From Candidatus Zhuqueibacterota bacterium (GTDB taxonomy: Bacteria > Zhuqueibacterota > Zhuqueibacteria > Residuimicrobiales > Krinioviventaceae), in contig JAFGJB010000061.1 of assembly GCA_016929295.1 (NCBI GenBank), positions 5,318 to 69,317 of the forward strand: 64,000 nt of DNA, read 5' to 3'. This document shows, one piece after another, positions 1 through 64,000 of the stretch (positions within the stretch are counted from its first letter, which is position 1; every line of letters begins with the position of its first letter). The notes beneath the pieces are model-generated. The model worked only from the letters and a program-made list of their open reading frames with translations, did not search any database and was not told where the DNA came from. The translations under genes and the position numbers were made by a program.

Positions 1-678
1 GCGGAATTCATCGATGGCGCCATTGAAAGCGTTGCCATCCGTCCAGCCTGCGCCAATGCGCAACGGCGACGTCGATCGTCCTTCGCCAAAAACCATTGCA
101 CCATCCGCGACAGATACGCCATCAAAAAAGTACTCGGCGTACTCGCCGTCAAAGTTGAGCACAACATGCATCCATTCTCCCAGGAGCGGGGGCTCCTCGG
201 TGATGATGAAGACTTTGCCGGCCGTTGTGTTTGTCTCAAACTGTAAAGCATAACTGGTTTGATCCAGCACCATGCTCCACCCGATCAGGGGCGGATCCCA
301 ACCATCGCGCAATCCGGCGATGGGCTGCCAGGTGCCGTCGCCGCCATCCCAGTTGATCCAGCACGAAACGGCAAGTTGATCGGTCTCTTCGGATGGATCG
401 TAAATGCCGAGCGCGACGTGCGCCTGACTCTGCGAGCTGAATAGCAGTGCCCCGCCGCTCACGCCCGTGTCGATCCATTCCGGAAGATCGCTGGTGGTGG
501 GATCGGCCGTCAACAGGCCGTCCGGCGCTTTGATTTCCCTGCTGGACGAATTCGCCGCGACGTCGCCCTGGCCGTCGTCGAATTTATACCAGCCGACGAG
601 GCCGTTTGCCAAATCGATCTGCGCCATGGCCGTAGCGCAAATCAGGAACAGCAAAACCAAAACATTGACATTTTTCAT
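1..678 (-). CDS. Secreted LamG/concanavalin A-like domain protein (partial; 3' end runs off the window start)
   Basis: Absent from the ORF track; translated by hand from the ATG at 678: MKNVNVLVLLFLICATAMAQIDLANGLVGWYKFDDGQGDVAANSS...GEWMHVVLNFDG...LRIGAGWTDGNAFNGAIDEFR. Signal peptide plus typical LamG motifs; GGAGG RBS upstream. Confidence 0.85.
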   Translation of the reverse strand, partial: MKNVNVLVLLFLICATAMAQIDLANGLVGWYKFDDGQGDVAANSSSREIKAPDGLLTADPTTSDLPEWIDTGVSGGALLFSSQSQAHVALGIYDPSEETDQLAVSCWINWDGGDGTWQPIAGLRDGWDPPLIGWSMVLDQTSYALQFETNTTAGKVFIITEEPPLLGEWMHVVLNFDGEYAEYFFDGVSVADGAMVFGEGRSTSPLRIGAGWTDGNAFNGAIDEFR

Positions 679-899
679 CTTTTGACCTCCTGTTGATAAG
701 ATGGTTGAAGAAGAAGACATGTTGATGCCGCAGGTGATTCTCATTCACCTCCTTTCTTTCACGTAGGAATGGTTCAATAAATCTAATTATAAAGTGAAAA
801 TCAAGTAATAACTTGCACTTTGAAATAATTTTGGTTCTGGCCGCCCCGTGAGCAGAACAAAACAATTGCAGCTCTGCTGTCAGTTCCTTATTTTATGCA

Positions 900-3278
900 A
901 TGGTATCTTTCAAACAGCATATCCGGCGCACATTCCGGCGATGGAATGGCAGCACTATCGATTATACACTCTCCCTTTACCAGCCCATCCTGAAAGACAT
1001 CGTTGAGCGCGGGCCATCCTATGCAAGCAAATCGGATTCGCAGCTCAAAGAGACTGCCCGGCGACTGCGGGCAGAGCAGCCGACGATGAGCCGTGACGAA
1101 CTGCTGGTGGAAGCTGGCGCTTTGTATCGCCAGGTGGCGCATCGGACCCTTAATATGTGGCCATTCGATGTGCAGATACTCGGTGGGCTCGCCATGATTG
1201 ACGGCAAATTGGCTGAAATGCCGACCGGCGAGGGCAAGACTCTGGCCGCTGTCCTGCCGGCATTTCTCCATGCCCTGCCTGGCGACGGCGTGCACATTCT
1301 CACCTTTAACGATTATTTGGCCCGCCGTGACGCCCGGTGGATGGGGCCGATTTACGAATTCCTCGGACTGACCGTCGGATTTGTGCAGGAAGGTATGACG
1401 ATCGTCGAACGGCAGCGCGCTTATGGTGCAGATGTCACTTATGTCACTGCCAAGGAAGCGGGATTTGACTATCTTCGCGACAGCCTTTGTTATGACGTGA
1501 GAGATCTTGTCCATCGACAATTGCACTGCGCCATCATCGATGAGGCCGATTCCATACTCATCGATGAAGCGCGCATCCCGCTCGTCATTGCCGGCTCGGC
1601 CGACGATATCGTCGCCGATTCCTTCGTCATGGCCGATGTCGCCCGGCGCATGGAGCCGGATATCGATTTCCAACTGGATGACTATGCTCGCAACATTCAT
1701 CTCACCGAGCGCGGTCAAAAGCTGGCGGAAAAATTGCTGCAATGTAAAAACTTGTACGCCAGTGCGAACCTTGCTATCATAACAAGCCTGCACAATGCAT
1801 TGCACGCCGAATATCTGCTGCACTGTGATGTGGACTATATCGTTCGCGATGGCAAAATCGAGCTCGTCGATGAATTCACCGGCCGCGTCGCCGACCGACG
1901 CCGCTGGCCCGACGGCCTGCAGGCCGCACTGGAAGCAAAAGAAAATATCGACATTCAATCCAGGGGCAATATCCTCAATCAGATAACGCTGCAGCATTTT
2001 ATCCGTCTTTATCCGATCGTATGCGGCATGACGGCGACAGCACAGGCGAGCGAGATCGAATTCAAGAGTTTTTATAATCTTGACATCGCCGTCATTCCGC
2101 CCAATGTGCCTTGCATTCGCCAGGATCATGATGATGTCATTTTCATCTCGAAAGAGGCAAAACAGTCCGCCTTGCTCGAAGAAATCATGCGAGTGCATAA
2201 CGCGCATCGCCCTGTTCTAGTCGGGACCTCCAGCGTAGAGGAATCCGCGCGCGTCGCTACGGCGCTGAAAGAGCGTGGCATCCCCTGCCAGGTTTTGAAT
2301 GCAAAACATGATGCAAGTGAGGCCGAGATCGTTTCGCAGGCCGGCGTTCTGGACGCCGTCACCATCTCGACGAACATGGCCGGGCGCGGAACAGACATTC
2401 GGCTGGGTGGCGCCGACGAAGCGCAAAAGCGGCGCGTCGTCGAGCTCGGCGGTCTCTATGTGCTGGGCACCAACAGATATGAAACAGTGCGCATCGATCA
2501 GCAGCTCCGCGGTCGCGCGGGCCGCCAGGGTGATCCGGGTGCATCGCGATTCTTCATCAGTCTGCAGGATGACTTGATGATCAAATATCGCCTGCGCGAG
2601 CTGTTGCCGCAACAGCTCGTGGATGCCGGGGATGGCGAAATTGACCATCCTGTCGTGCGCCAGGAAGTGGCGCGAATCCAGCGCATCTGCGCCGGGCAAA
2701 ATCTGGAGATCAAAAAAACGCTGTGCAAATATTCGGATCTGCTGGAAAAACAGCGCGTCATCCTGTTTGAGCGCCGCCAGGATGCCCTCGATGATGCTGC
2801 GGACTTTTTTCGGCACTATTCGCATAACCGCTATATCACATTGCTCTCAGCGCTCGGCGAGGACAAACTGCAGTCCATCTGTCGAATGATCGTCCTGCAT
2901 AAAATAGATGAATCGTGGGCGAGTTACCTCGCCGAGATCGCCGATATCCGGGAAGGGATTCACCTCAAACGTCTCGGCGGTCGTGATCCATATATCGAAT
3001 TTCAAAAGCTGGCGGTGCAGATTTTTGATGCGCTTTTGGACGGGCTGGATGATGAATTGCTCATCCTGTTCAATTCGCTCGCGATGACAGACGGAGACAT
3101 TGATCTGCAAAAATACGGCATCAAAGCGCCAACGGCGACATGGACCTATCTCATCAACGATAATCCTTTTGAGAATCAACTGGGTTTGCAGCTGATAGGC
3201 AATATCGGCATGCAGGTGAGCGCCGGCATCCTCGGGCCACTTGTCGCATTACAGCTGCTGTTTCGTAAAAAAAAGTAA
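900..3278 (+). CDS. secA2: SecA-family translocase ATPase, short accessory (SecA2-like) paralogue
   Basis: EMPTGEGKT Walker A, NDYLARRD, IIDEADSILIDEARIPL, STNMAGRGTDI, QLRGRAGRQGDPG; 792 aa; no C-terminal SEC-C zinc motif. Confidence 0.88.
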   Translation: MVSFKQHIRRTFRRWNGSTIDYTLSLYQPILKDIVERGPSYASKSDSQLKETARRLRAEQPTMSRDELLVEAGALYRQVAHRTLNMWPFDVQILGGLAMIDGKLAEMPTGEGKTLAAVLPAFLHALPGDGVHILTFNDYLARRDARWMGPIYEFLGLTVGFVQEGMTIVERQRAYGADVTYVTAKEAGFDYLRDSLCYDVRDLVHRQLHCAIIDEADSILIDEARIPLVIAGSADDIVADSFVMADVARRMEPDIDFQLDDYARNIHLTERGQKLAEKLLQCKNLYASANLAIITSLHNALHAEYLLHCDVDYIVRDGKIELVDEFTGRVADRRRWPDGLQAALEAKENIDIQSRGNILNQITLQHFIRLYPIVCGMTATAQASEIEFKSFYNLDIAVIPPNVPCIRQDHDDVIFISKEAKQSALLEEIMRVHNAHRPVLVGTSSVEESARVATALKERGIPCQVLNAKHDASEAEIVSQAGVLDAVTISTNMAGRGTDIRLGGADEAQKRRVVELGGLYVLGTNRYETVRIDQQLRGRAGRQGDPGASRFFISLQDDLMIKYRLRELLPQQLVDAGDGEIDHPVVRQEVARIQRICAGQNLEIKKTLCKYSDLLEKQRVILFERRQDALDDAADFFRHYSHNRYITLLSALGEDKLQSICRMIVLHKIDESWASYLAEIADIREGIHLKRLGGRDPYIEFQKLAVQIFDALLDGLDDELLILFNSLAMTDGDIDLQKYGIKAPTATWTYLINDNPFENQLGLQLIGNIGMQVSAGILGPLVALQLLFRKKK

Positions 3279-3383
3279 ATGATTACTTCACTTGCTCAGA
3301 AAATGTGTCAGTAAATATCATCAAGTCAATAAAGATTAACTCCCACCTGTAACTGCCGTTTTCCATCACAAAATCCTTTTCGC

Positions 3384-3412
3384 TTGCAATTGAAACGAGT
3401 TATTAATAAATT
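3384..3412 (+). promoter_or_regulatory. Putative sigma70 promoter for rnfB-nifU
   Basis: TTGCAA-N17-TAAATT in an AT-rich intergenic region. Confidence 0.5.
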
Positions 3413-3453
3413 TAACGACTAAAAAAGCTTTTACTTTCACTACCGAGACAAAT

Positions 3454-4308
3454 ATGGATCCGCTCTTCTTATCATCAGTTATTGTCCTGGGTGGTCTTGG
3501 ACTCTTGTTCGGCGCTGCTTTGGCCTATGCGTCGATAAAATTTGCCGTTTATGTTGATCCAAAGGTTGAGCAAGTTCTTGCTGTTCTGCCGGGCGCCAAT
3601 TGCGGCGCCTGCGGCAGACCCGGTTGCGCCGCCTATGCTGAAGCGGTCGTCAAGGGTGAGACGCCGCCGAACATGTGTTCTCCTGGCGGCGCCGAGGTGA
3701 CGGCCAAGATCGCGGCCATTCTGGGCGTCACTGCCGAGGCAGCTGATCCCAAAGTCGCTGTAGTACAATGTCAGGGCGGTAAAGAGCAAGCGATCGAAAA
3801 GTATATTTACGAGGGTATCCAGGATTGCAGTGCCGCCGAAATGGTCGGCGGCGGCGCCAAAGCGTGCTCATATGGTTGCCTTGGCCTGGGCTCCTGCGTC
3901 AGAGCTTGTCCATTTGACGCCATGTATATGAACGACAACGGTTTGCCTGTTGTCATTGAGGAAAAGTGCACCGCCTGCAATATTTGTGTCACAACCTGCC
4001 CGCGCGGCATCATGGCGCTCATCCCTCGCAGTCAGAAAGTGTTTCTTGCCTGCGTGTCGCAAGATAAAGCAAAAGCGGTGAAATCTGTCTGCACGGTCGG
4101 CTGCTTTGCCTGCAAAATTTGTGTGACACCCAAAGTCACGCCGGAGGGAGCAATTGAAATGTCCGGCAACTTGCCGGTCATCAAGAACATTCACTCCGAT
4201 GATCTCTACGTCGCATTTGAAAAATGTCCCTCCCACTCTTATGTCGTGCGGATACCGCGTCCCGAACCGGCGGTCGTCGCCGAAGAAACGGTTGAAAAAC
4301 AGCTATAG
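3454..4308 (+). CDS. rnfB: RnfB-like polyferredoxin (Rnf electron transport subunit B)
   Basis: N-terminal TM helix, LPGANCGACGRPGC, CSYGCLGLGSCVRACP and CTACNICVTTCP Fe-S motifs. Confidence 0.88.
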   Translation: MDPLFLSSVIVLGGLGLLFGAALAYASIKFAVYVDPKVEQVLAVLPGANCGACGRPGCAAYAEAVVKGETPPNMCSPGGAEVTAKIAAILGVTAEAADPKVAVVQCQGGKEQAIEKYIYEGIQDCSAAEMVGGGAKACSYGCLGLGSCVRACPFDAMYMNDNGLPVVIEEKCTACNICVTTCPRGIMALIPRSQKVFLACVSQDKAKAVKSVCTVGCFACKICVTPKVTPEGAIEMSGNLPVIKNIHSDDLYVAFEKCPSHSYVVRIPRPEPAVVAEETVEKQL

Positions 4309-4316
4309 AGGTTTAA

Positions 4317-4547
4317 ATGTCGGAAATTACATTCGAAAAAGTCAATGACATCCTCGACACGATTCGGCCCGCCCTGATGGCGGATGGCGGTAATGTCGAA
4401 TTGGTGGATGTGAAGGACGGCATCGTCAAACTGCAACTGCAGGGCGCCTGCGTTGGCTGCCCTATGTCGCAAATGACGTTGCGCATGGGCATTGAGCGCG
4501 AATTGCGCAAGCACCTGCCCGATATACAACAGGTTGTCTCTGTCTGA
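4317..4547 (+). CDS. NifU/Nfu-type Fe-S cluster carrier
   Basis: IRPALMADGGNVELV...LQGACVGCPMSQMTL (CxxC Nfu signature). Confidence 0.92.
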   Translation: MSEITFEKVNDILDTIRPALMADGGNVELVDVKDGIVKLQLQGACVGCPMSQMTLRMGIERELRKHLPDIQQVVSV

Positions 4548-4555
4548 GCTCACAC

Positions 4556-4577
4556 CGGCCTGAAATTCAGGCCGTTT
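4556..4577 (+). terminator. Hairpin, possible intrinsic terminator after nifU
   Basis: CGGCCTGAA-A-TTCAGGCCG followed by TTT. Confidence 0.45.
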
Positions 4578-4590
4578 CGCTAAAATCGAG

Positions 4591-5730
4591 ATGCGCAAGA
4601 AAATCATCCTTGCTCCGGATTCTTTCAAGGAGAGTCTCTCCGCGGCGCGCGTGTGCGATGCCATGGAAAGAGGTGTTCGTCGGCTTCAGCCGGAGGCGAA
4701 CATCGTCAAATGCCCTCTGGCGGACGGCGGCGAAGGCACTGTTGATGCATTGGTTTCAGCAACAAATGGCAGCCTTGTCAAAAAGCAGGTGGTGGGACCG
4801 TGCGGCAAGCCCGTGTGGGCTCAATTCGGGCTGCTGGGAGATGGCGCCACCGCCGTGATCGAAATGGCGTCGGCGTCCGGATTACCGCTGCTCCCCCTTC
4901 ATGAACGAAATCCCCTCCATACAACAAGCTTTGGGACGGGTCAGCTTTTGCAGGCAGCGCTGGAGTATGGTGTAAGCGAGCTCATCGTCGGCATTGGCGG
5001 TTCGGCGACAAACGACTGCGGCGCCGGCATGGCCCAGGCACTCGGCGTGCGATTTTACGATGATGAGTCGATGATTTCCGACTATATGACCGGCGGCCTG
5101 ATGAACAAAGTCAGGGACATTGATATTTCGCACCTCGATGCGCGTCTTGCAAAGGTCACCATTAAAGTGGCGTGCGATGTCAACATCCCGCTGCTCGGCG
5201 AGCGCGGCGCGTCGCGACTCTATGCGCCGCAAAAAGGCGCTGCACCGGCCGTTGTCGAACAGCTTGAAGAAAACATGCACCACATCATCGCGCTCATTGA
5301 AAAAGAGACTCGACCTGTACGCACGGAGCCGGGCGCCGGCGCTGCCGGAGGTTTGGGCGCCGGCCTCATGGCTTTCCTCAACGCCGAATTGTCGTCGGGC
5401 ATCGACCTGGTGCTGGACGCCTGCCGGTTTGAGGAGCATATTCAGGACGCCGATGTCATACTCACCGGCGAGGGCCAGATCGATGCGCAATCGGCAATGG
5501 GCAAAACGATCTCCGGTGTGCTCAAAAGAGCTGCCATTTACCACGTTCCCGTGATTGCCATTGGCGGCGCACTTTTAGATAGCGCTGATGCTCTATTCGA
5601 TCTCGGCTTGTCGTCGATGTTTTGCATTTGCGATCGACCGATGGCGCTCGAGCGAGCTATTCTCGAGGCAGAAGGCCTCATCGAAAAAACAGTCAGTCAG
5701 ATCGTTCGGCTCGTGCTGCCGGCATCGTGA
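4591..5730 (+). CDS. glxK: Glycerate kinase (GlxK/GarK family)
   Basis: APDSFKESL, PLADGGEGT, IEMASASGL, GIGGSATNDCG, GAGAAGGLG, TGEGQID. Confidence 0.93.
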   Translation: MRKKIILAPDSFKESLSAARVCDAMERGVRRLQPEANIVKCPLADGGEGTVDALVSATNGSLVKKQVVGPCGKPVWAQFGLLGDGATAVIEMASASGLPLLPLHERNPLHTTSFGTGQLLQAALEYGVSELIVGIGGSATNDCGAGMAQALGVRFYDDESMISDYMTGGLMNKVRDIDISHLDARLAKVTIKVACDVNIPLLGERGASRLYAPQKGAAPAVVEQLEENMHHIIALIEKETRPVRTEPGAGAAGGLGAGLMAFLNAELSSGIDLVLDACRFEEHIQDADVILTGEGQIDAQSAMGKTISGVLKRAAIYHVPVIAIGGALLDSADALFDLGLSSMFCICDRPMALERAILEAEGLIEKTVSQIVRLVLPAS

Positions 5731-5751
5731 AGACGATTTCCCGTAGCAGGA

Positions 5752-5783
5752 AGACCGGTTGTAATACGACCGGTTTTTATTAT
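5752..5783 (+). terminator. Intrinsic terminator after glycerate kinase
   Basis: GACCGGTTGTA-A-TACGACCGGTT stem followed by a T-rich tail. Confidence 0.6.
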
Positions 5784-5853
5784 TCCTTGCATTCTACTCA
5801 ATTAATTCTAATTTATCAGCACCCCACTTTTTTGTAAATCAAGGATAAATCCG

Positions 5854-6813
5854 ATGAAAATGACGATTCGCCCCATCATTCTCGCCGCCACTCTCCTGCT
5901 GGCCTGTTCCCGTTCCGATCAAATTGAAATTGCCCTCATCCCGAAGGGCACGGATCTCATGTACTGGAAGGGCTTGCATGCCGGCGGCGCCAAAGCGGCG
6001 CAGGAGCTTGGTATCAAACTCATCTGGCAGGGGCCGCAAAAGGAGAGCGACCGCGAGCAGCAAATCAATATTGTCCAAAATTTCATCAGTCGCGGCGTCG
6101 ATGCCATTGTTTTAGCGCCTCTGGATGAAGTGGCGCTCATCCGTCCAGTCAATGCGGCTGTCAAACGCAATATCCCGGTTGTCATAGTGGACAGTGGTTT
6201 GCAGGGAGGAGATTTTACCAGCTACATTGCCACCGACAATTACGCTGCCGGCGAACTGGCGGCACGCCGGTTGACCGAGCTGCTCGGCGGCGCCGGCGAG
6301 GTCTTTATCGTCCGCTTCAATGAAGGGAGCAACAGCACCGGCTTGCGCGAGGAGGGCTTTTTGGCCTGGATTCGAGAGAATGCGCCCGGCATCGATATTG
6401 TCTCGAGCGACCAGTACTCGGGAGCAACCATGGAGCTGGCGCTGCAGACTGGCCAAAATCTGCTCAACAAGTTTCCGAATGTACGAGGCATCTTTTGCCC
6501 AAACGAAACGACGACATTTGGTCTGATGCGTGCCCTGCAGACAGTTGGCAAGGCCAAAATCACCCTGGTCGGATTCGATTATACAGATGCCGTAGCCAAT
6601 GGCATCCGCGCCGGAGAGATCGCCGGCGTTGTCGTTCAGGATCCTTTTCGCATGGGATACGAAAGCGTCAAAACAGCCTATGCTGTGCTGCGCGGAGAAG
6701 CCGCAGAACCGATTATCAAGACAGATGTCATATTTGTCACTGCTGACAACATAGATGATCCGGACATCCGTGCTGTCACCGAGCCCGATATCGCCCGATG
6801 GCTGGAAAAATAG
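5854..6813 (+). CDS. Sugar ABC transporter substrate-binding lipoprotein (RbsB-like)
   Basis: Lipobox LLAC; IPKGT..YW, ATDNYAAG, VVQDPFRMGY. Confidence 0.9.
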   Translation: MKMTIRPIILAATLLLACSRSDQIEIALIPKGTDLMYWKGLHAGGAKAAQELGIKLIWQGPQKESDREQQINIVQNFISRGVDAIVLAPLDEVALIRPVNAAVKRNIPVVIVDSGLQGGDFTSYIATDNYAAGELAARRLTELLGGAGEVFIVRFNEGSNSTGLREEGFLAWIRENAPGIDIVSSDQYSGATMELALQTGQNLLNKFPNVRGIFCPNETTTFGLMRALQTVGKAKITLVGFDYTDAVANGIRAGEIAGVVVQDPFRMGYESVKTAYAVLRGEAAEPIIKTDVIFVTADNIDDPDIRAVTEPDIARWLEK

Positions 6814-8313
<1,500 letters not shown>

Positions 8314-8331
8314 TCAGGCCTGGAGTATTTT

Positions 8332-9297
8332 ATGATCAAGGGATTGAAAGACAAACTTGCTGTACTGGGTCCGTTTGTGGGCTTGCTGTTTGTGTTTGCC
8401 ATTTTTCTCATCATATCGCCTCGATCCTTCATCAGTGGTTATAATCTCAAAACCATCATCACGCAGACGGTCATCGTCGGTATCGGCGCCCTGGGAATGA
8501 CCTTTGTCATCATCAGTGGCGGCATTGATCTGAGCGTCGGCTCGCTCATCGCGCTTGTCACCATTGTCATTGCTAAAACCCTCCATCTCGTCGACGTTCA
8601 CAGCAGCTTGGGCGTATGGAGTGCAGCGCTGCTGGCCATTCTTGTCAGCTCATTCGTCGGTTTTTTGAACGGTTTTATCACTGCCATATGGCGCATTGTC
8701 CCGTTTATTGTAACGCTGGGCATGATGCAAATCGCGCGCGGCCTGGCAAAATGGCTGGCGAATGAGCAAACCGTTGTGGCGCCGATGACCGGTTTGAACA
8801 ATTTGATGAATGTCGATCCCGAGCCGGCATGGCTCATCTTTGCACCCGGGGTATGGTTGATGATTGGCTTGACGGCCATTGTTTTTATCGTGCTCAAGTA
8901 CACAGTCTTTGGTCGATACGTTTTTGTCCTCGGCTCCAATGAACAAGCCGCGCGTCTGTGCGGCATCAAAGTCCGCCTGCATCGTATCTGGGTGTACACG
9001 CTGGGAGGCGCGTTCGCCGGCATTGCCGGCGTGATGCAATTCGCCAATCTCACCATTGGCGATCCAACGGCAGCCGTCGGCCTCGAACTCGATATCATTG
9101 CCGCCGTCGTCATTGGTGGCGGATCTTTGAGTGGCGGCGAAGGAAGCGCCGTGGGTTCCATTTTAGGCGCGTTGATGATGGCTATTTTGCGCAATGGCTG
9201 CAATCTTGTCGGCATTCCCACCTATGTGCAGAACATTCTCATCGGCTCAATCATCATCGGCGCCGTGGCAATTGATCGTTTGAGACATAAAAAATAA
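8332..9297 (+). CDS. Sugar ABC transporter permease (RbsC-like)
   Basis: GGIDLSVGS, PFIVTLG, ELDIIAAVVIGGGSLSGG; multiple TM helices. Confidence 0.93.
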   Translation: MIKGLKDKLAVLGPFVGLLFVFAIFLIISPRSFISGYNLKTIITQTVIVGIGALGMTFVIISGGIDLSVGSLIALVTIVIAKTLHLVDVHSSLGVWSAALLAILVSSFVGFLNGFITAIWRIVPFIVTLGMMQIARGLAKWLANEQTVVAPMTGLNNLMNVDPEPAWLIFAPGVWLMIGLTAIVFIVLKYTVFGRYVFVLGSNEQAARLCGIKVRLHRIWVYTLGGAFAGIAGVMQFANLTIGDPTAAVGLELDIIAAVVIGGGSLSGGEGSAVGSILGALMMAILRNGCNLVGIPTYVQNILIGSIIIGAVAIDRLRHKK

Positions 9298-9304
9298 GGA
9301 ACAC

Positions 9305-12076
9305 ATGGCACCTTTTGCTGCAGGACAGCGCTGGGTCAGCGAGATGGAACCGGAGTTGGGCGTCGGTCTGATCACGGAAGTGTCAACGCGCAGGATTCGA
9401 CTGTCATTCCCCGCTGCAGAGGTTGAGCGCCAATACGCGATCGGGACCGCACCTCTGCGACGGCTCGAGTTCAAAAGCGGCGATACGATCAAACGCCGCG
9501 ACGGGGTGAAATTTCGCGTGGATGCGGTGGAAGAAAATGGCGGTGTACTCACCTATCGCTGCGCCGAGCAACGCATAAATGAAGAAGAACTGGACGATCT
9601 CTTCAGTCTCGCCTCTCCTCAAGATCGCTTGTGCAGCGGCTTTTATGACACCAATGCTATGTTCATGCTGCGCGTCGACGCTCTGCACTGGCGCGCGAAA
9701 CACTACCAATCGCCGGCTTTTGGTTTCATCGGCGGCCGCATCGATCTCATTCCGCATCAACTCTATGTGGCGGAGCAAGTGAGCGGCCGGCAAATTCCGC
9801 GCGTTTTGCTCTCCGATCAGATTGGTTTGGGTAAAACCATCGAGGCCATCCTCATCATTCATCGCCTCCTGCTCAGCCGCAGGATCGAACGCGTCTTGAT
9901 CATTGTTCCGGAAACTTTGGTGCACCAATGGTTTGTCGAATGTCTCCGCCGTTTCAATCTCGTCTTTCGCATCATCGATGCCGATTATATGGCATCCCGT
10001 AGTGATCAGAACAGCACTCCCTTTGATGAAGACCAGCTCGCGCTGATCAGCCTGGATTATTTGATCCATGCGCCATCTTTAATGCAGCACGCGCTGCAGG
10101 CTGCCTGGGATATGATCATCGTTGATGAAGCGCATCATATTCTTGAAGAGAGCGTCGAGTATCGCTTTCTCGAACAGCTGGCAGGACGGACGACTGGCCT
10201 GCTGCTGCTCACCGCCACACCGCAGCAGCTGGGACATCGCAGCCATTTTGCACGCTTGCAACTGCTCGATCCCGCGCGTTATTATGATTACAGCGAGTTT
10301 AAGCGAGAGGCTGAGAACTATCGCAAGACTGCGAATCTGGTGATGCGGCTTTTGGACAACAAGGCGCTGCGCGCCTCCGATCTCGTCCTGTTGCAAGAGC
10401 TCGAGCCCTCAGCCGCAGCGGGCCGTTTGTCTGCTGCGGATCGCCCGCACATCATCCGCCATCTCCTGGATCGACATGGCCTTGGCCGCGTCATTTTTCG
10501 CAATACGCGCACGGCTATCCCCAACTTTCCGCCGCGAAAAGTGCATCTCATCGCGCTGGAAAGTGCGGGCAATCAGCACCGGCTCATCGAGGAATTCAAG
10601 GCAGATAGCAATGCCGACGTGAGGATGCAATATGATTTCAGGGACGATCCGCGCATCCTCTGGCTTGCCGGCTTTATCAAAAAGCACAAGAGCAAAATCC
10701 TTCTCATCTGCCATTCCGTGCAAAAAGCGACGGCAATTGAAGCGGCGTTGAAAAAGCATATCAATGCAAAATCAGCGCTTTTTCACGAGAATATGACCTT
10801 GCTGCAGCGCGATCGCAGTGCCGCCTGGTTTTCCGAGAAGGATGGCGCGCAGCTGCTCATCTGCTCCGAAATCGGCAGTGAAGGCCGCAACTTTCAGTTT
10901 GCGCATCACCTCGTTCTATTTGATCTGCCTCTCGATCCCGAACTGCTTGAGCAGCGCATCGGCAGGCTGGATCGAATCGGTCAAAGAGAGACAATCCATA
11001 TCCATGTTCCCTATCAAAACGGCTCGCCGCAGGAAAAACTGGTACGCTGGTGCCACGAAGGTTTCCATGCCTTTGAGCAGAACGCCGGCGATGCTTTCCA
11101 GCTTTATGAAAAATTTGGCGCTGCAGTTCGAAAAATTGCGCTCGAAAAAGAGAGCGCGAGATTGGATCAGCTCATCGCGGACACCCGGATCTACCACGCA
11201 TCCCTCACCGCTCAGCTGGAAAAAGGCCGCGACAGACTGCTGGAGCTCAATTCTTTTGATGAGAAAAAGGCGGCGGCTCTCAAAAAAGAGATCCAGAGTC
11301 TTGGCGCCGACTCGAGTTTTCAGGATTTGATGTTTCGTCTGTTCGACTATTTTGGCGTCGCTGTTGAAGAGCTCGCAGAATCGATTCATCTCATGAGCAT
11401 TGATCACCACACCCATTCTGACTTTCCATTTCCGGCCTTCCGCAGAGAGAGGGTCGCCATCTCGTTTGATCGTCAAACAGCGCTGTCGCGCGACGAGATC
11501 GAATTTTTGACGCCGGATCACCCGAGCGCCCTCGGCGCCATTGATCTTTTACTGGCCTCGGAAAAAGGCAATGCGGTTTTTGCTGCCTGGGAAAAAGAGC
11601 ATCCGGAGCTGCTGCTCGAGTCTGTCTATATTTTGGAATGCCTTGCGCCGATGCGGCTGCATATTGAGCGCTTTTTTCCGCCGACGCTCATACGCGTGCT
11701 TGTCAATCATCGAGGTGAAAACATGACCGCGACGCTGAGCATGGCCATGCTCAATAAGAATATCAGCAACGCGTCGAATCCGGATCTTTTGCATAATGTT
11801 AAGATAAAGGGGACAATTCTACCCCGAATGATGGAAGCGTGTTTGCATTTTGCGCAAAAAATGGCTGCCTCAGAGAAGCGGCAAAAAGGTGCAACAGCGA
11901 GCGCCATCCTGCACGAAGAAATGCAGCGCTTGCAGTCTCTGATCAAAATCAATCCGAATGTGACGCAGCGGGAGATTGATCTGCTGCACGACGAGACGAG
12001 CGCTGTGCTAAAGGCAATCCGCAGAGCAAGACTTCGTCTGGACGCCATCCGATTCATTGTCGGGGGATGGAAATAG
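9305..12076 (+). CDS. rapA: RNA polymerase-associated SNF2 ATPase RapA/HepA
   Basis: GQRWVSEMEPELGVG N-terminus, LIPHQL, IGLGKT, VDEAHH, SEIGSEGRNFQFAHHL, EQRIGRLDRIGQ. Confidence 0.92.
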   Translation: MAPFAAGQRWVSEMEPELGVGLITEVSTRRIRLSFPAAEVERQYAIGTAPLRRLEFKSGDTIKRRDGVKFRVDAVEENGGVLTYRCAEQRINEEELDDLFSLASPQDRLCSGFYDTNAMFMLRVDALHWRAKHYQSPAFGFIGGRIDLIPHQLYVAEQVSGRQIPRVLLSDQIGLGKTIEAILIIHRLLLSRRIERVLIIVPETLVHQWFVECLRRFNLVFRIIDADYMASRSDQNSTPFDEDQLALISLDYLIHAPSLMQHALQAAWDMIIVDEAHHILEESVEYRFLEQLAGRTTGLLLLTATPQQLGHRSHFARLQLLDPARYYDYSEFKREAENYRKTANLVMRLLDNKALRASDLVLLQELEPSAAAGRLSAADRPHIIRHLLDRHGLGRVIFRNTRTAIPNFPPRKVHLIALESAGNQHRLIEEFKADSNADVRMQYDFRDDPRILWLAGFIKKHKSKILLICHSVQKATAIEAALKKHINAKSALFHENMTLLQRDRSAAWFSEKDGAQLLICSEIGSEGRNFQFAHHLVLFDLPLDPELLEQRIGRLDRIGQRETIHIHVPYQNGSPQEKLVRWCHEGFHAFEQNAGDAFQLYEKFGAAVRKIALEKESARLDQLIADTRIYHASLTAQLEKGRDRLLELNSFDEKKAAALKKEIQSLGADSSFQDLMFRLFDYFGVAVEELAESIHLMSIDHHTHSDFPFPAFRRERVAISFDRQTALSRDEIEFLTPDHPSALGAIDLLLASEKGNAVFAAWEKEHPELLLESVYILECLAPMRLHIERFFPPTLIRVLVNHRGENMTATLSMAMLNKNISNASNPDLLHNVKIKGTILPRMMEACLHFAQKMAASEKRQKGATASAILHEEMQRLQSLIKINPNVTQREIDLLHDETSAVLKAIRRARLRLDAIRFIVGGWK

Positions 12077-12094
12077 CTTTTTTATATTTTTGTC

Positions 12095-12123
12095 TTGAAA
12101 CTTAAACAATCTTCTACTATAAT
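12095..12123 (+). promoter_or_regulatory. sigma70 promoter upstream of the DUF5060/DUF4038 gene
   Basis: TTGAAA-N17-TATAAT. Confidence 0.65.
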
Positions 12124-12159
12124 ACAGATGACAAGATTGATGAGCACAAGTCTGCGAGA

Positions 12160-14634
12160 ATGAGGAGAGATCGCATGCAAAATATGAATAAATTTTTCAT
12201 TTGCACGGCCGTGCTGTTCTCTCTCACCTCCCCGGCACTGCCGGTGACAATGCAAGTGGAGAAATGGGCTGTTTTTGAACTCCTCCTGCGCGGTCCAAAC
12301 GCCGGCAATCCATTCACGGACTTTGAGTTGAGCGCCACATTTATAAACGGTGATAATGTCTACGCTGTCGATGGCTTTTATGACGGCGACGGTCTCTACA
12401 AAATTCGTTTTATGCCGGACAAGGAAGGCACCTGGAAGTATATCACCCAGAGCAATGTGAAAAAGCTCAGTCGTAAAAAGGGAAAATTCACCTGCACGCC
12501 ACCCTCTCTCAACAACCACGGACCAGTCCATGTTCACAATGAGTATCATTTTCGCTATGCAGATGGCGCCCCTTTCTTTCAAATCGGCACCACCTGTTAC
12601 GCCTGGACGCATCAGGGCGATGAGATGGAATTGCAAACGCTTGCAACCCTGGCACAATCGCCCTTCAATAAAGTGCGCATGTGCCTGTTTCCCAAATCCT
12701 ACGACTATAACGACAACGAGCCAGTCTACTATCCATTTGAAGGCAAGCCGTTGACGAATTGGGATTTCAGCCGCTTCAATCCCCAGTTCTGGCGTCATTT
12801 TGAGGGACGCGTGCTTGATTTGCAGCGCCTTGGAATCGAGGCGGATATCATCCTCTTTCATCCTTATGATCGCTGGGGCTTTGCGTCCATGGACAGCGAA
12901 AGCGACGAGCGCTATCTCCGCTATGTCACAGCGCGATTATCAGCCTATCGCAACGTCTGGTGGTCTCTGGCAAATGAATATGATTTGATGTCGGACAAGA
13001 CCCTGGCGGACTGGGATCGCTTTTTCAGGATCCTTGTCCAGGAAGATCCTTACAACCACTTGCGCAGTATTCATAATTGTCACGCTTTTTACGATCACAG
13101 CAAATCGTGGGTCACGCATGTCAGCGTTCAATCATCCGATATGGCAGCCGGCATTCGTCTTCGCGAACAGTATAAAAAGCCGGTCATCTATGACGAATGT
13201 CAATACGAAGGCGATATTCCGCAGGCCTGGGGTGACTTGTCGCCGCAAGAAATGACCGCGCGTTTCTGGCTTGGTGCAACGGGTGGCTGCTATGTCGGTC
13301 ATGGTGAAACGTATCAAGATCCTGCAGACAAGTTGTGGTGGGCCAAAGGAGGCGTGCTGCGTGGCGCCAGTCCGGGACGAATCGCGTTCTTCAGAACCAT
13401 CATGGCGCAGGCGCCGCTCTTTGAAGAGCTCGTGCCGTTCGGCAATGACCAGGGACTTTACCTCCTCGGAAAATCGGGAGAATTTTACCTTGCCTATCTG
13501 GACAAGCCTAAAACAGTGACGTTCGTGCTTGCGGGAGAGCGGGACTATATGATTGAAATGATTGATCCATGGGAGATGACAATCACTCCAATTGGCTCAG
13601 CGACCGACGCCGCGGAGGTCAGTTCGCTGTTTGCCGATCGAGTTTACCGGTTCACAGCCTACAAGGCGGGCGATTCTCGACTCCCCGTCGTCCTCGCAAA
13701 GGCGGACATTGCCTACGGCAGCGTACCGCTCGCCGTCAATTTCCGGGCTGAAGGCACAGCGAGCAGCTATAGCTGGAAAATAGACGGCATGCTCTCCAAC
13801 GAATCCAACACTTCCTTCATTTTCAACACAATTGGTCGACACATCATATCGCTCACCGGCAGGGATGCCAACGGTGCGTCTGCCATGTCTTTTATCATTA
13901 TCAATGCCCTCCCCGCACTCCCGCAACATTTTGACGCTGACCTCAACTGGCCGGGAAGTCGCGATAATTTGCTCTTTTATTGGAAGCAAGGTCAAAAAGC
14001 GGGTGACCTGAGTCAGATCAAAAAGCCGGCGGCATTGGTTCTGGATGGCCGGGTGACATTCAGCTCGGATGGCGCCATCAAGCTCGGCGGCGGCAACGTT
14101 TCATCCACAATGGTCTCCGAGCAGCTGCAGGAGTGCAAGAAAACCAATCAGCTGGCCATAGAAGCCATCATCAAGACGGATAATCTGGAACAGAGCGGCC
14201 CGTCTCGCATCATCACATTTTCCAGTGACACCCAATCCCGCAATTTCACTTTCGGCCAGGACAAGGAAAATCTCGTTTTTCGCTTGCGAACGCCAATGAC
14301 CGGTAAAAATGCGATCGATCCGCAGGTGACCCTCTGCCCTCTTGAGGTGAATACCCGGACGCACATCATCGTCTCCTATTGTGATGGCAACCTGTTTGTC
14401 TACAAAAACGGCGTCTTGCAAAAGCACATTCAAGATATTCAGGGTGATTTTAGCCCGTGGGAGAGCAAAGCACAATTCATCATCGGGGATGAGCTCAGCG
14501 GCGATCGCCCCTGGTACGGTTCGCTCTACAACGTGGCTCTTTACAATCGGTTTATCACCGAAGAGGAGGCGCGCTTCAAATATCAGATTGCCTCGAATAA
14601 AAATGACCGCCAGTGGCAAGGCCGTTTTTTTTAA
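12160..14634 (+). CDS. Secreted DUF5060 + DUF4038 (apiosidase/GH140-like TIM barrel) + DUF5605 protein with PKD-like and LamG C-terminal domains (true start may be 12175 or 12184)
   Basis: Signal peptide; GFYDGDG..RFMP, GTTCYAW, FHPYDRWG, WSLANEYD, SIHN, DECQYEG, GHGETY; C-terminal LamG (RIITFS..NFTFGQ..THIIVSY..GSLYNVALYNR). Confidence 0.8.
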   Translation: MRRDRMQNMNKFFICTAVLFSLTSPALPVTMQVEKWAVFELLLRGPNAGNPFTDFELSATFINGDNVYAVDGFYDGDGLYKIRFMPDKEGTWKYITQSNVKKLSRKKGKFTCTPPSLNNHGPVHVHNEYHFRYADGAPFFQIGTTCYAWTHQGDEMELQTLATLAQSPFNKVRMCLFPKSYDYNDNEPVYYPFEGKPLTNWDFSRFNPQFWRHFEGRVLDLQRLGIEADIILFHPYDRWGFASMDSESDERYLRYVTARLSAYRNVWWSLANEYDLMSDKTLADWDRFFRILVQEDPYNHLRSIHNCHAFYDHSKSWVTHVSVQSSDMAAGIRLREQYKKPVIYDECQYEGDIPQAWGDLSPQEMTARFWLGATGGCYVGHGETYQDPADKLWWAKGGVLRGASPGRIAFFRTIMAQAPLFEELVPFGNDQGLYLLGKSGEFYLAYLDKPKTVTFVLAGERDYMIEMIDPWEMTITPIGSATDAAEVSSLFADRVYRFTAYKAGDSRLPVVLAKADIAYGSVPLAVNFRAEGTASSYSWKIDGMLSNESNTSFIFNTIGRHIISLTGRDANGASAMSFIIINALPALPQHFDADLNWPGSRDNLLFYWKQGQKAGDLSQIKKPAALVLDGRVTFSSDGAIKLGGGNVSSTMVSEQLQECKKTNQLAIEAIIKTDNLEQSGPSRIITFSSDTQSRNFTFGQDKENLVFRLRTPMTGKNAIDPQVTLCPLEVNTRTHIIVSYCDGNLFVYKNGVLQKHIQDIQGDFSPWESKAQFIIGDELSGDRPWYGSLYNVALYNRFITEEEARFKYQIASNKNDRQWQGRFF

Positions 14635-14724
14635 CGGGATGATATGCTCAGAATATGCAATGGATGTGACAGAATCCTTTTTAATCATAACAAGACAGGA
14701 TATTAACCAGCGAGGATTGCCATC

Positions 14725-16227
14725 GTGAGCGCATATATTTTAGCTATTGACCAGGGCACCAGCAGCACCAAAGCGGTCCTTTTTGATCAAGGGGCACAGA
14801 TCATTGCCACTGGTGTGTCCGAGCTCGAATCACATTACCCGCAACCCGGATTTGTGGAGCAAGATGCGGAAGGGATCTATCAAAACGTGCTGAGCGCTGT
14901 GAGAAAATGTCTCGACATTTTTCAGCGAACCGTCCACATTGAACTGGATGAAATAAAGATCTGCGGCATCACCAATCAGCGAGAAACATTTCTGCTGTGG
15001 GACAAATCCGGCATGCCGCTGCATAACGCTGTCAGTTGGCAATGCAAACGATCAGTCGATATCTGCCACAAGATCAAGGGCACCAAACTCGAAAATGAGA
15101 TAATCGCCCGGACCGGCCTTATCGTCGATCCATATTTTTCCGCGACGAAAGTGAAATGGCTCTATGAGCATGATGACAAAGTGCGCACTGCCATTGATAA
15201 AGGCAAGGCATATGGGGGCACGGTCGATACGTGGCTTCTGTACCGGCTCACGAGAGGCGCGAGCTTTTTCACCGACCAGACGAATGCCGCAAGGACTCTC
15301 TTTTTCAACATTCACAAGCTGCAATGGGACAGCGTGCTTTTGCGCAAGTTCGGACTGCAAAATCTCAGGCTGGCCGAGGTGAAACCGTGCGCATTTGATT
15401 ATGGCGAGACGGATTTTGATGGTCTCTTTCCTCACAAGATCAAAATCGCCTCGATGATTGGCGACTCACATGCCGCGGCTTTTGGTGAGACCTGCTTTGC
15501 TGCCGGGGATGCCAAAGTGACCCTGGGAACAGGATCATCGATTCTGATGAACACGGGTGACAAATGCGTGCAATCCGCCAATGGCCTGGTCAGTACGATT
15601 TGCTGGAGCCTGGCGGGACGCACGGACTATGCGCTCGAGGGCATCATCGTCACCGCCGGCGGCACGATCCAATGGTTGCGCGACAAACTCGGCCTGTTCA
15701 GCCATGCCATGGAGACCGAAAAAATGGCAACGTCGGTGACGAGCAACGGCGGGGTTTATCTTGTCCCGTCGTTTAGCGGGCTTGGTGCACCGCATTGGAA
15801 GATGAGCAGCAGAGCGGTCATCACCGGCCTTTCATTTGCATCGGATAAAAACCATCTGGTTCGAGCGGCGCTTGAAGCGATCCCCTATCAAATCAAAGAT
15901 GTCATATCTGCCATGGAATCCGATGCCAGGATCAAATTGAAAGAATTGCATGCGGATGGCGGCATCACCGGCAATAATTTTGTCATGCAATTCATCGCGG
16001 ATCTCCTGAAAGTGAGTGTCCGAAATATTGGCATTGCCGATGTTTCAGCCCTGGGCGCCGCCTATATCGCCGGCCTGGAAGGAGGCGTTTTCCGGGATTT
16101 GGACGCATTGAAAGAAATCGGTCACACCCAGCGGCGTTATGTGCCGGGTGACCGGCAAAATATTACCCAGGAATATTATAAAGGGTGGCGAGAGGCGGTG
16201 GGCCTGGTCAGCTCATTGCATCAGTGA
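14725..16227 (+). CDS. FGGY-family carbohydrate kinase (glycerol kinase-like; possibly apulose kinase-like)
   Basis: AIDQGTSSTK, ITNQRET, DPYFSATK, TLGTGS, PSFSGLGAPHW, ADGG; has GDSH where GlpK has GDQQ. Confidence 0.85.
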   Translation: MSAYILAIDQGTSSTKAVLFDQGAQIIATGVSELESHYPQPGFVEQDAEGIYQNVLSAVRKCLDIFQRTVHIELDEIKICGITNQRETFLLWDKSGMPLHNAVSWQCKRSVDICHKIKGTKLENEIIARTGLIVDPYFSATKVKWLYEHDDKVRTAIDKGKAYGGTVDTWLLYRLTRGASFFTDQTNAARTLFFNIHKLQWDSVLLRKFGLQNLRLAEVKPCAFDYGETDFDGLFPHKIKIASMIGDSHAAAFGETCFAAGDAKVTLGTGSSILMNTGDKCVQSANGLVSTICWSLAGRTDYALEGIIVTAGGTIQWLRDKLGLFSHAMETEKMATSVTSNGGVYLVPSFSGLGAPHWKMSSRAVITGLSFASDKNHLVRAALEAIPYQIKDVISAMESDARIKLKELHADGGITGNNFVMQFIADLLKVSVRNIGIADVSALGAAYIAGLEGGVFRDLDALKEIGHTQRRYVPGDRQNITQEYYKGWREAVGLVSSLHQ

Positions 16228-16271
16228 AAATTAAGAAGCAAGTGCAGACAAATGTCAAAAGGAAGCGAGAG

Positions 16272-16490
16272 ATGAATATCAGCAGATTTGCCCTGATCAT
16301 TGCGCTGTTTTTTTTCATCGCGCTCAGCACGACAGCAAAGGAACGAATAATCGTCCTCACCGACATTTCGAATGAGCCGGATGATGAAGAATCGATGGTG
16401 CGGTTTCTCGTCTATTCGAATGAATATGACGTTGAAGGATTGATTGCCACCCAGCACTCACCAGTTATCGCCGCGCTATTGTCACAATAA
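16272..16490 (+). pseudogene. Truncated DUF1593 (nucleoside hydrolase-like) protein
   Basis: Signal peptide plus RIIVLTDISNEPDDEESMVRFLVYSNEYDVEGLIAT, then similarity ends and a stop follows at codon 73; the convergent recQ ends 40 bp later. Confidence 0.75.
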
Positions 16491-16529
16491 CGCCCTAGCC
16501 ATAGAACGGCCAAAATAATTACCCCACCC

Positions 16530-18701
16530 TCACATCGTCTCTGCCCTGCTGTTCTTTGCCGCCAGGCAATAAAGTCGCATGACGTGCAGCGCATCATAGG
16601 ACACGCCGCCGTTCAACGCCTCGAATACCGGTGCTAAATAGTCGACTCCCAATCGCTCAAAGGCGGCCAGCACGGTCTGCTGTTGTTCCGCTGATATATC
16701 AATTCCTTCAAGTAATTGTTTAAATGGAATTGGATTGCCAGCTTTGACATAATCATATAGATGGCGTGTGATTGTCTGCATTTTTACATTATACTCTCGG
16801 GCCAATTCGGCAATGGATCGGCCGGCGCAAAATGCCTCGCCAACCTGTTGAAAGCGTTTTTTTCCGCTCGCCTGGTGAGTTGGCAACGACAGCTGTGGTT
16901 TTTTGGGGCGTTCGGCAATGTTGTGTTCCTCGCAAAAGTTGCGAATAATTTTCAGAAATAGATGACCATAGCGATTCAACTTGCTGATGCCGACGCCGCT
17001 GATATCGAGAAACTGATCTCGACTCTGCGGAAAAAAAGTTGCCATTTCGATCAATGAGCGATCGGAAAAGATGACGTACGGGGGAACGTTTTGCCGATCA
17101 GCGATCTGCTTGCGCCTGGCGCGCAGGATGTCGAACAATCGCGTGTCATACTCAATTCCCGTCGTTCTCGTTTCAACATACTCTTCCAGGCGGCCATAGA
17201 CTTTTTTGCCGCGAAAGAGCACATCAGCGCCTTTTTCGGTGATTTTCAAACTACCATAGTCCACCTCTTTGAAGAGCAAATCCTGGGAAATGAATTGATG
17301 TGCCAGCTGCAGCCACTGCTGTTTTGAAAATTCTTTGCCGATGCCATAGGTGGAGATGTGCTGATGGCCAAAATCCATCACCTTTTTGCTCTCCGATCCG
17401 CGCAGGACATCGATGATATGCATGGCGCCGAACAACTCTTTCGTTCTTTTGACGCAGGAGAGGAACTTTTGTGCTGCCACGCTGATATCCACATGCTGTT
17501 CTTTTTCTGCCAGGCAATTATCGCACATGCCGCAGGTTTGTTGCGTATAATTTTCACCAAAGTAGGTGAGGATGGGCGCGCGACGGCATGCATCCGATTC
17601 GGCGTAGCGGATGAGCGCCTCCAGATGGTCAAGCGCGTTACGACGTTCATGCGCATCTTGTTTCTGGTCGATGAAATAGCGGATTTTCTGCTGGTCCGCA
17701 TAACTGAACAGCAACAGGCAATCGGCGCGCAGACCATCGCGGCCGGCGCGACCAATTTCCTGGTAATAGGACTCGATGTTTTTCGGCAGGTCGTAATGAA
17801 TGACAAATCGGACATTCGGCTTGTTGATGCCCATGCCAAAGGCGATGGTGGCGACGATGATTTGGACGTCATCGCGGATGAACAGTTCCTGGTTTTTCTT
17901 GCGCTCCTCGTCGGCCAGTCCGGCGTGATAGGGCAAAACGGAATAGTTGTAAGCCGCCAGGAACGCGGCCAGCTCATTCACCTGTCGACGTGAAAAGCAG
18001 TAGATGATGCCCGATTGTTCGGCATGCTGTTCGAGAAAGTGCACCACTTGACGCGATGGATCGTTTTTCGGAACGACTTGCAGAAACAGATTTTCACGAT
18101 TGAAACTGCCGATGAATTCATTGGATTGATCAAAATGCAGCGACTGCATGATATCCTGCTGCACTCGCGGCGTCGCCGTAGCCGTGAGGGCGATGCAGAC
18201 GGCAGCGGGAAACTGCGCCCGCACATCGACGAGCCGGCGATACTCGGGACGAAAATCATGCCCCCATTCGGAGATACAGTGCGCTTCATCGATCGTCAAG
18301 CAGTCCACTTGTTGCGACTGGAGCAGATTGAACATTCGCGGCGTGAGCAAGCCCTCGGGCGCAACATACAACAACTTGATTCTATGCGCGCGAACATCCT
18401 GGACAATGCGCTCATATTCTTCCGGCAATAGCGAGCTGTTGAGGAACTCCGCCGCAACACCGACCTCTTTGAGCTGCTCCACCTGATCTTTCATCAGTGA
18501 GATGAGCGGCGAGACGACGATGGTCAGACCATCGAAGAGCAGGGCCGGGATTTGATAGCACAACGACTTTCCGCCGCCGGTGGGCATGATGACCAGGGTG
18601 TCCCGCCTGGCGAGGACGTTTGCGATGATCTCCTTTTGCAGAGGCCTGAACTCGTCATAGCCGAAAACTGACTTGAGAATGGATTGCGGTGATTCCGACA
18701 T
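16530..18701 (-). CDS. recQ: ATP-dependent DNA helicase RecQ with RQC, HRDC and C-terminal HTH domains
   Basis: Start reassigned to MSESPQSILKSVFGY; MPTGGGKSLCYQ, DEAHCISEWGHDFRP, QEIGRAGRDG, CRR..CGMCDNC, VPPYVIFSD. Confidence 0.95.
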   Translation of the reverse strand: MSESPQSILKSVFGYDEFRPLQKEIIANVLARRDTLVIMPTGGGKSLCYQIPALLFDGLTIVVSPLISLMKDQVEQLKEVGVAAEFLNSSLLPEEYERIVQDVRAHRIKLLYVAPEGLLTPRMFNLLQSQQVDCLTIDEAHCISEWGHDFRPEYRRLVDVRAQFPAAVCIALTATATPRVQQDIMQSLHFDQSNEFIGSFNRENLFLQVVPKNDPSRQVVHFLEQHAEQSGIIYCFSRRQVNELAAFLAAYNYSVLPYHAGLADEERKKNQELFIRDDVQIIVATIAFGMGINKPNVRFVIHYDLPKNIESYYQEIGRAGRDGLRADCLLLFSYADQQKIRYFIDQKQDAHERRNALDHLEALIRYAESDACRRAPILTYFGENYTQQTCGMCDNCLAEKEQHVDISVAAQKFLSCVKRTKELFGAMHIIDVLRGSESKKVMDFGHQHISTYGIGKEFSKQQWLQLAHQFISQDLLFKEVDYGSLKITEKGADVLFRGKKVYGRLEEYVETRTTGIEYDTRLFDILRARRKQIADRQNVPPYVIFSDRSLIEMATFFPQSRDQFLDISGVGISKLNRYGHLFLKIIRNFCEEHNIAERPKKPQLSLPTHQASGKKRFQQVGEAFCAGRSIAELAREYNVKMQTITRHLYDYVKAGNPIPFKQLLEGIDISAEQQQTVLAAFERLGVDYLAPVFEALNGGVSYDALHVMRLYCLAAKNSRAETM

Positions 18702-18950
18702 AGCGACCCATCGTTGACAAAATTGCTGTTCGATAGTGAATTTGTAAATATCCGCCACAATCGCAAGCCTTTTTTTCTTAATATAGGAGACCCCTACGAG
18801 TCCAAAATTCTCACGGTCTTGCGTTCTGAAGTGTCGTTGACGAAAAAGTTGCCGTGCGTCGGGCATTAAAATTGACGACCGCTCATTTTTGCTGATAAAT
18901 CCGTAATACAAATCAGCGACATCTTGCTTTTTTAGCAAAGTTTTAAAGCC

Positions 18951-19033
18951 AACCGCAGAGGACGCCGAGATTCGCAGAGATATTGTCCGATTTCGCTTCT
19001 TTCCCTCTGCGATTCTCGGCGCCCTCAGCGGTT
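18951..19033. repeat. REP-like imperfect inverted repeat (about 29-bp arms)
   Basis: AACCGCAGAGGACGCCGAGATTCGCAGAG ... CTCTGCGATTCTCGGCGCCCTCAGCGGTT. Confidence 0.7.
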
Positions 19034-19171
19034 TAGATGTTTTTGGGTGCGGCCAAAGGCCGCGCCAAGAGAAGAATTCATTTCTCATGCATTTTACTCT
19101 TGTTAAAGTTGACAATAGTCATTAAATTTTCCATATCGACCACAATCTTGCCATTACAAAGGGGATGCATC

Positions 19172-21250
19172 ATGAGATATTTGATAGCCATTCTGTGCGC
19201 CGCAGCGTTGTCACCCTGCTTTGCCGATCAGATCGTTCCCATCGGTTCATCACAGTTAATGGTGGCAACCGGCCCGAATAACGCGAGAAAAATTGCCCGA
19301 ACGAGCGCGGATCTCCGCATCGTCATCTATGAGGATGTCGCCGGTGATCTCAATACCATTTACATGACCTACAGCGCTGACGGAGTGAGCTGGACCGGGC
19401 CGCTCTTTATCGATTTCGGCCTTTCGCCATGCATCGCGGTCTCAGACGGAGACTCTTTTTATGTATGCTATACAAAGTTGAATGAAAGCATCATCAAAGT
19501 CATGGTGTTTGCGCCCGACGATCTGCCGGCGCTGGCGCATGCTCGTGATATTGACATCTATTACGGCTCTCCCAGCGCGCGCCACGCGTTTCCGGTGCTG
19601 GATGTCGGTGCTCGTTTTGTGCATCTCGCTTTTCAAAGCCGAGATGTCAATGCGAAATCGGCTATCCGCTATGGCCTGTTTCACCGCAATCTGGATCCGG
19701 CGACGCCTCTGTTCACAGTGAGCGCTGCAGACGCGAACGCGATCCGCCCGACGTTACAAACCGACCTCGAGTACGGCTCCGACTATGTCAATTTGTTCTG
19801 GAATGAAGAGCAAGAGGCTCATACAGGCATTCACCATCTATCTCTCGATGCGGCAAAACTCTATGCCTCGCGGCCAGCATCGCAAGAAGATTTTTGGCTG
19901 CTGCTGGAAGACCTTGCGCATATAAACAGCTCTTTCCAGCAATTTGCCGGCTGCGCCAACGCATCCTTTTCTCTTCGCACCCGGACCGCCGAAGATGGCT
20001 CCTCCTATTCGAATCATATCATCCTCGGCTGCGACCATCGCGTCCAGGAAAGATTCAGGCTCTATTCCATAGATTATACAACCGATAGCGAAAATATCGA
20101 TATTCGCGGCGGCTTTTGGCAAATCGTTTCGGGCCCATCCTGGCCGAGCGTTGATGACGTCATCCTCAATCCTCGAAGCTGCGCAGTGGTCTGGGAAGAA
20201 AATGGCAACATATATTATGGTCAGTCGCATTACAGCGACCTGGAAGCAGAACCGCTGGATATCAGCCTGACAGGAGCGTCGCACTATGCCAGTGTGTGCT
20301 ACAAGACATTCCGCCGTGACTTTTTCGACGTGGTGTGGACGTACGGCCAGGAGCCGCCCTTCATCATCTGCTATCGGCGCTTGCCCAAATTATACTGGTT
20401 TGAGCCTGTGCAGATCGACGCAGAAAGCTATATAACAGGCGCTTATCTAAATTATTTCAACCATATTATCACGGCACGGGGAGGATTGAACGGTGCGCTC
20501 TCGGTCGATCTTGTCGACGGGCAATTGCCGGACGGGCTGTTGTTCGAGACAGACGGCCTGGATGGTCACAGCTGGCACATTCACGGTACGCCCAGCAAAT
20601 CGGGACTTTATCCGATCACCCTGAGAGCATCCGACAGAGGAGACGATGTCGGGCTGATGGCCGAGCACAAAATGACGATTCGAGTTGAAAATACGGCGCC
20701 AACGATAACCATTTTGCCGGACTCTCTGTGGTGGGGCGGCGATAAAATCCACTATTCAATAACGTTGTCGGACTCGCAAAACAACCGCATCGACTGGAGC
20801 GTTGATGGACTGCCCGGTTGGCTTGAATTGGACAAGGAGGCGCAAGCGATCAACGGTGACGCGCCGACGACTGGCGCCGTCGCCAGATTTTTTGTCCACG
20901 CGAGCGATGGCGAGCTGACCCGCACAGAGAATGTTTTGGTCATTGTGAATAGACACAGTCAGGTCGCAGAGGAAATTGCAATCCCGACAGAGCTGACCCT
21001 CTGCCCGGCCTATCCGAATCCGTTCAACGCACAGACCATCATCAAGCTGGCGTTGCCGACACTCCAGCAGGTCAAAATTGCGATTTATGATATCCGCGGC
21101 CGTATGGTGACTACCCTGCATGACGGCATTCTCGATGCCGGATGGCATCAGTTCACTTTTGCTGCCGCCAATCTGGCCTCCGGCACTTTCTTCATCCGCA
21201 TGCATGCGGGAGATACTGTGCAGATGCAAAAATGTATCCTGCTGCGATAA
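19172..21250 (+). CDS. Secreted protein with putative Ig-like (He_PIG/cadherin-like) domains and a T9SS/FlgD-like C-terminal sorting tail
   Basis: Signal peptide MRYLIAILCAAALSPCFA; GQLPDGL..HGTP..G.YPITLRASD; LPGWL; AYPNPFNAQT..IYDIRGR..LASGTFF. Confidence 0.75.
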   Translation: MRYLIAILCAAALSPCFADQIVPIGSSQLMVATGPNNARKIARTSADLRIVIYEDVAGDLNTIYMTYSADGVSWTGPLFIDFGLSPCIAVSDGDSFYVCYTKLNESIIKVMVFAPDDLPALAHARDIDIYYGSPSARHAFPVLDVGARFVHLAFQSRDVNAKSAIRYGLFHRNLDPATPLFTVSAADANAIRPTLQTDLEYGSDYVNLFWNEEQEAHTGIHHLSLDAAKLYASRPASQEDFWLLLEDLAHINSSFQQFAGCANASFSLRTRTAEDGSSYSNHIILGCDHRVQERFRLYSIDYTTDSENIDIRGGFWQIVSGPSWPSVDDVILNPRSCAVVWEENGNIYYGQSHYSDLEAEPLDISLTGASHYASVCYKTFRRDFFDVVWTYGQEPPFIICYRRLPKLYWFEPVQIDAESYITGAYLNYFNHIITARGGLNGALSVDLVDGQLPDGLLFETDGLDGHSWHIHGTPSKSGLYPITLRASDRGDDVGLMAEHKMTIRVENTAPTITILPDSLWWGGDKIHYSITLSDSQNNRIDWSVDGLPGWLELDKEAQAINGDAPTTGAVARFFVHASDGELTRTENVLVIVNRHSQVAEEIAIPTELTLCPAYPNPFNAQTIIKLALPTLQQVKIAIYDIRGRMVTTLHDGILDAGWHQFTFAAANLASGTFFIRMHAGDTVQMQKCILLR

Positions 21251-21453
21251 CCCGTTAAAAACAAAGCGCGCGACAAGCCAGGTCGCCCTGTCTCTTGCAT
21301 GAGACACTGTTTCGCTCGCACGACACTTTTACCGCTTTTTCTTCGATTAAGCCTATATTTTTCAATTTGTTCCGCGGCATTATAATTGCTGAACCAACTC
21401 AATATCATGATGCAGCTCGGCAAAACATCAGAATGGATTCTTTTCTATTTTTC

Positions 21454-22713
21454 ATGTCAGACAATAAACGATATCGCCTCCATCGACCGCAGCGATCGCC
21501 CAATGGCATTCCTGTCGTTCTGTTCTTCTTCTTCGCTCTGCCGCTGTGCGGACAGCTGCGCACCGTGACGCACACCCGGCTGACGCAGGAGCTGGTGCGC
21601 CAGGGATATGAAGGTGTCGTCGCGCGCACAAGTGAGCGCGTGACCCTGGTGCAATACGAGGACGCGAGGAATCGCTACCCGATGGACGGTCTTTTAGAGA
21701 TCATTGGCCGCACGAGCATGCAGTTACCCGCATCGAATGAAAAAGTGGTCATTGCCCTCATAAAGTATGGCGTGCCGTTTGTCGTTTTCGAAAATAGCGA
21801 TTTCGCATCGTACTATAACGTGCGCCGTCAAAAAAGCATGCGCATTCCACGCCTTGCCATAAGTGAGAAGACGGATGCTCTTACGGCCGGTTTATCCATT
21901 TATCCTGTGTACAACAGACCGGAATGGAAGACGGATCTGATTTTACATCCGGATCTGCGCATGCGTTTCGGCAACTATCATCATCCAATGGAATCGCAAT
22001 TTAATCTCGTTCCTGAATTTCAAACACTGTTGTACAAGGGTCTTTTTCTATCGGCCTCACTTATAGTGCCGCTGCACAATGATTTCGAGGCGTGGGAAAG
22101 TTACAATCGCCTGGGACCGAGTTCATTGAATTATATCACCCGGCTCCGCAACGACTATTTTATCTACGCTGCGGCGGGCTATTTTCGCGGCAACCGTTAT
22201 GGCGCCCAACTGGGATTGAAAAAATATCTTGCCACCGGCGGCCTGTTGCTCGATGCGCGTCTCGGCTCTTCTGGTTACGCTCTCATGGATAGAGGCGTCT
22301 TTAAATATGGCGACCTCAATGAGTTCACCTGGTCACTCTCGGCTCTCTATTTCATCAAACGCTTTCAGCTTTTTGCATCGCTCGCCGTGCATCGATTCAT
22401 CTATCAGGATCAGGGCCTTCGCGCTGAAATATTTCGCTTTTTCAACGAGCTGCAATTCGGCTTTTGGGCTGTTCATGCGGACGCCTCGCTGAATGGCGGT
22501 TTTCAACTTTCGATTCCCTTGCCGCCACCGCGCTACAAACCGCGGGAGTATTGGCGTCCTCGACTCGCCAGTTATTTTGATCTGGAATACGCCGGCAGAT
22601 ACGATACGACAGCCGGGACAACCTTGAAGGCGAATGAGATCATCGATGACATTTTTTTGCGTTATAATCCGCAGTATCTCAAATCCAATATAGGTCGGGC
22701 AGCAGCTCCGTAG
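21454..22713 (+). CDS. YjbH-like outer-membrane beta-barrel protein (start uncertain, 21433-21454)
   Basis: Alternating amphipathic strands; AAGYFRGNRYG, FIYQDQGLRAEIFRFF, GGFQLSIPL resemble the C-terminal part of YjbH. Confidence 0.6.
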   Translation: MSDNKRYRLHRPQRSPNGIPVVLFFFFALPLCGQLRTVTHTRLTQELVRQGYEGVVARTSERVTLVQYEDARNRYPMDGLLEIIGRTSMQLPASNEKVVIALIKYGVPFVVFENSDFASYYNVRRQKSMRIPRLAISEKTDALTAGLSIYPVYNRPEWKTDLILHPDLRMRFGNYHHPMESQFNLVPEFQTLLYKGLFLSASLIVPLHNDFEAWESYNRLGPSSLNYITRLRNDYFIYAAAGYFRGNRYGAQLGLKKYLATGGLLLDARLGSSGYALMDRGVFKYGDLNEFTWSLSALYFIKRFQLFASLAVHRFIYQDQGLRAEIFRFFNELQFGFWAVHADASLNGGFQLSIPLPPPRYKPREYWRPRLASYFDLEYAGRYDTTAGTTLKANEIIDDIFLRYNPQYLKSNIGRAAAP

Positions 22714-22721
22714 CAATCGCC

Positions 22722-23444
22722 ATGAGAACCGCCATAACGACATCCGTTTTAGCCTTTCTGGCGCTCGCGCCATTCACAATGCAGGCGCAATCGCTCTCCG
22801 GCATGCCGGGACTCGTCCATGTGCCCACCGCTGATTTTATGCGAGATGGCGCTTTTTATGTCGGCGGCAGCTATCTGCCGCGCCAGACTCTTGGCTATAG
22901 CAATTTCGACCGCGACGGCCTGGCGCTGTTTTCCTCTCTCACCTTCATGCCATTTATCGAGGTCGATCTTCGTTTCACCAAACAACTGGGACGATCGGCC
23001 GCTCAGGGGCACACGGTGGATCGCTCGCCGAGCGTGCGCTTTAAACTGCTGCGCGAAAAAAGAGCGCGTCCTGCCGTCGTCTTTGGCATTCACGATGTTT
23101 TTTCAACCGTTGCCGAGGGAGGCGCACGTCATTTTGGCGCCACCTATGTTGTCCTTAGCAAGCGCTTCATGAGCTCGCAATTCCTCGTTGCGACCTCCAT
23201 GGGCTATGGATTCGTGGCATTCGAGAGTCGCGGACGAGAGCTCATCGGTCTCTTTGGCGGCGTAAAATTCCGCTCGATCCATTTCCGGCGCATCGCATTG
23301 CTCGCTGAATATGATACAAAATATATCAATGTCGGCGCTGATTTCTATGTGAATGAAATAGTGCGATGTAAATGCGGATTGTTGAATTTTCAATATTTTA
23401 CTGCAAATGCAAGTATGCACTTTAACCTTTTTGATGTATTTTAG
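22722..23444 (+). CDS. YjbH domain-containing outer-membrane protein (N-terminal YjbH-like module)
   Basis: Signal peptide; GMPGLVHVPTADF, PFIEVDLRF, DRS.SVRFKLLRE, PAVVFGIHD, GLFGGV, AEYD; terminal Phe. Confidence 0.7.
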   Translation: MRTAITTSVLAFLALAPFTMQAQSLSGMPGLVHVPTADFMRDGAFYVGGSYLPRQTLGYSNFDRDGLALFSSLTFMPFIEVDLRFTKQLGRSAAQGHTVDRSPSVRFKLLREKRARPAVVFGIHDVFSTVAEGGARHFGATYVVLSKRFMSSQFLVATSMGYGFVAFESRGRELIGLFGGVKFRSIHFRRIALLAEYDTKYINVGADFYVNEIVRCKCGLLNFQYFTANASMHFNLFDVF

Positions 23445-23545
23445 AGTGAATCCCATAGCGTGAATAGACCGGATTCAGTCAATTTGGATAAAAATGCTCT
23501 CTGCTCCTATATCACGACGCTCTTTTTTGATTTGAAGGAGGATTT

Positions 23546-24283
23546 ATGCTGCGAAAGGTAAAAACAATAGCAATCCTGCTGGTCAATATGCTCGCTCTTG
23601 GGCTGTTTCTCTCTTTTGTGACGTGTGAGCACGCAACCAAGTTTTGTCCGGATGACGAGGGGGATGGCAGGGAGTTCCTCGGCAGCAGCGAGGGAACGAT
23701 CGGGGACGGCAGCATATCGACACGCCAAAAGCTGTACAGGAATGCTGATGGAAATGAGATAACCAATCTGATCGTTTTTTATGATGGAGTGAATTCCCTC
23801 ATTGGCGAAGCAGAATTGACTGCGGCACAAGATCTCGTCAAGCAAATCAATCTGCAAATGGCCGGCCTCAGTAAAAAGAACGCCGCAGCAGATTTTCCGG
23901 GCGAAATATTCATCGATCTGGGCAAATTTGTCTTGAAGATTTTCGTAACATTGTACCCAACAGATCCGACCAAGTACCAAGTTACATTGACCAATCTTAC
24001 GACGGGTGAATTTGTGTCTTTTCTGGTCGCCAGAAGCTCTTTGACAAACGGCAATTCGAGCCAATTCGTCAATCTCGTCGCAACCCATGCCGTGCTGCTG
24101 TGCCTGGGAGCGCAAGAGACAGTCGATGATTCGCAAGTCTGTCGAGAGCATGCACCAGCTTACTGCGACCCGTTGGGTGTCAAGAGAGCCTACATTGAAG
24201 GGTCATTTTCGTTCGCTCACGGTTGCCAAAGCAGCTGCAAAATTATATGTGATGTCCACGACCAGGGTGGACTTGGATTTTAA
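23546..24283 (+). CDS. Hypothetical exported protein or lipoprotein with a Cys-rich C-terminus
   Basis: AAGGAGG RBS; hydrophobic N-terminus ending FVTC; C-terminal VCREHAPAYC...GCQSSCKIIC. Confidence 0.6.
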   Translation: MLRKVKTIAILLVNMLALGLFLSFVTCEHATKFCPDDEGDGREFLGSSEGTIGDGSISTRQKLYRNADGNEITNLIVFYDGVNSLIGEAELTAAQDLVKQINLQMAGLSKKNAAADFPGEIFIDLGKFVLKIFVTLYPTDPTKYQVTLTNLTTGEFVSFLVARSSLTNGNSSQFVNLVATHAVLLCLGAQETVDDSQVCREHAPAYCDPLGVKRAYIEGSFSFAHGCQSSCKIICDVHDQGGLGF

Positions 24284-24418
24284 CCTCTAAAATCGATGGC
24301 GCCGGGGTGAACAGCCGCCCCGGCAAAATATTTTACAATCCTCAATTTGACTTTCTCCCCCGGCTTTCTTATTTTAGTACTAAATGTCACATACTCCGAT
24401 TTATGAAAGGAGACGCGT

Positions 24419-27400
24419 TTGAATCCTCTGCCGAGATTTACGCTGCTCATGCTCGCTTTCCTGCTGCCATTGTGCCCTGTACTGGCAGACATCACCATCC
24501 ATGAAACCACCATCACTATCCCGACATACGGCGTTGACGCACCGGATCCCAATCCACGATTTTACAGCGGCCGAGTCTATCAGGGCGCACAAGGCCGAAT
24601 ATACCCCTATCCCATGTCAGACGTGCTAACCAATCAGCTGGTGCAAAAGGAATACAAAGCTGTCTATCTTGAAAATGAGTTCATTAAAATCTGCGTCTTG
24701 CCGCAAATTGGCGGCCGCATCTTTGAAGCCATTGACAAAACGAACGGCTATCACTTTTTTTATAAACAGAGCGTCATCAAACCCTCTCTGATCGGCATGC
24801 TGGGCGCCTGGATTTCCGGCGGCGTCGAGTGGAATTTTCCGCACCACCATCGCGCCAACACATTTATGCCAATGGACTATGCGCTCAAAGAAAACCAGGA
24901 CGGCAGCGTCACGTTGTGGCTGACGGAGATCGAGCAACGTCACAGAATGAAAATGCTGATCGGATTGACCATCTGGCCGCAGTGCAGCGTGCTGCAGGCA
25001 GAGCTGAGATTCTTCAACCGCACACCTTTTGTCCATTCCTTTCTCTATTTTGCCAATCCGGCGGTGCATGTGGATTCTACCTATCAGGTCATTTTTCCTC
25101 CGGAAGTGGAATATGTCACCCAGCACGCCAAACGGGAATTTGCACGATGGCCGATTGCGGACGGTCGTTATGGCGGTTATGATTACGCAAATGTCGATAT
25201 CAGCTGGTGGCAAAATCTGCCCAAGCCGGTGTCATTCTTTGCCTGGGACCATTCGTCCGATTATTTTGCCGGCTATGACCATGGCGCGGACGCCGGCGTC
25301 GCTTATGTCGCTGATATCCATATCGCCCCCGGCAAAAAGTTTTTCACTTTCGGATGCGGCGATGAAGGGCGCATGTGGGACAAGATGCTCACGGACTCGG
25401 ACGGCCCCTATCTGGAGCTGATGGCCGGCGCTTATTCGGATAATCAGCCTGACTATAGCTGGATTCAGCCCTGTGAAACCAAAATCGTCAAACAGACCTG
25501 GTTTCCGATACGCGATCTTGGCGGCATGAGCTATGCGAACGTCAACGGCGCCCTCCATCTGCGCGTGCAAAATCACCACGCCAAACTCAACATCATCACG
25601 ACAGCCGAACAGAAAGCCGCGCAGCTAACTCTGGCTGTAAATGAAAAAACAGTGTGGCAAGAGACAATCGATATCGGGCCGGACAAGCCATTTCAAACCG
25701 ACATACGGCTGGCGGCTGATGTGCGCGAAGAGGATATCGTCGTTGCCGTAAAAACGGCGGCGGGAGTTGAGCTGCTCTCCTTTCGACCGCGAGCAAAGGC
25801 GGGTGAAACGATGCCGGCGGCCGTCGAGCCGCCGGACCAGCCGCAACAATACAAGACGACCGAAGAGTTGTACCTCGCGGGCTTGCGTCTCGACGAGCTC
25901 TATAATCCGCAAATCGATCCCTATCCTTACTATTTAGAAGCCTTGAAACGCGACGCCGATGACAGTCGTACCAACGTTCAACTTGGCATCCTTTACTGCA
26001 AAAGGGCGATGTGGGCGGAAGCAGAAATACATTTACAGCGGGCTGTGCAGAGACTGACACACAATTATACGCGGCCCAGGGACGGGGAAGCGCACTATTA
26101 CCTCGCTCTAGCGCAACGAGCTCTGGGCCATGCGGAAAAAGCATACGATTCCTATTATCGGGCGGCCTGGAATTTCGCCTGGCGCGCGGCAGCGTTCTAT
26201 TCCCTGGCGGAACTGGACTGTTTGAGTGGAAATTACCGGCGCGCCCTGCAACATGTCGATGAGGCGCTCATTGTCAATAGCCACAATGTAAAAGCGTTGA
26301 ACCTGAAATGCGCCATTCTGCGTCACCTGGGCGAAATGCAAACAGCCCGACAGGTCAATGATCTTGTCCATTGCGTCGATCCGCTCGATTACTGGGCGTT
26401 GAATGAACGCGTGGAAATCGAGAACGGTGTGAAACAAGATTCCGCCGCGCACAGGGCGGAAATGAACCTCATCAAACATCTGGATGATGTTCAGCTCTAT
26501 CTCGAACTGGCAACCGACTATGGCAACGCCGGCTTTTACAATGACGCGTTCAAGGTTCTCAAGCGCCTGCCGGAATTGGCTCACCCGCTGATCTCCTACT
26601 ATCTGGCTTTTTATGCCCACAGGATGGATGACGAAGCCATTGCCGCCTATTTTCTCGTCAATGGCAGCACGCTGCCGCACGATTATTGTTTCCCGTTCCG
26701 ACTCGAGACGATTGATGTGCTCAATTATGCCATTGAGCAGCAACCACAGGACGCAAATGCATTTTATTATCTCGGCAATTTGCTGTTCGACTTGCAGCCG
26801 GAACGCGCCATCCAGCTGTGGCAGCGAGCAGTCGATCTTGACCCGCAATTTTCACTCGCTTATCGCAATCTTGGCGTCGGATACTCGCAATTCAAAAATG
26901 ATGTTGCGACGGCGATCACTTTTTACGAGGCGGCGTTGTCGCATAACGATAAAGATGCCCGCCTGTTTTATGAGCTGGACGTGCTCTACGAGGCCGCGCG
27001 TAAGGATTTGCACCAGCGCCTTGATCTTTTACAACAGCATGAAAAAATTGTCATAAAGCGCGATGACGCCCTGTCGCGACTCACAGAATTATATGTCCTG
27101 ACCGGCGATTATGATGCAGCCATAGATATTCTGACCAATCATCACTTCAACGTATGGGAAGGCGGCGGCGATATCCACAATGTTTTTGTGGATGCTCATC
27201 TGCTGCGCGGATTGACCTTTTTGCGCTGCGAGGACTATGAAAAAGCGCAGGCCGATTTTCAAACCGCGACCCTTTTTCCGGACAACCTGGAGGTTGGTCG
27301 GCCGATCTATGACATGAACGCTCTCAGAAACCACTATTTCATCGGGCATGTTCTCGAGTTGCAGGGGATTCAGCAATCACAGGAGCATTTTGAGCTGGCA

Positions 27401-27736
27401 TCCCGCATGGATGCACGAGATCAGTTTCTGTTTTACAAGGGCAAGGCTCTGCTCGAGCTCTCCCAGGACGACAAGGCCACGGCTCTGTTTGATCGAATGA
27501 TCAAACAGGGACAAGAACAGCTCTCATCAGACCAAGAGATCGATTTTTTTGCCAAATTTGGCGAGAAAGCAAGGCAGAACAGCAGACGCGCGCACGCGCA
27601 CTACCTCATCGCGTTGGGTCATTATGGCAAAGGTGATGTCGATCGTGCCCGCGAAGAACTGCAAAAAGCGCAGTCACTGGACATCAACAATGTCTGGATC
27701 AACTATTATCTGGAGATGATCGATAAAAGCAGGTGA
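24419..27736 (+). CDS. DUF5107 domain + TPR-repeat protein
   Basis: TTG start with AAGGAG RBS; IYPYP, LENEFI..LPQIGGRI, GAWISGGVEWNFP, GPYLELMAG.YSDNQPD; many TPR repeats. Confidence 0.85.
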   Translation: MNPLPRFTLLMLAFLLPLCPVLADITIHETTITIPTYGVDAPDPNPRFYSGRVYQGAQGRIYPYPMSDVLTNQLVQKEYKAVYLENEFIKICVLPQIGGRIFEAIDKTNGYHFFYKQSVIKPSLIGMLGAWISGGVEWNFPHHHRANTFMPMDYALKENQDGSVTLWLTEIEQRHRMKMLIGLTIWPQCSVLQAELRFFNRTPFVHSFLYFANPAVHVDSTYQVIFPPEVEYVTQHAKREFARWPIADGRYGGYDYANVDISWWQNLPKPVSFFAWDHSSDYFAGYDHGADAGVAYVADIHIAPGKKFFTFGCGDEGRMWDKMLTDSDGPYLELMAGAYSDNQPDYSWIQPCETKIVKQTWFPIRDLGGMSYANVNGALHLRVQNHHAKLNIITTAEQKAAQLTLAVNEKTVWQETIDIGPDKPFQTDIRLAADVREEDIVVAVKTAAGVELLSFRPRAKAGETMPAAVEPPDQPQQYKTTEELYLAGLRLDELYNPQIDPYPYYLEALKRDADDSRTNVQLGILYCKRAMWAEAEIHLQRAVQRLTHNYTRPRDGEAHYYLALAQRALGHAEKAYDSYYRAAWNFAWRAAAFYSLAELDCLSGNYRRALQHVDEALIVNSHNVKALNLKCAILRHLGEMQTARQVNDLVHCVDPLDYWALNERVEIENGVKQDSAAHRAEMNLIKHLDDVQLYLELATDYGNAGFYNDAFKVLKRLPELAHPLISYYLAFYAHRMDDEAIAAYFLVNGSTLPHDYCFPFRLETIDVLNYAIEQQPQDANAFYYLGNLLFDLQPERAIQLWQRAVDLDPQFSLAYRNLGVGYSQFKNDVATAITFYEAALSHNDKDARLFYELDVLYEAARKDLHQRLDLLQQHEKIVIKRDDALSRLTELYVLTGDYDAAIDILTNHHFNVWEGGGDIHNVFVDAHLLRGLTFLRCEDYEKAQADFQTATLFPDNLEVGRPIYDMNALRNHYFIGHVLELQGIQQSQEHFELASRMDARDQFLFYKGKALLELSQDDKATALFDRMIKQGQEQLSSDQEIDFFAKFGEKARQNSRRAHAHYLIALGHYGKGDVDRAREELQKAQSLDINNVWINYYLEMIDKSR

Positions 27737-27770
27737 GCCTAAATCGGCTAGGATTATTACAGGAGCAGAG

Positions 27771-29057
27771 ATGAATTTGAGAAGAAGAGATTTTATCAAA
27801 ACCACAGCGGCATCGGCATTCACAGCCCCTCTCATCCTGAATGCACAGAAAGCAAAAATGATCAAGACCGCCGTCATTGGCGCCGGCTGGTGGGGCATGA
27901 ACATTGCGCAGGCGGCGCTCGCCTCAGGGCAGTGCAAAATCGCCGCGCTGTGCGATGTCGATGACAGTCAGTTGTCAAGCGCCCGTGAAAAACTACGGCC
28001 GCTGACGAGCGTTGAACCCAAGTGGTACAAGGACTATCGCGAGCTTTTGCAGGACGAAAAACCGGAGATCGTCATCGTGGCGACGCCGGACCACTGGCAT
28101 GCATTACCGACGATCGCGGCGATCGAAGCGGGAGCGGACGTCTATGTCGAAAAACCCATTTGCCACACCATTAATGAAGGTCGTGCCATGGTCAAGGCTG
28201 CCCGGGATCACGAACGCATCGTCCAGGTCGGCCTGCATCGGCGGACATCGCCGCACAACATGTCAGCGATCAATTTCCTCAAACAGGGCGGCGCCGGCAA
28301 GATCGGCATGATACGATCCTTTGTCCACTCTGACGGCGGCCGCGGACGCCCGACTCCAGACTCTGACATTCCCCCGGGACTCGACTGGGATTTCTGGTGC
28401 GGTCCAGCCCCCTATCGACCCTATAACGCCAAGATGCATCCGCGCGGATTTCGCGCCTTTTTGGATTATGCCAATGGTCAGCTGGGCGACTGGGGCATTC
28501 ACTGGCTGGATCACATACTCTGGTGGAGCGAGGAAAAGTATCCCCGAACGGTGCATTCCATCGGCGCTCGCCACATTCTGCAGGACAATACCGATGCCCC
28601 GGACACGCAGGTCGTCCATTATCAATTCGAGGAATTCATCGCCACATGGGAAAATCGCCGTTACGGCGGCAACGATGCGGAAAAGCACGAGCTCGGCATC
28701 TATTTTTATGGCACATTGGGGACTGTGCACATCGGCTGGCATGACGGCTGGACATTCTATCCGGTGGGTCGAAATGCAGAGATATTACATGAGCTGCCGC
28801 AGCTTCATGAACCCGATCAGCAGAACATCCCCGAATTATGGAGCAATTTCCTCGCCTGCATCGAGACGCGTGAAAAACCGGTCTGCGATATCGAAATTGC
28901 CCAGCGCTCGACCAACATGAGCCTGCTCGGCGTGCTCTCCGCCAAAGTCGGCCGCAGCATCCAGTGGGATGGAGAAAAAGAGATCATCGCCGACGATCCT
29001 GAAGCCAATCACTATCTGCAGCGCGACTATCGCGCGCCATGGATTTATCCGCGATGA
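27771..29057 (+). CDS. Gfo/Idh/MocA-family NAD-dependent oxidoreductase, Tat-exported
   Basis: RRRDFIK Tat motif; IGAGWWG, ATPDHWH, VYVEKP, WDFWCGPAP, DWGIHWLD. Confidence 0.9.
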   Translation: MNLRRRDFIKTTAASAFTAPLILNAQKAKMIKTAVIGAGWWGMNIAQAALASGQCKIAALCDVDDSQLSSAREKLRPLTSVEPKWYKDYRELLQDEKPEIVIVATPDHWHALPTIAAIEAGADVYVEKPICHTINEGRAMVKAARDHERIVQVGLHRRTSPHNMSAINFLKQGGAGKIGMIRSFVHSDGGRGRPTPDSDIPPGLDWDFWCGPAPYRPYNAKMHPRGFRAFLDYANGQLGDWGIHWLDHILWWSEEKYPRTVHSIGARHILQDNTDAPDTQVVHYQFEEFIATWENRRYGGNDAEKHELGIYFYGTLGTVHIGWHDGWTFYPVGRNAEILHELPQLHEPDQQNIPELWSNFLACIETREKPVCDIEIAQRSTNMSLLGVLSAKVGRSIQWDGEKEIIADDPEANHYLQRDYRAPWIYPR

Positions 29058-29286
29058 CTGAACATCTCCGCGACGCTGAATCGGCCCGCTGTGAAGAAAA
29101 TCTCGCTAGCGGAACAGCCATTTCACAAGAAGCGCTTGATTCCATTGGCGAAATTTATTAGATTGCCTGAACGTCAAGCGAAAAATACGGTCAATTTTGC
29201 ATTTTTTTTGAATAATCCCTCCTACTCGATTGTTCGATATCTTACAGTAGTCTGACTACTACAAATTGACGTTTCTAAAGAAAATA

Positions 29287-29343
29287 CCACTAAATATAGA
29301 CTTTTTTTACTTGACAAAAGCTTTTCTATTCAATATATTGATT
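29287..29343 (+). promoter_or_regulatory. Two NrdR boxes overlapping the nrdJ sigma70 promoter
   Basis: Cores CTAAATATAG (29290-29299) and CAATATATTG (29331-29340), 41 bp apart, match the NrdR consensus CwAtATaTwG; promoter TTGACA (29311)-N17-TATATT (29334). Confidence 0.85.
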
Positions 29344-29474
29344 CGGGAATGGTCGGAGCGGTGAAGCACAAAAATTGACTGCAGTGTCCAGTCACATACA
29401 CACAAAAATCCTCTAGCCTGGCAGCTTTGTTATGTGTCATAATCAGTGGAAAAAAACTCACTTATGGGGTGAAT

Positions 29475-32255
29475 ATGGGAAAAGCGTCTGAATTGCAGTT
29501 TGAATTCGAAGATTTCGATACCACGACCGAGCAAATTACGCGTACAGCAGAGCCAACGAACGGAAATCAGCACAAGCTGCAAATCCGCCGTTTTTTCACA
29601 AAACCTGATAAACATCCTTATGATGAAATTCAATGGGAATTTCGCACAGCTTCTATCATCAACGATAAAGGTGAAGTGCTTTTTGAACGAGAACTTGTTG
29701 AGACGCCACAAAGCTGGTCGCAGACGGCCGTCAATATCGTTGCATCGAAATATTTTCATACCTACCGAGATCGACATGAGCATGAGACGAGCGTCAAAGA
29801 GCTCATCGATCGAGTCGTTCGCACCTTGAAAGCCTGGGGGCGCAAAGACGGCTATTTTGCCGGCGAACAGGACGCCGAAACATATGAAGCCGAGCTCACC
29901 CATTTGCTGGTGCATCAAAAGGCGGCGTTTAACAGTCCGGTGTGGTTTAACATGGGCTGTGAAGAAAAGCCGCAATGCTCCGCCTGTTTCATCAATTCTG
30001 TCAAAGACGAGATGGAGTCGATTCTCAATCTGGCCAAAACAGAGGGATTATTGTTCAAATGGGGATCCGGCACCGGCACCAATCTCTCGCCACTCCGTTC
30101 CTCAAGAGAGCTGTTGTCCACCGGCGGTTTGGCATCCGGCCCGGTCTCTTTCATGCGCGGATACGATGCCTTTGCCGGCGTCATAAAGTCGGGTGGAAAG
30201 ACACGACGCGCGGCTAAAATGGTGATTCTCGACATCGACCACCCGGACATTGTGGAATTCATCAATTGCAAAGTCATCGAAGAAAAAAAGGCGTGGGCGC
30301 TGATTGACGCCGGCTATGACGGCTCATTTGGCGGCGATGCCTACTCGTCAGTATTTTTTCAAAACTCGAACAATAGCGTTCGCGTCTCCGATGAGTTCAT
30401 GATGTCGGTGCAGGAAGATCGTGAATGGTGCACCAGAGCGGTCACCACAGGCGAGGTCATTGACCGACACCGTTCGCGAGATCTCATGAATATGATCAGC
30501 GAAGCGGCTTACATTTGCGGTGATCCGGGCATTCAGTTTCACACAACCATCAATGACTGGCACACCTGTCCCAATTCGGCGCCAATCAATGCCTCCAATC
30601 CCTGCAGCGAGTATATGTTCATCGATGACTCTGCCTGCAATCTGGCGTCGTTGAACCTGATCAAGTTCATCGGTGCGGATGGCGCCTTTGACATCGAAGC
30701 TTTCCGTCGTGCTGTCCACATCCTCATCGTCTCGCAAGAAATTATTGTCGGCAATTCCAGCTACCCGAATGACAAAATCACCAATAACAGCCATCTTTTC
30801 CGTCCGCTTGGCCTGGGTTACGCCAATCTGGGCGCACTGCTCATGTACTTTGGTCTGCCATACGACAGCCCCCAGGGACGCGCCCTTGCTGCCACACTCA
30901 CGGCCCTGATGACCGGACAAGCCTACCTCTCCTCAGCCATTCTGGCGAGCGCTGTTCATCCCTTTCAGGAATTTGAAAAGAACCGCGACGCCATGTTGGC
31001 TGTCATGAAAAAGCATCAGAACGCGTTGCAGGTGATCGACAAGCAATATATCGCCGCTGAGCTTTTTGATGCGGCGCAGGAGGTGTGGAACGATGCTGTC
31101 GAATTGGGCGAAAACTATGGTTATCGCAATGCACAGGTGACCGTTCTGGCGCCGACCGGGACCATCGGTTTCATGATGGATTGTGATACAACCGGTATCG
31201 AACCGGATCTGGCGCTGGTGAAATTTAAAAATATGGTCGGCGGCGGCTTTATGAAACTGGTCAACGGCACGGTCGAACCAGCCCTGGCGCGTCTCGGCTA
31301 TTCTGCAGAGGAAAGGCAAGCAATCCTCGATTATATCAATCAATTTGATACGATCGAGGGGGCGCCTCATATCAAGGAATCTGATCTCGCCGTCTTTGAC
31401 TGCGCCTTTCGGCCGCGAAATGGATCGCGCTGCATTCATCACATGGGACATGTCAGAATGATGGGCGCCGTGCAGCCATTTCTGTCCGGCGCTATATCCA
31501 AAACCGTCAACATGCCGACCGAAGTGACGCCGGATGATATAGCTGACACCTACATGCAAGCCTGGGAATTGGGCCTCAAGTCCATTGCCATTTACCGCGA
31601 CGGCTCGAAACGAACACAGCCGCTGTCCACCGGCAAATCGAATGTCCGCAAGGATGAACTGGATGCCTTGTTCGGCGAGAACACCACGCCGCAGGGATCA
31701 CGCGGCATTCGTCGCCGACTGCCTGATGAGCGCTCGGCGACGACGCACAAGTTCGAAATCGGCGGCCATGAGGGATATATCACGGTTGGCGAGTACGAGG
31801 ATCATACACCGGGAGAGATATTTGTGACCATGGCGAAAGAGGGCTCTGTCGTATCCGGTCTCATGGATTGCTTTGCGACGTCGATCTCCATAGGCCTGCA
31901 GTCAGGCGTGCCTCTTGAAACGTACGTTCGCAAATTCACTCACACGCGATTCGAACCGTATGGATATACCAACAATCCCAAGATTCGTATGGCCAAATCC
32001 ATTGCCGACTATATTTTCCGCTGGCTAGAGCTGCGCTATCTGGGAATTAAAGCCGCCGATGATAAAGAGACCAAGACGACCGAGATGACCAATGTCGAAA
32101 AGCAAAATATTGCCAAACAACTGGGACAAGTCACCAAAACCACCTTTGAAGGTCAAGAAGATGCTCCTCCCTGCCCATCCTGCGGCGCGATCATGGTTCG
32201 CAGCGGAGCCTGCCACAAATGCCTGAATTGTGGTGAAACCAGTGGCTGTTCATAA
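29475..32255 (+). CDS. nrdJ: Class II (adenosylcobalamin-dependent) ribonucleotide reductase with C-terminal TSCPD and Zn-ribbon domains
   Basis: FNSPVWFN, QCSACFI, GGKTRRAAKM, ASNPCSEY (thiyl Cys), ACNLASLNL, APTGTIG, SGAISKTVN, RRRLPDER, CPSCG..CLNCGETSGCS. Confidence 0.95.
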   Translation: MGKASELQFEFEDFDTTTEQITRTAEPTNGNQHKLQIRRFFTKPDKHPYDEIQWEFRTASIINDKGEVLFERELVETPQSWSQTAVNIVASKYFHTYRDRHEHETSVKELIDRVVRTLKAWGRKDGYFAGEQDAETYEAELTHLLVHQKAAFNSPVWFNMGCEEKPQCSACFINSVKDEMESILNLAKTEGLLFKWGSGTGTNLSPLRSSRELLSTGGLASGPVSFMRGYDAFAGVIKSGGKTRRAAKMVILDIDHPDIVEFINCKVIEEKKAWALIDAGYDGSFGGDAYSSVFFQNSNNSVRVSDEFMMSVQEDREWCTRAVTTGEVIDRHRSRDLMNMISEAAYICGDPGIQFHTTINDWHTCPNSAPINASNPCSEYMFIDDSACNLASLNLIKFIGADGAFDIEAFRRAVHILIVSQEIIVGNSSYPNDKITNNSHLFRPLGLGYANLGALLMYFGLPYDSPQGRALAATLTALMTGQAYLSSAILASAVHPFQEFEKNRDAMLAVMKKHQNALQVIDKQYIAAELFDAAQEVWNDAVELGENYGYRNAQVTVLAPTGTIGFMMDCDTTGIEPDLALVKFKNMVGGGFMKLVNGTVEPALARLGYSAEERQAILDYINQFDTIEGAPHIKESDLAVFDCAFRPRNGSRCIHHMGHVRMMGAVQPFLSGAISKTVNMPTEVTPDDIADTYMQAWELGLKSIAIYRDGSKRTQPLSTGKSNVRKDELDALFGENTTPQGSRGIRRRLPDERSATTHKFEIGGHEGYITVGEYEDHTPGEIFVTMAKEGSVVSGLMDCFATSISIGLQSGVPLETYVRKFTHTRFEPYGYTNNPKIRMAKSIADYIFRWLELRYLGIKAADDKETKTTEMTNVEKQNIAKQLGQVTKTTFEGQEDAPPCPSCGAIMVRSGACHKCLNCGETSGCS

Positions 32256-32308
32256 CCTGGATATTTTTCAAGCATCTGACACGATGTAGCACCGCTTCAA
32301 TTTTCCAC

Positions 32309-32347
32309 AAAAAAAAGGCGCCCTGACACGGTCACGGCGCCTTTTTT
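32309..32347. terminator. Bidirectional intrinsic terminator between nrdJ and the STAS gene
   Basis: A-run, GGCGCC...GGCGCC stem, T-run. Confidence 0.8.
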
Positions 32348-32364
32348 CATGTTACGATGGCAGG

Positions 32365-32706
32365 CTAACTATTTTTCATCTGCTGCAGCGCATCATCCTT
32401 GTCCCGATAAATCTTGATGATATTGGTCAACTGGGCGATGCTGATCATTGTCTCGACGCGTTTTTGCACGCCGCAGATGGCAAAGTTGCCGCCGGCATCG
32501 CGAGCCTGGCGAAAGCCCAACAATATGGCGCCCAGCCCCGAGCTATCTGCATATTGAACATCTTCAAGATTCAGCAGGATCGTCTTGCCCTCTGCAATAA
32601 GGACGAGCAGCTGCGCTTTGAGATCAGGAGCGACGTTCGTGTCCAGGCGCTCTTCTTTTATGCGAATTATTTTTATCCCGTCAATTTCTTCCAGAAGAAA
32701 ATTCAT
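32365..32706 (-). CDS. STAS-domain anti-sigma factor antagonist
   Basis: RLDTNVAPDLK, LNLEDVQYADSSGLGAIL (phospho-Ser motif DSSG). Confidence 0.9.
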   Translation of the reverse strand: MNFLLEEIDGIKIIRIKEERLDTNVAPDLKAQLLVLIAEGKTILLNLEDVQYADSSGLGAILLGFRQARDAGGNFAICGVQKRVETMISIAQLTNIIKIYRDKDDALQQMKNS

Positions 32707-32807
32707 ATGCGCTACCCTCCGATTAATCGATCAACTATGACAAATTCGCCCATTTCTACCCGCTTGCCGGATACACTCTTCTTTATCGCTGACTCGTTTT
32801 GCCATGC

Positions 32808-33182
32808 TCATTCCCACTCGTCATCACCTTCCCAGGAGGGCGCGCCATCCAGCCAGTCTTCGTCTTCCGTCTCTTCCCAGTCGTCCTCGTCCTCTTCATC
32901 CTCTTCCTCTTCATCTTCTTCATCCTCTTCCTCTTCATCTTCTTCATCCTCGTCCTGCCAATACTCCTCTTCCCAATCTTCTTCCTCTTCGTGTTCGATG
33001 ACCTCGTCTTCTTCGACATCCTCCTCTTCATCCCACTCGTCATCTTCGCTCACATCATCGAGCGTCTCGGCATCCGGCTCTTCTTCTTCAAAGATGCCAA
33101 ACTCATCGGCATCTTCGTCTTCGCCCGTGCCGTATTCGTCATCGGCAAAATCGTCATCATCGATGAATGGATCTTTGCTCAT
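32808..33182 (-). CDS. Extremely acidic low-complexity small protein (about 65% D/E, 7 Trp)
   Basis: ATG preceded by AGAGG; 124 codons; synonymous variation among Asp/Glu codons; co-oriented upstream of the STAS gene. Confidence 0.7.
   Translation of the reverse strand: MSKDPFIDDDDFADDEYGTGEDEDADEFGIFEEEEPDAETLDDVSEDDEWDEEEDVEEDEVIEHEEEEDWEEEYWQDEDEEDEEEEDEEDEEEEDEEDEDDWEETEDEDWLDGAPSWEGDDEWE
32901..32948. repeat. Exact 24-bp tandem duplication (DEEDEEEE x2) inside the acidic ORF
   Basis: CTCTTCCTCTTCATCTTCTTCATC at 32901-32924 and 32925-32948. Confidence 0.9.
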
Positions 33183-33427
33183 TTTGACCTCTATTTGATT
33201 AAACTTCCATCATTGTCTTGAAAAATGCCGCGTAAAGTATCAAATGAGATTGCAATATGCAACATTTTTTTATTTATACCACAATATTTACAATATATTG
33301 TTTATTTTACGGAAAGATCATTTATGATTTTCTCTTTTTACATGATGACTCATTTGCCAGATTTTTTTACTCATGCAAAGACGCAGAGGCGAAAAGGAAC
33401 ACAATTGATACGCGATTGCCACGTTCA

Positions 33428-34576
33428 CTATTGTGGCGGACGTTTTCCCAATAGCAGCCATTCATAATAGGCCGAGGATCCCGTATCCAATATTTCACGA
33501 ATCAATCTGGCCACCGAGTTGCCAATACCTTTTATCTGTTGTAATTGATTATAAAGATGACGAAGAGGTTCCTTCATTTGCGAAATCGAATAGGCTGCAT
33601 AGCCGTACGGACTCTTTTGGTTCTTCAGCTTCAGTAGATAGTCGATGTGTTCCAGAATAATAACAACCCGATCCGTCTCATCAACAAAATCACGCCATAT
33701 GAAAGGCGGAATACGGATCGGCACTTGAAAAGTTTTGCAAATCTCTGCAAATAGATGACTGATCGAGTCATAATATTCTTTTCGCGCTTCACCCCAGGGA
33801 TTGCCGGAGTAGATGTTTTCATATTGGGGAATAAGCCTCGCATCATACTCGCGCAGGATGCGGTAAAAATGCTCCTGTTGTCGTCCTGCTTTCATGGTTA
33901 AGCCGCCAAAGATGATGAAATCGATGCCAATATCTGTCGCCGCTTTTACGCTTTCGGCTATTTTTTCAGGGGAATCAGTGATGAACGGTAGCACCGGCAT
34001 CAAATACATTCCTATGGGAAAATTCGCCTTTTTAAACTTTGCTAGTGTCTTCAGTCGGTGAGTGGGTCGAGATACACCAGGCTCAAAGCGGGCAGAGATA
34101 GCGTCATCCACCGATGAAAAACTCATACTGATTATCGCGCACGACTGCTGATGAATTCGTCTCAATAGCTCGAAATCTCTTTCAATCAGCGTCGATTTGG
34201 TGAGCATATGAACCGGAAAATTATAGTATGCGATGAGCTGCAGCGCCTGGCGGGTCAGTTCATACTGCAATTCCACTGGTTGGTAACTATCGCAGACACC
34301 TCCACCGACGAATATAAAGCCCGGCCTCAAGGGTTTTCTCTTGTGCGTCGGATCAATCTCACGTTTCAAGACGTCGATGGCATTCATTTTCACTGCCACA
34401 TCGCGGCCAAATTCTCCCTCCACCTGGTATTTTTCTGCACGGCCGTCGCAGTAAGCGCAATTGTGAGTACAACCGCGGTAAAGATTCATGCCGTATCGAG
34501 AAACGAACCACGATTCCGCTTTTTTCTGCTTGCGAAGAATGGATTTCGCCTGAGTATTTATCACATTTGCGCGCAT
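33428..34576 (-). CDS. Radical SAM protein (spore photoproduct lyase-like/Rv2578c-like) with a C-terminal helix-hairpin-helix domain
   Basis: Start reassigned to MRANVINTQAKSILRK; NLYRGCTHNCAYC, DSYQPVE, LTKSTLIERD, FEPG, MPVLPFITD; C-terminal IKGIGNSVARLIREILDTG. Confidence 0.85.
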   Translation of the reverse strand: MRANVINTQAKSILRKQKKAESWFVSRYGMNLYRGCTHNCAYCDGRAEKYQVEGEFGRDVAVKMNAIDVLKREIDPTHKRKPLRPGFIFVGGGVCDSYQPVELQYELTRQALQLIAYYNFPVHMLTKSTLIERDFELLRRIHQQSCAIISMSFSSVDDAISARFEPGVSRPTHRLKTLAKFKKANFPIGMYLMPVLPFITDSPEKIAESVKAATDIGIDFIIFGGLTMKAGRQQEHFYRILREYDARLIPQYENIYSGNPWGEARKEYYDSISHLFAEICKTFQVPIRIPPFIWRDFVDETDRVVIILEHIDYLLKLKNQKSPYGYAAYSISQMKEPLRHLYNQLQQIKGIGNSVARLIREILDTGSSAYYEWLLLGKRPPQ

Positions 34577-34637
34577 GACGACAAAGGAACGACTTGTGAC
34601 ATTGATGATTGTCGATGGAATAAGGGGCGCTGCACAC

Positions 34638-36593
34638 TTAATGCGCGCCGACAATCGGCAACCATACCGCCATCTCTCCAACACCACGATGATTCCATGC
34701 ATAGTACGGGATCGCACGAAAATCTTGCTCGCGATTCGGTTCATCCAGTCGCACCGCTCGGCCATTCAACACCACGACACCGTGCAAAAGATGGTCGAGG
34801 TACTCACTTTGCAGCTGTGAATCCAGCCGGAGAGCCAGATTGCTGATCGTGCCCAAGTTGTCGACTGCCTCTGCACAATAAACGATCGGACCGCGCTCCA
34901 GCGCCATTCTGCCGACATTTTCAGTCACCAATTCATGCGACATAACTTTGCGCACCGCCATCGGCACATCGAGTTGGATGCAATCGCCAGGCGACCATGT
35001 CTGCGTCAGCGCAATGAAGCCGTTGTGCATCTCTATCTCCTGCGGATCCTCATTGATGGTCAAATGCGCAGCACGCTCGCCCGCCTCGATATAGGAATAT
35101 AAATCACTCGGCACGGGCTGATTGGCCCAGCCAGGCAGCCGCAATTTGATTGTGAACGGCGCTGCCTTGCCAGGATCGATGATGATTGTTATTTTACCAT
35201 CCCATGGATATTCCGTTTCCTGGATAATTTTCACTTGCCGGCTTCCGAGGGAAAAGACCGCTTCATTCGCTGCATAAAGATTCACATATATTGTATCCTG
35301 CTGCTGCGCATAAAAATATCCGGGCAATGACGGTATAAATCGGCAAATATTCGACGGACAGCAGGAACAGTCAAACCATTCTTTACGCGTCGTCGAACCC
35401 TGGTTGAACGGCATCTTGCCGTCAAACGCCAGGCAATTGGGATAGAAAAAGGTATCCCCTTCCAGGGAGACTCCGGAAATCAGGCCGTTGTAAAGGGTGC
35501 GCTCCATGACGTCCAGATATTTAGCATGCCCTTTGAGCAAAAACATGCGATGATTCCACATGACATTGGCGATGGCGGCGCAGGTTTCGTTGTAAGAGGT
35601 CGCGTTCGGCAATTCATAATTGGCGCCAAATGCCTCCCCATGCCTTTGCGCACCGATGCCGCCAGTGATGTAAAGCTTTTTCGATACCACATTATCCCAG
35701 ATGCGATCGATGGCGTCGACGTACGTGCGCTCGCCAGTCAAGGCAGCGACATCAGCAACGCCTGAGTAGAAATAGCCCGCACGCACCGCATGGCCGACAG
35801 CCTCATTCTGCTCATAAACAGGCGCATGATCCTGAGAGTAGGGGCCATACAACTCGTGACCCTGAGCATTACCGCGTTGATCGATGAAAAAACGGGCCAG
35901 CTGCAGATATTTATTATCGCCAGTGGCGCGATATAATTTGACCAGGCCGATTTCAACTTCCTCATGCCCGGGAGGCGACATGAGCTTACCCGGTCCAAAG
36001 GTTTCAGCGATGAAATCGGCATTTTTGATCGCCACATCGAGAAAATGCCGTTTTCCGGTGACCTGATAGTGGGCAACAGCGGCTTCATACATGTGCCCCA
36101 CATTGTAAAGCTCGTGTCCGCCGCCGATATCCGACCAGCGCTCTGCCGTGCCGGACCAGGTTGTCGGCGGCTTGTTTGGGTCGATCGTACGCCAGGTCAT
36201 GATATAGCCATCATCTTCCTGCGCCGCGGCAATTTTTGCAATCAGATCATCGAGATAAGCCTCCAGCTCTGCATCCGGAAACGTTGCCAGTGAGTAGGAC
36301 GCCCCTTCGATGATCTTGTAAACATCCGAATCATCGAACGGAAATGGTGACTGAAATTCTCCCTCGCGCATACCGGCGGCGATCTCAAAATTGGCTATGC
36401 GTCCGGTCTCCTGACATTTTTTAAAAGAAGCAGGAATGGTCACCTGACGGTTTACATCAAGACGATGCCGCCAGAAAGCATCCGTCAGTTTGACGCTGGT
36501 GAAGGGAACGGGCTTGATGGGATAATCGACGGCTCTTTTTGTCGCACACGATAAAATCAGCAGCATGAAGAGGCAAATGAGATATTTCATCAA
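34638..36593 (-). CDS. GH127 beta-L-arabinofuranosidase-family lipoprotein
   Basis: Lipobox ILSC; FDDSDVYK, HELYNVGH, GHAVRAGY, ETCAAIA and CSCCP (Zn-binding/catalytic Cys). Confidence 0.92.
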   Translation of the reverse strand: MMKYLICLFMLLILSCATKRAVDYPIKPVPFTSVKLTDAFWRHRLDVNRQVTIPASFKKCQETGRIANFEIAAGMREGEFQSPFPFDDSDVYKIIEGASYSLATFPDAELEAYLDDLIAKIAAAQEDDGYIMTWRTIDPNKPPTTWSGTAERWSDIGGGHELYNVGHMYEAAVAHYQVTGKRHFLDVAIKNADFIAETFGPGKLMSPPGHEEVEIGLVKLYRATGDNKYLQLARFFIDQRGNAQGHELYGPYSQDHAPVYEQNEAVGHAVRAGYFYSGVADVAALTGERTYVDAIDRIWDNVVSKKLYITGGIGAQRHGEAFGANYELPNATSYNETCAAIANVMWNHRMFLLKGHAKYLDVMERTLYNGLISGVSLEGDTFFYPNCLAFDGKMPFNQGSTTRKEWFDCSCCPSNICRFIPSLPGYFYAQQQDTIYVNLYAANEAVFSLGSRQVKIIQETEYPWDGKITIIIDPGKAAPFTIKLRLPGWANQPVPSDLYSYIEAGERAAHLTINEDPQEIEMHNGFIALTQTWSPGDCIQLDVPMAVRKVMSHELVTENVGRMALERGPIVYCAEAVDNLGTISNLALRLDSQLQSEYLDHLLHGVVVLNGRAVRLDEPNREQDFRAIPYYAWNHRGVGEMAVWLPIVGAH

Positions 36594-37948
36594 AAACTCC
36601 TTTCATTCCTAGCCCGTGCATAGTCGAATCCCAGTAATGCCGCGCCCCGCATGGACGACTGATCAACGAGACGATATTCCGCAGGCCACATCCATTTTTG
36701 CTTTGCCTTGATGAGCGCCTCATTCACAGCTCCCCCGGTGACGTGAATGATGTGATCCAAATTAACGAACGCAGAAACCTGCTGCAAGTGCTTTTTTTGA
36801 TAGTCGCATAATCCTTTGATGACCGCAGCAAGAATTTGCGGGCGCGTCGATTCTGCAGTCAATCCTTCGAGCCTGGCTGTAAGTGGTTCGAGTGAATATC
36901 TTGATCCCATCAGATAAGGAGTATAAACGACCTCATTCGTTTTGGCAAGCCATTCATCAATTGCATCACCTATAAAACGGCTGAAAAAATCTTCGTCAGA
37001 CAGGTCGGCGCAAAATGTCTTTTTGAACCAATCGTACGCTATGCCGCCGGCGTTCATGACATGCAGCGTCAGCCAGCGAGCGCGCGACACATGCGCCCGC
37101 ACATTATAGGCCGGCGAAGGAATGCAGCGCTGCAGGCAGACCATGGTGATTTCACACGTGCCGTTCACATTGATGATATCGCCGGGTGATTGAATGCCGG
37201 CAGAATAGGCGGCCAGGACGGCATCGTTGCCGCCGATCAGCACCTGCGGCGGCATCCGGAATCCCAGCTTGTGCGCAATTTCATTCTTCATCACGCCGAC
37301 GCTCGCCGCAGCGGGCATGATTTCGGGCAGCCGATCGATCGATAAGCCGCAAGCCCGGGCAATGGATTCGTTCCAGGTCATGTCATTCTTCACAGTGTTG
37401 TACAAAGCTGACAATGAGGCGGACGATGGATCAATGGCGCTCCGTCCGGTGAGCCACTTGGCAAAAAAAGTGTTGGAATGGCCAAAAGTGGCCGTCTTTC
37501 GATAAATATCGGGCAGATTTTCCTTGATCCACAGGATGCTCGCCAATGAACAGCCGCCGGCAACGGGCATATTGCCGGTGTGTTCAAAGAGATAGTCGGG
37601 ACCAATCGCATCAATGATGAACTGCGCCTGCACCCGCGAGCGTTGATCCAGCATCAAAATGGCGGGATAGAGAGCTGTGCCATTTTCTGCCATGGCAGTC
37701 AATGCAGGGGTTGTGCCAGAAAGCGCTATGATCTCGACATCCGCGATCTCTGGCTGCAACGCACGGCAGCCGTTTTGAAAAGCAGCGAGCCATTTCTCCG
37801 GATCAATATCAGCGAACAGACCACGATTGTAAATATTGAGATGGTAGGCCTCTGCGTACTGCTTTTGTGGGGCCATATCAACGGCCGATCTATAGACCGC
37901 CATTTTAAGACCGGTCGTGCCTATATCTATGGCGAGAATTGCGCTCAT
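36590..37948 (-). CDS. FGGY-family carbohydrate kinase (xylulokinase-like)
   Basis: AIDIGTTGLK, LDQRS, GGNDAVLA, NGTCE, PYLMGSR, VTGG. Confidence 0.85.
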   Translation of the reverse strand: MSAILAIDIGTTGLKMAVYRSAVDMAPQKQYAEAYHLNIYNRGLFADIDPEKWLAAFQNGCRALQPEIADVEIIALSGTTPALTAMAENGTALYPAILMLDQRSRVQAQFIIDAIGPDYLFEHTGNMPVAGGCSLASILWIKENLPDIYRKTATFGHSNTFFAKWLTGRSAIDPSSASLSALYNTVKNDMTWNESIARACGLSIDRLPEIMPAAASVGVMKNEIAHKLGFRMPPQVLIGGNDAVLAAYSAGIQSPGDIINVNGTCEITMVCLQRCIPSPAYNVRAHVSRARWLTLHVMNAGGIAYDWFKKTFCADLSDEDFFSRFIGDAIDEWLAKTNEVVYTPYLMGSRYSLEPLTARLEGLTAESTRPQILAAVIKGLCDYQKKHLQQVSAFVNLDHIIHVTGGAVNEALIKAKQKWMWPAEYRLVDQSSMRGAALLGFDYARARNERSF

Positions 37949-38859
37949 CGCACGAGGCTGCTCTCTATGATGAATCCGTCCCGCACCATTGCGGTGCGGA
38001 TTTTCACCACTTCCGTTTCAGGCACGGGGCGCATGGGCGAGCGCGGCTCATCGCCGTGCAAGCCGACGATGTTCATCGCTGCTTTGACACCGGCGACGCC
38101 ATAGGCGCCCGAGACAGCGGTAGTCAAGCGTGCCAGGCGAAAATGCAACTGCCGCGCTTTATCATAGTTTTTGCTGCGCCAGGCTTGATACAACTCGACG
38201 ACGGCATCGGGAAAGACATTCGCCAGCGAGATGATGCCGCCGCATGCGCCAATATGCAGCGACGGATAGAATGTGCTGCTCGAACCGGACAGGATGGAAA
38301 AATCCAGGTTCGGATCGACTATGCTCAGGTATTGGCCGGGTCCTTCTGCCGATGAATCTTTGATGCCGACGATATTTTCATGCGCCGCCAGCGCCGCCAC
38401 GGTTTTCGGTGGAATTTTGACGCCACCGGCAAACTGCGGCGCATTGTACAAGACAAGCGGTATCGGTGAAGCATCGGCAATACGCTCGAAATGGGCTTGC
38501 AGCGCATCGCCGCTCATGAATTTGGCGAAATAGCCGGGTGTGAGCACGCTGGCATAGTCGAATGCCATCGCAGCAGCGCGCTTTGCCTTTTCTATCGTCT
38601 CCCGCGTCGATTCGCAGGCGACGCCAACCATGATGATCTTATCTCCCTTGTGCTCGGCAAAGAGTTCCAAAATCTCACGCTGCTCTTTTTCGCTCATGCT
38701 GCGAAACTCGCCGTTCGAACCGAGGGCGAGATAGCCGCGCAGTTTTGATGTGCGGTAAAATTCGAGGTTTTTTTGCAAATGATCGAGCTGCAGTTCATCA
38801 TTGATGAAGGGGGTGTTCACCGGCGCAAACACGCCGGCGAGTTTTTCCTCATTGGTCAT
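37945..38859 (-). CDS. DHDPS/NAL-family aldolase (2-keto-3-deoxy-acid or HOG aldolase-like)
   Basis: GSNGE, LYNAP, GIKDSS (Schiff-base Lys); GAGGAG RBS before MTNEEK. Confidence 0.88.
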   Translation of the reverse strand: MTNEEKLAGVFAPVNTPFINDELQLDHLQKNLEFYRTSKLRGYLALGSNGEFRSMSEKEQREILELFAEHKGDKIIMVGVACESTRETIEKAKRAAAMAFDYASVLTPGYFAKFMSGDALQAHFERIADASPIPLVLYNAPQFAGGVKIPPKTVAALAAHENIVGIKDSSAEGPGQYLSIVDPNLDFSILSGSSSTFYPSLHIGACGGIISLANVFPDAVVELYQAWRSKNYDKARQLHFRLARLTTAVSGAYGVAGVKAAMNIVGLHGDEPRSPMRPVPETEVVKIRTAMVRDGFIIESSLVR

Positions 38860-38878
38860 AATAACTCCTCTTGACAAA

Positions 38879-40213
38879 TCAAACGAATAAACTGGTGATC
38901 CAGATGAGCATCATGGCGCACAAGCCCAAAAAGAGGGTGCCGAGGCTATGCAACCTGTAGCCGGTCTTGACATCCATGCCGGACATTTGGGTGACGACCC
39001 AGAAAAAGCTGTCATTCGCGTGCGATACGACCATCGAACCGCTGCCGATGGCGAGGACGAGCAGAGCGCGCATGACCTCCGACTGAAATCCCAGCGCCGG
39101 CAGGAGCGGCGCCATGATCGATGCGGTGGTGATGATGGCCACAGTCGAGGAACCCTGCGCCGTTTTGATCGCCGCGGCCAGCATGAAGGGCAACCATAAG
39201 CCGAGTTTTGCGCCTGCCAGGGAATTGCCAAGGAGATCGGCGATGCCCGAATTTTGCAGCACGCGACCAAATGCACCGCCGGCGCCGGTGATCATGATGA
39301 TCATCGCGGCGCTCATCACTCCCTCGCCAACCCAGCCCGAGCTCGATAACATATCGGTCGTCAAATGCCGCGGCAGCAGGGTGGAGAAAAGTATGCCGAT
39401 GAGCAGGGCGATGACCGGTGAACCGACAAAGCTGACAATCCGATAGAGCGCAGCCTGACCGAGCGGCGAGGTCGGCAGCGCTGCAACCGATTTCAGGATG
39501 ATCAGAATAATCGGCACGACAATCGGCAAAAGCGCTTTCATCGCCCCGGGGGCATTGTCCATGCGCTTCTGCATCATTGCTTCCGACAATTGCGGATTTG
39601 CATCCATCCAGAATCGGCCGGCATAGTTGGCGGCGTAAAGCCAGGCCATGAGCATGACGATCAGGCTGATGGGCAGAGCGAGCACAATGACCAATCCCAG
39701 ATCCGCTTCGAGCAATCCGGCGGCAGCAATGGGGCCGGGCGTCGGCGGCACCAGCGTGTGCGAGATGGTCAGACAGAGCGAGAGCACGATGGCAGTGCCG
39801 GCGAGAGAGATGCCAGCGCGCTTGGTAAGCGCCTTGTTCAGTGGCGACAAAATCACAAAACCGGAATCGGCAAATACCGGGATGGACACCAGCCAGCCAA
39901 TGAGTCCCATGGCCGGGATGATTCTCTTTTTGCCGATTCTTCTCAGAATGCTCTCCGCCAGCGTATACGCACCGCCCGATTTTTCCAGAAAAGTGCCGAT
40001 GATCGTGCCGGCAATGATGACGATGCCGATGTGACCGAGCGTGTCGCCAAAGCCGCTGTTGATAGACGTGACGATCGTCTCCAATGGCATCGATGAAAAC
40101 AGGCCAAATCCGATCGCGGCGCACAAAAGGGCGAGCAAAGGATGCAGACGAAAGCGCACCGTCGCGACGACGATGAAAGCAATCGCAATAAACAGGAGTA
40201 ACAGTCTTGTCAT
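38879..40213 (-). CDS. GntP-family sugar-acid permease
   Basis: LVPPTPGP, ITGAGGAFG, AQGSSTVA, SHANDSFFW. Confidence 0.93.
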   Translation of the reverse strand: MTRLLLLFIAIAFIVVATVRFRLHPLLALLCAAIGFGLFSSMPLETIVTSINSGFGDTLGHIGIVIIAGTIIGTFLEKSGGAYTLAESILRRIGKKRIIPAMGLIGWLVSIPVFADSGFVILSPLNKALTKRAGISLAGTAIVLSLCLTISHTLVPPTPGPIAAAGLLEADLGLVIVLALPISLIVMLMAWLYAANYAGRFWMDANPQLSEAMMQKRMDNAPGAMKALLPIVVPIILIILKSVAALPTSPLGQAALYRIVSFVGSPVIALLIGILFSTLLPRHLTTDMLSSSGWVGEGVMSAAMIIMITGAGGAFGRVLQNSGIADLLGNSLAGAKLGLWLPFMLAAAIKTAQGSSTVAIITTASIMAPLLPALGFQSEVMRALLVLAIGSGSMVVSHANDSFFWVVTQMSGMDVKTGYRLHSLGTLFLGLCAMMLIWITSLFV

Positions 40214-40223
40214 GTTTTTACAC

Positions 40224-40312
40224 TGAATTTCGAATATCGAACGCCGAATAACGAAAAGTCTTTTCCTTTGTCATCCATCATTCAGCATTCAGAATTCATC
40301 ATTCAATATTCA
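40224..40312. repeat. Two opposed arrays of degenerate heptamer tandem repeats
   Basis: (t/c)gaaNNN x5 at 40224-40258 and NNattca-like x6 at 40271-40312. Confidence 0.65.
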
Positions 40313-42263
40313 CTCTTTCAATTATCTTCTGCACATCATACACCGCCCCGCCCCACGTCCCGCCGCTGGCATTCTGCAACGCTGCCCACAGCCTTGTGTC
40401 GTCGGGCAGATTGGCTTGCGGCGCCAGATCGGCACGCAGAGGGCGGCTATGCAACAGGTTTGTTCCCCGGGCCGGCGCCAAGTCCGCTTCGCTGCATCCG
40501 GCTTCACCCACGACATTCACCTCTCCTGCAAGACCTTTTGCATCAATTACAATGCGAATGATATCCCCATCGATTATTTTGCCGATCGGCCCGCCCGCCA
40601 GCGCTTCCGGACCGACGTGCCCGATGCAGGCGCCCGTGCTGACGCCGCTGAACCGTCCATCCGTAATGAGGGCGACACTTTTTCCCCACGACAGATATTT
40701 GAGCGCTGCGGTCACCTGAAAAGTCTCCTCCATGCCGCTTCCCAGGGGTCCGATGCAGATGAGAACCAGGATATCACCCGGGTGGATGTCGCCTTTTTTA
40801 ATTGCCGCGATGGCCGCCGGTTCGCTGGTGAAGACGCGCGCCGGGCCGGTCATTATGAAAACGCCATCTTTATTGAGCACGGATGGATCAATCGACGTGC
40901 TCTTGACCACGCACCCGTCAGGGCCGATATTGCCGCGCGGGAATGAGACCGTGCTCGTCACACCACGACGGCGCGCTGCTGATCGCGACATGATGACATC
41001 ATCCGGATCAATCTTTTCCTGCTCGACAAGAATATTTTTCAGCTTGCGCCGGCGCTCCGAGCGTTCCCACCAGCAGAGATTCTCACCAAGCGTCTGGCCG
41101 GATACGGTCTGCACGTCGAGGTGCAACAGGTCCAGATCTCTCAGATGCAGCATGACCTCCGGCACGCCGCCGGCGTGAAAGACAAAATTCGTCGGAAAAT
41201 GAATCGGCCCGTTGGGCAGCACGGAGACGAGACGCGGCGTCCTGGCGTTCACCTCCATCCACTCCTTCACTGTCGGCCGCTCGAGTCCGGCGGCATGCGC
41301 AATCGCCGGCAGATGCAGCAGCAGGTTGGTCGAGCCGCCAAAGGCAGCGTGCAGGGTCATGGCGTTGCGCAGAGAATCAGGCGTCACCACATTTTTCACC
41401 CCTAGGCGCTGTCGCTGCAGATAGATGAGCGCGTCCGCCGACCTCTTCGCCAGATCCAGCCAGATCGCTTCTCCGGACGGCGCCAGCGCTGCATGCGGCA
41501 GGCTTAGTCCGAGCGCCTCGCAGACCACTTGCGACGTCGCCGCGGTGCCGAGAAAATGGCAGCCGCCGCCCGGCGAGGCGCAGGAGCTGCACGTCTGTTC
41601 CTGCGCATACGTCAAACTGACCTCTCCGCGCGCATAGCGGGCGCCTATCGACTGGATGCGGCCCAGATCCTCCGCATCCTTGGGCGGCAAGGTGACGCCG
41701 CCGGGGACGATTATGCACGGCGTGTCGGACATGGCGGCCAGCGCCATCATCATAGCGGGCAAGCCTTTATCGCACGTGGCGATGCCGAGGACGCCTTTTG
41801 CTTTCGGCAAACTGCGGATCAGACGACGAAAGACGATGGCAGCGTCGTTGCGATAGGCCAGACTGTCCATCATGCCGGCGGTGCCCTGGGTGCGGCCGTC
41901 ACACGGATCGGACACATATCCGGCAAAAGGCAAGGCGCCGAGGCGATACAACTCTTCGGCCGCTGCGCGCACCAGCGCGTCGAGTTCGAAATGTCCCGTG
42001 TGGTAGCCGAGCGCAACGAAGTCGCCGGCACCATTGCGTAATCCGCCGCTTGTGCTCAAAATGAGAAATTGCTGTCGTCCCACCTCAGCAGGTCGCACCC
42101 CCATGCCAATATCTTGCACCGCACCAAAGATATCGCCGCTTGGGGCGGTGCGCAAGGTCGCAGCCGAGAGCGGCAACTTGCCGCGCGCCGAATCGACTGA
42201 GGTTCGGATTCGATAAATTTCGGCATCGCTGCCCTGGAGAATTTTCTTGATTTCGTTTTTCAT
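40299..42263 (-). CDS. yagF: YagF/YjhG-type D-xylonate dehydratase (IlvD/EDD family)
   Basis: [73 protein letters not shown]. Confidence 0.9.
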
Positions 42264-42294
42264 GAAATGAAGGAATTGAATTTATTCTGTTGCG

Positions 42295-43548
42295 TCACTG
42301 TCGCTGACGAATGATCAGACAGGGGCCGGGTCGCAGGATCTCTATGCCGTGGTGATCCGTGTCTGACAACAGTGCGATGACATTATCGCCTTTGACGAGA
42401 TGAGCGGGATCGATGGTGAGGACAGAGTGAACGACATCGTGAATCGCTCTTTTCGAAGTGACGGGATACGCATGCCCATTTATCCTGAAAGGCTTTGTAA
42501 CATTCCCTTCACCTCCGTCCCAGATTTTGATGTGTAATTGAGCGGCCACAATCTTTTCTGGATCAATGGGACTGTAAATTTTTGCAGTCTTACAAACTCC
42601 TGCGCGGGACCAGAATGGAACCGGCGCATCAGCGCAATAGAACATCTGTACGCTTTCTCTACTGCGTCTCAAGAGTGACCCGGTCGTCGGTGCCGTTTCA
42701 TAGCACAGACCATCCTTGAATTTCACGATGGCTTTGAACTGCAATGGCGTGCTTTGATCCGGCAACAGCCTGACGTCCCATTTTATCGCAAAGGGGAAAG
42801 CTACGGCGTTTCCAACATGAGATATTCGTTCTCTCTTAAATGTATAGCCATGCCAATCGGAATGATCACAATTGCCATTTTCATCAAAGCCCGTGTAGCG
42901 GGCGATAAATTCGACCGAGCCGATTTTTGGCGCAGAGTCCTGTGGAATATCGAGTCGGAGTGTAACAGTGTCATTTTCAATGCAAGGCGGGGCCACGACT
43001 CTGGCAAAAAAATCGACCAGGCCAGGATGGCGTTTGCGCACGCTATCCGGTTTGTAGACACATTGCAGCGCCACATTATCCAGTATAAAGTGACCCCAGA
43101 ATCCCTCTCCCCGCTCACAAGAAAATTGCAGCGCATTGACGCCAGTGACGAGATGAGGGGGCTCGATGTCAACAGATGGATAAGCATAGACGCAATGCCC
43201 CAACGCTGTGCCATAGTCCGGAATGGAATAGACTGCCTTGCCATTGACGGTCACGCGCTTGTTGGCCGTATGCGGGTGTCCACCCCACATTTCGAGATAG
43301 AGCACTGCTTTTTCCAGATCGACTAGTAATTCCGGCGCATTTAAAAGCACCAGGCCGTTTGCCAGGACTTCCGAACGTTTGCCAAAAGCATCGTCTGTGG
43401 CGATTTCAGGATCATTCACTCGCCAGCGGCCATCCCGGTGATTGCTGATGTTTTCATCGAATTCGGCCCAGTATTGACGATAAAACAGACCATCGGCGAG
43501 GACAGCTGCGGCGAAGAGCAAGGAGTGCAAAAAAAGTGCTTTTATCAT
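42295..43548 (-). CDS. Hypothetical secreted protein with two similar beta-sandwich modules
   Basis: Signal peptide MIKALFLHSLLFAAAVLA; repeated W.G..(V/I)NG..HLV.G.N motifs. Confidence 0.65.
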   Translation of the reverse strand: MIKALFLHSLLFAAAVLADGLFYRQYWAEFDENISNHRDGRWRVNDPEIATDDAFGKRSEVLANGLVLLNAPELLVDLEKAVLYLEMWGGHPHTANKRVTVNGKAVYSIPDYGTALGHCVYAYPSVDIEPPHLVTGVNALQFSCERGEGFWGHFILDNVALQCVYKPDSVRKRHPGLVDFFARVVAPPCIENDTVTLRLDIPQDSAPKIGSVEFIARYTGFDENGNCDHSDWHGYTFKRERISHVGNAVAFPFAIKWDVRLLPDQSTPLQFKAIVKFKDGLCYETAPTTGSLLRRSRESVQMFYCADAPVPFWSRAGVCKTAKIYSPIDPEKIVAAQLHIKIWDGGEGNVTKPFRINGHAYPVTSKRAIHDVVHSVLTIDPAHLVKGDNVIALLSDTDHHGIEILRPGPCLIIRQRQ

Positions 43549-43561
43549 GATATTATGACCA

Positions 43562-44944
43562 TTAATCCACCAATTGGCGTTCAATTTCTTCCAGAGACTT
43601 GCCCCGGGTCTCTGGCAATTTTCTTGCGATTACGATGAATCCGATGAGACAAATCGCCGCATAGAGCCAATAGGTGCCGGCGGTTCCCAGGCTTTCATTC
43701 AGGAACGGGAAGGTATAGGTCAGAATCAAACTGGCCGTCCAGAGGGAAAAGACGGCGATGGAGACCGCCGCACCGCGAATTCGGTTGGGGAATATCTCGG
43801 ATATCAACACCCAGACAACCGGCGCCAGGGTGAATGAATATATGGCAAGGGCGATGATGACGAGCAGCAGAACCGGCAAGCCTTTTAGATGGAGAAAATA
43901 GCTGCCGCCGATAAAAAAGTAGGCGACCGCCAAGCCGCCGGCGCCGATGAGCATTAATATTTTCCGACCCCAGCGATCGACCGTATGGATGGCCAGAAAT
44001 GTGGAAATCAGCATGATGGAGCCGGTGATGACGATGTTGAGCAGAATATCACTGACGCCATAGCCGGCGGCGGTGAAAACTTCTTCGGCATAGTACAGGA
44101 TTGTGTTGATGCCGCACCACTGCTGAAATACGGCGAGAAAGATGCCCAGCAGCAGGATCTTGAAGAGTCTGGGCTGCGTCAGATCCCGGAAATTGACCGA
44201 CGTCTTGTTGGCCAGCGTGTTGCGAATGTCGGCGAGTTCGAAGCGGGCGAACGGCTCACCGCCAATCCGCGTCAGGGTGCGCTGCGCCAGATGGTCCTGT
44301 CCGTTCTTCACCAGCCAGCGCGGGCTCTCCGGCACGAAGAACATCAGGATGAAAAAGAGCGCGGCCGGCGCGGTCTCCGCCGCGAACATCCAGCGCCAGC
44401 CGACCTGGCCGTTCCACGAGTTCAGGATCGCATCGCCGGCGGCATTTTCCGCAACCGGCTGGGCGATGAGCCAGTTCACGGTCTGCGCCGAGAGCACGCC
44501 AATGACAATGGTGAGCTGATTGATGGAGACAAATTTTCCGCGCATCTCGGCCGGCGCCACTTCCGCGATGTACATCGGCGACAGATTCGACGCCAAACCA
44601 ATGCCCATGCCGCCCAGAATGCGAAACCAGACAAAAATCGAAAAAGAGTTCGCCAGCGCGGTGCCGATGGCCGAGATGATGAAAAGCAATCCGGCCAGGA
44701 TGAGCAGTCTCTTGCGGCCAAAACTGTCGCTCAGACCACCGCTGAGCATTGAGCCGATCAGGCAGCCGAGCAAGGCGCTGCTCATCGCCCAGCCGATCTG
44801 AAATGAGCTGCGCAGTTGGAAATACTCTTCATAAAACGGCTTGGCCCCGCCGATGACGACCCAGTCATAGCCGAACAGCAACCCTCCCATGGCCGCGACG
44901 AGTGAAACCGTCCAGATGTAGAATAGATTATACTGGCTTTTCAT
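43562..44944 (-). CDS. Sugar porter family MFS transporter (XylE/AraE-like)
   Basis: Start MKSQYNLFY; GGLLFGYD, DSFGRK, PESPRWL, QQWCGIN, SEIFP, PETRGKSLEEI. Confidence 0.93.
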   Translation of the reverse strand: MKSQYNLFYIWTVSLVAAMGGLLFGYDWVVIGGAKPFYEEYFQLRSSFQIGWAMSSALLGCLIGSMLSGGLSDSFGRKRLLILAGLLFIISAIGTALANSFSIFVWFRILGGMGIGLASNLSPMYIAEVAPAEMRGKFVSINQLTIVIGVLSAQTVNWLIAQPVAENAAGDAILNSWNGQVGWRWMFAAETAPAALFFILMFFVPESPRWLVKNGQDHLAQRTLTRIGGEPFARFELADIRNTLANKTSVNFRDLTQPRLFKILLLGIFLAVFQQWCGINTILYYAEEVFTAAGYGVSDILLNIVITGSIMLISTFLAIHTVDRWGRKILMLIGAGGLAVAYFFIGGSYFLHLKGLPVLLLVIIALAIYSFTLAPVVWVLISEIFPNRIRGAAVSIAVFSLWTASLILTYTFPFLNESLGTAGTYWLYAAICLIGFIVIARKLPETRGKSLEEIERQLVD

Positions 44945-44999
44945 ATAGTACAAGGATCCTTTCCATGTAATTCCTGCAACGCCGGCATCGGCAAATGGA

Positions 45000-45929
45000 T
45001 CATGAAAATTCGGGGTGATAGCATCGCAGAGTCTGTGACTGCAAAAAAGCAGCAATCTCGTCTGTTGAAATGACGGCCGTACCGCCGTGCGTCGTCGCCA
45101 CCAGAGCGCCGAGCGCATTTCCGAGCTCACACGCCGCCCGCAATGAATGACCTCCCAGCAGGCTATGGATGAAAGCGGCCGAAAAAGCATCTCCAGATCC
45201 GAGCGAATCGGCCAGCCTGATTTTATGCCCGGGAACGTAAACCTGTTCGCCAAACGAAGAACCGGCGAACGCTCCACGCTCGCCAAAGGTGATGAGGATG
45301 TAGTCGAGATTGAATTCCTGGCAGACAAACTCGCAAAAACCCGGAAAGCTTTTAACTGATAATCCCAGGATAGCGCCTAATTGCACCACCTCATCATCAT
45401 TCAGTTTGAGGATGTTGGCTTTTTCCAGCGAATAGAGGATCGTTTCGCGGGAAAAACAATTCTTCCTGAGATTGATATCCAAAAACTTGACCGCAGTGGG
45501 CGCGGCGTCTATCAGCTCGTGCAGGGTCTCACGGGACCGCGCGCGCTGAATGAGCGTGCCGAAACAGAGGCATTCGGCCTGCTGCGCCGCTTCAGCGAGC
45601 TCATCGGTGAATCGGATGTGATCGTATGCCACATCAGGATTGATGACATAGTCCGGCAGATGATTTTCGTCGAAACTGACATTGACGGTGCCGGTGGGAA
45701 AACCTGCACAGCGCTGCAGCAGGGATGCATCCATGCCGAGCGAACGCACCCGCTGCAATGCTTTGTCTCCCAGTTCATCCGTTCCCACACTGCTGATGAA
45801 AAGTCCGCTGTCCTGCAGTGAATTGACGCGAAACGCGAAATTGAACGGTGCACCGCCAAGAATTGCCTTGTCGGGCAAAATATCCCAGAGAATTTCGCCA
45901 AATGAAAGAATTCGTATTGCCATGGCCAC
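45000..45929 (-). CDS. PfkB-family carbohydrate kinase (fructokinase-like)
   Basis: GEILWD, GGAPFN, DINLR, KLNDDE, DSLGSGDAF. Confidence 0.9.
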   Translation of the reverse strand: MAMAIRILSFGEILWDILPDKAILGGAPFNFAFRVNSLQDSGLFISSVGTDELGDKALQRVRSLGMDASLLQRCAGFPTGTVNVSFDENHLPDYVINPDVAYDHIRFTDELAEAAQQAECLCFGTLIQRARSRETLHELIDAAPTAVKFLDINLRKNCFSRETILYSLEKANILKLNDDEVVQLGAILGLSVKSFPGFCEFVCQEFNLDYILITFGERGAFAGSSFGEQVYVPGHKIRLADSLGSGDAFSAAFIHSLLGGHSLRAACELGNALGALVATTHGGTAVISTDEIAAFLQSQTLRCYHPEFS

Positions 45930-46646
45930 TCAGTGCCGCACAATATCCTGCAGCATTTGGATGGTGATCTTTTCAGCGCCGGCGTCCCCCAACTCGGGAA
46001 CGACAAGATCGGCCGCAGAATTGTCTTCGTTTTCCGTATAATAGTTGGTCGTCACAACACACTTGATCCCGGCTGCCTTGGCGGCGAGCAGACCGACGCG
46101 GCTGTCTTCGATGACGACGCACTCCGCCGGCGCGAGCTTGAGGGTTGCCAATGCCTGCAGATAAATCTCGGGATCGGGTTTCTTTCTCGACACCACGTCG
46201 CCGGCGAGCACGGCGACAAAATGGCGCCGCCGTTCGGCCCCGAGGAGTCTCTCGATGATCAGATTCACCGCCCGTTCGTTTGACGTCGAGCAGACGGCCA
46301 GCGCAATGCCCGCGGCAATGGCTTCATCCACCAGGCGCGCGACGCCGGGACGCAGCGGCAGCTCGCCCGCTGCAATCATGCTCATGAAAATGTCGGTTTT
46401 CAGCCGATGCGTCTCTTTGATAAAATCGTCGCGGTTTGCCACCTCCTCCGGCAAGCCGACCTCGTTGAAAAAATGGCGCATGCGCTCCTTGCCGCCGGTG
46501 ATTTGCAGTAGCTCGTGATATTTCGCAACGCTCCACTCGTACGCCAGGCCTTTTTGTTTAAAAGCTCGGTTGAAGGCGACACGATGCCCGTCTTTCTCGG
46601 TGTCGACAAGCACGCCGTCGCAGTCGAATATGATGGCTTTCAGCAC
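45930..46646 (-). CDS. HAD-IA sugar-phosphate phosphatase (CbbY-like)
   Basis: FDCDGVLVDTE..GHRVAFN, GGKERM, KKPDPEIY, IEDS. Confidence 0.9.
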   Translation of the reverse strand: MLKAIIFDCDGVLVDTEKDGHRVAFNRAFKQKGLAYEWSVAKYHELLQITGGKERMRHFFNEVGLPEEVANRDDFIKETHRLKTDIFMSMIAAGELPLRPGVARLVDEAIAAGIALAVCSTSNERAVNLIIERLLGAERRRHFVAVLAGDVVSRKKPDPEIYLQALATLKLAPAECVVIEDSRVGLLAAKAAGIKCVVTTNYYTENEDNSAADLVVPELGDAGAEKITIQMLQDIVRH

Positions 46647-46688
46647 ACAACTCTCCTTTTTTGCCAGTTGGACTTTTTCCCCTCCGCG

Positions 46689-47540
46689 TCACGCTTGCCC
46701 GGCGCTGCCGAACAGTTTGATGTTTTCAACGACGGCCGCCTTCAGGGCGTCGTATTGCGCGGCAATTGGCTTGAGCGGATTATAGACCTGGTTCGCCTGG
46801 TGATAATTGACGAAACCGTCGATATGAGCATACTTGAGCTGGGTGGAGATATTCACCTTGGCGCAGCCCAATGCGATGCACCTGTGAAAGACGTCATCCG
46901 CCAGACCGGTGCCGCCATGCAGCGCCAGCGGTACGCCGGTTCTGGCGGCAATCTCTTCGATGAGATCGTAGGCGATCTTTGGCTCGCCCTTGTAGATGCC
47001 ATGCGCAGTGCCCACGGCCGGGGCAAAGCAATCGATGGGCAGCTCACGACAGAATTGCACAGCCTGATCCGCGTCGGCCAGATGCGCCTCCTGCTCCTTG
47101 ACATGAATGTCATCCTCCACCCCGACGATGGCGCCAAGTTCAGCTTCAACGGAGACGCCGCACGATGCGGTCATATCGAGCACCTGCTGCGTCAGTCTGA
47201 TGTTTTCGGTGAATGGTTTGGTCGAAGCGTCAATCATCACCGATGTCCAGCCGGCATCGATACATTTTCTGATTACGTCGATGTCCGTACAATGATCGAG
47301 ATGAATGGCAACAGGAATGGTCGCGTGGAGGGTGAGCTGCTTCGCCCAGGAGATCACGGCGTCATATCCCCAAAAGAGGACTGTTTTGACCGAGGTTTGG
47401 ATGATCACGGGTGCGCGCCATTCTTCGGCAGCGTCGATGACAGCGCGCATGGAGTTGTAGTCGAGAATGTTAAAAGCACCCACCGCATAGCCATTCGCTT
47501 GAGCGCGTTTCAACATAGCCGTCATGCTTTGCAGTGACAT
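46689..47540 (-). CDS. fba: Class II fructose/tagatose-bisphosphate aldolase
   Basis: GYAVGAFN, HLDH, SVMID, VEAELG, GTAHG, LHGGTG, KVNIST; GGAGG RBS. Confidence 0.9.
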   Translation of the reverse strand: MSLQSMTAMLKRAQANGYAVGAFNILDYNSMRAVIDAAEEWRAPVIIQTSVKTVLFWGYDAVISWAKQLTLHATIPVAIHLDHCTDIDVIRKCIDAGWTSVMIDASTKPFTENIRLTQQVLDMTASCGVSVEAELGAIVGVEDDIHVKEQEAHLADADQAVQFCRELPIDCFAPAVGTAHGIYKGEPKIAYDLIEEIAARTGVPLALHGGTGLADDVFHRCIALGCAKVNISTQLKYAHIDGFVNYHQANQVYNPLKPIAAQYDALKAAVVENIKLFGSAGQA

Positions 47541-47583
47541 GAGCGTATTCCTCCAAAAAGTGACAATGCGACCGTCGCCACCG

Positions 47584-50500
47584 TCATCGCATGATGACGA
47601 GACGTTCGACGATCTCCCGCTGTTCGTCGCCATCGTTTGCAATGATCTTGTACAAATAGACTCCGTTCGCCAGTCGATCGCCATAATCGTCCGCGCCGTC
47701 CCAGTACGTTTGATTATAGCCAACGTCACCATCCGCAGACTGGATGACGCGAATGAGGCGGCCGGCTATGGTATATATTTTGATAGTCACATCACAGGCG
47801 CGATCGTTCTCAATCATATAAGTGAACGAGGTGTGCTGCGAAAAGGGATTGGGATAGTTCACGACCTGACCAAATGACAGCGCCGAGCGTATTCTGAATT
47901 CAAATTCCGCGCTGTTTTCAAGGGCAATATCGGGATTTTTTACTACGACCGCAAGCTGATAATCGCCATCAGGGAGATCAGCGGTGGAGTATAGACATTC
48001 TGCGACGGGCAGACCATTCATTGTCGTCGTCCAGTTGACGCGAGCGGGATCGATCACGGCGTTATTCTGCAATAACTTGATATCACGATCGATGTCAATC
48101 CCCTCGTCATGTCGCAGCGATATTCGAATCAGCGATCCTTTTTCCACCGGATCACCGCTAAATATCTCGGCGCCGGCCTTTTTGTCATTGACATAGAATT
48201 CGACTGCAAGCGCGCTGTTGACACGAGAAATGACAGCGCTCAGAGTGAGGGTGAATGAAGTGTCGGGCTGCCACAATGCTGTGGGAGATAAAAGAATGAC
48301 CGAATCCGACATGAATTCGTAAAGAAACTGAATCGTATCTCCGGGCGCACCTCCATCCTTTGCCGGCGTCTGCGGATCATCCATGGCGATGAACAGCGGC
48401 CCGAATGCCCCCTCATCGCGGATGAATGCCCGGCCAAATTCGACGCCATCGATGGCAGCGATGACCTGATGGCCTTTGGCAGCGGCCGCATCGTTTATCA
48501 TCACCCGTCCGGAATAGGCGGCACTGCTCCTGCTCGCCTCGTCCCCATAGTGCAATCTTGTCGCCGGGTCGCCGAACAGAACATAGAACTGCAAATGATC
48601 GACGAGATTGGGAAAAGTCGCGTACATCGCTAGCAGTCCGGCCATTGTGAACGATCCCACGACATTATCGCCCTGCTGGTAGAGCGACCCGTAAAGCTTT
48701 TTGCTCAGTGCATAGAGAGGGCTGGGATAAGCCTCGCCGGAGGCGGAAAAAGCGGCAATGGTTCCTTTATGCTCGGCTGTGCTCAGCTCTTCCGCAAGAG
48801 CGCTATAATTCCGATTGGGGTGAGCAAAATAGCCGTTGATGCAGCTCAGGGTCAATAGAAAAGGAAGATTGTCGGACTCGGGCAAAAGGGCTACATCCTC
48901 TCGAGCAAAAATGGACTTGGCGGACCACGTGCCCACTGACCCATGACCCAGGTAGTTCATGGTCAACACGCTATCGGCAAATGTGGAGATGATATTCTCT
49001 CTGATGGCCGGCATGGGGGTGTTCGCCAGATAGAGGCGCTTGACGCCAAAGTCGTCCGGCACATAGTTGCGAATGATGGCGTCGGAGCTATCCTCAAAAG
49101 CGAGGCTGCCGCCCTCTCCAAGATCCGCCACAAAGGCGGCTCTTTTCATCCACGAGGCTTTTTGACCGAGCCGATGATACCTGCATATTTTATCAATGAC
49201 CGATGAAAGCTCGTCTGTCGAGCGCACGGCCAGCCTGCCGATGAACATATCGGGCAGTGCATCTCTCGGACCATCGACGCAGACGAACCAGTTATCCGAG
49301 GCAGCCTCGTAATGCTTGACGCTGGCTTCGAACAAGCGAGTTGGAATAAAGTCTGAACGAGCACCACCCCCATAGTCCGCATTCTCGGGACGCAAACGAC
49401 GCGGATTCCACGATGCATCGCCCACCAGCAGCACAAAGGTTGGCGCCGGCCTGGCCCACTGGTGATAGGCATAAGACAGGAATTCTTTGATCGGTTCTCT
49501 GTCATAGATGCCGTAGCCGAATTCATCGTAAATATCCTGGACTTGAACGACTTGCACCGTCAAGCCTTGGGATGCGTGGTAATTTGCCAGAGGATCGACC
49601 TGCAGATAAAAATCATCAACAGTGATGATGATATAATCGGCCTGCTGGGACGATCGCAGAGCCGATGGCTCATCGCGGACGATGGCGCTCGCTCTAGCCT
49701 TTTTGGCCTGCGATGAGATGAGGAATTTCGTCGTCGCCGCATTTTCATGCTCAAAGCGAAGCGTATCATCGACGCGCAGAATATTGACGAGATAGCTCGG
49801 CTGCGCCGGATCGGTGATGTCGTAGACATGGATATCCTGAGAAGAAAATCCGCTCGCCTCGATGGTGTGCGCTCCGCGCCGGTTGCTGGTGAAGACGAGG
49901 CTGTCCAGCAACGTATGATTTTTTCCCTGATAGGTGAGGCTGAAATAGTCGACCAGTTGCCAGTCCAGAAAGCTGCCGGTATCGCCCGGGCCAATGATCT
50001 CGACCTGGTTGACGCCGTCCCGCAGAATATTTTGCGCAAAAGAGATTGTATCGGTCCAGCTGATGCGGCCATCCCACCATTTATCCAGAATAGTCGTGCC
50101 GTTCAGCTGCACCAGCGTATGATGATCCGGATTTACGGTTTCGAGGCTGGCGTATCCCTGCATGCGCAAGACGAAAGAGTTATCGCCGGCATCCGTAGCC
50201 GCGACACTCCCCAGGTCGATGTTGTAAGTCAATGATTTTGGCGTGAAAAGGCTGTCCATGAACCAGTGTTCCTGATCCGTATGATTGGGAAAACTGGCGT
50301 GATGGCTGCGATCGCTTTCAATGTGCAGAAATCGAAGGCCATTCGACAGAACAGGATAGCCGGTCGGCGCGGCGTCGATGTGCGCCATCCTTTTTCCCGG
50401 CGAAGCGGCGACTGCCAGCCAATAGACGTTTGTCGTGGTATAGCTGTTTTTAAATGGCCGGCTGTAAAATTCGATATAATCATCGTCATGAAAGATGCCA

Positions 50501-51402
50501 TCGCTCTCTCCGGCGACGCGTATGGCGATCTCTTGTCCCAGATGAAAGAGCCGTATGTTTCGGGGATCAAGTTGGTCGACGTGCACGCCGGCGTCGCGCA
50601 ACTCCTCTTTGGTCAGCTGTACGATGCCGGCGCAGTCGGTCATTATTTTAAACCAGGTTGATGCCTGGTCCAGGAAAGAAACCGACTTTTTGGCGATCCG
50701 CTGCGGCCGGCGCCACCGCTGCGCGCTTTCATAGTTCAACAGTGTTTTTTCGTGCAGTCGGGAAAAGGCGTTGGGCGTCAGTTGAGCTGAGCTCTGGCCC
50801 GCGTCATGAAAATTGACCGCAAATCTGATGTGGGTCACCTGCATCAGCTTTTGGGTGACGGGATTGTAGCGAAGCGGATAGAAAATGATGGTGGCGATGT
50901 CGATATCGCGCATTGTGCCCCGGCCTTCAATCAGCAGGTTGGCGGAGGGGAAAAATTGATCTCGCGCGTATATAGTGGCATCTTTTTCATAGACATAGAC
51001 CAGGTCATCGGTCGGCAGATCGGACTGCACGAGAGAAGGAGCAGGCATTATGTCCTGTGCGGCGAGATTTTTTTCCGCAATATCAAGGATGGCAAGCGTC
51101 AATTCGCCCGTGGGTGGCACGGCGATGGGGATGCCGCGGCACGGTAGCGCCGGCGCTCCCGGCGCGGCAATCGCCGCATAGCCGGGCAAATGAACGGCAG
51201 CGCCGCGCCCGCGCTGACCGGTCATCATGGTCATCTGCGCCGGCGGCACAGTGATGTCGATGACCAGACCAGAATGGTCGCTCGACAGCAGCTTTGGCTC
51301 GTACTCACGCGCCAAAGCGTCGCCGACAACAGCGTGGAGTGCTGCTGGAAACAGCAAGAATAGCAGGGCGGACAGCCTGCTTTTCAGAGAGCTCAGAACC
51401 AT
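47584..51402 (-). CDS. Peptidase C25 (gingipain/PorU-like) with propeptide and C-terminal FlgD/T9SS-like tail
   Basis: Signal peptide; DYIIIT, IYDEF, VLLVGD, IGRL, NYLGHG (catalytic His), TLSCING (catalytic Cys), LFGDPA; NYPNPF...WDG.D..G..LANGVYLY. Confidence 0.85.
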   Translation of the reverse strand: MVLSSLKSRLSALLFLLFPAALHAVVGDALAREYEPKLLSSDHSGLVIDITVPPAQMTMMTGQRGRGAAVHLPGYAAIAAPGAPALPCRGIPIAVPPTGELTLAILDIAEKNLAAQDIMPAPSLVQSDLPTDDLVYVYEKDATIYARDQFFPSANLLIEGRGTMRDIDIATIIFYPLRYNPVTQKLMQVTHIRFAVNFHDAGQSSAQLTPNAFSRLHEKTLLNYESAQRWRRPQRIAKKSVSFLDQASTWFKIMTDCAGIVQLTKEELRDAGVHVDQLDPRNIRLFHLGQEIAIRVAGESDGIFHDDDYIEFYSRPFKNSYTTTNVYWLAVAASPGKRMAHIDAAPTGYPVLSNGLRFLHIESDRSHHASFPNHTDQEHWFMDSLFTPKSLTYNIDLGSVAATDAGDNSFVLRMQGYASLETVNPDHHTLVQLNGTTILDKWWDGRISWTDTISFAQNILRDGVNQVEIIGPGDTGSFLDWQLVDYFSLTYQGKNHTLLDSLVFTSNRRGAHTIEASGFSSQDIHVYDITDPAQPSYLVNILRVDDTLRFEHENAATTKFLISSQAKKARASAIVRDEPSALRSSQQADYIIITVDDFYLQVDPLANYHASQGLTVQVVQVQDIYDEFGYGIYDREPIKEFLSYAYHQWARPAPTFVLLVGDASWNPRRLRPENADYGGGARSDFIPTRLFEASVKHYEAASDNWFVCVDGPRDALPDMFIGRLAVRSTDELSSVIDKICRYHRLGQKASWMKRAAFVADLGEGGSLAFEDSSDAIIRNYVPDDFGVKRLYLANTPMPAIRENIISTFADSVLTMNYLGHGSVGTWSAKSIFAREDVALLPESDNLPFLLTLSCINGYFAHPNRNYSALAEELSTAEHKGTIAAFSASGEAYPSPLYALSKKLYGSLYQQGDNVVGSFTMAGLLAMYATFPNLVDHLQFYVLFGDPATRLHYGDEASRSSAAYSGRVMINDAAAAKGHQVIAAIDGVEFGRAFIRDEGAFGPLFIAMDDPQTPAKDGGAPGDTIQFLYEFMSDSVILLSPTALWQPDTSFTLTLSAVISRVNSALAVEFYVNDKKAGAEIFSGDPVEKGSLIRISLRHDEGIDIDRDIKLLQNNAVIDPARVNWTTTMNGLPVAECLYSTADLPDGDYQLAVVVKNPDIALENSAEFEFRIRSALSFGQVVNYPNPFSQHTSFTYMIENDRACDVTIKIYTIAGRLIRVIQSADGDVGYNQTYWDGADDYGDRLANGVYLYKIIANDGDEQREIVERLVIMR

Positions 51403-53609
51403 GAAAAATCCAGCAGATCGTTTGCGACGCCAATTCTCACTGTCCCGCCTTTTGCCAATTTTCCAAAGAGGATCTCGTCGGCCAGCACCGACTTTATGTT
51501 CTCCTGGATGACGCGATCGAGCGGTCGCGCCCCAAAAATCGGATCATATCCCTTGTGCGCCAGCCAGGTGGTGGCCTCGGGAGTGAGCTCAATGGTCACT
51601 TTTTTATCAACAAGCTGAATTTCAAGTTCGTGTATGAACTTGATGACGATCTGCTCGACGATCGCCATATCGAGGTGATTGAAATGGATGATGGCGTCGA
51701 GCCGATTACGGAATTCCGGACTGAACTGCTGTTCAACCGCTTTATTGCTTTTATTGGCGGCCTGATCGCCAAAACCGATGCCGCGGGAGCTCATCTCGCG
51801 CGCGCCGGCATTTGAGGTCATGATGAGGATGGTGTTGCGAAAGTCCGCTCGGCGACCGGTGTTGTCAGTCAGCGTGCCATGATCCATCACTTGAAGTAAA
51901 ATATTAAAGAGATCCTGGTGAGCTTTCTCGATTTCATCCAATAGCAGGACGGTGTAGGGGTGCTTGCGAATCGCATCCGTCAGCAAGCCGCCCTGGTCAA
52001 AGCCAACATATCCCGGTGGTGCGCCAATGAGCCTGGCCACCGCGTGCTTTTCCATATATTCACTCATGTCAAAACGTTCAAAATGCACGCCCAGTTGCAG
52101 GGCTAATTGGCGGGCGACCTCGGTTTTGCCGACGCCCGTCGGTCCGGCGAAAAGAAAATTACCGACCGGCTTTTCCGGCCTCCCCAGGCCGGCGCGCGCC
52201 CGTTTAATGGCGGTGACGATCGATTCGATGGCATGATCCTGGCCAAAAATGCAGCTTTTGAGATTGTGCTGCAGAACCTGCAGCTGCTGCTTTTCGGAAA
52301 AGGTCGCCTTTTTCACCGGAATGCGCGCCATTCGCGCGATGATGCGCTCGATATCCGCGACCCCCACGGTGCGGCGCGTTTTCTTCTGTAGCTGCAGATG
52401 AAAAGCCGCCCCCGCTTCATCCATCACATCAATTGCTTTGTCTGGAAGAAAGCGATCATTGATGTATTTTGCCGACAGCTCAACCGCCGCTTGAAGAGCC
52501 GGCTGGGTATATTTGACGTTATGGAACTCTTCATAGCGTGATTTGAGGCCGTGTAATATTTTCACGGTCTCCTCGATGGACGGTTCGGTGATTTCGATCT
52601 TTTGGAATCGTCGTGAAAAGGCATGGTCTTTTTCAAAATGATTTTTATACTCATCGTAGGTCGTCGAGCCGATGCAGCGCACCTCACCCGCGGCGAGAAA
52701 GGGTTTCAGGATATTTGACGCATCCATAGAGCTGCCCGTCGTTGAACCGGCGCCCACGACCGTATGAATTTCGTCAATGAACAGAATGGCATTTTCATGC
52801 TGCTTTATCTCGGCGATGACGTTTTTGAGTCGAGCCTCAAAATCGCCGCGAAACTTTGTGCCGGCCAGCAGAGCGCCCATATCGAGCGCCCAAATTTCAG
52901 CATTGATCAACATATCCGGCACGTCGCCATGATGAATGCGCAGAGCCAATCCCTCGGCGATGGCCGTCTTGCCGACGCCCGATTCACCGACGAATATGGG
53001 ATTGTTTTTTGTCCGCCGGCAGAGGACGTGCATGGTGCGATCTATCTCGTCGATTCGGCCGATGAGCGGATCGATTTTACCGTGCGCGGCCTTTTCGATC
53101 AAATTGTTGGCAAAGCTCTCCAAAGCACTTGTTTTTTTCCCGCCAGCGCTTTTCGCAACTTGATCTTTTTGCTCTTCAAATAAATTGTCGCTGTGTGAAA
53201 TATACTCCAAAATATCCAGTCGGCTGATGCCCTCCGCGGCGAGATAGTAGGCGGCGTGCGAATGCGGCTCTTCAAAAATAGCGGCCAGGATATCGCCAAA
53301 ATTCACGACATCGCCTTCCGAGCGCTCCACATGCACGATCGCTCGCTGAATGACGCGCTGAAAACCAATGGATTGTTGCGGATTTTTGCCATCCTCCGCC
53401 ATTTTCGCCAGTTTGGTCTGGAAAAAATTCTCCAGGTTTTCCTGCAAGCTCTGCACATCGCCACCGCACGCCTGAATGATCTCCGCGCCCTTGTCGCTGA
53501 ACAGCAGCGCATATAAAATATGCTCGGGCGTTGCAAATTCATGCCGGCGTTTGTGCGCTTCACGCAAGGCAGCCTGCAGCGTCATTTGCAGTTCCATTGT
53601 CAACATCAT
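51393..53609 (-). CDS. clpA: ATP-dependent Clp protease ATPase subunit ClpA
   Basis: RHEFATPEH, GESGVGKT, FIDEIH, GPTGVGKT, DMSEYMEKH, IGF ClpP-binding loop, GARPL. Confidence 0.95.
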   Translation of the reverse strand: MMLTMELQMTLQAALREAHKRRHEFATPEHILYALLFSDKGAEIIQACGGDVQSLQENLENFFQTKLAKMAEDGKNPQQSIGFQRVIQRAIVHVERSEGDVVNFGDILAAIFEEPHSHAAYYLAAEGISRLDILEYISHSDNLFEEQKDQVAKSAGGKKTSALESFANNLIEKAAHGKIDPLIGRIDEIDRTMHVLCRRTKNNPIFVGESGVGKTAIAEGLALRIHHGDVPDMLINAEIWALDMGALLAGTKFRGDFEARLKNVIAEIKQHENAILFIDEIHTVVGAGSTTGSSMDASNILKPFLAAGEVRCIGSTTYDEYKNHFEKDHAFSRRFQKIEITEPSIEETVKILHGLKSRYEEFHNVKYTQPALQAAVELSAKYINDRFLPDKAIDVMDEAGAAFHLQLQKKTRRTVGVADIERIIARMARIPVKKATFSEKQQLQVLQHNLKSCIFGQDHAIESIVTAIKRARAGLGRPEKPVGNFLFAGPTGVGKTEVARQLALQLGVHFERFDMSEYMEKHAVARLIGAPPGYVGFDQGGLLTDAIRKHPYTVLLLDEIEKAHQDLFNILLQVMDHGTLTDNTGRRADFRNTILIMTSNAGAREMSSRGIGFGDQAANKSNKAVEQQFSPEFRNRLDAIIHFNHLDMAIVEQIVIKFIHELEIQLVDKKVTIELTPEATTWLAHKGYDPIFGARPLDRVIQENIKSVLADEILFGKLAKGGTVRIGVANDLLDFSWF

Positions 53610-53921
53610 CTATGCTTCCTCCAGGCTGCTTTTCAGCGGAAACTGATTTTGCTTCGCCAGCAGATGCACCTGCGCCACTTTGCACTCTGCCACATCATAC
53701 GGATAAATGCCGCATACGCCGATACCTTTTTGATGCACATGCATCATGATCTGCGTGGCTTCCGCCGGACTTTTATAGAAAATGGTCTCCAGGACATGGA
53801 CGACGAACTCCATGGTCGTATAGTTATCGTTGTGCAGCAGCACTTTGAAGAGCTTGGGCTCGTCTATGTCGATATCTTGCTGCGTAAAGATATCGCTCTG
53901 ATTTTCCGCGTGTTGTCCCAT
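53610..53921 (-). CDS. clpS: Clp protease adaptor ClpS
   Basis: VLLHNDNYTTMEFVV, MMHVHQKG, AECKV, FPL. Confidence 0.95.
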   Translation of the reverse strand: MGQHAENQSDIFTQQDIDIDEPKLFKVLLHNDNYTTMEFVVHVLETIFYKSPAEATQIMMHVHQKGIGVCGIYPYDVAECKVAQVHLLAKQNQFPLKSSLEEA

Positions 53922-54158
53922 GGCGCCTGATAAATTTCATGGAAAAGATAACGATTATCTGAAAATTCAACAATACCTTCTATGTTAACAAATTGAAAAC
54001 AAAAAAGAATTCAATTTAATCTCATTTGCGCATTTTTAGCGCGATCACACCGGTAAAAGTAAAAAAAATCGCGTCTATTTTCGCGGAATAATCCGCGCAA
54101 ATAAATGATTAAAGAGAGTAATGCAAACCTGTACATCATCCGCTCTGGAGGCTCTAAA

Positions 54159-54761
54159 ATGAAAAAGTTGCTGGTATACGCTCTGTTTCTCACCGTACTG
54201 ATCGCCGCTGACTCTTATGCGCTGGTCGGCCTGCGCATCGGCGCGAATGCCAATATCACCCAGCCAAGTGCGACGATCGCATTTGAGCAGCTGACAAATG
54301 ATTCGTTCAATCCCACAGGATTTGGCGTCACCGGATTCGCGATGGCGGATCTCATGCTGCTAAAGATAACCGCCGATATCGGTTACATTGATTTTGGCGA
54401 GCAGTCGTACGAATGGGAAGCGCCGGATGAGTTTCCGACGACGATGAAAAAGGTCTCCGCCCAGGCGAAAGTGACCGCCATCCCGATTCTCGTCGGCTTG
54501 CGCTGGGAAGCGGGTTTGCCAGTCGGCCCGAAATTTCATTTCGGCTTTCAGGCAGGCGTTCACAATTTCACCTATACGTACGAAGGGACGGCAATTGAGA
54601 CGACATTTGTGAACGAAACGGAGACGACCACTGAATTCAGCATCGCTCCCATCATCGGCTTGCGCTGGAGCGCGCTCGAAGCATCACTCCTCTATATGAT
54701 CGTAAAAGACTTTAATTACGTCGGGCTGCGAGTGGGATATACTTTTGGATTTGGTATCTGA
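54159..54761 (+). CDS. Small outer-membrane beta-barrel protein (OmpA/OmpW-like fold)
   Basis: GGAGG RBS, signal peptide, alternating strands, C-terminal GLRVGYTFGF. Confidence 0.7.
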   Translation: MKKLLVYALFLTVLIAADSYALVGLRIGANANITQPSATIAFEQLTNDSFNPTGFGVTGFAMADLMLLKITADIGYIDFGEQSYEWEAPDEFPTTMKKVSAQAKVTAIPILVGLRWEAGLPVGPKFHFGFQAGVHNFTYTYEGTAIETTFVNETETTTEFSIAPIIGLRWSALEASLLYMIVKDFNYVGLRVGYTFGFGI

Positions 54762-54780
54762 TCTCGCTCCTTGTTCTTGA

Positions 54781-55689
54781 TTATCCATTCACCTCTCGCT
54801 GCGCGAGAACGAGCATCTCGTCAAAGAGCAATTTTTGCTGTTGTAAAGCTGCCACCCGATCGGCGGGTTCAGTGCGCGCCTCGAGGAGAATCCATCCTTT
54901 ATAGTCCATGCCGACGAACAGATTCATGAGCTCCTGATAGGGATAGTCACCCTCGCCCAACTCTCGCACATGGACCGTACTGCCAAACCATTTGCTCAGC
55001 ATGTTGAAATTGTGCGCCAGCCCCGGCTCAACGAGATCCTCCGCATTGCTATTCCAGCAGATTTTCACGTTCTCCGCGGTCACTTGATCGAAAATCGCTT
55101 TCATATGCAGCGGAAGCTGGGTCAATAGGCCGTGCACCTCGACGCGAATTTCCTGGCCGTAATCGCGGCCAAACTGACCGACATCATTGAGAGAAGCGGC
55201 TATCTGGGCGATGGTTTTCTCCACCGGCACGCCGTCGGGCAGGTCATTCGGCTTCACCTTGAGGCCACTGGCGCCAATATCATGACACAGTTTGATGAGC
55301 TCATAAGTGCCCTGGATCTGTCTCTTCAGTTCATCGGCATCGGGGGAGTGATATTCCTGATTGGATCCGTAGCCGACGCAGGTGACCGGGCTGTCGGCGA
55401 ATCTTTTCTTGACCTCCTGCCGCTCGGCCGCCGATAACGACGGCTCAACGCCGTGGGCATGCTGCGTCCGTAATTCGACGCCAAGCACATTGCTAGCTGT
55501 GCAGTTCGCAATCAGAGTCGGCAGATCCCAGTCTCTTCCCCAGAGATAGGTGACCAGGCCAAACTGCATGCTGGTCGGACCGGACACCGGCTGCTGTTTT
55601 GCGGAACAGGCAACCAGGCCGCCGAGGACCATCGTGGCGCCGGCTGTTTTGAGAAAATCGCGCCGCGCCAAAATCATTTTTTTTGCCAT
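54781..55689 (-). CDS. Tat-exported sugar phosphate isomerase/epimerase-like TIM barrel (AP_endonuc_2)
   Basis: ARRDFLK Tat motif; GVELRT.HAHGVE, KVKPN, RVEVHG, CWNSN, YKGWILLE. Confidence 0.8.
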   Translation of the reverse strand: MAKKMILARRDFLKTAGATMVLGGLVACSAKQQPVSGPTSMQFGLVTYLWGRDWDLPTLIANCTASNVLGVELRTQHAHGVEPSLSAAERQEVKKRFADSPVTCVGYGSNQEYHSPDADELKRQIQGTYELIKLCHDIGASGLKVKPNDLPDGVPVEKTIAQIAASLNDVGQFGRDYGQEIRVEVHGLLTQLPLHMKAIFDQVTAENVKICWNSNAEDLVEPGLAHNFNMLSKWFGSTVHVRELGEGDYPYQELMNLFVGMDYKGWILLEARTEPADRVAALQQQKLLFDEMLVLAQREVNG

Positions 55690-55930
55690 ATGGGGCTCCT
55701 GCGGTTTCATGATCATACGTCCTGCTGCTATTGAACAAGATGAGAATTTTCAAAGAGAAATTCAACAACAGAATCAGCCGAGATTGTACTTTTTGATTTT
55801 ATCATAGAGCGTTTTGCGATCGATCTGCAAAAATCGCGCGGCTTTGCTGAAGTTAAATTCTGCCTGTACAATATATTGATATTTGTCATCTTTCTCCATC
55901 ATTTTCTCCATTGACAATGACCATTTCAGC

Positions 55931-55959
55931 TTGACATTCTGAATCGAAATGGTTACAAT
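55931..55959 (+). promoter_or_regulatory. sigma70 promoter for the 56017-58260 gene pair
   Basis: TTGACA-N17-TACAAT; overlapped by inverted repeat CCATTTC (55921)...GAAATGG (55946), a possible operator. Confidence 0.6.
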
Positions 55960-56016
55960 AACAGGTTGACATTATTGTCTGAAATGACAGAAGAAAAAAT
56001 AATTGGGAGAATGAAT

Positions 56017-56847
56017 ATGATAAAGCAATCACGGCGGACGTTTTTCAAGACAGCGGTCGCGGCGACGGCGCTGATGCACGCTGACAGGGCGGCGTTGGCG
56101 ATGGGCGGCGAAACGCAATTGACCCTGGGAATGGCTTCCTACACGTTTCGCGACTTTAAGGTGGATGACTGTCTGGAAATGACCAGACGGCTCGGACTGA
56201 CAAAAATCGCCTTCAAAAGCTTCCACCTTGCTCTTGATGCGGACGAGTCGCAGATCGATAAAGTGAAACAAAAGGTGATGGCCGCCGGTCTTGATCTCTA
56301 CGGCGGCGGCGTGATCTATATGCAAAACGAGCAGCAGGTGCACCAGGCGTTTCGCTACGCCAAGGCTGCCGGCATGCGGGTGATCATCGGCGTACCCAAC
56401 CACGATCTCCTGGACCTGGTGGAAGAAAAGGTGAAAGAATCGGATATCGTCCTGGCGATCCACAATCACGGCCCGGGCGATGAGCTCTATCCCACTCCTG
56501 CCAGCGCTTTCGAAAAAATTGCCGATCGCGACAGCCGTATGGGATTGTGCCTCGATATTGGCCATGCACAGCGCGTGGGACTGGATCCTGCGGAAGAGTT
56601 GATCAAGTTCAAGGAGAGAGTGCACGACATTCATATCAAAGATGTTTCCAAAGCAACGGCAGAAGGCCATACTGTCGAGATTGGCCGCGGTGTGATCGAT
56701 ATCCCCAAGTTCGTCAAGACCCTTGTCGAGCACAGCTATCAGGGCATTGTGTCGCTCGAGTATGAAAAAGACAGCAAAGATCCATTGCCAGGCGCTGCCG
56801 AATCGATCGGCTATCTGCGCGGCGTGCTGGCCATGCTGGGAAAATAG
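56017..56847 (+). CDS. Tat-exported AP_endonuc_2 TIM barrel (BT2156-like keto-glycoside lyase/isomerase)
   Basis: SRRTFFK; GMASYTF, AIHNHGP, CLDIGH, IHIKD, EIGRGVID, SLEYEKD. Confidence 0.8.
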   Translation: MIKQSRRTFFKTAVAATALMHADRAALAMGGETQLTLGMASYTFRDFKVDDCLEMTRRLGLTKIAFKSFHLALDADESQIDKVKQKVMAAGLDLYGGGVIYMQNEQQVHQAFRYAKAAGMRVIIGVPNHDLLDLVEEKVKESDIVLAIHNHGPGDELYPTPASAFEKIADRDSRMGLCLDIGHAQRVGLDPAEELIKFKERVHDIHIKDVSKATAEGHTVEIGRGVIDIPKFVKTLVEHSYQGIVSLEYEKDSKDPLPGAAESIGYLRGVLAMLGK

Positions 56848-56871
56848 CCTTTATTCAAAAGGGAGATCGTC

Positions 56872-58260
56872 ATGATCCGCATTATTTCGGCACTGCTCAC
56901 CATCACCATCAGTCTGTTCATTCTCAATTCATGTGACGACGGAAAGGACGACAGCATGAGATTCACTGGCGCCAGAGGCGAGGTTGTCATCATGACGCTG
57001 GATCCGGGCCATTTTCATGCGGCGCTGGTGCAAAAGACCATGTTCGACCAGATCGACCCGACGGTCTATATCTATGCGCCGGATGGCTCTGACGTCGATG
57101 ATCATCTGCGCACGATCGATGGCTATAATTCGCGGGCAGAGAATCCGACCGCCTGGATATCGCGCGTTTATCGGGGTGATGATTTCCTCGACAAAATGAT
57201 CAGCGAAAAACCGGGCAATGTCGCGGTTCTCGCCGGCAATAATCGCCACAAGACAGCCTATATCAAAAAGACGGTTGATGCGGGCATCAATGTTTTAGCC
57301 GATAAACCGATGTGCATCAATGCCGACGGTTTTGAGTTGCTCAAACAAGCCTTTGCGTCCGCCGCACAGAATAATGTCCTGCTTTATGATATCATGACCG
57401 AACGGTATGAAATCACCACCATGCTGCAGAAGGAGCTCGCCGGCATGCCCGCAGTTTTTGGCGAGCTGCAGACGGGCACGGCGGAAGAACCGGCGGTCAC
57501 CAAGGAGAGCGTACACCACTTTTTCAAATATGTATCCGGAAATCCCATCAAACGGCCGGCGTGGTATTTTGACACAAGCCAGCAGGGCGAAGGCATCGTC
57601 GATGTGGCCACTCACCTGGTCGATCTCATCCAGTGGGAATGTTTTCCCGAGCAGATTCTGGACTGTACGACCGATATTGAAATAGTGAGCGCGAAAAGAT
57701 GGCCCACCAAAGTGACGCAAGCGCAGTTTGAAAATGTGACCAGGCTGCGCGACTTTCCCGATTACCTGCAGCCGTATGTCACGGATGGTCTGCTCTTTGT
57801 CCATTCGAACGGTGAATTTGTCTACAAGCTCAAGGGCGTGTACGCCAAGGTGTCGGTCATTTGGAATTATGAAGCGCCGGCCGGGGCCGGCGATACGCAT
57901 TATTCCATCATGCGCGGCACAAAAGCGAACGTCATCATTCGCCAGGGCGCTGCGCAGAATTACAAAGCGGAATTGTACGTTGAGGATGTGCAGGACGATC
58001 CTGCTTTTGGTGCGACGCTTGAGCAGGCGATTGCAAAAATTGCCGCAACATACCCCGGCGTCTCCGTTGCGCAGGAGGCTGATGGCTGGCATGTCACCAT
58101 ACCGCAGTCATACCGAGTGGGACATGAAGCGCACTTTGGTCAGGTGGCGAGCAAATACCTGCAGTATCTGGTTGACGGCAAGCTGCCAGACTGGGAAGTG
58201 CCAAACATGATCGCCAAATATTATACGACCACATCTGCTTTGGAACGCGCGTTGCAATGA
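56872..58260 (+). CDS. Putative oxidoreductase lipoprotein (BT2159-like, Oxidoreduct_C)
   Basis: Lipobox LNSC; TLDPGHFHAALVQK, ADKPM, YDIMTERYE, ESVHHFFK, QGEGIVDV.THLVD, GHEAHF. Confidence 0.8.
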   Translation: MIRIISALLTITISLFILNSCDDGKDDSMRFTGARGEVVIMTLDPGHFHAALVQKTMFDQIDPTVYIYAPDGSDVDDHLRTIDGYNSRAENPTAWISRVYRGDDFLDKMISEKPGNVAVLAGNNRHKTAYIKKTVDAGINVLADKPMCINADGFELLKQAFASAAQNNVLLYDIMTERYEITTMLQKELAGMPAVFGELQTGTAEEPAVTKESVHHFFKYVSGNPIKRPAWYFDTSQQGEGIVDVATHLVDLIQWECFPEQILDCTTDIEIVSAKRWPTKVTQAQFENVTRLRDFPDYLQPYVTDGLLFVHSNGEFVYKLKGVYAKVSVIWNYEAPAGAGDTHYSIMRGTKANVIIRQGAAQNYKAELYVEDVQDDPAFGATLEQAIAKIAATYPGVSVAQEADGWHVTIPQSYRVGHEAHFGQVASKYLQYLVDGKLPDWEVPNMIAKYYTTTSALERALQ

Positions 58261-58267
58261 GACAGGG

Positions 58268-58304
58268 AAAAAAAGGGCTTTCCAGCAGAAGAAAGCCCTT
58301 TTCC
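58268..58304. terminator. Bidirectional intrinsic terminator
   Basis: AAAAGGGCTTTC-loop-GAAAGCCCTTTT between convergent genes. Confidence 0.8.
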
Positions 58305-58306
58305 AC

Positions 58307-59401
58307 TCATGGCAGGAATCCCGGCTCCTGGATGATCATTTCGCTCACCTTGTTATTCCTGATAATATAGGTGATCTCTTCATATCGCCATTCTGCGCCG
58401 CTCTTTTCCAGCGGTTCACCATAGGTGTTGACCAGGTCGGATGACGAGCTGCCGAGGCCGATCAGTTCCGGGGTCAAGCCGTCATATGGCTGCATCATGC
58501 GAATATAACCGACCTGACCACTGCCAAAAAGAATCGGCGAATTGTTTTTAATGCGAAATTCGAGTCCGAGATCGAGATAATCGACGTTGTGAATAAAGAC
58601 CGTTTTTTCCGGTCGGACATAGCCGCTTTGAGTCGGTTTGCCATACAGTCTTTCCACCATCAAATAGGTGTCGCCGATGTTCACATTGGCGGCGCCGACG
58701 CCGGCGTAGACTTCCACTTCGCGTTCGTAGCGGAGATAGACATTGATCTCGTGGCTTCCGCCATTTGACTCTATGGAAACCTTATCCGTGTAATCGCCAT
58801 ATTCGAGCATCTGGACCTGCGCGCGAAACGGTATCTGCTCGGGGTGATTATAGACGGTTCCCGAGTCCACATCAAACTGCAACCACGCCGGCCTGCTCGC
58901 TATTCTCCATTCGAGCTCTCCGCCGCCCTCATTGATGATGATCAGCTCCGAATATCGGTAGTGACGGTCCATGTTAATGATGCCATTCTCAACCTTGAGT
59001 TTGGGCGGCTGATAGCTCAGCTTGACGACAATTGTCACTGCCCCGCCGTTCGAGCTGATCCTGATTTCACCCGTATAGGATCCATAATCCAGTTTATCAA
59101 AACGGGTGGTCAGACGAATTGTCGTCGTATCGCTGGCAGTCAAGCCAATTCCACTCACAGCAGAAACATCAATCCAGTCCGGCTTGGCGTCAATTTTCCA
59201 TTCCAGCTGGCCGCCACCGCCGTTCATCAAATTGAATCGATCCCAACGCTCGCTGCCGGAGAGGGTGATGTCGGTCTGATTCACCGCAATCGCCGGATCC
59301 TTGTTCGGATCACTGCCGGTTACAGAATCGCCGCAGTTGGCCAACATGAGAGCCGCCACGCCGGCAAATATGATCAATAGAGTTCTTTTCATCTTTCTCA
59401 T
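58307..59401 (-). CDS. Lipoprotein with two BACON-like Ig repeats
   Basis: Lipobox LANC; repeats NGGGGQLEWKI..PDWI..YG.Y...I.SNGG and NEGGGELEWRI..PAWL..YG.Y...I.SNGG. Confidence 0.75.
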   Translation of the reverse strand: MRKMKRTLLIIFAGVAALMLANCGDSVTGSDPNKDPAIAVNQTDITLSGSERWDRFNLMNGGGGQLEWKIDAKPDWIDVSAVSGIGLTASDTTTIRLTTRFDKLDYGSYTGEIRISSNGGAVTIVVKLSYQPPKLKVENGIINMDRHYRYSELIIINEGGGELEWRIASRPAWLQFDVDSGTVYNHPEQIPFRAQVQMLEYGDYTDKVSIESNGGSHEINVYLRYEREVEVYAGVGAANVNIGDTYLMVERLYGKPTQSGYVRPEKTVFIHNVDYLDLGLEFRIKNNSPILFGSGQVGYIRMMQPYDGLTPELIGLGSSSSDLVNTYGEPLEKSGAEWRYEEITYIIRNNKVSEMIIQEPGFLP

Positions 59402-59512
59402 TCCTCCTCATACATTGCGATTAACTATGCATCGTAAAGAGAGTTCCATAAATTTACCAGAATCTGCATAATTCCGCAATAGAAAATGTATGCTAATAAA
59501 AATATCTCCACG

Positions 59513-61453
59513 CTAAGATGTCGCGAGCCCTCCGAGCAGCTCCTCCAGCTCTTGCTGGGCGGCACCCCAGGCATCGACAGTGTCATCGAGATCACTGATG
59601 ATTTGATGATATTCCTTGTTCAAGGATGCAGCGGAGGCGTTCGATTTGTAAGATTGCGGATCTGCCAGCAACAGTTCCACCTGGCTTTTGCGTTGCTCCA
59701 GATCCTGAATGAGGTTTTCATATTTATCGATTGCAGTCAGCAGTTCATTCCGCCTTTTACTGATTGCCTGCCTCGCTTCGGCCTGTCGCCTTTTTTCGTC
59801 GCGGAATTTCCGGTTTTTTGGCGTTATGAGAATTTCCGCCGGGCGCCGGCGCTTTTTTTCCAGATAGGCGGTGTAATCTCCCTCATATTCGGTCAGCGCC
59901 CCTTTGTCCAGTTCGATGACCTTGTCAACAATTTTATCGAGAAAATATCTGTCGTGCGATATCAGAATCAGGGTGCCATCGTATGTCACCAGCGCTTTTT
60001 CCAGCGCCTCTTTGGAGCGGATATCGAGATGATTGGTCGGTTCGTCCATTATCAGGAAATTGACCGGCGACAGCAGTATCTTTGTCAATGACACGCGCGC
60101 CTTTTCGCCGCCGGAGAGGACGCCGATTTTTTTATAAATGTCATCGCCGCGCAATCCGAACAATCCCAGGATATGGCGAATGTTCGGCATCTGCCGCAGC
60201 GCGACAGCGCGCGCGACCTCGTCGTAAACGGTCGAGTTGACATCCAGAGCATCAACCTGATGCTGAGCATAGTAACCGATGGTCACTCGATTGCCAAAAA
60301 TGAGAGCGCCCTGCTGCGGTTCGAGTTGCCGGACCATCAACCGCGTCAGAGTGGTTTTGCCGGCGCCATTATCGCCGACGAGCGCAATTTTCTGACCGCG
60401 ATAAATGCGCAAATGGATATGCTGCAAAATCCATTCTTCAGCGTAACGAAAGGAGACATCATCGATGAAAAGGACATCCTTGTAGCTCGGCGTATCGACC
60501 GCCAACTGAAAATCAAGCTGGTGATCTGCTGCTTCGATTTCGATATCCGCCATTTTTTCCAATTGTTTGATCCGGCTCTGCACCTGGGCGGCCTTGGTGT
60601 TTTTATAGCGAAATCGATCGATGAAAACCTGCTGCTTTTGCTTTTCTTTTCGCAGCTGCGCCGACTTTTTCTCATCGAGTTCCCTCTTCTTATCCTTCTG
60701 CTGCTCATAAAAGTGATAATTGCCGGCATAATGGTGCAATTCGCCGGCGCGCAGTTCGCAAATTTCTTTGGCAACGCGATCGATGAAAAATCGATCATGC
60801 GATACGATGACGATGCTGCCGGCATAAGCCGACAAATAGTCCTCCAGCCATTCCAGGGAAGATAGATCGAGGTGGTTGGTGGGCTCATCCAGGAGCAGCA
60901 GATGGGGCTGCTGCAGCAAGAGACGCGCAAGATAGACGCGCATTCGCCAGCCGCCGCTCAACTCCTGCATGGATCGCCGATAGTCACGGGGCGCGAATCC
61001 GAGCCCCGCCAAAATTTCCATCCCCTCGCTTTCGAGTCGATAGCCGCCCGCATGCTCAAACTGATGCTCCAGTTTCGCCAGCATCTCCCCCACTTGCATC
61101 GCATCGCTCGCAGATTTTGCCACCTCAAGCCGTAACAACTCTATTTTATGTTCGAGCGCCAACAGATCGCCCCTGCCCTTGAGAACATAGTCAAGGATGG
61201 CGCCCGCTTCAAGATCAAGCTCTTCCTGCGGCAAATAGCCAATCTTGTATCCCTTCGGCTTCATGATCGTCCCGGACTGCGGCGAGAGCTCACCGGTCAT
61301 GATGCGCAGCAGGGTCGTCTTGCCGACGCCGTTGGCGCCGATCAGCGCAACACGCTTGCGTGGCGGAATGATCCAGTCGAGCCGGCGGATGAGCTCCCGG
61401 TCACCGATGGAATATGTAATCTCTTTGACATGCAGCATAGAAGAGGCTGTCAA
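59513..61453 (-). CDS. ABC-F family ribosome-associated ATPase (YheS/Uup-like)
   Basis: GANGVGKT, LSGGWRMR, DEPTNHLD (twice), GDNGAGKT, LSGGEKAR; no TM segments; C-terminal coiled coil. Confidence 0.92.
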   Translation of the reverse strand: MTASSMLHVKEITYSIGDRELIRRLDWIIPPRKRVALIGANGVGKTTLLRIMTGELSPQSGTIMKPKGYKIGYLPQEELDLEAGAILDYVLKGRGDLLALEHKIELLRLEVAKSASDAMQVGEMLAKLEHQFEHAGGYRLESEGMEILAGLGFAPRDYRRSMQELSGGWRMRVYLARLLLQQPHLLLLDEPTNHLDLSSLEWLEDYLSAYAGSIVIVSHDRFFIDRVAKEICELRAGELHHYAGNYHFYEQQKDKKRELDEKKSAQLRKEKQKQQVFIDRFRYKNTKAAQVQSRIKQLEKMADIEIEAADHQLDFQLAVDTPSYKDVLFIDDVSFRYAEEWILQHIHLRIYRGQKIALVGDNGAGKTTLTRLMVRQLEPQQGALIFGNRVTIGYYAQHQVDALDVNSTVYDEVARAVALRQMPNIRHILGLFGLRGDDIYKKIGVLSGGEKARVSLTKILLSPVNFLIMDEPTNHLDIRSKEALEKALVTYDGTLILISHDRYFLDKIVDKVIELDKGALTEYEGDYTAYLEKKRRRPAEILITPKNRKFRDEKRRQAEARQAISKRRNELLTAIDKYENLIQDLEQRKSQVELLLADPQSYKSNASAASLNKEYHQIISDLDDTVDAWGAAQQELEELLGGLATS

Positions 61454-61531
61454 TTAGCAACATCAATAATGGGTGAAAAAGGAGGAGAGCGCCGCAGCGC
61501 CCTCCTGAGGATAGTGCAGAAGGGGCAATGG

Positions 61532-62299
61532 CTATTCTTTCTCGAGCTCCTGTACGACATGATAGACATCTCTGTTGCCAATTTTGGCATGGTCGACGAA
61601 TTTGGTCTTTGTCCGATAGCCGGCGGCCGAAATTTGGATGATATGGTCTTCGTTTCTGCTCACATCGTAGCGTAAAGGCGATTGCCCGACGACTTTGTCG
61701 TCCACAATGATTTGGGCGTGCTCGGGCACCGTGTTGATTTGCAGCGTGACGACCTCACTGATTTGCGGGAGTTTTTGCGGCTCGTCGCGGCGCTGGCGCG
61801 CCGTGGTCGGCGCCGAGAAATCCTCCAGCCTGGCGGTGAAATACATGGTCCTGTTCACGGGCTCGCCGTTCGGGCGCTTGACAATCTCCGCTCGCACCAC
61901 GGTCTTTTTGTCATGTTGCACGCGCATGAGCTCTTCCGATTTAATTTCATATTTATCTTCTCCCCAGCCCACGTAGGCATAATAATACGCCTTCAGATCA
62001 TAATAACCCGGCCGCATGCGCAGGCGGTAGGTATATTCATTCTGCACATTTGAAACGAGCCAGTCAGGATTGATTTTGTGGTCATTAATGTAAAGATCGA
62101 GACGATTCTTATAACTGCTTCCCTCGTCGGCAACATTGTCGATGATGATGATGACATTTTCCTCGACCTGTTCCGGAAGTTCCAACTGCTTCACCGGTCG
62201 AATGGCATTGTATGCTTCATCGACGGTGACCTGTCCCTTGCAGCCGACGAGCAACCATGCTGCCAAAAGGAGCAGCGCGCCCGACAGATATCTTTTCAT
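61532..62299 (-). CDS. PEGA-domain lipoprotein
   Basis: Lipobox LVGC; C-terminal INTVPEHAQIIVDDKVVGQSPL..H.I.ISAAGY. Confidence 0.8.
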   Translation of the reverse strand: MKRYLSGALLLLAAWLLVGCKGQVTVDEAYNAIRPVKQLELPEQVEENVIIIIDNVADEGSSYKNRLDLYINDHKINPDWLVSNVQNEYTYRLRMRPGYYDLKAYYYAYVGWGEDKYEIKSEELMRVQHDKKTVVRAEIVKRPNGEPVNRTMYFTARLEDFSAPTTARQRRDEPQKLPQISEVVTLQINTVPEHAQIIVDDKVVGQSPLRYDVSRNEDHIIQISAAGYRTKTKFVDHAKIGNRDVYHVVQELEKE

Positions 62300-62377
62300 T
62301 TTTTGCCTCCGTGACGATATAATTCAGGAATTCATCTATTTGACGAAACGATCATGAGAATGTTTACGATGCTGCTA

Positions 62378-64000
62378 TTAAAACGATTGAACAGTGTCCT
62401 TTATTTCTTCCTCCTCGCCGTCAAGAGCAGAGAGAATGATCTGGTGCGGCACAGCCCGCAGTGCGCCCCATTCCTGCCACTGGCCGGGCAACTGCTGCAA
62501 CTGTTCGATGACGGCCGGCAATTGCGCGGGCAGAATCCAGCGAAAATCGCTGATATTTTCGCCCTCATCTTGCGCCCGCGGCGCCCCATCGTCGACAGCT
62601 ATGTCAAATATATAGGAGAGAAACAGCGCCGTCTGCTCTTGACAGCGAAATTCATAGAGCAACAGCGCCAGCAACCGAGACGACACGGCGCGCAAACTTG
62701 TCTCTTCAGCCAGTTCTCGCTCGAGAGCGTCGATGGCGCTTTCATCCGCCCGAATGCCGCCCGTCGGGATCCGATAGGCATCCGGCGGATAGAATGACTT
62801 GGTGTGCAAGAGGATGGCGTCCTGGCGGTTGCGGATGAACAGCACGACCTCACCACGCCGCTGCGTTTCACCGTACAGGCGAACACGCCATTGTGCAAAG
62901 TGTTGCTCGCCAAGAGTGAGGCGGGTGTGATAAAATGTCGTCGGCCCGTATTTTTCGTGCAGATCAACTATCTCATCACGCAAGACATCCGCGATGCGCG
63001 CTCGGGCGCAAAAATCGTTCAACTCAAGCTCTTCGTGCATACCAGGCTCTCTTTCCGCCGCTTCAGCGGTCAGGTCGTTGTTCTTGACCCATTGGAATTT
63101 CACCCGCAGGGTTTTGGAATAATATTTTTCCAGCACATCATAGTCCACCCGATTCCCCCAGTTGTAAAATATTCTCGGATCGATATACGATTTCTGGCTG
63201 GTCACCAGGTTCCAGGTGCGATTTTCCATGGCGATCGCCATCTGTGCCCGCAGCCTGCCCAACGCGGCCTGCGCGCGCGCCTCGCGACCTGCGGCATTTT
63301 CGATGCGCTCTTTGAGAGCATCGATTTTTTGTGTGTATCTCACGGCCAATTTTTTCGCCTGGGCGCGATCGCGGCACCTTTTTTTCTTCTCGGCAAACTC
63401 TTTTTTGACGTTGTTCAGCGTCGATTTGTGCTCTTTGGCAAGCTCTGCAATTTTTTTGACATTTTCGGCCGCCGATTTTTCGCGCTCCTTATACCGTCTT
63501 TTGCGCTCACCCCAATTCTTCGGCGCCTGGCGGGTGTGGTTGCAGAGGATAGCCGCTTGCGTATTTGCCTGGGTCGCTGCCTCCCACTTTTTATACTCTG
63601 GATCGTGGCGCGATATAGCGGCGGCGTCCAGGTTGTCGCGCACGACCTGGCTGGCGTGATGCGTCCGGAACACCTTGGCGGTCAGCCCCGGCATGACTTG
63701 CGACAAAAAGGCATTGACGTTGCGGCTGCTGACATCCGGGAAGAGCTGCGGCCGGTTGTAGACCGAGTGTTTTTTTGCGCTGGCCGATGACGGCCTGGCA
63801 TTCTCCACGAGCTCTTGCAGATTTGCGATGACGCGTTGCGGCAGGGCAATTTTTTTATGCCACAGAACCGAGTCCTTGCCTAAAAAACGGAACTCGACGA
63901 CGTCCGTATGAATTTTGATATGCTCCGGCCTCAGGGTCGTTGCGCCGACGGTGTCGGCTTCGTCCGGATCCTTTTCGTCGCCGACACGCAGACAGAGCTC
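62378..64000 (-). CDS. top1: Eukaryote/archaeal-type DNA topoisomerase IB fused to a C-terminal NUDIX hydrolase (5' end beyond the window)
   Basis: Frame is open to the window edge: ELCLRVGDEKDPDEADTVGATTLRPEHI..FLGKDS..GLTAKVFRTHHAS..AAILCNH..[K/E/R-rich linker]..TSQKSYIDPRI..KYYSKTLRVKFQW; then Nudix box GGIRADESAIDALERELAEETSL. Confidence 0.92.
   Translation of the reverse strand, partial: ELCLRVGDEKDPDEADTVGATTLRPEHIKIHTDVVEFRFLGKDSVLWHKKIALPQRVIANLQELVENARPSSASAKKHSVYNRPQLFPDVSSRNVNAFLSQVMPGLTAKVFRTHHASQVVRDNLDAAAISRHDPEYKKWEAATQANTQAAILCNHTRQAPKNWGERKRRYKEREKSAAENVKKIAELAKEHKSTLNNVKKEFAEKKKRCRDRAQAKKLAVRYTQKIDALKERIENAAGREARAQAALGRLRAQMAIAMENRTWNLVTSQKSYIDPRIFYNWGNRVDYDVLEKYYSKTLRVKFQWVKNNDLTAEAAEREPGMHEELELNDFCARARIADVLRDEIVDLHEKYGPTTFYHTRLTLGEQHFAQWRVRLYGETQRRGEVVLFIRNRQDAILLHTKSFYPPDAYRIPTGGIRADESAIDALERELAEETSLRAVSSRLLALLLYEFRCQEQTALFLSYIFDIAVDDGAPRAQDEGENISDFRWILPAQLPAVIEQLQQLPGQWQEWGALRAVPHQIILSALDGEEEEIKDTVQSF

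Follow-up and report, generated by a model that had tools for sequence, protein, structure and literature searches.

An open reading frame joining predicted long-type topoisomerase IB and NUDIX hydrolase domains in one genome of an uncultured sediment bacterium

The stretch of DNA analysed here (the window, 64,000 nucleotides) covers positions 5318-69317 of contig C166 in G000, a 96%-complete, 367-contig metagenome-type assembly of an uncultured sediment bacterium. An open reading frame (ORF) on the minus strand is open from position 64000 down to a stop codon at 62378-62380 and runs on past the window end; in the genome the whole ORF comprises 802 codons (L001:1879-4287), with a GTG start aligned with the Met of homologues. 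Four Pfam domains were detected above their curated cut-offs: Topoisom_I_N (residues 4-208; 164 bits, cut-off 25), Topoisom_I (residues 213-447; 202 bits, cut-off 23.7), Topo_C_assoc (residues 511-570; 54 bits, cut-off 25.1) and NUDIX (residues 644-759, window 62510-62857, minus strand; 52.5 bits, cut-off 21.1). This confirmed a fusion ORF carrying both topoisomerase IB (TopIB) and NUDIX domains. The window holds the C-terminal two thirds of TopIB (residues 263-567, 63086..64000, minus strand), residues 1-262 lying beyond the window end on contig C166. It is followed on the same strand by a junction and linker (residues 568-582, 63041..63085), in which the native acidic TopIB tail KNNDLTAEAAE is succeeded by R-E-P-G, and by the NUDIX module (residues 584-802, 62381..63037). 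Past KFQW (W566) the frame continues for 236 residues to the stop, as had been proposed from the sequence alone. In unfused homologues the C-terminus lies only 5-41 residues past KFQW (41 of 42 aligned homologues, the remaining one being without the literal motif).

Long-form type IB topoisomerases need no ATP to relax supercoils of either sign, and they work by way of a 3'-phosphotyrosyl intermediate. Judged by its three domains and an R-K-R-H-Y active site, the gene product is predicted to be a long (eukaryote/archaeal-type) TopIB. The active-site residues R286 (63929-63931), K304 (63875-63877), R374 (63665-63667) and H417 (63536-63538) and the nucleophile Y534 (63185-63187), all on the minus strand, were invariant in a 43-sequence alignment and aligned with the GxxxLR, FLGKDS, KVFRT, CNH and SYxDPR motifs of 6z01 and human TOP1. 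The best solved relative of this half was 6z01 (E 1.5e-129), followed by human TOP1 (1e-68). The same three Pfam domains (cap, catalytic core, C-terminal) occur in the Caldiarchaeum subterraneum TOP1 structures (6z01/6z03) and in human TOP1 (1k4t), and the coiled-coil linker and R-K-R-H-Y site are common to the protein described here and the archaeal/eukaryotic long enzymes. It differs from them in its bacterial host and in a 220-aa NUDIX module past the normal C-terminus, which is absent from the solved long TopIBs and from the 120 nearest homologues. The closest TopIB homologues shared 75-78% identity and are 577-592 aa long, with a short acidic tail after KFxW; several bear the name "candidate division KSB1 bacterium". 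The TopIB half was the sole match of its kind in the 96%-complete genome.

According to Dahmane et al. 2016 (PMC4824112), long TopIB among prokaryotes is confined to Thaumarchaeota, and bacterial TopIB is treated as the short form in PMC8748870 (2022) and PMC8185306 (2021). A literature search on long-form bacterial Topo IB, and on KSB1 together with topoisomerase, returned nothing relevant. Set against the short type described for bacteria in these papers, the presence of a long eukaryote/archaeal-type TopIB in bacteria is more notable than the fusion itself.

The tail was assigned to the Nudix hydrolase superfamily on the basis of its Nudix box and a predicted alpha/beta/alpha Nudix fold. 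Used alone as a query (P0123, 238 aa), the tail had 545 matching proteins at E <= 0.001 and a best E-value of 5e-57, far better than chance would give. The Nudix box extends from G676 to L698 (62693..62761, minus strand) and corresponds to GX5EX7REUXEEXGU with Ser697 for the last Gly (G676-x5-E682-x7-R690-E691-x2-E694-E695-x-S697-L698). With this box, the catalytic glutamates kept and a Pfam score well above the cut-off, the NUDIX identity of the tail and the Ser at the end of its box, both claimed in the sequence-only reading, were upheld. Specifically, E682, E691, E694 and E695 were invariant among the 60 sequences of the family alignment (A1), and Ser697 replaces a Gly found in at least 90% of 59 homologues. 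The Ser-for-Gly replacement was counted against the explanation of the locus preferred below. The module comprises a ~55-aa N-terminal helical extension, the Nudix fold and a long C-terminal helix. An AlphaFold model of the tail gave a pLDDT of 92.3, and values of 58-71 over its first 20 residues fit a flexible linker. When the NUDIX model was compared by VIA-align with 1000 chains preselected as the best Foldseek matches, 654 reached Z >= 8, with a top Z of 12.6 and the listed rows being Nudix proteins. As for TopIB, the NUDIX half was the sole match of its kind in the genome.

The nearest relatives of the module are standalone proteins (P0124 and 544 more, whose sole annotation is "NUDIX hydrolase"), the best members being 41-48% identical to it. 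They share with it the N-terminal helical extension, the RRGEVV strand, LLHTKxFYPxxxYRxPTGG plus the Nudix box, and a C-terminal WxxWGxxRAxxH motif. These proteins are ~200-215 aa long and have their own start, whereas the module here is read on from TopIB and has the box-end Gly changed to Ser. Characterized Nudix enzymes (MutT, NudI, NUDT1/AtNUDX1, RppH, NudC/NUDT12 and ADP-ribose/NDP-sugar hydrolases) have the same fold and box but none of their subfamilies was preferred, and the N-terminal extension and the C-terminal motif set the standalone-type family apart. All NCBIfam equivalogs scored far below their cut-offs, including RppH NF001937 (27.2 against 139), MutT (20.1 against 148), NudC (13.9 against 158) and NudE (12.7 against 169). 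The family profile matched generic MutT/Nudix and NUDT1-type chains in the PDB (E 2.6e-12 to 1e-8); Foldseek with the NUDIX model placed RppH and NudC/NUDT12 on top (E about 1e-7), with 3gz8 among the matches, and VIA-align tied MutT, NudI, NDP-sugar and ADP-ribose hydrolases and NudC at Z 11-12.6. The ESM Atlas match carried the annotation "NUDIX hydrolase" only. Since these comparisons yield the generic Nudix fold without a substrate class, the roles suggested for this half remain speculative. That it might be a house-cleaning (d)NTP-type pyrophosphohydrolase working independently of the topoisomerase is a low-confidence guess, and an action on damaged dNTPs, ADP-ribose or caps, or a tuning of the poly-ADP-ribose kind, is pure speculation. 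PADLOC returned a weak match to the candidate family PDC-S07 (E 7e-4 with the fusion, 2.8e-6 with P0124); this was set aside as generic Nudix similarity.

The search for further fused forms was carried out from both halves. Starting from TopIB, the NUDIX domain (PF00293) was absent from all 120 best homologues. Among 167 genomes of the phylum (E <= 1e-15), G000 was the only one of 31 genomes holding the NUDIX family in which it lay in a fused long frame: the open frame around the NUDIX match was 807 aa in G000, and each of the 31 remaining places (30 genomes) had a frame of 208-280 aa. Starting from the tail, TopIB was absent from the best 150 of the 545 matching representatives (136-521 aa), which match from about tail residue 18-40 on, and from all 18 metagenome loci with NUDIX relatives (30-40% identity) within the fetched flanks. 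Among the eight longest representatives the partners were SurE (one), an Rce1-like protease (three), a methyltransferase (one) and a second NUDIX stretch (one), the remaining two having a weak TfoX_N match and nothing, respectively; none carried TopIB. A word-based search with residues 583-802 against proteins of 441-1404 aa found none sharing the tail, a result that excludes close fused relatives only, the search being insensitive enough to miss known NUDIX fusions of 474-521 aa. A 774-aa open frame around the TopIB of one relative (G035) was rejected as a C-terminal fusion, its excess length being an upstream low-complexity extension. Judged from titles and abstract beginnings, the literature found contained no description of a TopIB-Nudix fusion, in agreement with the sequence-only reading, whose author knew of none. 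By these sequence comparisons the fused form did not recur in other genomes and would not qualify as a conserved TopIB-NUDIX architecture.

Gene order was compared across the 30 relatives that hold the NUDIX gene, where it encodes a separate protein of ~210 aa. Its start corresponds to MHEELEL, which in the fused ORF begins with an in-frame ATG (M583, 63038..63040, minus strand): residue 3 of the best homologue, P0124, aligned with tail residue 18, and the match of G001, a member of the same genus, began at tail residue 20. G001 has the same order of genes as G000, namely an ABC-F ATPase, a lipoprotein, NUDIX and TopIB. The start codon of NUDIX and the stop codon of TopIB share bases in G001, within the sequence ATGA, and the overlap between the genes amounts to 17 nt in G009 and G016. 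Five further genomes (G002, G003, G007, G008 and G013) have TopIB and NUDIX co-oriented and 1.5-4.4 kb apart. A gene for a 454-aa sigma-54-type response regulator separates the two in G003, G008 and G013; the same order is spread over two contig ends in G002, and in G007 the regulator is joined by two further genes. The overlaps in three relatives and the co-orientation in five could also mean real functional coupling, against a view of the two halves as independent enzymes. In the other relatives the genes lay on one contig but 52-120 kb apart (5/30) or on different contigs (14/30), or a TopIB match was missing (3/30). At the NUDIX loci of three of the 14 different-contig genomes (G004, G014 and G020) no TopIB was present within 1.5 kb. 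On whether orthologues are fused, adjacent or unlinked, a question raised from the sequence alone, the 30 relatives gave this picture: none was seen fused, three overlap, five have the regulator between the genes, and in 22 the two were not found together. Linkage within 5 kb was seen in eight relatives, all of family f1, and was not seen in families f2-f5. The pattern looks like inherited gene order with local deletions, and a selected functional module is not strongly evidenced. A separately encoded NUDIX starting inside the present frame, with no conserved linkage to TopIB, had been named in advance as evidence against an undescribed TopIB-NUDIX system, and this is largely what the relatives display. 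With linkage in eight of 30 and fusion in G000 alone, that proposal was not borne out.

The comparison with G001 also indicates how the fusion may have arisen. When the two sequences are aligned by eye on the conserved GCG GAA context, G000 reads GAA AGA GAG where G001 reads GAA TGA GAG, such that the AGA codon of R579 (63050..63052, minus strand) is aligned with the TGA stop of the G001 TopIB. In G000 the AGA (window 63052-63050) is followed in frame by GAG CCT GGT ATG. The ancestor would have had a long-type TopIB gene directly followed by a gene for a ~210-aa NUDIX hydrolase, as in the sister species; the TopIB stop would then have been lost with the NUDIX frame in register. If the ancestral sequence was TGA-GAG-CCT-GGT-ATG, a single T-to-A change would suffice, and the simplest history appears to be a stop-loss substitution with the ancestral NUDIX start in frame a few codons downstream. 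Because the junction has diverged between the two genomes, G000 having one extra base between the aligned stop and the first conserved NUDIX codons, we can only infer such a one-step history. With a protein identity of 56%, a dN/dS comparison would be expected to suffer from saturation of synonymous sites. The best match in G000 to the response regulator shared 45% identity with it, compared with 65-82% among orthologues, and is not at orthologue level. The absence of an orthologue-level regulator match from G000 indicates that the fusion came after loss of the intervening gene. Taken together, we consider it likely that the fusion at this locus is real, that it recently joined two adjacent, co-transcribed genes, and that it is restricted to the G000 lineage.

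Two other readings concern the reality and the integrity of the fused frame. The fused and split forms hinge on one base in a 367-contig metagenome-type assembly, and two real genes could have been joined artificially if the base of the former stop, or a nearby indel, were wrong through sequencing or assembly or represented a minority allele. A Logan contig of run X1 (2820 bases, word depth 16.6) matched the window from 62300 to 63692 with 0 differences and 0 gaps, an exact agreement across 1393 bases with no variant listed. X1 is the probable source sample of the genome, so this is a second assembly of the same data and not an independent sample, compared at contig level, where rare variants would be invisible. 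Within that scope, the missed stop suspected at the junction was absent. Two runs from other studies, X2 and X3, contained near-identical pieces of the gene but none spanning 62984-63154, so that the junction is not covered by an independent sample. The two other reading frames are closed by stops a short distance upstream of the junction; in the fused frame, similarity to TopIB tails passes without a break into similarity to NUDIX proteins. In view of the identical assemblies and this continuity, an artefact is very unlikely. Two metatranscriptome runs of the source study contained almost none of the words of the gene, X4 covering one conserved bin, and are uninformative on expression. The second reading is a genuine read-through that is harmful or neutral, with one half being lost, and two changes could be taken as signs of such decay: the Gly-to-Ser change in the Nudix box and Val528, six residues before the catalytic Tyr, where 37 of 43 TopIBs have Gly. 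Position 528 varies in other TopIBs too (T and N also occur there), and there are no internal stops or frameshifts. The TopIB half keeps 234 of 238 columns of at least 90% conservation (98.3%, compared with 97.6% on average for the other sequences), and the NUDIX half keeps 26 of 28, within the range of standalone proteins, the two misses being the start Met and the Gly-to-Ser change at the box end. Decay is therefore highly improbable.

The remaining alternative is that the fusion is informative in the Rosetta-stone sense, TopIB and the NUDIX family cooperating in the bacterial group of G000 and the NUDIX perhaps clearing or sensing nucleotide-linked species at the topoisomerase. Nudix domains fused to functional partners are known, as in NrtR (Nudix plus winged helix; 3gz8), and, as in other Rosetta-stone fusions of neighbouring operon genes, genes that are adjacent and overlapping in relatives form one ORF here. 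The overlaps of 4-17 nt in three of the 30 relatives (G001, G009 and G016) fit translational coupling, the five co-oriented pairs extend the association, G002 across two contig ends, and G000 carries a single, intact copy of each half. Informative Rosetta stones, however, tend to turn up in more than one lineage, and the TopIB-NUDIX fusion was found once. The eight linked relatives all belong to f1, and kin inherit gene order by descent; in five of the eight the regulator gene intervenes, with two more genes in G007, and in the 22 remaining relatives the two genes are far apart, on different contigs or without a TopIB found. TopIB was likewise missing from all 18 metagenome NUDIX loci, and elsewhere the family is fused to the unrelated SurE, Rce1-like protease and methyltransferase. 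Against this distribution, we regard cooperation of the two families as unlikely. A complex prediction of TopIB (residues 1-580, alignment A2) with the NUDIX module (A1, 19-238) scored 0.00 in two runs without controls and is uninformative either way. The more specific proposal, that of a true Rosetta stone in the KSB1-like family, would have a functional TopIB-NUDIX pair already translationally coupled in the sister species, with the NUDIX hydrolysing or sensing nucleotide-linked species such as a nucleic-acid end capped by a nucleotide or an adduct resembling ADP-ribose. This appears quite unlikely; if true, it would provide a bacterial counterpart to the nucleotide-dependent control of eukaryotic TOP1.

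The preferred reading is thus a single-genome fusion of two well-known enzyme types, which defines no new system. It offers a clean natural case of an operon pair collapsed into a single ORF, probably by one stop-loss change, and a weak hint that a ~210-aa NUDIX family with 545 relatives (E <= 0.001) may have a connection with DNA topology in a single bacterial family, a hint for testing which the fused protein could serve as a ready-made tethered construct. The product is expected to be a single 802-aa chain consisting of TopIB (1-567), a flexible acidic linker of ~15 aa and the NUDIX module (583-802), the conserved residues suggesting that the two halves would act as independent enzymes on one chain. 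In the TopIB half, supercoil relaxation would proceed by covalent attachment of Tyr534 to DNA, with R286, K304, R374 and H417 taking part, and the NUDIX half would act as a Mg-dependent pyrophosphohydrolase on nucleoside-diphosphate-X substrates, using E691, E694 and E695. A new, coupled TopIB-NUDIX activity arising from the fusion is possible but unsupported. The fusion would fix co-expression of TopIB and NUDIX at 1:1, and the retained in-frame ATG at M583 may serve as an internal start from which some free NUDIX could be made.

The TopIB part (minus strand, window 63086-64000 and beyond; locus L001:1879-4287) of the 802-aa TopIB-NUDIX protein encoded by the genome under study carries a cap domain, a coiled-coil linker and a C-terminal domain, i.e. 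this bacterial host encodes a long TopIB of the eukaryotic/archaeal type. Long TopIB was found in 43 of the 60 relatives searched, occurring in nearly all members of families f1-f6 and in none of f7-f11. At an E-value of 0.001 or lower, 3010 database proteins matched the TopIB, the best-scoring homologues including entries named KSB1, Calditrichota and Chloroflexota. Three papers (PMC4824112; PMC8748870; PMC8185306) state or imply that prokaryotic long TopIB is restricted to Thaumarchaeota and related archaea, and two of these (PMC8748870; PMC8185306) treat bacterial TopIB as the short form. A literature search on KSB1 together with topoisomerase gave nothing relevant. Six positions ahead of catalytic Tyr534, in the motif NL-G-TS, the protein has Val528 (window 63203-63205, minus strand); across 43 aligned TopIBs this position is otherwise occupied by Gly (37), Thr (3) or Asn (2).

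Five bacterial long TopIBs of 728-746 aa in the databases (P0099, P0069, P0077, P0086 and P0109) also continue beyond KFAW, the motif near the normal TopIB C-terminus, with an extension of ~150-170 aa that is unlike the NUDIX tail. It showed no Pfam match above threshold, the weak GNAT-like match to Acetyltransf_6 (E-value 0.006) reaching 17.2 bits vs a cut-off of 22. This extension is conserved across all five proteins, so that the C-terminal add-on of bacterial TopIBs has at least one form besides NUDIX, and this other form is recurrent, being represented by five database clusters.

Among relatives with separate genes, the NUDIX start and TopIB stop share ATGA in G001, from the same genus, and the NUDIX start overlaps the TopIB end by 17 nt in G009 and G016 (positions in the three genomes: L003:2142-2145; L018 near 922-938; L010 near 1400-1420), an arrangement typical of translational coupling. 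In five other relatives, the two genes are separated by a sigma-54-type response regulator of 451-457 aa (L014:2365-3729, L015:2056-3429, L016:2694-4058, L017:937-2292 and L019/L005), whose sequence, read by eye, combines a receiver domain with an AAA+ domain and, at the C-terminus, a Fis-type helix. The closest match to this regulator in the genome under study shared only 45% identity and lay on a different contig, so the orthologue seems to have been lost there. NUDIX matches in two relatives (G003, contig C112:67200-67793; G030, contig C504:547-1116) contained a single in-frame stop apiece (TGA and TAG) and may be broken copies or artefacts of match extension.

Follow-up and report, generated by a model that had tools for sequence, protein, structure and literature searches.

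The end of the 64,000-nucleotide stretch of DNA analyzed here (the window) raises the question of whether a bacterium can carry a type IB topoisomerase (TopIB) of the long form as a gene of its own, and from where such a gene would have come. Published accounts (PMC4824112, PMC8748870, PMC8185306, PMC12395588) restrict long TopIB to eukaryotes and a subset of archaea and allow bacteria the short form only. A literature search on topoisomerase IB, KSB1, Chloroflexota, and Topoisom_I_N returned no paper describing a long TopIB in bacteria. An initial interpretation of this DNA (the sequence-only reading) had proposed a eukaryote- or TACK-archaea-type TopIB, explained either by an archaea-to-bacteria transfer or by an under-described bacterial clade. 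The host is a sediment bacterium represented by a 367-contig metagenome-assembled genome (MAG), and its order is probably candidate division KSB1.

The TopIB motifs quoted in the sequence-only reading are all present in one minus-strand frame, and the codon that it gave for the active-site tyrosine is exact (Table 1). The frame, described as open to the window end, indeed continues past it in the genome's own contig up to a GTG start preceded by AAGAGG, and the 5′ part of the TopIB gene is therefore neither frameshifted nor missing. At the other end, the lower gene boundary placed at 63086 had to be abandoned, since the same frame runs on to its stop and encodes a NUDIX domain; the gene, described as a TopIB alone, is thus a C-terminal Nudix fusion that had been missed. 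Residues 1 to 570 make up a complete long TopIB with Topoisom_I_N, core, two-helix linker, and C-terminal domain.

Table 1. Features of the TopIB-Nudix gene; positions are those of the window or, past its end, window-equivalent
Feature	Position	Strand	Remarks
TopIB-Nudix gene, 802 codons, one open frame	62381-64786	-	786 bases past window end
In-window part of the gene	62381-64000	-	
Stop codon	62378-62380	-	
Codons 1-262, including entire Topoisom_I_N	Topoisom_I_N at 64163-64777		past window end
GTG start	64786		genome's own contig
Catalytic core, Pfam Topoisom_I, residues 213-447	63446-64000 in window	-	core start 64150, outside window
R267 in LRVGDEK	63971-63991	-	
K304 in FLGKDS	63869-63886	-	
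R374 in KVFRT	63662-63676	-	
H417 in LCNH	63536-63547	-	
Linker, two long antiparallel helices, residues 425-470 and 474-521	63224-63514	-	AlphaFold2 model
C-terminal domain, Pfam Topo_C_assoc, residues 511-570	63077-63256	-	
Tyr534 codon in KSYIDPR (63173-63193)	63185-63187	-	
KFQWV	end at 63086	-	
Fusion junction AAEREPGMHEE, residues 576-586	63029-63061	-	DNA alignment G000 vs G001 and Logan contig
Nudix-hydrolase moiety, residues 583-802 (220 residues)	62381-63040	-	Pfam NUDIX match 62510-62857
Nudix box GGx5Ex7REx2EEx(S)L, residues 676-698	62693-62761	-	
Family-specific C-terminal Nudix motif WxEWGxxRAxPH	62444-62479	-	

Profile searches recovered all three Pfam domains of the long form. 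Topoisom_I_N (PF02919) spans residues 4 to 208 and model positions 5 to 213 of 213 with 164 bits (cut-off 25), while the Topoisom_I core (PF01028) and Topo_C_assoc (PF14370) reached 202 and 54 bits, respectively, far over their cut-offs. The catalytic residues R267, K304, R374, H417, and Y534 are invariant in all 18 aligned sequences and, by comparison with PDB sequences, align with the human LRAG, GKDS, VFRT, and CNH motifs; we take the human pentad to be R488, K532, R590, H632, and Y723. Among solved structures, the top sequence match was Caldiarchaeum TOP1 (6z01, E = 1.4e-129), human TOP1 matched at E = 1e-68, and the short forms of Deinococcus and vaccinia matched at 2.5e-6 and 1e-3. The AlphaFold2 model of the TopIB part, which was modeled apart from the Nudix part, had a mean pLDDT of 90.4 (linker helices above 90) and superposed on human TOP1-DNA complexes (1K4T, 1A36, and others) over 583 columns, linker included (TMq 0.79, TMt 0.81, rmsd 4.1 to 4.4 Å, 30% identity). 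Both proteins have the catalytic pentad and a coiled-coil linker, whereas the long charged N-terminal extension of human TOP1 is absent here.

Short bacterial and poxviral TopIBs are compact, at about 310 to 350 aa; their N-terminal domain is small and of the viral type, and they lack a linker. The TopIB part studied here is 580 aa long, includes Topoisom_I_N and a linker, and has no Pfam match to the viral-type N domain at E up to 0.1. The protein shares its catalytic fold and chemistry with the short enzymes of Deinococcus radiodurans (2F4Q/3M4A), variola (2H7G), and vaccinia (1A41), but only 205 to 242 columns align (TMq 0.23 to 0.31, sequence E of 2.5e-6 or weaker), and for 2F4Q and 2H7G the alignment is confined to the catalytic part. 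According to PMC4824112, the small N-terminal domain of short TopIBs is a different one, and they possess neither linker nor Topoisom_I_N. By every feature tested, the protein is a long-form TopIB, and the observation made in the sequence-only reading is confirmed.

As described in PMC4824112 and PMC8748870, TOP1 of Caldiarchaeum subterraneum (CsTOP1; 6Z01/6Z03) has the same CAP, core, linker, and C-terminal layout. The five catalytic residues are common to both enzymes, which are 42% identical in a Foldseek comparison; the global TM score against 6Z01 is just 0.45 to 0.51 because the model is a closed clamp and 6Z01 an open one. The protein differs from CsTOP1 in its bacterial host and in its 220 extra C-terminal residues, which form the Nudix domain. 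CsTOP1 has been shown to relax supercoils of either sign through a 3′-phosphotyrosyl intermediate, requiring neither ATP nor Mg (PMC4824112). By homology, the bacterial enzyme would clamp duplex DNA between its CAP (Topoisom_I_N) and catalytic lobes, and Tyr534, assisted by R267, K304, R374, and H417, would nick one strand to form a 3′-phosphotyrosyl link. The DNA would then swivel before the strand is resealed, and supercoils of both signs would presumably be relaxed with no need for ATP or Mg.

Within the host's own order, 39 of 41 genomes proved to carry TopIB, including the one studied here (G000). Across the phylum, PF02919 was detected in 43 of 167 genomes, with 38 of the 42 own-order kin and all four genomes of family f6 positive, and in none of 120 genomes from the other 20 families searched. 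Long TopIB was also present in about one-fifth (50/251) of the sampled genomes of one Chloroflexota class, and at least 583 stretches of the GTDB collection (one genome per species) code for a relative. The under-described bacterial clade that had been postulated therefore exists, occurring in one order and one further family of this phylum and in Chloroflexota. As a simple replacement of a dead TopA, TopIB was considered and rejected, since the genome also holds an intact TopA of 867 aa with Toprim, catalytic domain, and zinc ribbons. Family f6 has TopIB, and its one strong type IA match is of the usual length (approximately 762 aa).

The neighboring genes, already read as bacterial, encode an ABC-F protein, a PEGA lipoprotein, and a receiver-PglZ regulator, and synteny is conserved in the kin examined, with a PorX-like regulator upstream of TopIB and a PEGA lipoprotein downstream. 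The GC content of TopIB resembles that of the adjoining DNA, and comparison with the sister species gives it a dN/dS of 0.13. That the nearest solved structure is archaeal could suggest that the gene lies on archaeal DNA that was mis-binned or became attached to a bacterial contig as a chimera. However, the closest relatives (55 to 79% identical) have bacterial names wherever the source names the organism, the flanks are bacterial and the GC content even, and a Logan contig runs unbroken from the Nudix end into TopIB. In addition, the same neighbors recur in kin, and one kin genome that also has the TopIB gene (G011) consists of one contig of 6.5 Mb. The synteny shared with kin shows that the contig is no chimera; archaeal mis-binning or chimerism is refuted, and we consider its probability negligible. 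TopIB is not a recent import and is a stable, selected chromosomal gene of a whole bacterial order and of about one-fifth of the Chloroflexota class sample.

The relationships of the enzyme were analyzed in a careful, unrooted IQ-TREE phylogeny of 70 rows by 581 columns. All bacterial long TopIBs formed one clade (100/100), in which Chloroflexota was the sister bacterial clade to the own-order TopIBs (100/99). Bacteria and Asgard archaea together formed a clade of 34 rows (100/99), with a Promethearchaeota sequence as sister to bacteria (96/83), and FastTree with 195 rows gave the same picture. Eukaryote-like sequences, a label given from the N-terminal extension and one PDB comparison, lay on the far side of the tree. 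The CsTOP1-like rows P0143 and P0145, which scored best to 6Z01, fell outside the bacteria-plus-Asgard clade, the eukaryote-like and Caldiarchaeum-like labels together being based on N-terminal extensions and three PDB comparisons. An AU test rejected the 22 named archaea as a group apart from bacteria (p = 0.0043), this group having been chosen after the tree had been seen. In these trees, built from long forms, the protein falls within the archaeal long forms, and by its sequence E-values it groups with long and not with short bacterial or poxviral TopIBs.

The TACK or Thaumarchaeota affinity that had been suggested gave way to an Asgard one, as the nearest nonbacterial relatives in the trees were TopIBs from Promethearchaeota, Thorarchaeota, and Heimdallarchaeota MAGs (L062 to L099). 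They are 41 to 57% identical to the protein over the best aligned segment, and none has a Nudix gene nearby; the Thorarchaeota type, at about 670 aa, exceeds the TopIB part here (about 580 aa) by some 90 residues. Chloroflexota long TopIBs are 53 to 59% identical, and some bear a C-terminal extension of about 165 aa that is unrelated to Nudix (no blastp match and nothing in Pfam); bacterial long TopIBs thus show repeated gain of C-terminal add-ons. In these sequence trees, the bacterial clade is nested among archaeal long forms. A single bacterial clade placed beside Asgard fits one old archaea-to-bacteria transfer, a direction that follows from assuming the root outside the bacteria-plus-Asgard clade. 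Of the transfer put forward in the sequence-only reading, the archaeal nesting was thus upheld, but the event appears old and was not into this chromosome. Since the clade is bacterial yet nested among archaeal sequences, transfer and bacterial clade hold together instead of being alternatives, and both are supported. The clade would have entered bacteria once, anciently, from an Asgard-like archaeon, and TopIB would afterwards have been inherited vertically in one order of the phylum.

The C-terminal moiety matched Pfam NUDIX (PF00293) with 52.5 bits (cut-off 21.1). The Nudix consensus is GX5EX7REUXEEXGU, of which every Glu and Arg position is intact here, while a Ser takes the place of the final Gly, as it does in homologue P0124. 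The model of this part (pLDDT 90.4) has a Nudix fold and matches 469 PDB chains at E up to 0.001, those listed being Nudix enzymes. An ESM Atlas search confirmed the family only. The moiety did not fall into a named subfamily (such as MutT, RppH, NudC, or ADP-ribose pyrophosphatase), as its best NCBIfam matches stayed below their cut-offs (RppH, 29.6 bits against 139; MutT, 22.6 bits against 148) and no solved homologue stood out as the closest. Stand-alone KSB1 and Chloroflexota Nudix hydrolases of about 210 aa (P0123 to P0134) are 31 to 54% identical to residues 572 to 802 and have in common with them the box, an N-terminal helical extension, and a C-terminal WxxWGxxRAxPH; they are separate proteins, whereas here the domain is covalently joined to TopIB. 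The Nudix moiety has a dN/dS of 0.19 to 0.28 and looks catalytically competent.

In the sister species (G001), Nudix stands as a gene of its own, and its ATG overlaps the stop codon of TopIB (ATGA overlap). An alignment of the two DNA sequences places an AGA codon (63050-63052) where the sister has its TopIB stop TGA, and the ATG at 63038-63040 (M583) matches the region of the sister's Nudix start. The downstream Nudix gene, which in the sister is translationally coupled to TopIB, probably became an in-frame C-terminal domain when the TopIB stop was lost (TGA to AGA) and the length changed by one base. Alternatively, the fusion might be an assembly or sequencing artefact, and the cell would have a TopIB of about 580 aa and a Nudix protein of about 215 aa from separate, translationally coupled genes, as in the sister. 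It was seen in one genome only, itself a 367-contig MAG, and the genes are separate in all three kin in which they are directly adjacent (G001, G009, and G016). No protein of 406 to 2000 aa with this Nudix was found in a longer-protein search, a weak piece of evidence because the 802-aa protein itself is apparently missing from that collection. The independent sample's coverage also misses the junction: run X2 (other study, same species) covers four gene pieces, 62750-63172 not among them, and coverage by run X3 ends at 62980. Nonetheless, an artefact would require two separate differences from the sister, the TGA-to-AGA change and the length change that restores the frame. Moreover, an independent Logan contig from a second assembler (2820 nt, depth 16.6), probably from the same sample as the MAG, spans 62300-63692 without a gap or a single difference, reads the junction identically, and has no indel variants listed. 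We thus regard an artefact as unlikely, and the TopIB-Nudix fusion as a new domain architecture. As to expression, no RNA datasets are listed for the stretch, and one metatranscriptome run of the source study gave no sequence there.

Whether the two activities belong together is a separate matter. Nudix could be a dedicated partner of TopIB in a bifunctional enzyme and might, for example, act on a nucleotide-linked group at DNA or RNA ends where the topoisomerase works. A fusion is classic Rosetta-stone evidence for such a partnership. The two genes have an overlapping stop and start in G001, and TopIB is followed by Nudix on the same strand within 4.5 kb in 7 of 40 kin. In the phylum scan, the Nudix family was present in 30 of 42 own-order kin, with no strong match in 124 other genomes, which restricts it to the TopIB-bearing order; together with the linkage in 7 kin, this means that the two may still be functionally linked in the lineage. 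Among the best fold matches are NudC, RppH, and NUDT12, which are RNA-decapping enzymes, but all the matches are weak and unspecific (E of 2e-7 to 4e-6 and 15 to 25% identity for the best 50 Foldseek matches). In most kin, moreover, the two genes are distant or on separate contigs, and this Nudix is missing from TopIB-bearing family f6 as well as from genera g12 and g16, which also have TopIB. Outside the kin, none of 80 loci has Nudix within 3 kb of TopIB. Codistribution in the Chloroflexota class sample was examined and dismissed, with Nudix in 23 of 50 TopIB-positive and 90 of 201 TopIB-negative genomes (46% versus 45%; Fisher p = 0.88). A complex prediction for TopIB and Nudix (residues 12 to 231 of the Nudix alignment; score 0.01, mark 0.32) is evidence neither way. 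Given the lack of association with TopIB in Chloroflexota, Nudix is probably not a dedicated partner, and we find such a partnership improbable. As the Nudix family occurs independently of TopIB, the fusion is read as incidental, a joining of two coexpressed genes that is specific to this lineage and was probably neutral or of mild advantage, and not as a dedicated two-enzyme machine.

We therefore favor, with good confidence, a functional long TopIB that entered bacteria once from an Asgard-like source in ancient times and descended vertically, and to which Nudix was joined incidentally by stop loss. Quite improbable in our estimation is a true bifunctional enzyme of this lineage alone, in which the topoisomerase clamp would carry Nudix along DNA and Nudix would strip an NAD/ADP-ribose-type or polyphosphate adduct from nucleic acid ends or nascent RNA where torsional stress builds up. 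If this were true, the coupling of TopIB with Nudix would be without known counterpart, and the bacterial long TopIB would be a eukaryotic signature protein that two bacterial phyla had received from Asgard-like archaea, which would bear on arguments that root the archaeal tree by TopIB distribution. Under the favored explanation, all bacterial copies trace, as far as their sequences indicate, to one archaeal-like source, and long TopIB loses some of its value for marking ancestry as archaeal or eukaryotic. Bacterial enzymes are now on offer for studying TOP1 mechanics, and the Nudix fusion provides a simple test case for the cooperation of two activities.

Every motif cited in the sequence-only reading was found exactly as given on re-reading the minus-strand frame, including the Tyr codon and the KFQWV end at 63086. 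That reading had placed the gene at 63086..64000; its motifs and frame stood but its lower limit did not, as the frame runs on below 63086 to a stop codon. Recovery of the 5′ part, which had also been proposed, showed that the frame goes 786 bases beyond the window end on contig C166 of the source genome (G000), of which the window covers positions 5318-69317, to a GTG start with AAGAGG just ahead of it. Since the frame extends both ways, the gene comprises 802 codons. A profile search matched the three topoisomerase IB (TopIB) domains that had been expected, together with a NUDIX domain.

Features of the TopIB-Nudix gene, its product, and other genes of the source genome
Feature	Position	Basis or remark
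Complete gene (802 codons, -)	62381-64786 (window-equivalent)	reading frame
Stop codon	62378-62380	reading frame
Tyr codon	63185-63187	confirmed
TopIB part	residues 1-580	
Topoisom_I_N	residues 4-208	Pfam, 164 bits
Topoisom_I	residues 213-447	Pfam, 202 bits
Linker helices	residues 425-470 and 474-521	AlphaFold2 model
Topo_C_assoc	residues 511-570	Pfam, 54 bits
Nudix part	residues 583-802	
NUDIX	residues 644-759	Pfam, 52.5 bits
Receiver-PglZ (PorX-like) regulator (+)	L002 3984-5405; window-equivalent ~64870 onward	beyond window end, divergent from TopIB
E. coli-type TopA (-)	G000:C332, L102 601-3204	867 aa, full domain set
Type IA paralogue (+)	G000:C231, L103 895-3114	739 aa, sub-threshold Toprim

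Among solved structures, the top sequence match was 6Z01 (E 1.4e-129), the TOP1 of Caldiarchaeum subterraneum (PMC8748870), and the next was human TOP1 (E ~1e-68), whereas the short Deinococcus and vaccinia enzymes matched merely at E 2.5e-6 and 1e-3, respectively. In an alignment of 18 sequences (34-79% identity), residues R267, K304, R374, H417, and Y534 do not vary; they align with the catalytic motifs of human TOP1. In the AlphaFold2 model of the TopIB part (mean pLDDT 90.4), the linker consists of two long antiparallel helices. Superposition of this model on human TOP1 in complex with DNA gave TMq 0.79 and TMt 0.81 over 583 columns, while alignment to the short forms is limited to 205-242 columns. 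Judged by sequence and modeled fold, the TopIB part has all the features of the long form, and the activity of such an enzyme is predicted for it.

A contig chimeric with archaeal DNA, one of the possibilities that could have undone the sequence-only reading, is ruled out because the kin genomes (same order, probably candidate division KSB1) share the flanks and the GC content is even over the gene region. The TopIB gene is flanked by an ABC-F ATPase and a PEGA-domain lipoprotein, with the PorX-like regulator divergent upstream, and in kin genomes it is flanked by the same regulator and the same lipoprotein. The position of the regulator beside TopIB is kept in most kin loci inspected, in several genera. 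The TopIB part was found in 39 of 41 genomes searched in the order, the source genome counted and a partial copy at the end of a contig (G022) included; in the same search, G014 (86% complete) and G039 (92% complete) had no TopIB match and only the Nudix part was matched. The closest proteins elsewhere share 55-79% identity and are ~580 aa long, and the 12 named organisms among the 120 closest proteins listed are KSB1 (7), “bacterium” (2), Calditrichota (1), Candidatus Oleimicrobiaceae (1), and Chloroflexota (1), with no archaeal name among them. The dN/dS of TopIB relative to the sister species is 0.13. Chimerism and recent import of TopIB are thus excluded. Near-identical pieces of the gene (0-3 differences) were also present in X2, a freshwater sediment metagenome from another study and year, and the species therefore occurs beyond the source sample.

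Topoisom_I_N was detected in 43 of the 167 genomes of the phylum, with matches in 38/42 kin of the same order and in all four genomes of family f6; none was detected in the 120 genomes of the phylum's other 20 families or in 14 control genomes. When genome_contigs (GTDB genomes, one for each species of bacteria or archaea) was scanned, at least 583 stretches encoded a relative. The best 80 of these comprised 42 bacterial loci, labeled Chloroflexota (36), “bacterium” (5), or Cytophagia (1), and 38 archaeal loci labeled Thor-, Prometh-, Heimdall-, Jord-, Bathy-, or Aenigmatarchaeota, Thermoproteota, or “archaeon.” The TopIB of the Cytophagia-labeled locus (L022, from the MAG “uncultured Cytophagia bacterium”) has the same sequence as its counterpart in G002, which belongs to the same genus as the window, and the label therefore looks wrong or loose.

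The class to which one Chloroflexota hit belongs was sampled evenly (251 genomes, each ≥85% complete), and TopIB was present in 50 of the sampled genomes. Six genomes of that class (G208, G317, G249, G413, G344, and G286) scored 218-238 bits for Topoisom_I_N, versus ~150-185, with frames of 788-832 aa, and may represent a second, more eukaryote-like long TopIB lineage in bacteria. Many Chloroflexota long TopIBs (L027, L031, L033, L040, L048, L050, L052, L054, L055, and L056; proteins P0069, P0075, P0085, P0099, and P0109) reach 728-773 aa owing to a conserved ~165-aa C-terminal extension with motifs such as IRTCMxSDL...FLPxLxKxWxEA, for which Pfam gave no match and which does not resemble the Nudix part. 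Long TopIBs of bacteria seem to acquire C-terminal domains readily. Thor-type archaeal TopIBs (Thorarchaeota/Promethearchaeota, L062-L096) are uniformly ~670 aa, some 90 residues more than the ~580 aa of the TopIB part studied here.

A FastTree phylogeny of 195 rows (98 locus ORFs of ≥480 aa, two shorter ones left out, and the 97 of 150 representatives covering query positions 30-540) placed all 62 bacterial rows and 2 unnamed representatives in one clade (support 100), divided into KSB1-like and Chloroflexota groups and nested in a 90-row clade with Asgard sequences (support 100). An unrooted IQ-TREE analysis (LG+C20+F+G4 PMSF) of 70 hand-picked rows and 581 columns recovered the bacteria (ultrafast bootstrap/SH-aLRT, 100/100), the KSB1-like (97/91) and Chloroflexota (100/99) groups, the bacteria with one Promethearchaeota sequence (96/83), and the bacteria with Asgard (100/99). 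The eukaryote-like representatives (100/100) lay at the opposite end of the tree; these are unnamed sequences recognized by N-terminal extensions of ≥100 aa and one check (P0185 against human TOP1, 532 bits). Four further unnamed representatives, P0170, P0176, P0187, and P0195 (520-577 aa), which lack such an extension and may be of viral, archaeal, or protist origin, form their sister group (99). L075, labeled Bathyarchaeia, groups within the Heimdallarchaeota, a position suggestive of mis-binning or recent transfer. Constraining the 22 named archaeal rows to form a clade of their own, separate from the bacterial and eukaryote-like rows, a constraint formulated once the tree had been seen, lowered the log-likelihood by 52.9 units and was rejected (p-AU 0.0043). 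The two alternatives offered from the sequence, an archaea-to-bacteria transfer and an under-described bacterial clade of long TopIB, both hold. With a root outside the bacteria-Asgard clade, the simplest history would be a single archaea-to-bacteria transfer, followed by either a transfer between the KSB1-like and Chloroflexota phyla, for which the data give no direction, or early divergence.

TopIB as a simple replacement of type IA activity was considered and rejected. The genome encodes an intact TopA, along with a type IA paralogue whose Toprim and acidic motif are degenerate and just one gene of the GyrA/ParC type. In the order itself, most strong TopA frames measure ~865-990 aa, against ~730-790 aa for most of those elsewhere in the phylum, f6 included; genomes with two matches are mostly in this order, most others having a single copy. 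Given the intact TopA and these lengths, TopIB is no simple substitute, and the order has a remodeled set of type I enzymes.

The C-terminal part of the protein matches stand-alone Nudix hydrolases of ~210 aa (31-54% identity), 12 of which were found; those bearing an organism name are all from KSB1. Its Nudix box is intact, with Ser in place of the last Gly, a change shared with one homologue, and its model (pLDDT 90.4) shows a Nudix fold with a helical extension at the N terminus and a long helix at the C terminus. No subfamily could be assigned, as NCBIfam matches were far under the cut-offs and Foldseek returned NudC, RppH, NUDT12, MutT, and Ap4A hydrolases about equally weakly. In the sister species (G001), TopIB ends in GAA TGA, a stop that shares bases with the ATG of Nudix (ATGA), and in the kin genomes G009 and G016 the two are separate genes ~75 nt apart. 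In the source genome, the corresponding codon is AGA, and a one-base length difference right after it holds the frames joined. Read continuity, proposed as a check over 61500-64000, was upheld for 62300-63692, where a Logan contig from a different assembler and probably from the source sample (2,820 nt, depth 16.6) is identical; the X2 pieces, compared over 62300-64000, leave the fusion junction uncovered. We consider it likely that the fusion is real. The Nudix part may even so be translated separately, from an internal start at M583.

A lineage-specific functional link of the Nudix protein to TopIB is suggested by gene proximity: the two directly adjoin in 3 of 40 kin genomes and lie 1.5-4.5 kb apart, with Nudix downstream on the same strand, in four more, all of family f1. 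It is also in line with the restriction of strong Nudix matches (E ≤1e-30) within the phylum to the TopIB-bearing order (30/42 kin); the four f6 genomes had no match at E ≤1e-5, where the search ended, and the other 20 families (120 genomes) gave just two weak matches near 1e-6. However, no Nudix gene lies within 3 kb of TopIB at any of the 80 loci outside the kin, and the family occurs in three of five outside TopIB-bearing genomes (two labeled Chloroflexota and one unnamed bacterium). Moreover, it is common in the Chloroflexota sample (113/251) and equally frequent with (23/50) and without (90/201) TopIB, which makes such a link improbable. We conclude that the Nudix protein is a widespread, predicted small hydrolase that by chance became an operon neighbor of TopIB in one KSB1 family and then a C-terminal domain in one species.

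The available text of published work assigns, among prokaryotes, the long TopIB to archaea and the short form to bacteria (PMC4824112, PMC8748870, PMC8185306, PMC12395588). No account of a long TopIB in KSB1 or Chloroflexota was found in the text of the openly accessible literature that was searched; public annotation already names the closest proteins “DNA topoisomerase I.” What is new is the KSB1 lineage, the vertical inheritance across its order, and the fusion to Nudix, which is probably real and unique to the lineage, its significance being uncertain. Overall, the gene encodes an authentic and complete long TopIB, a member of a large bacterial clade that is of archaeal origin and has been little described.
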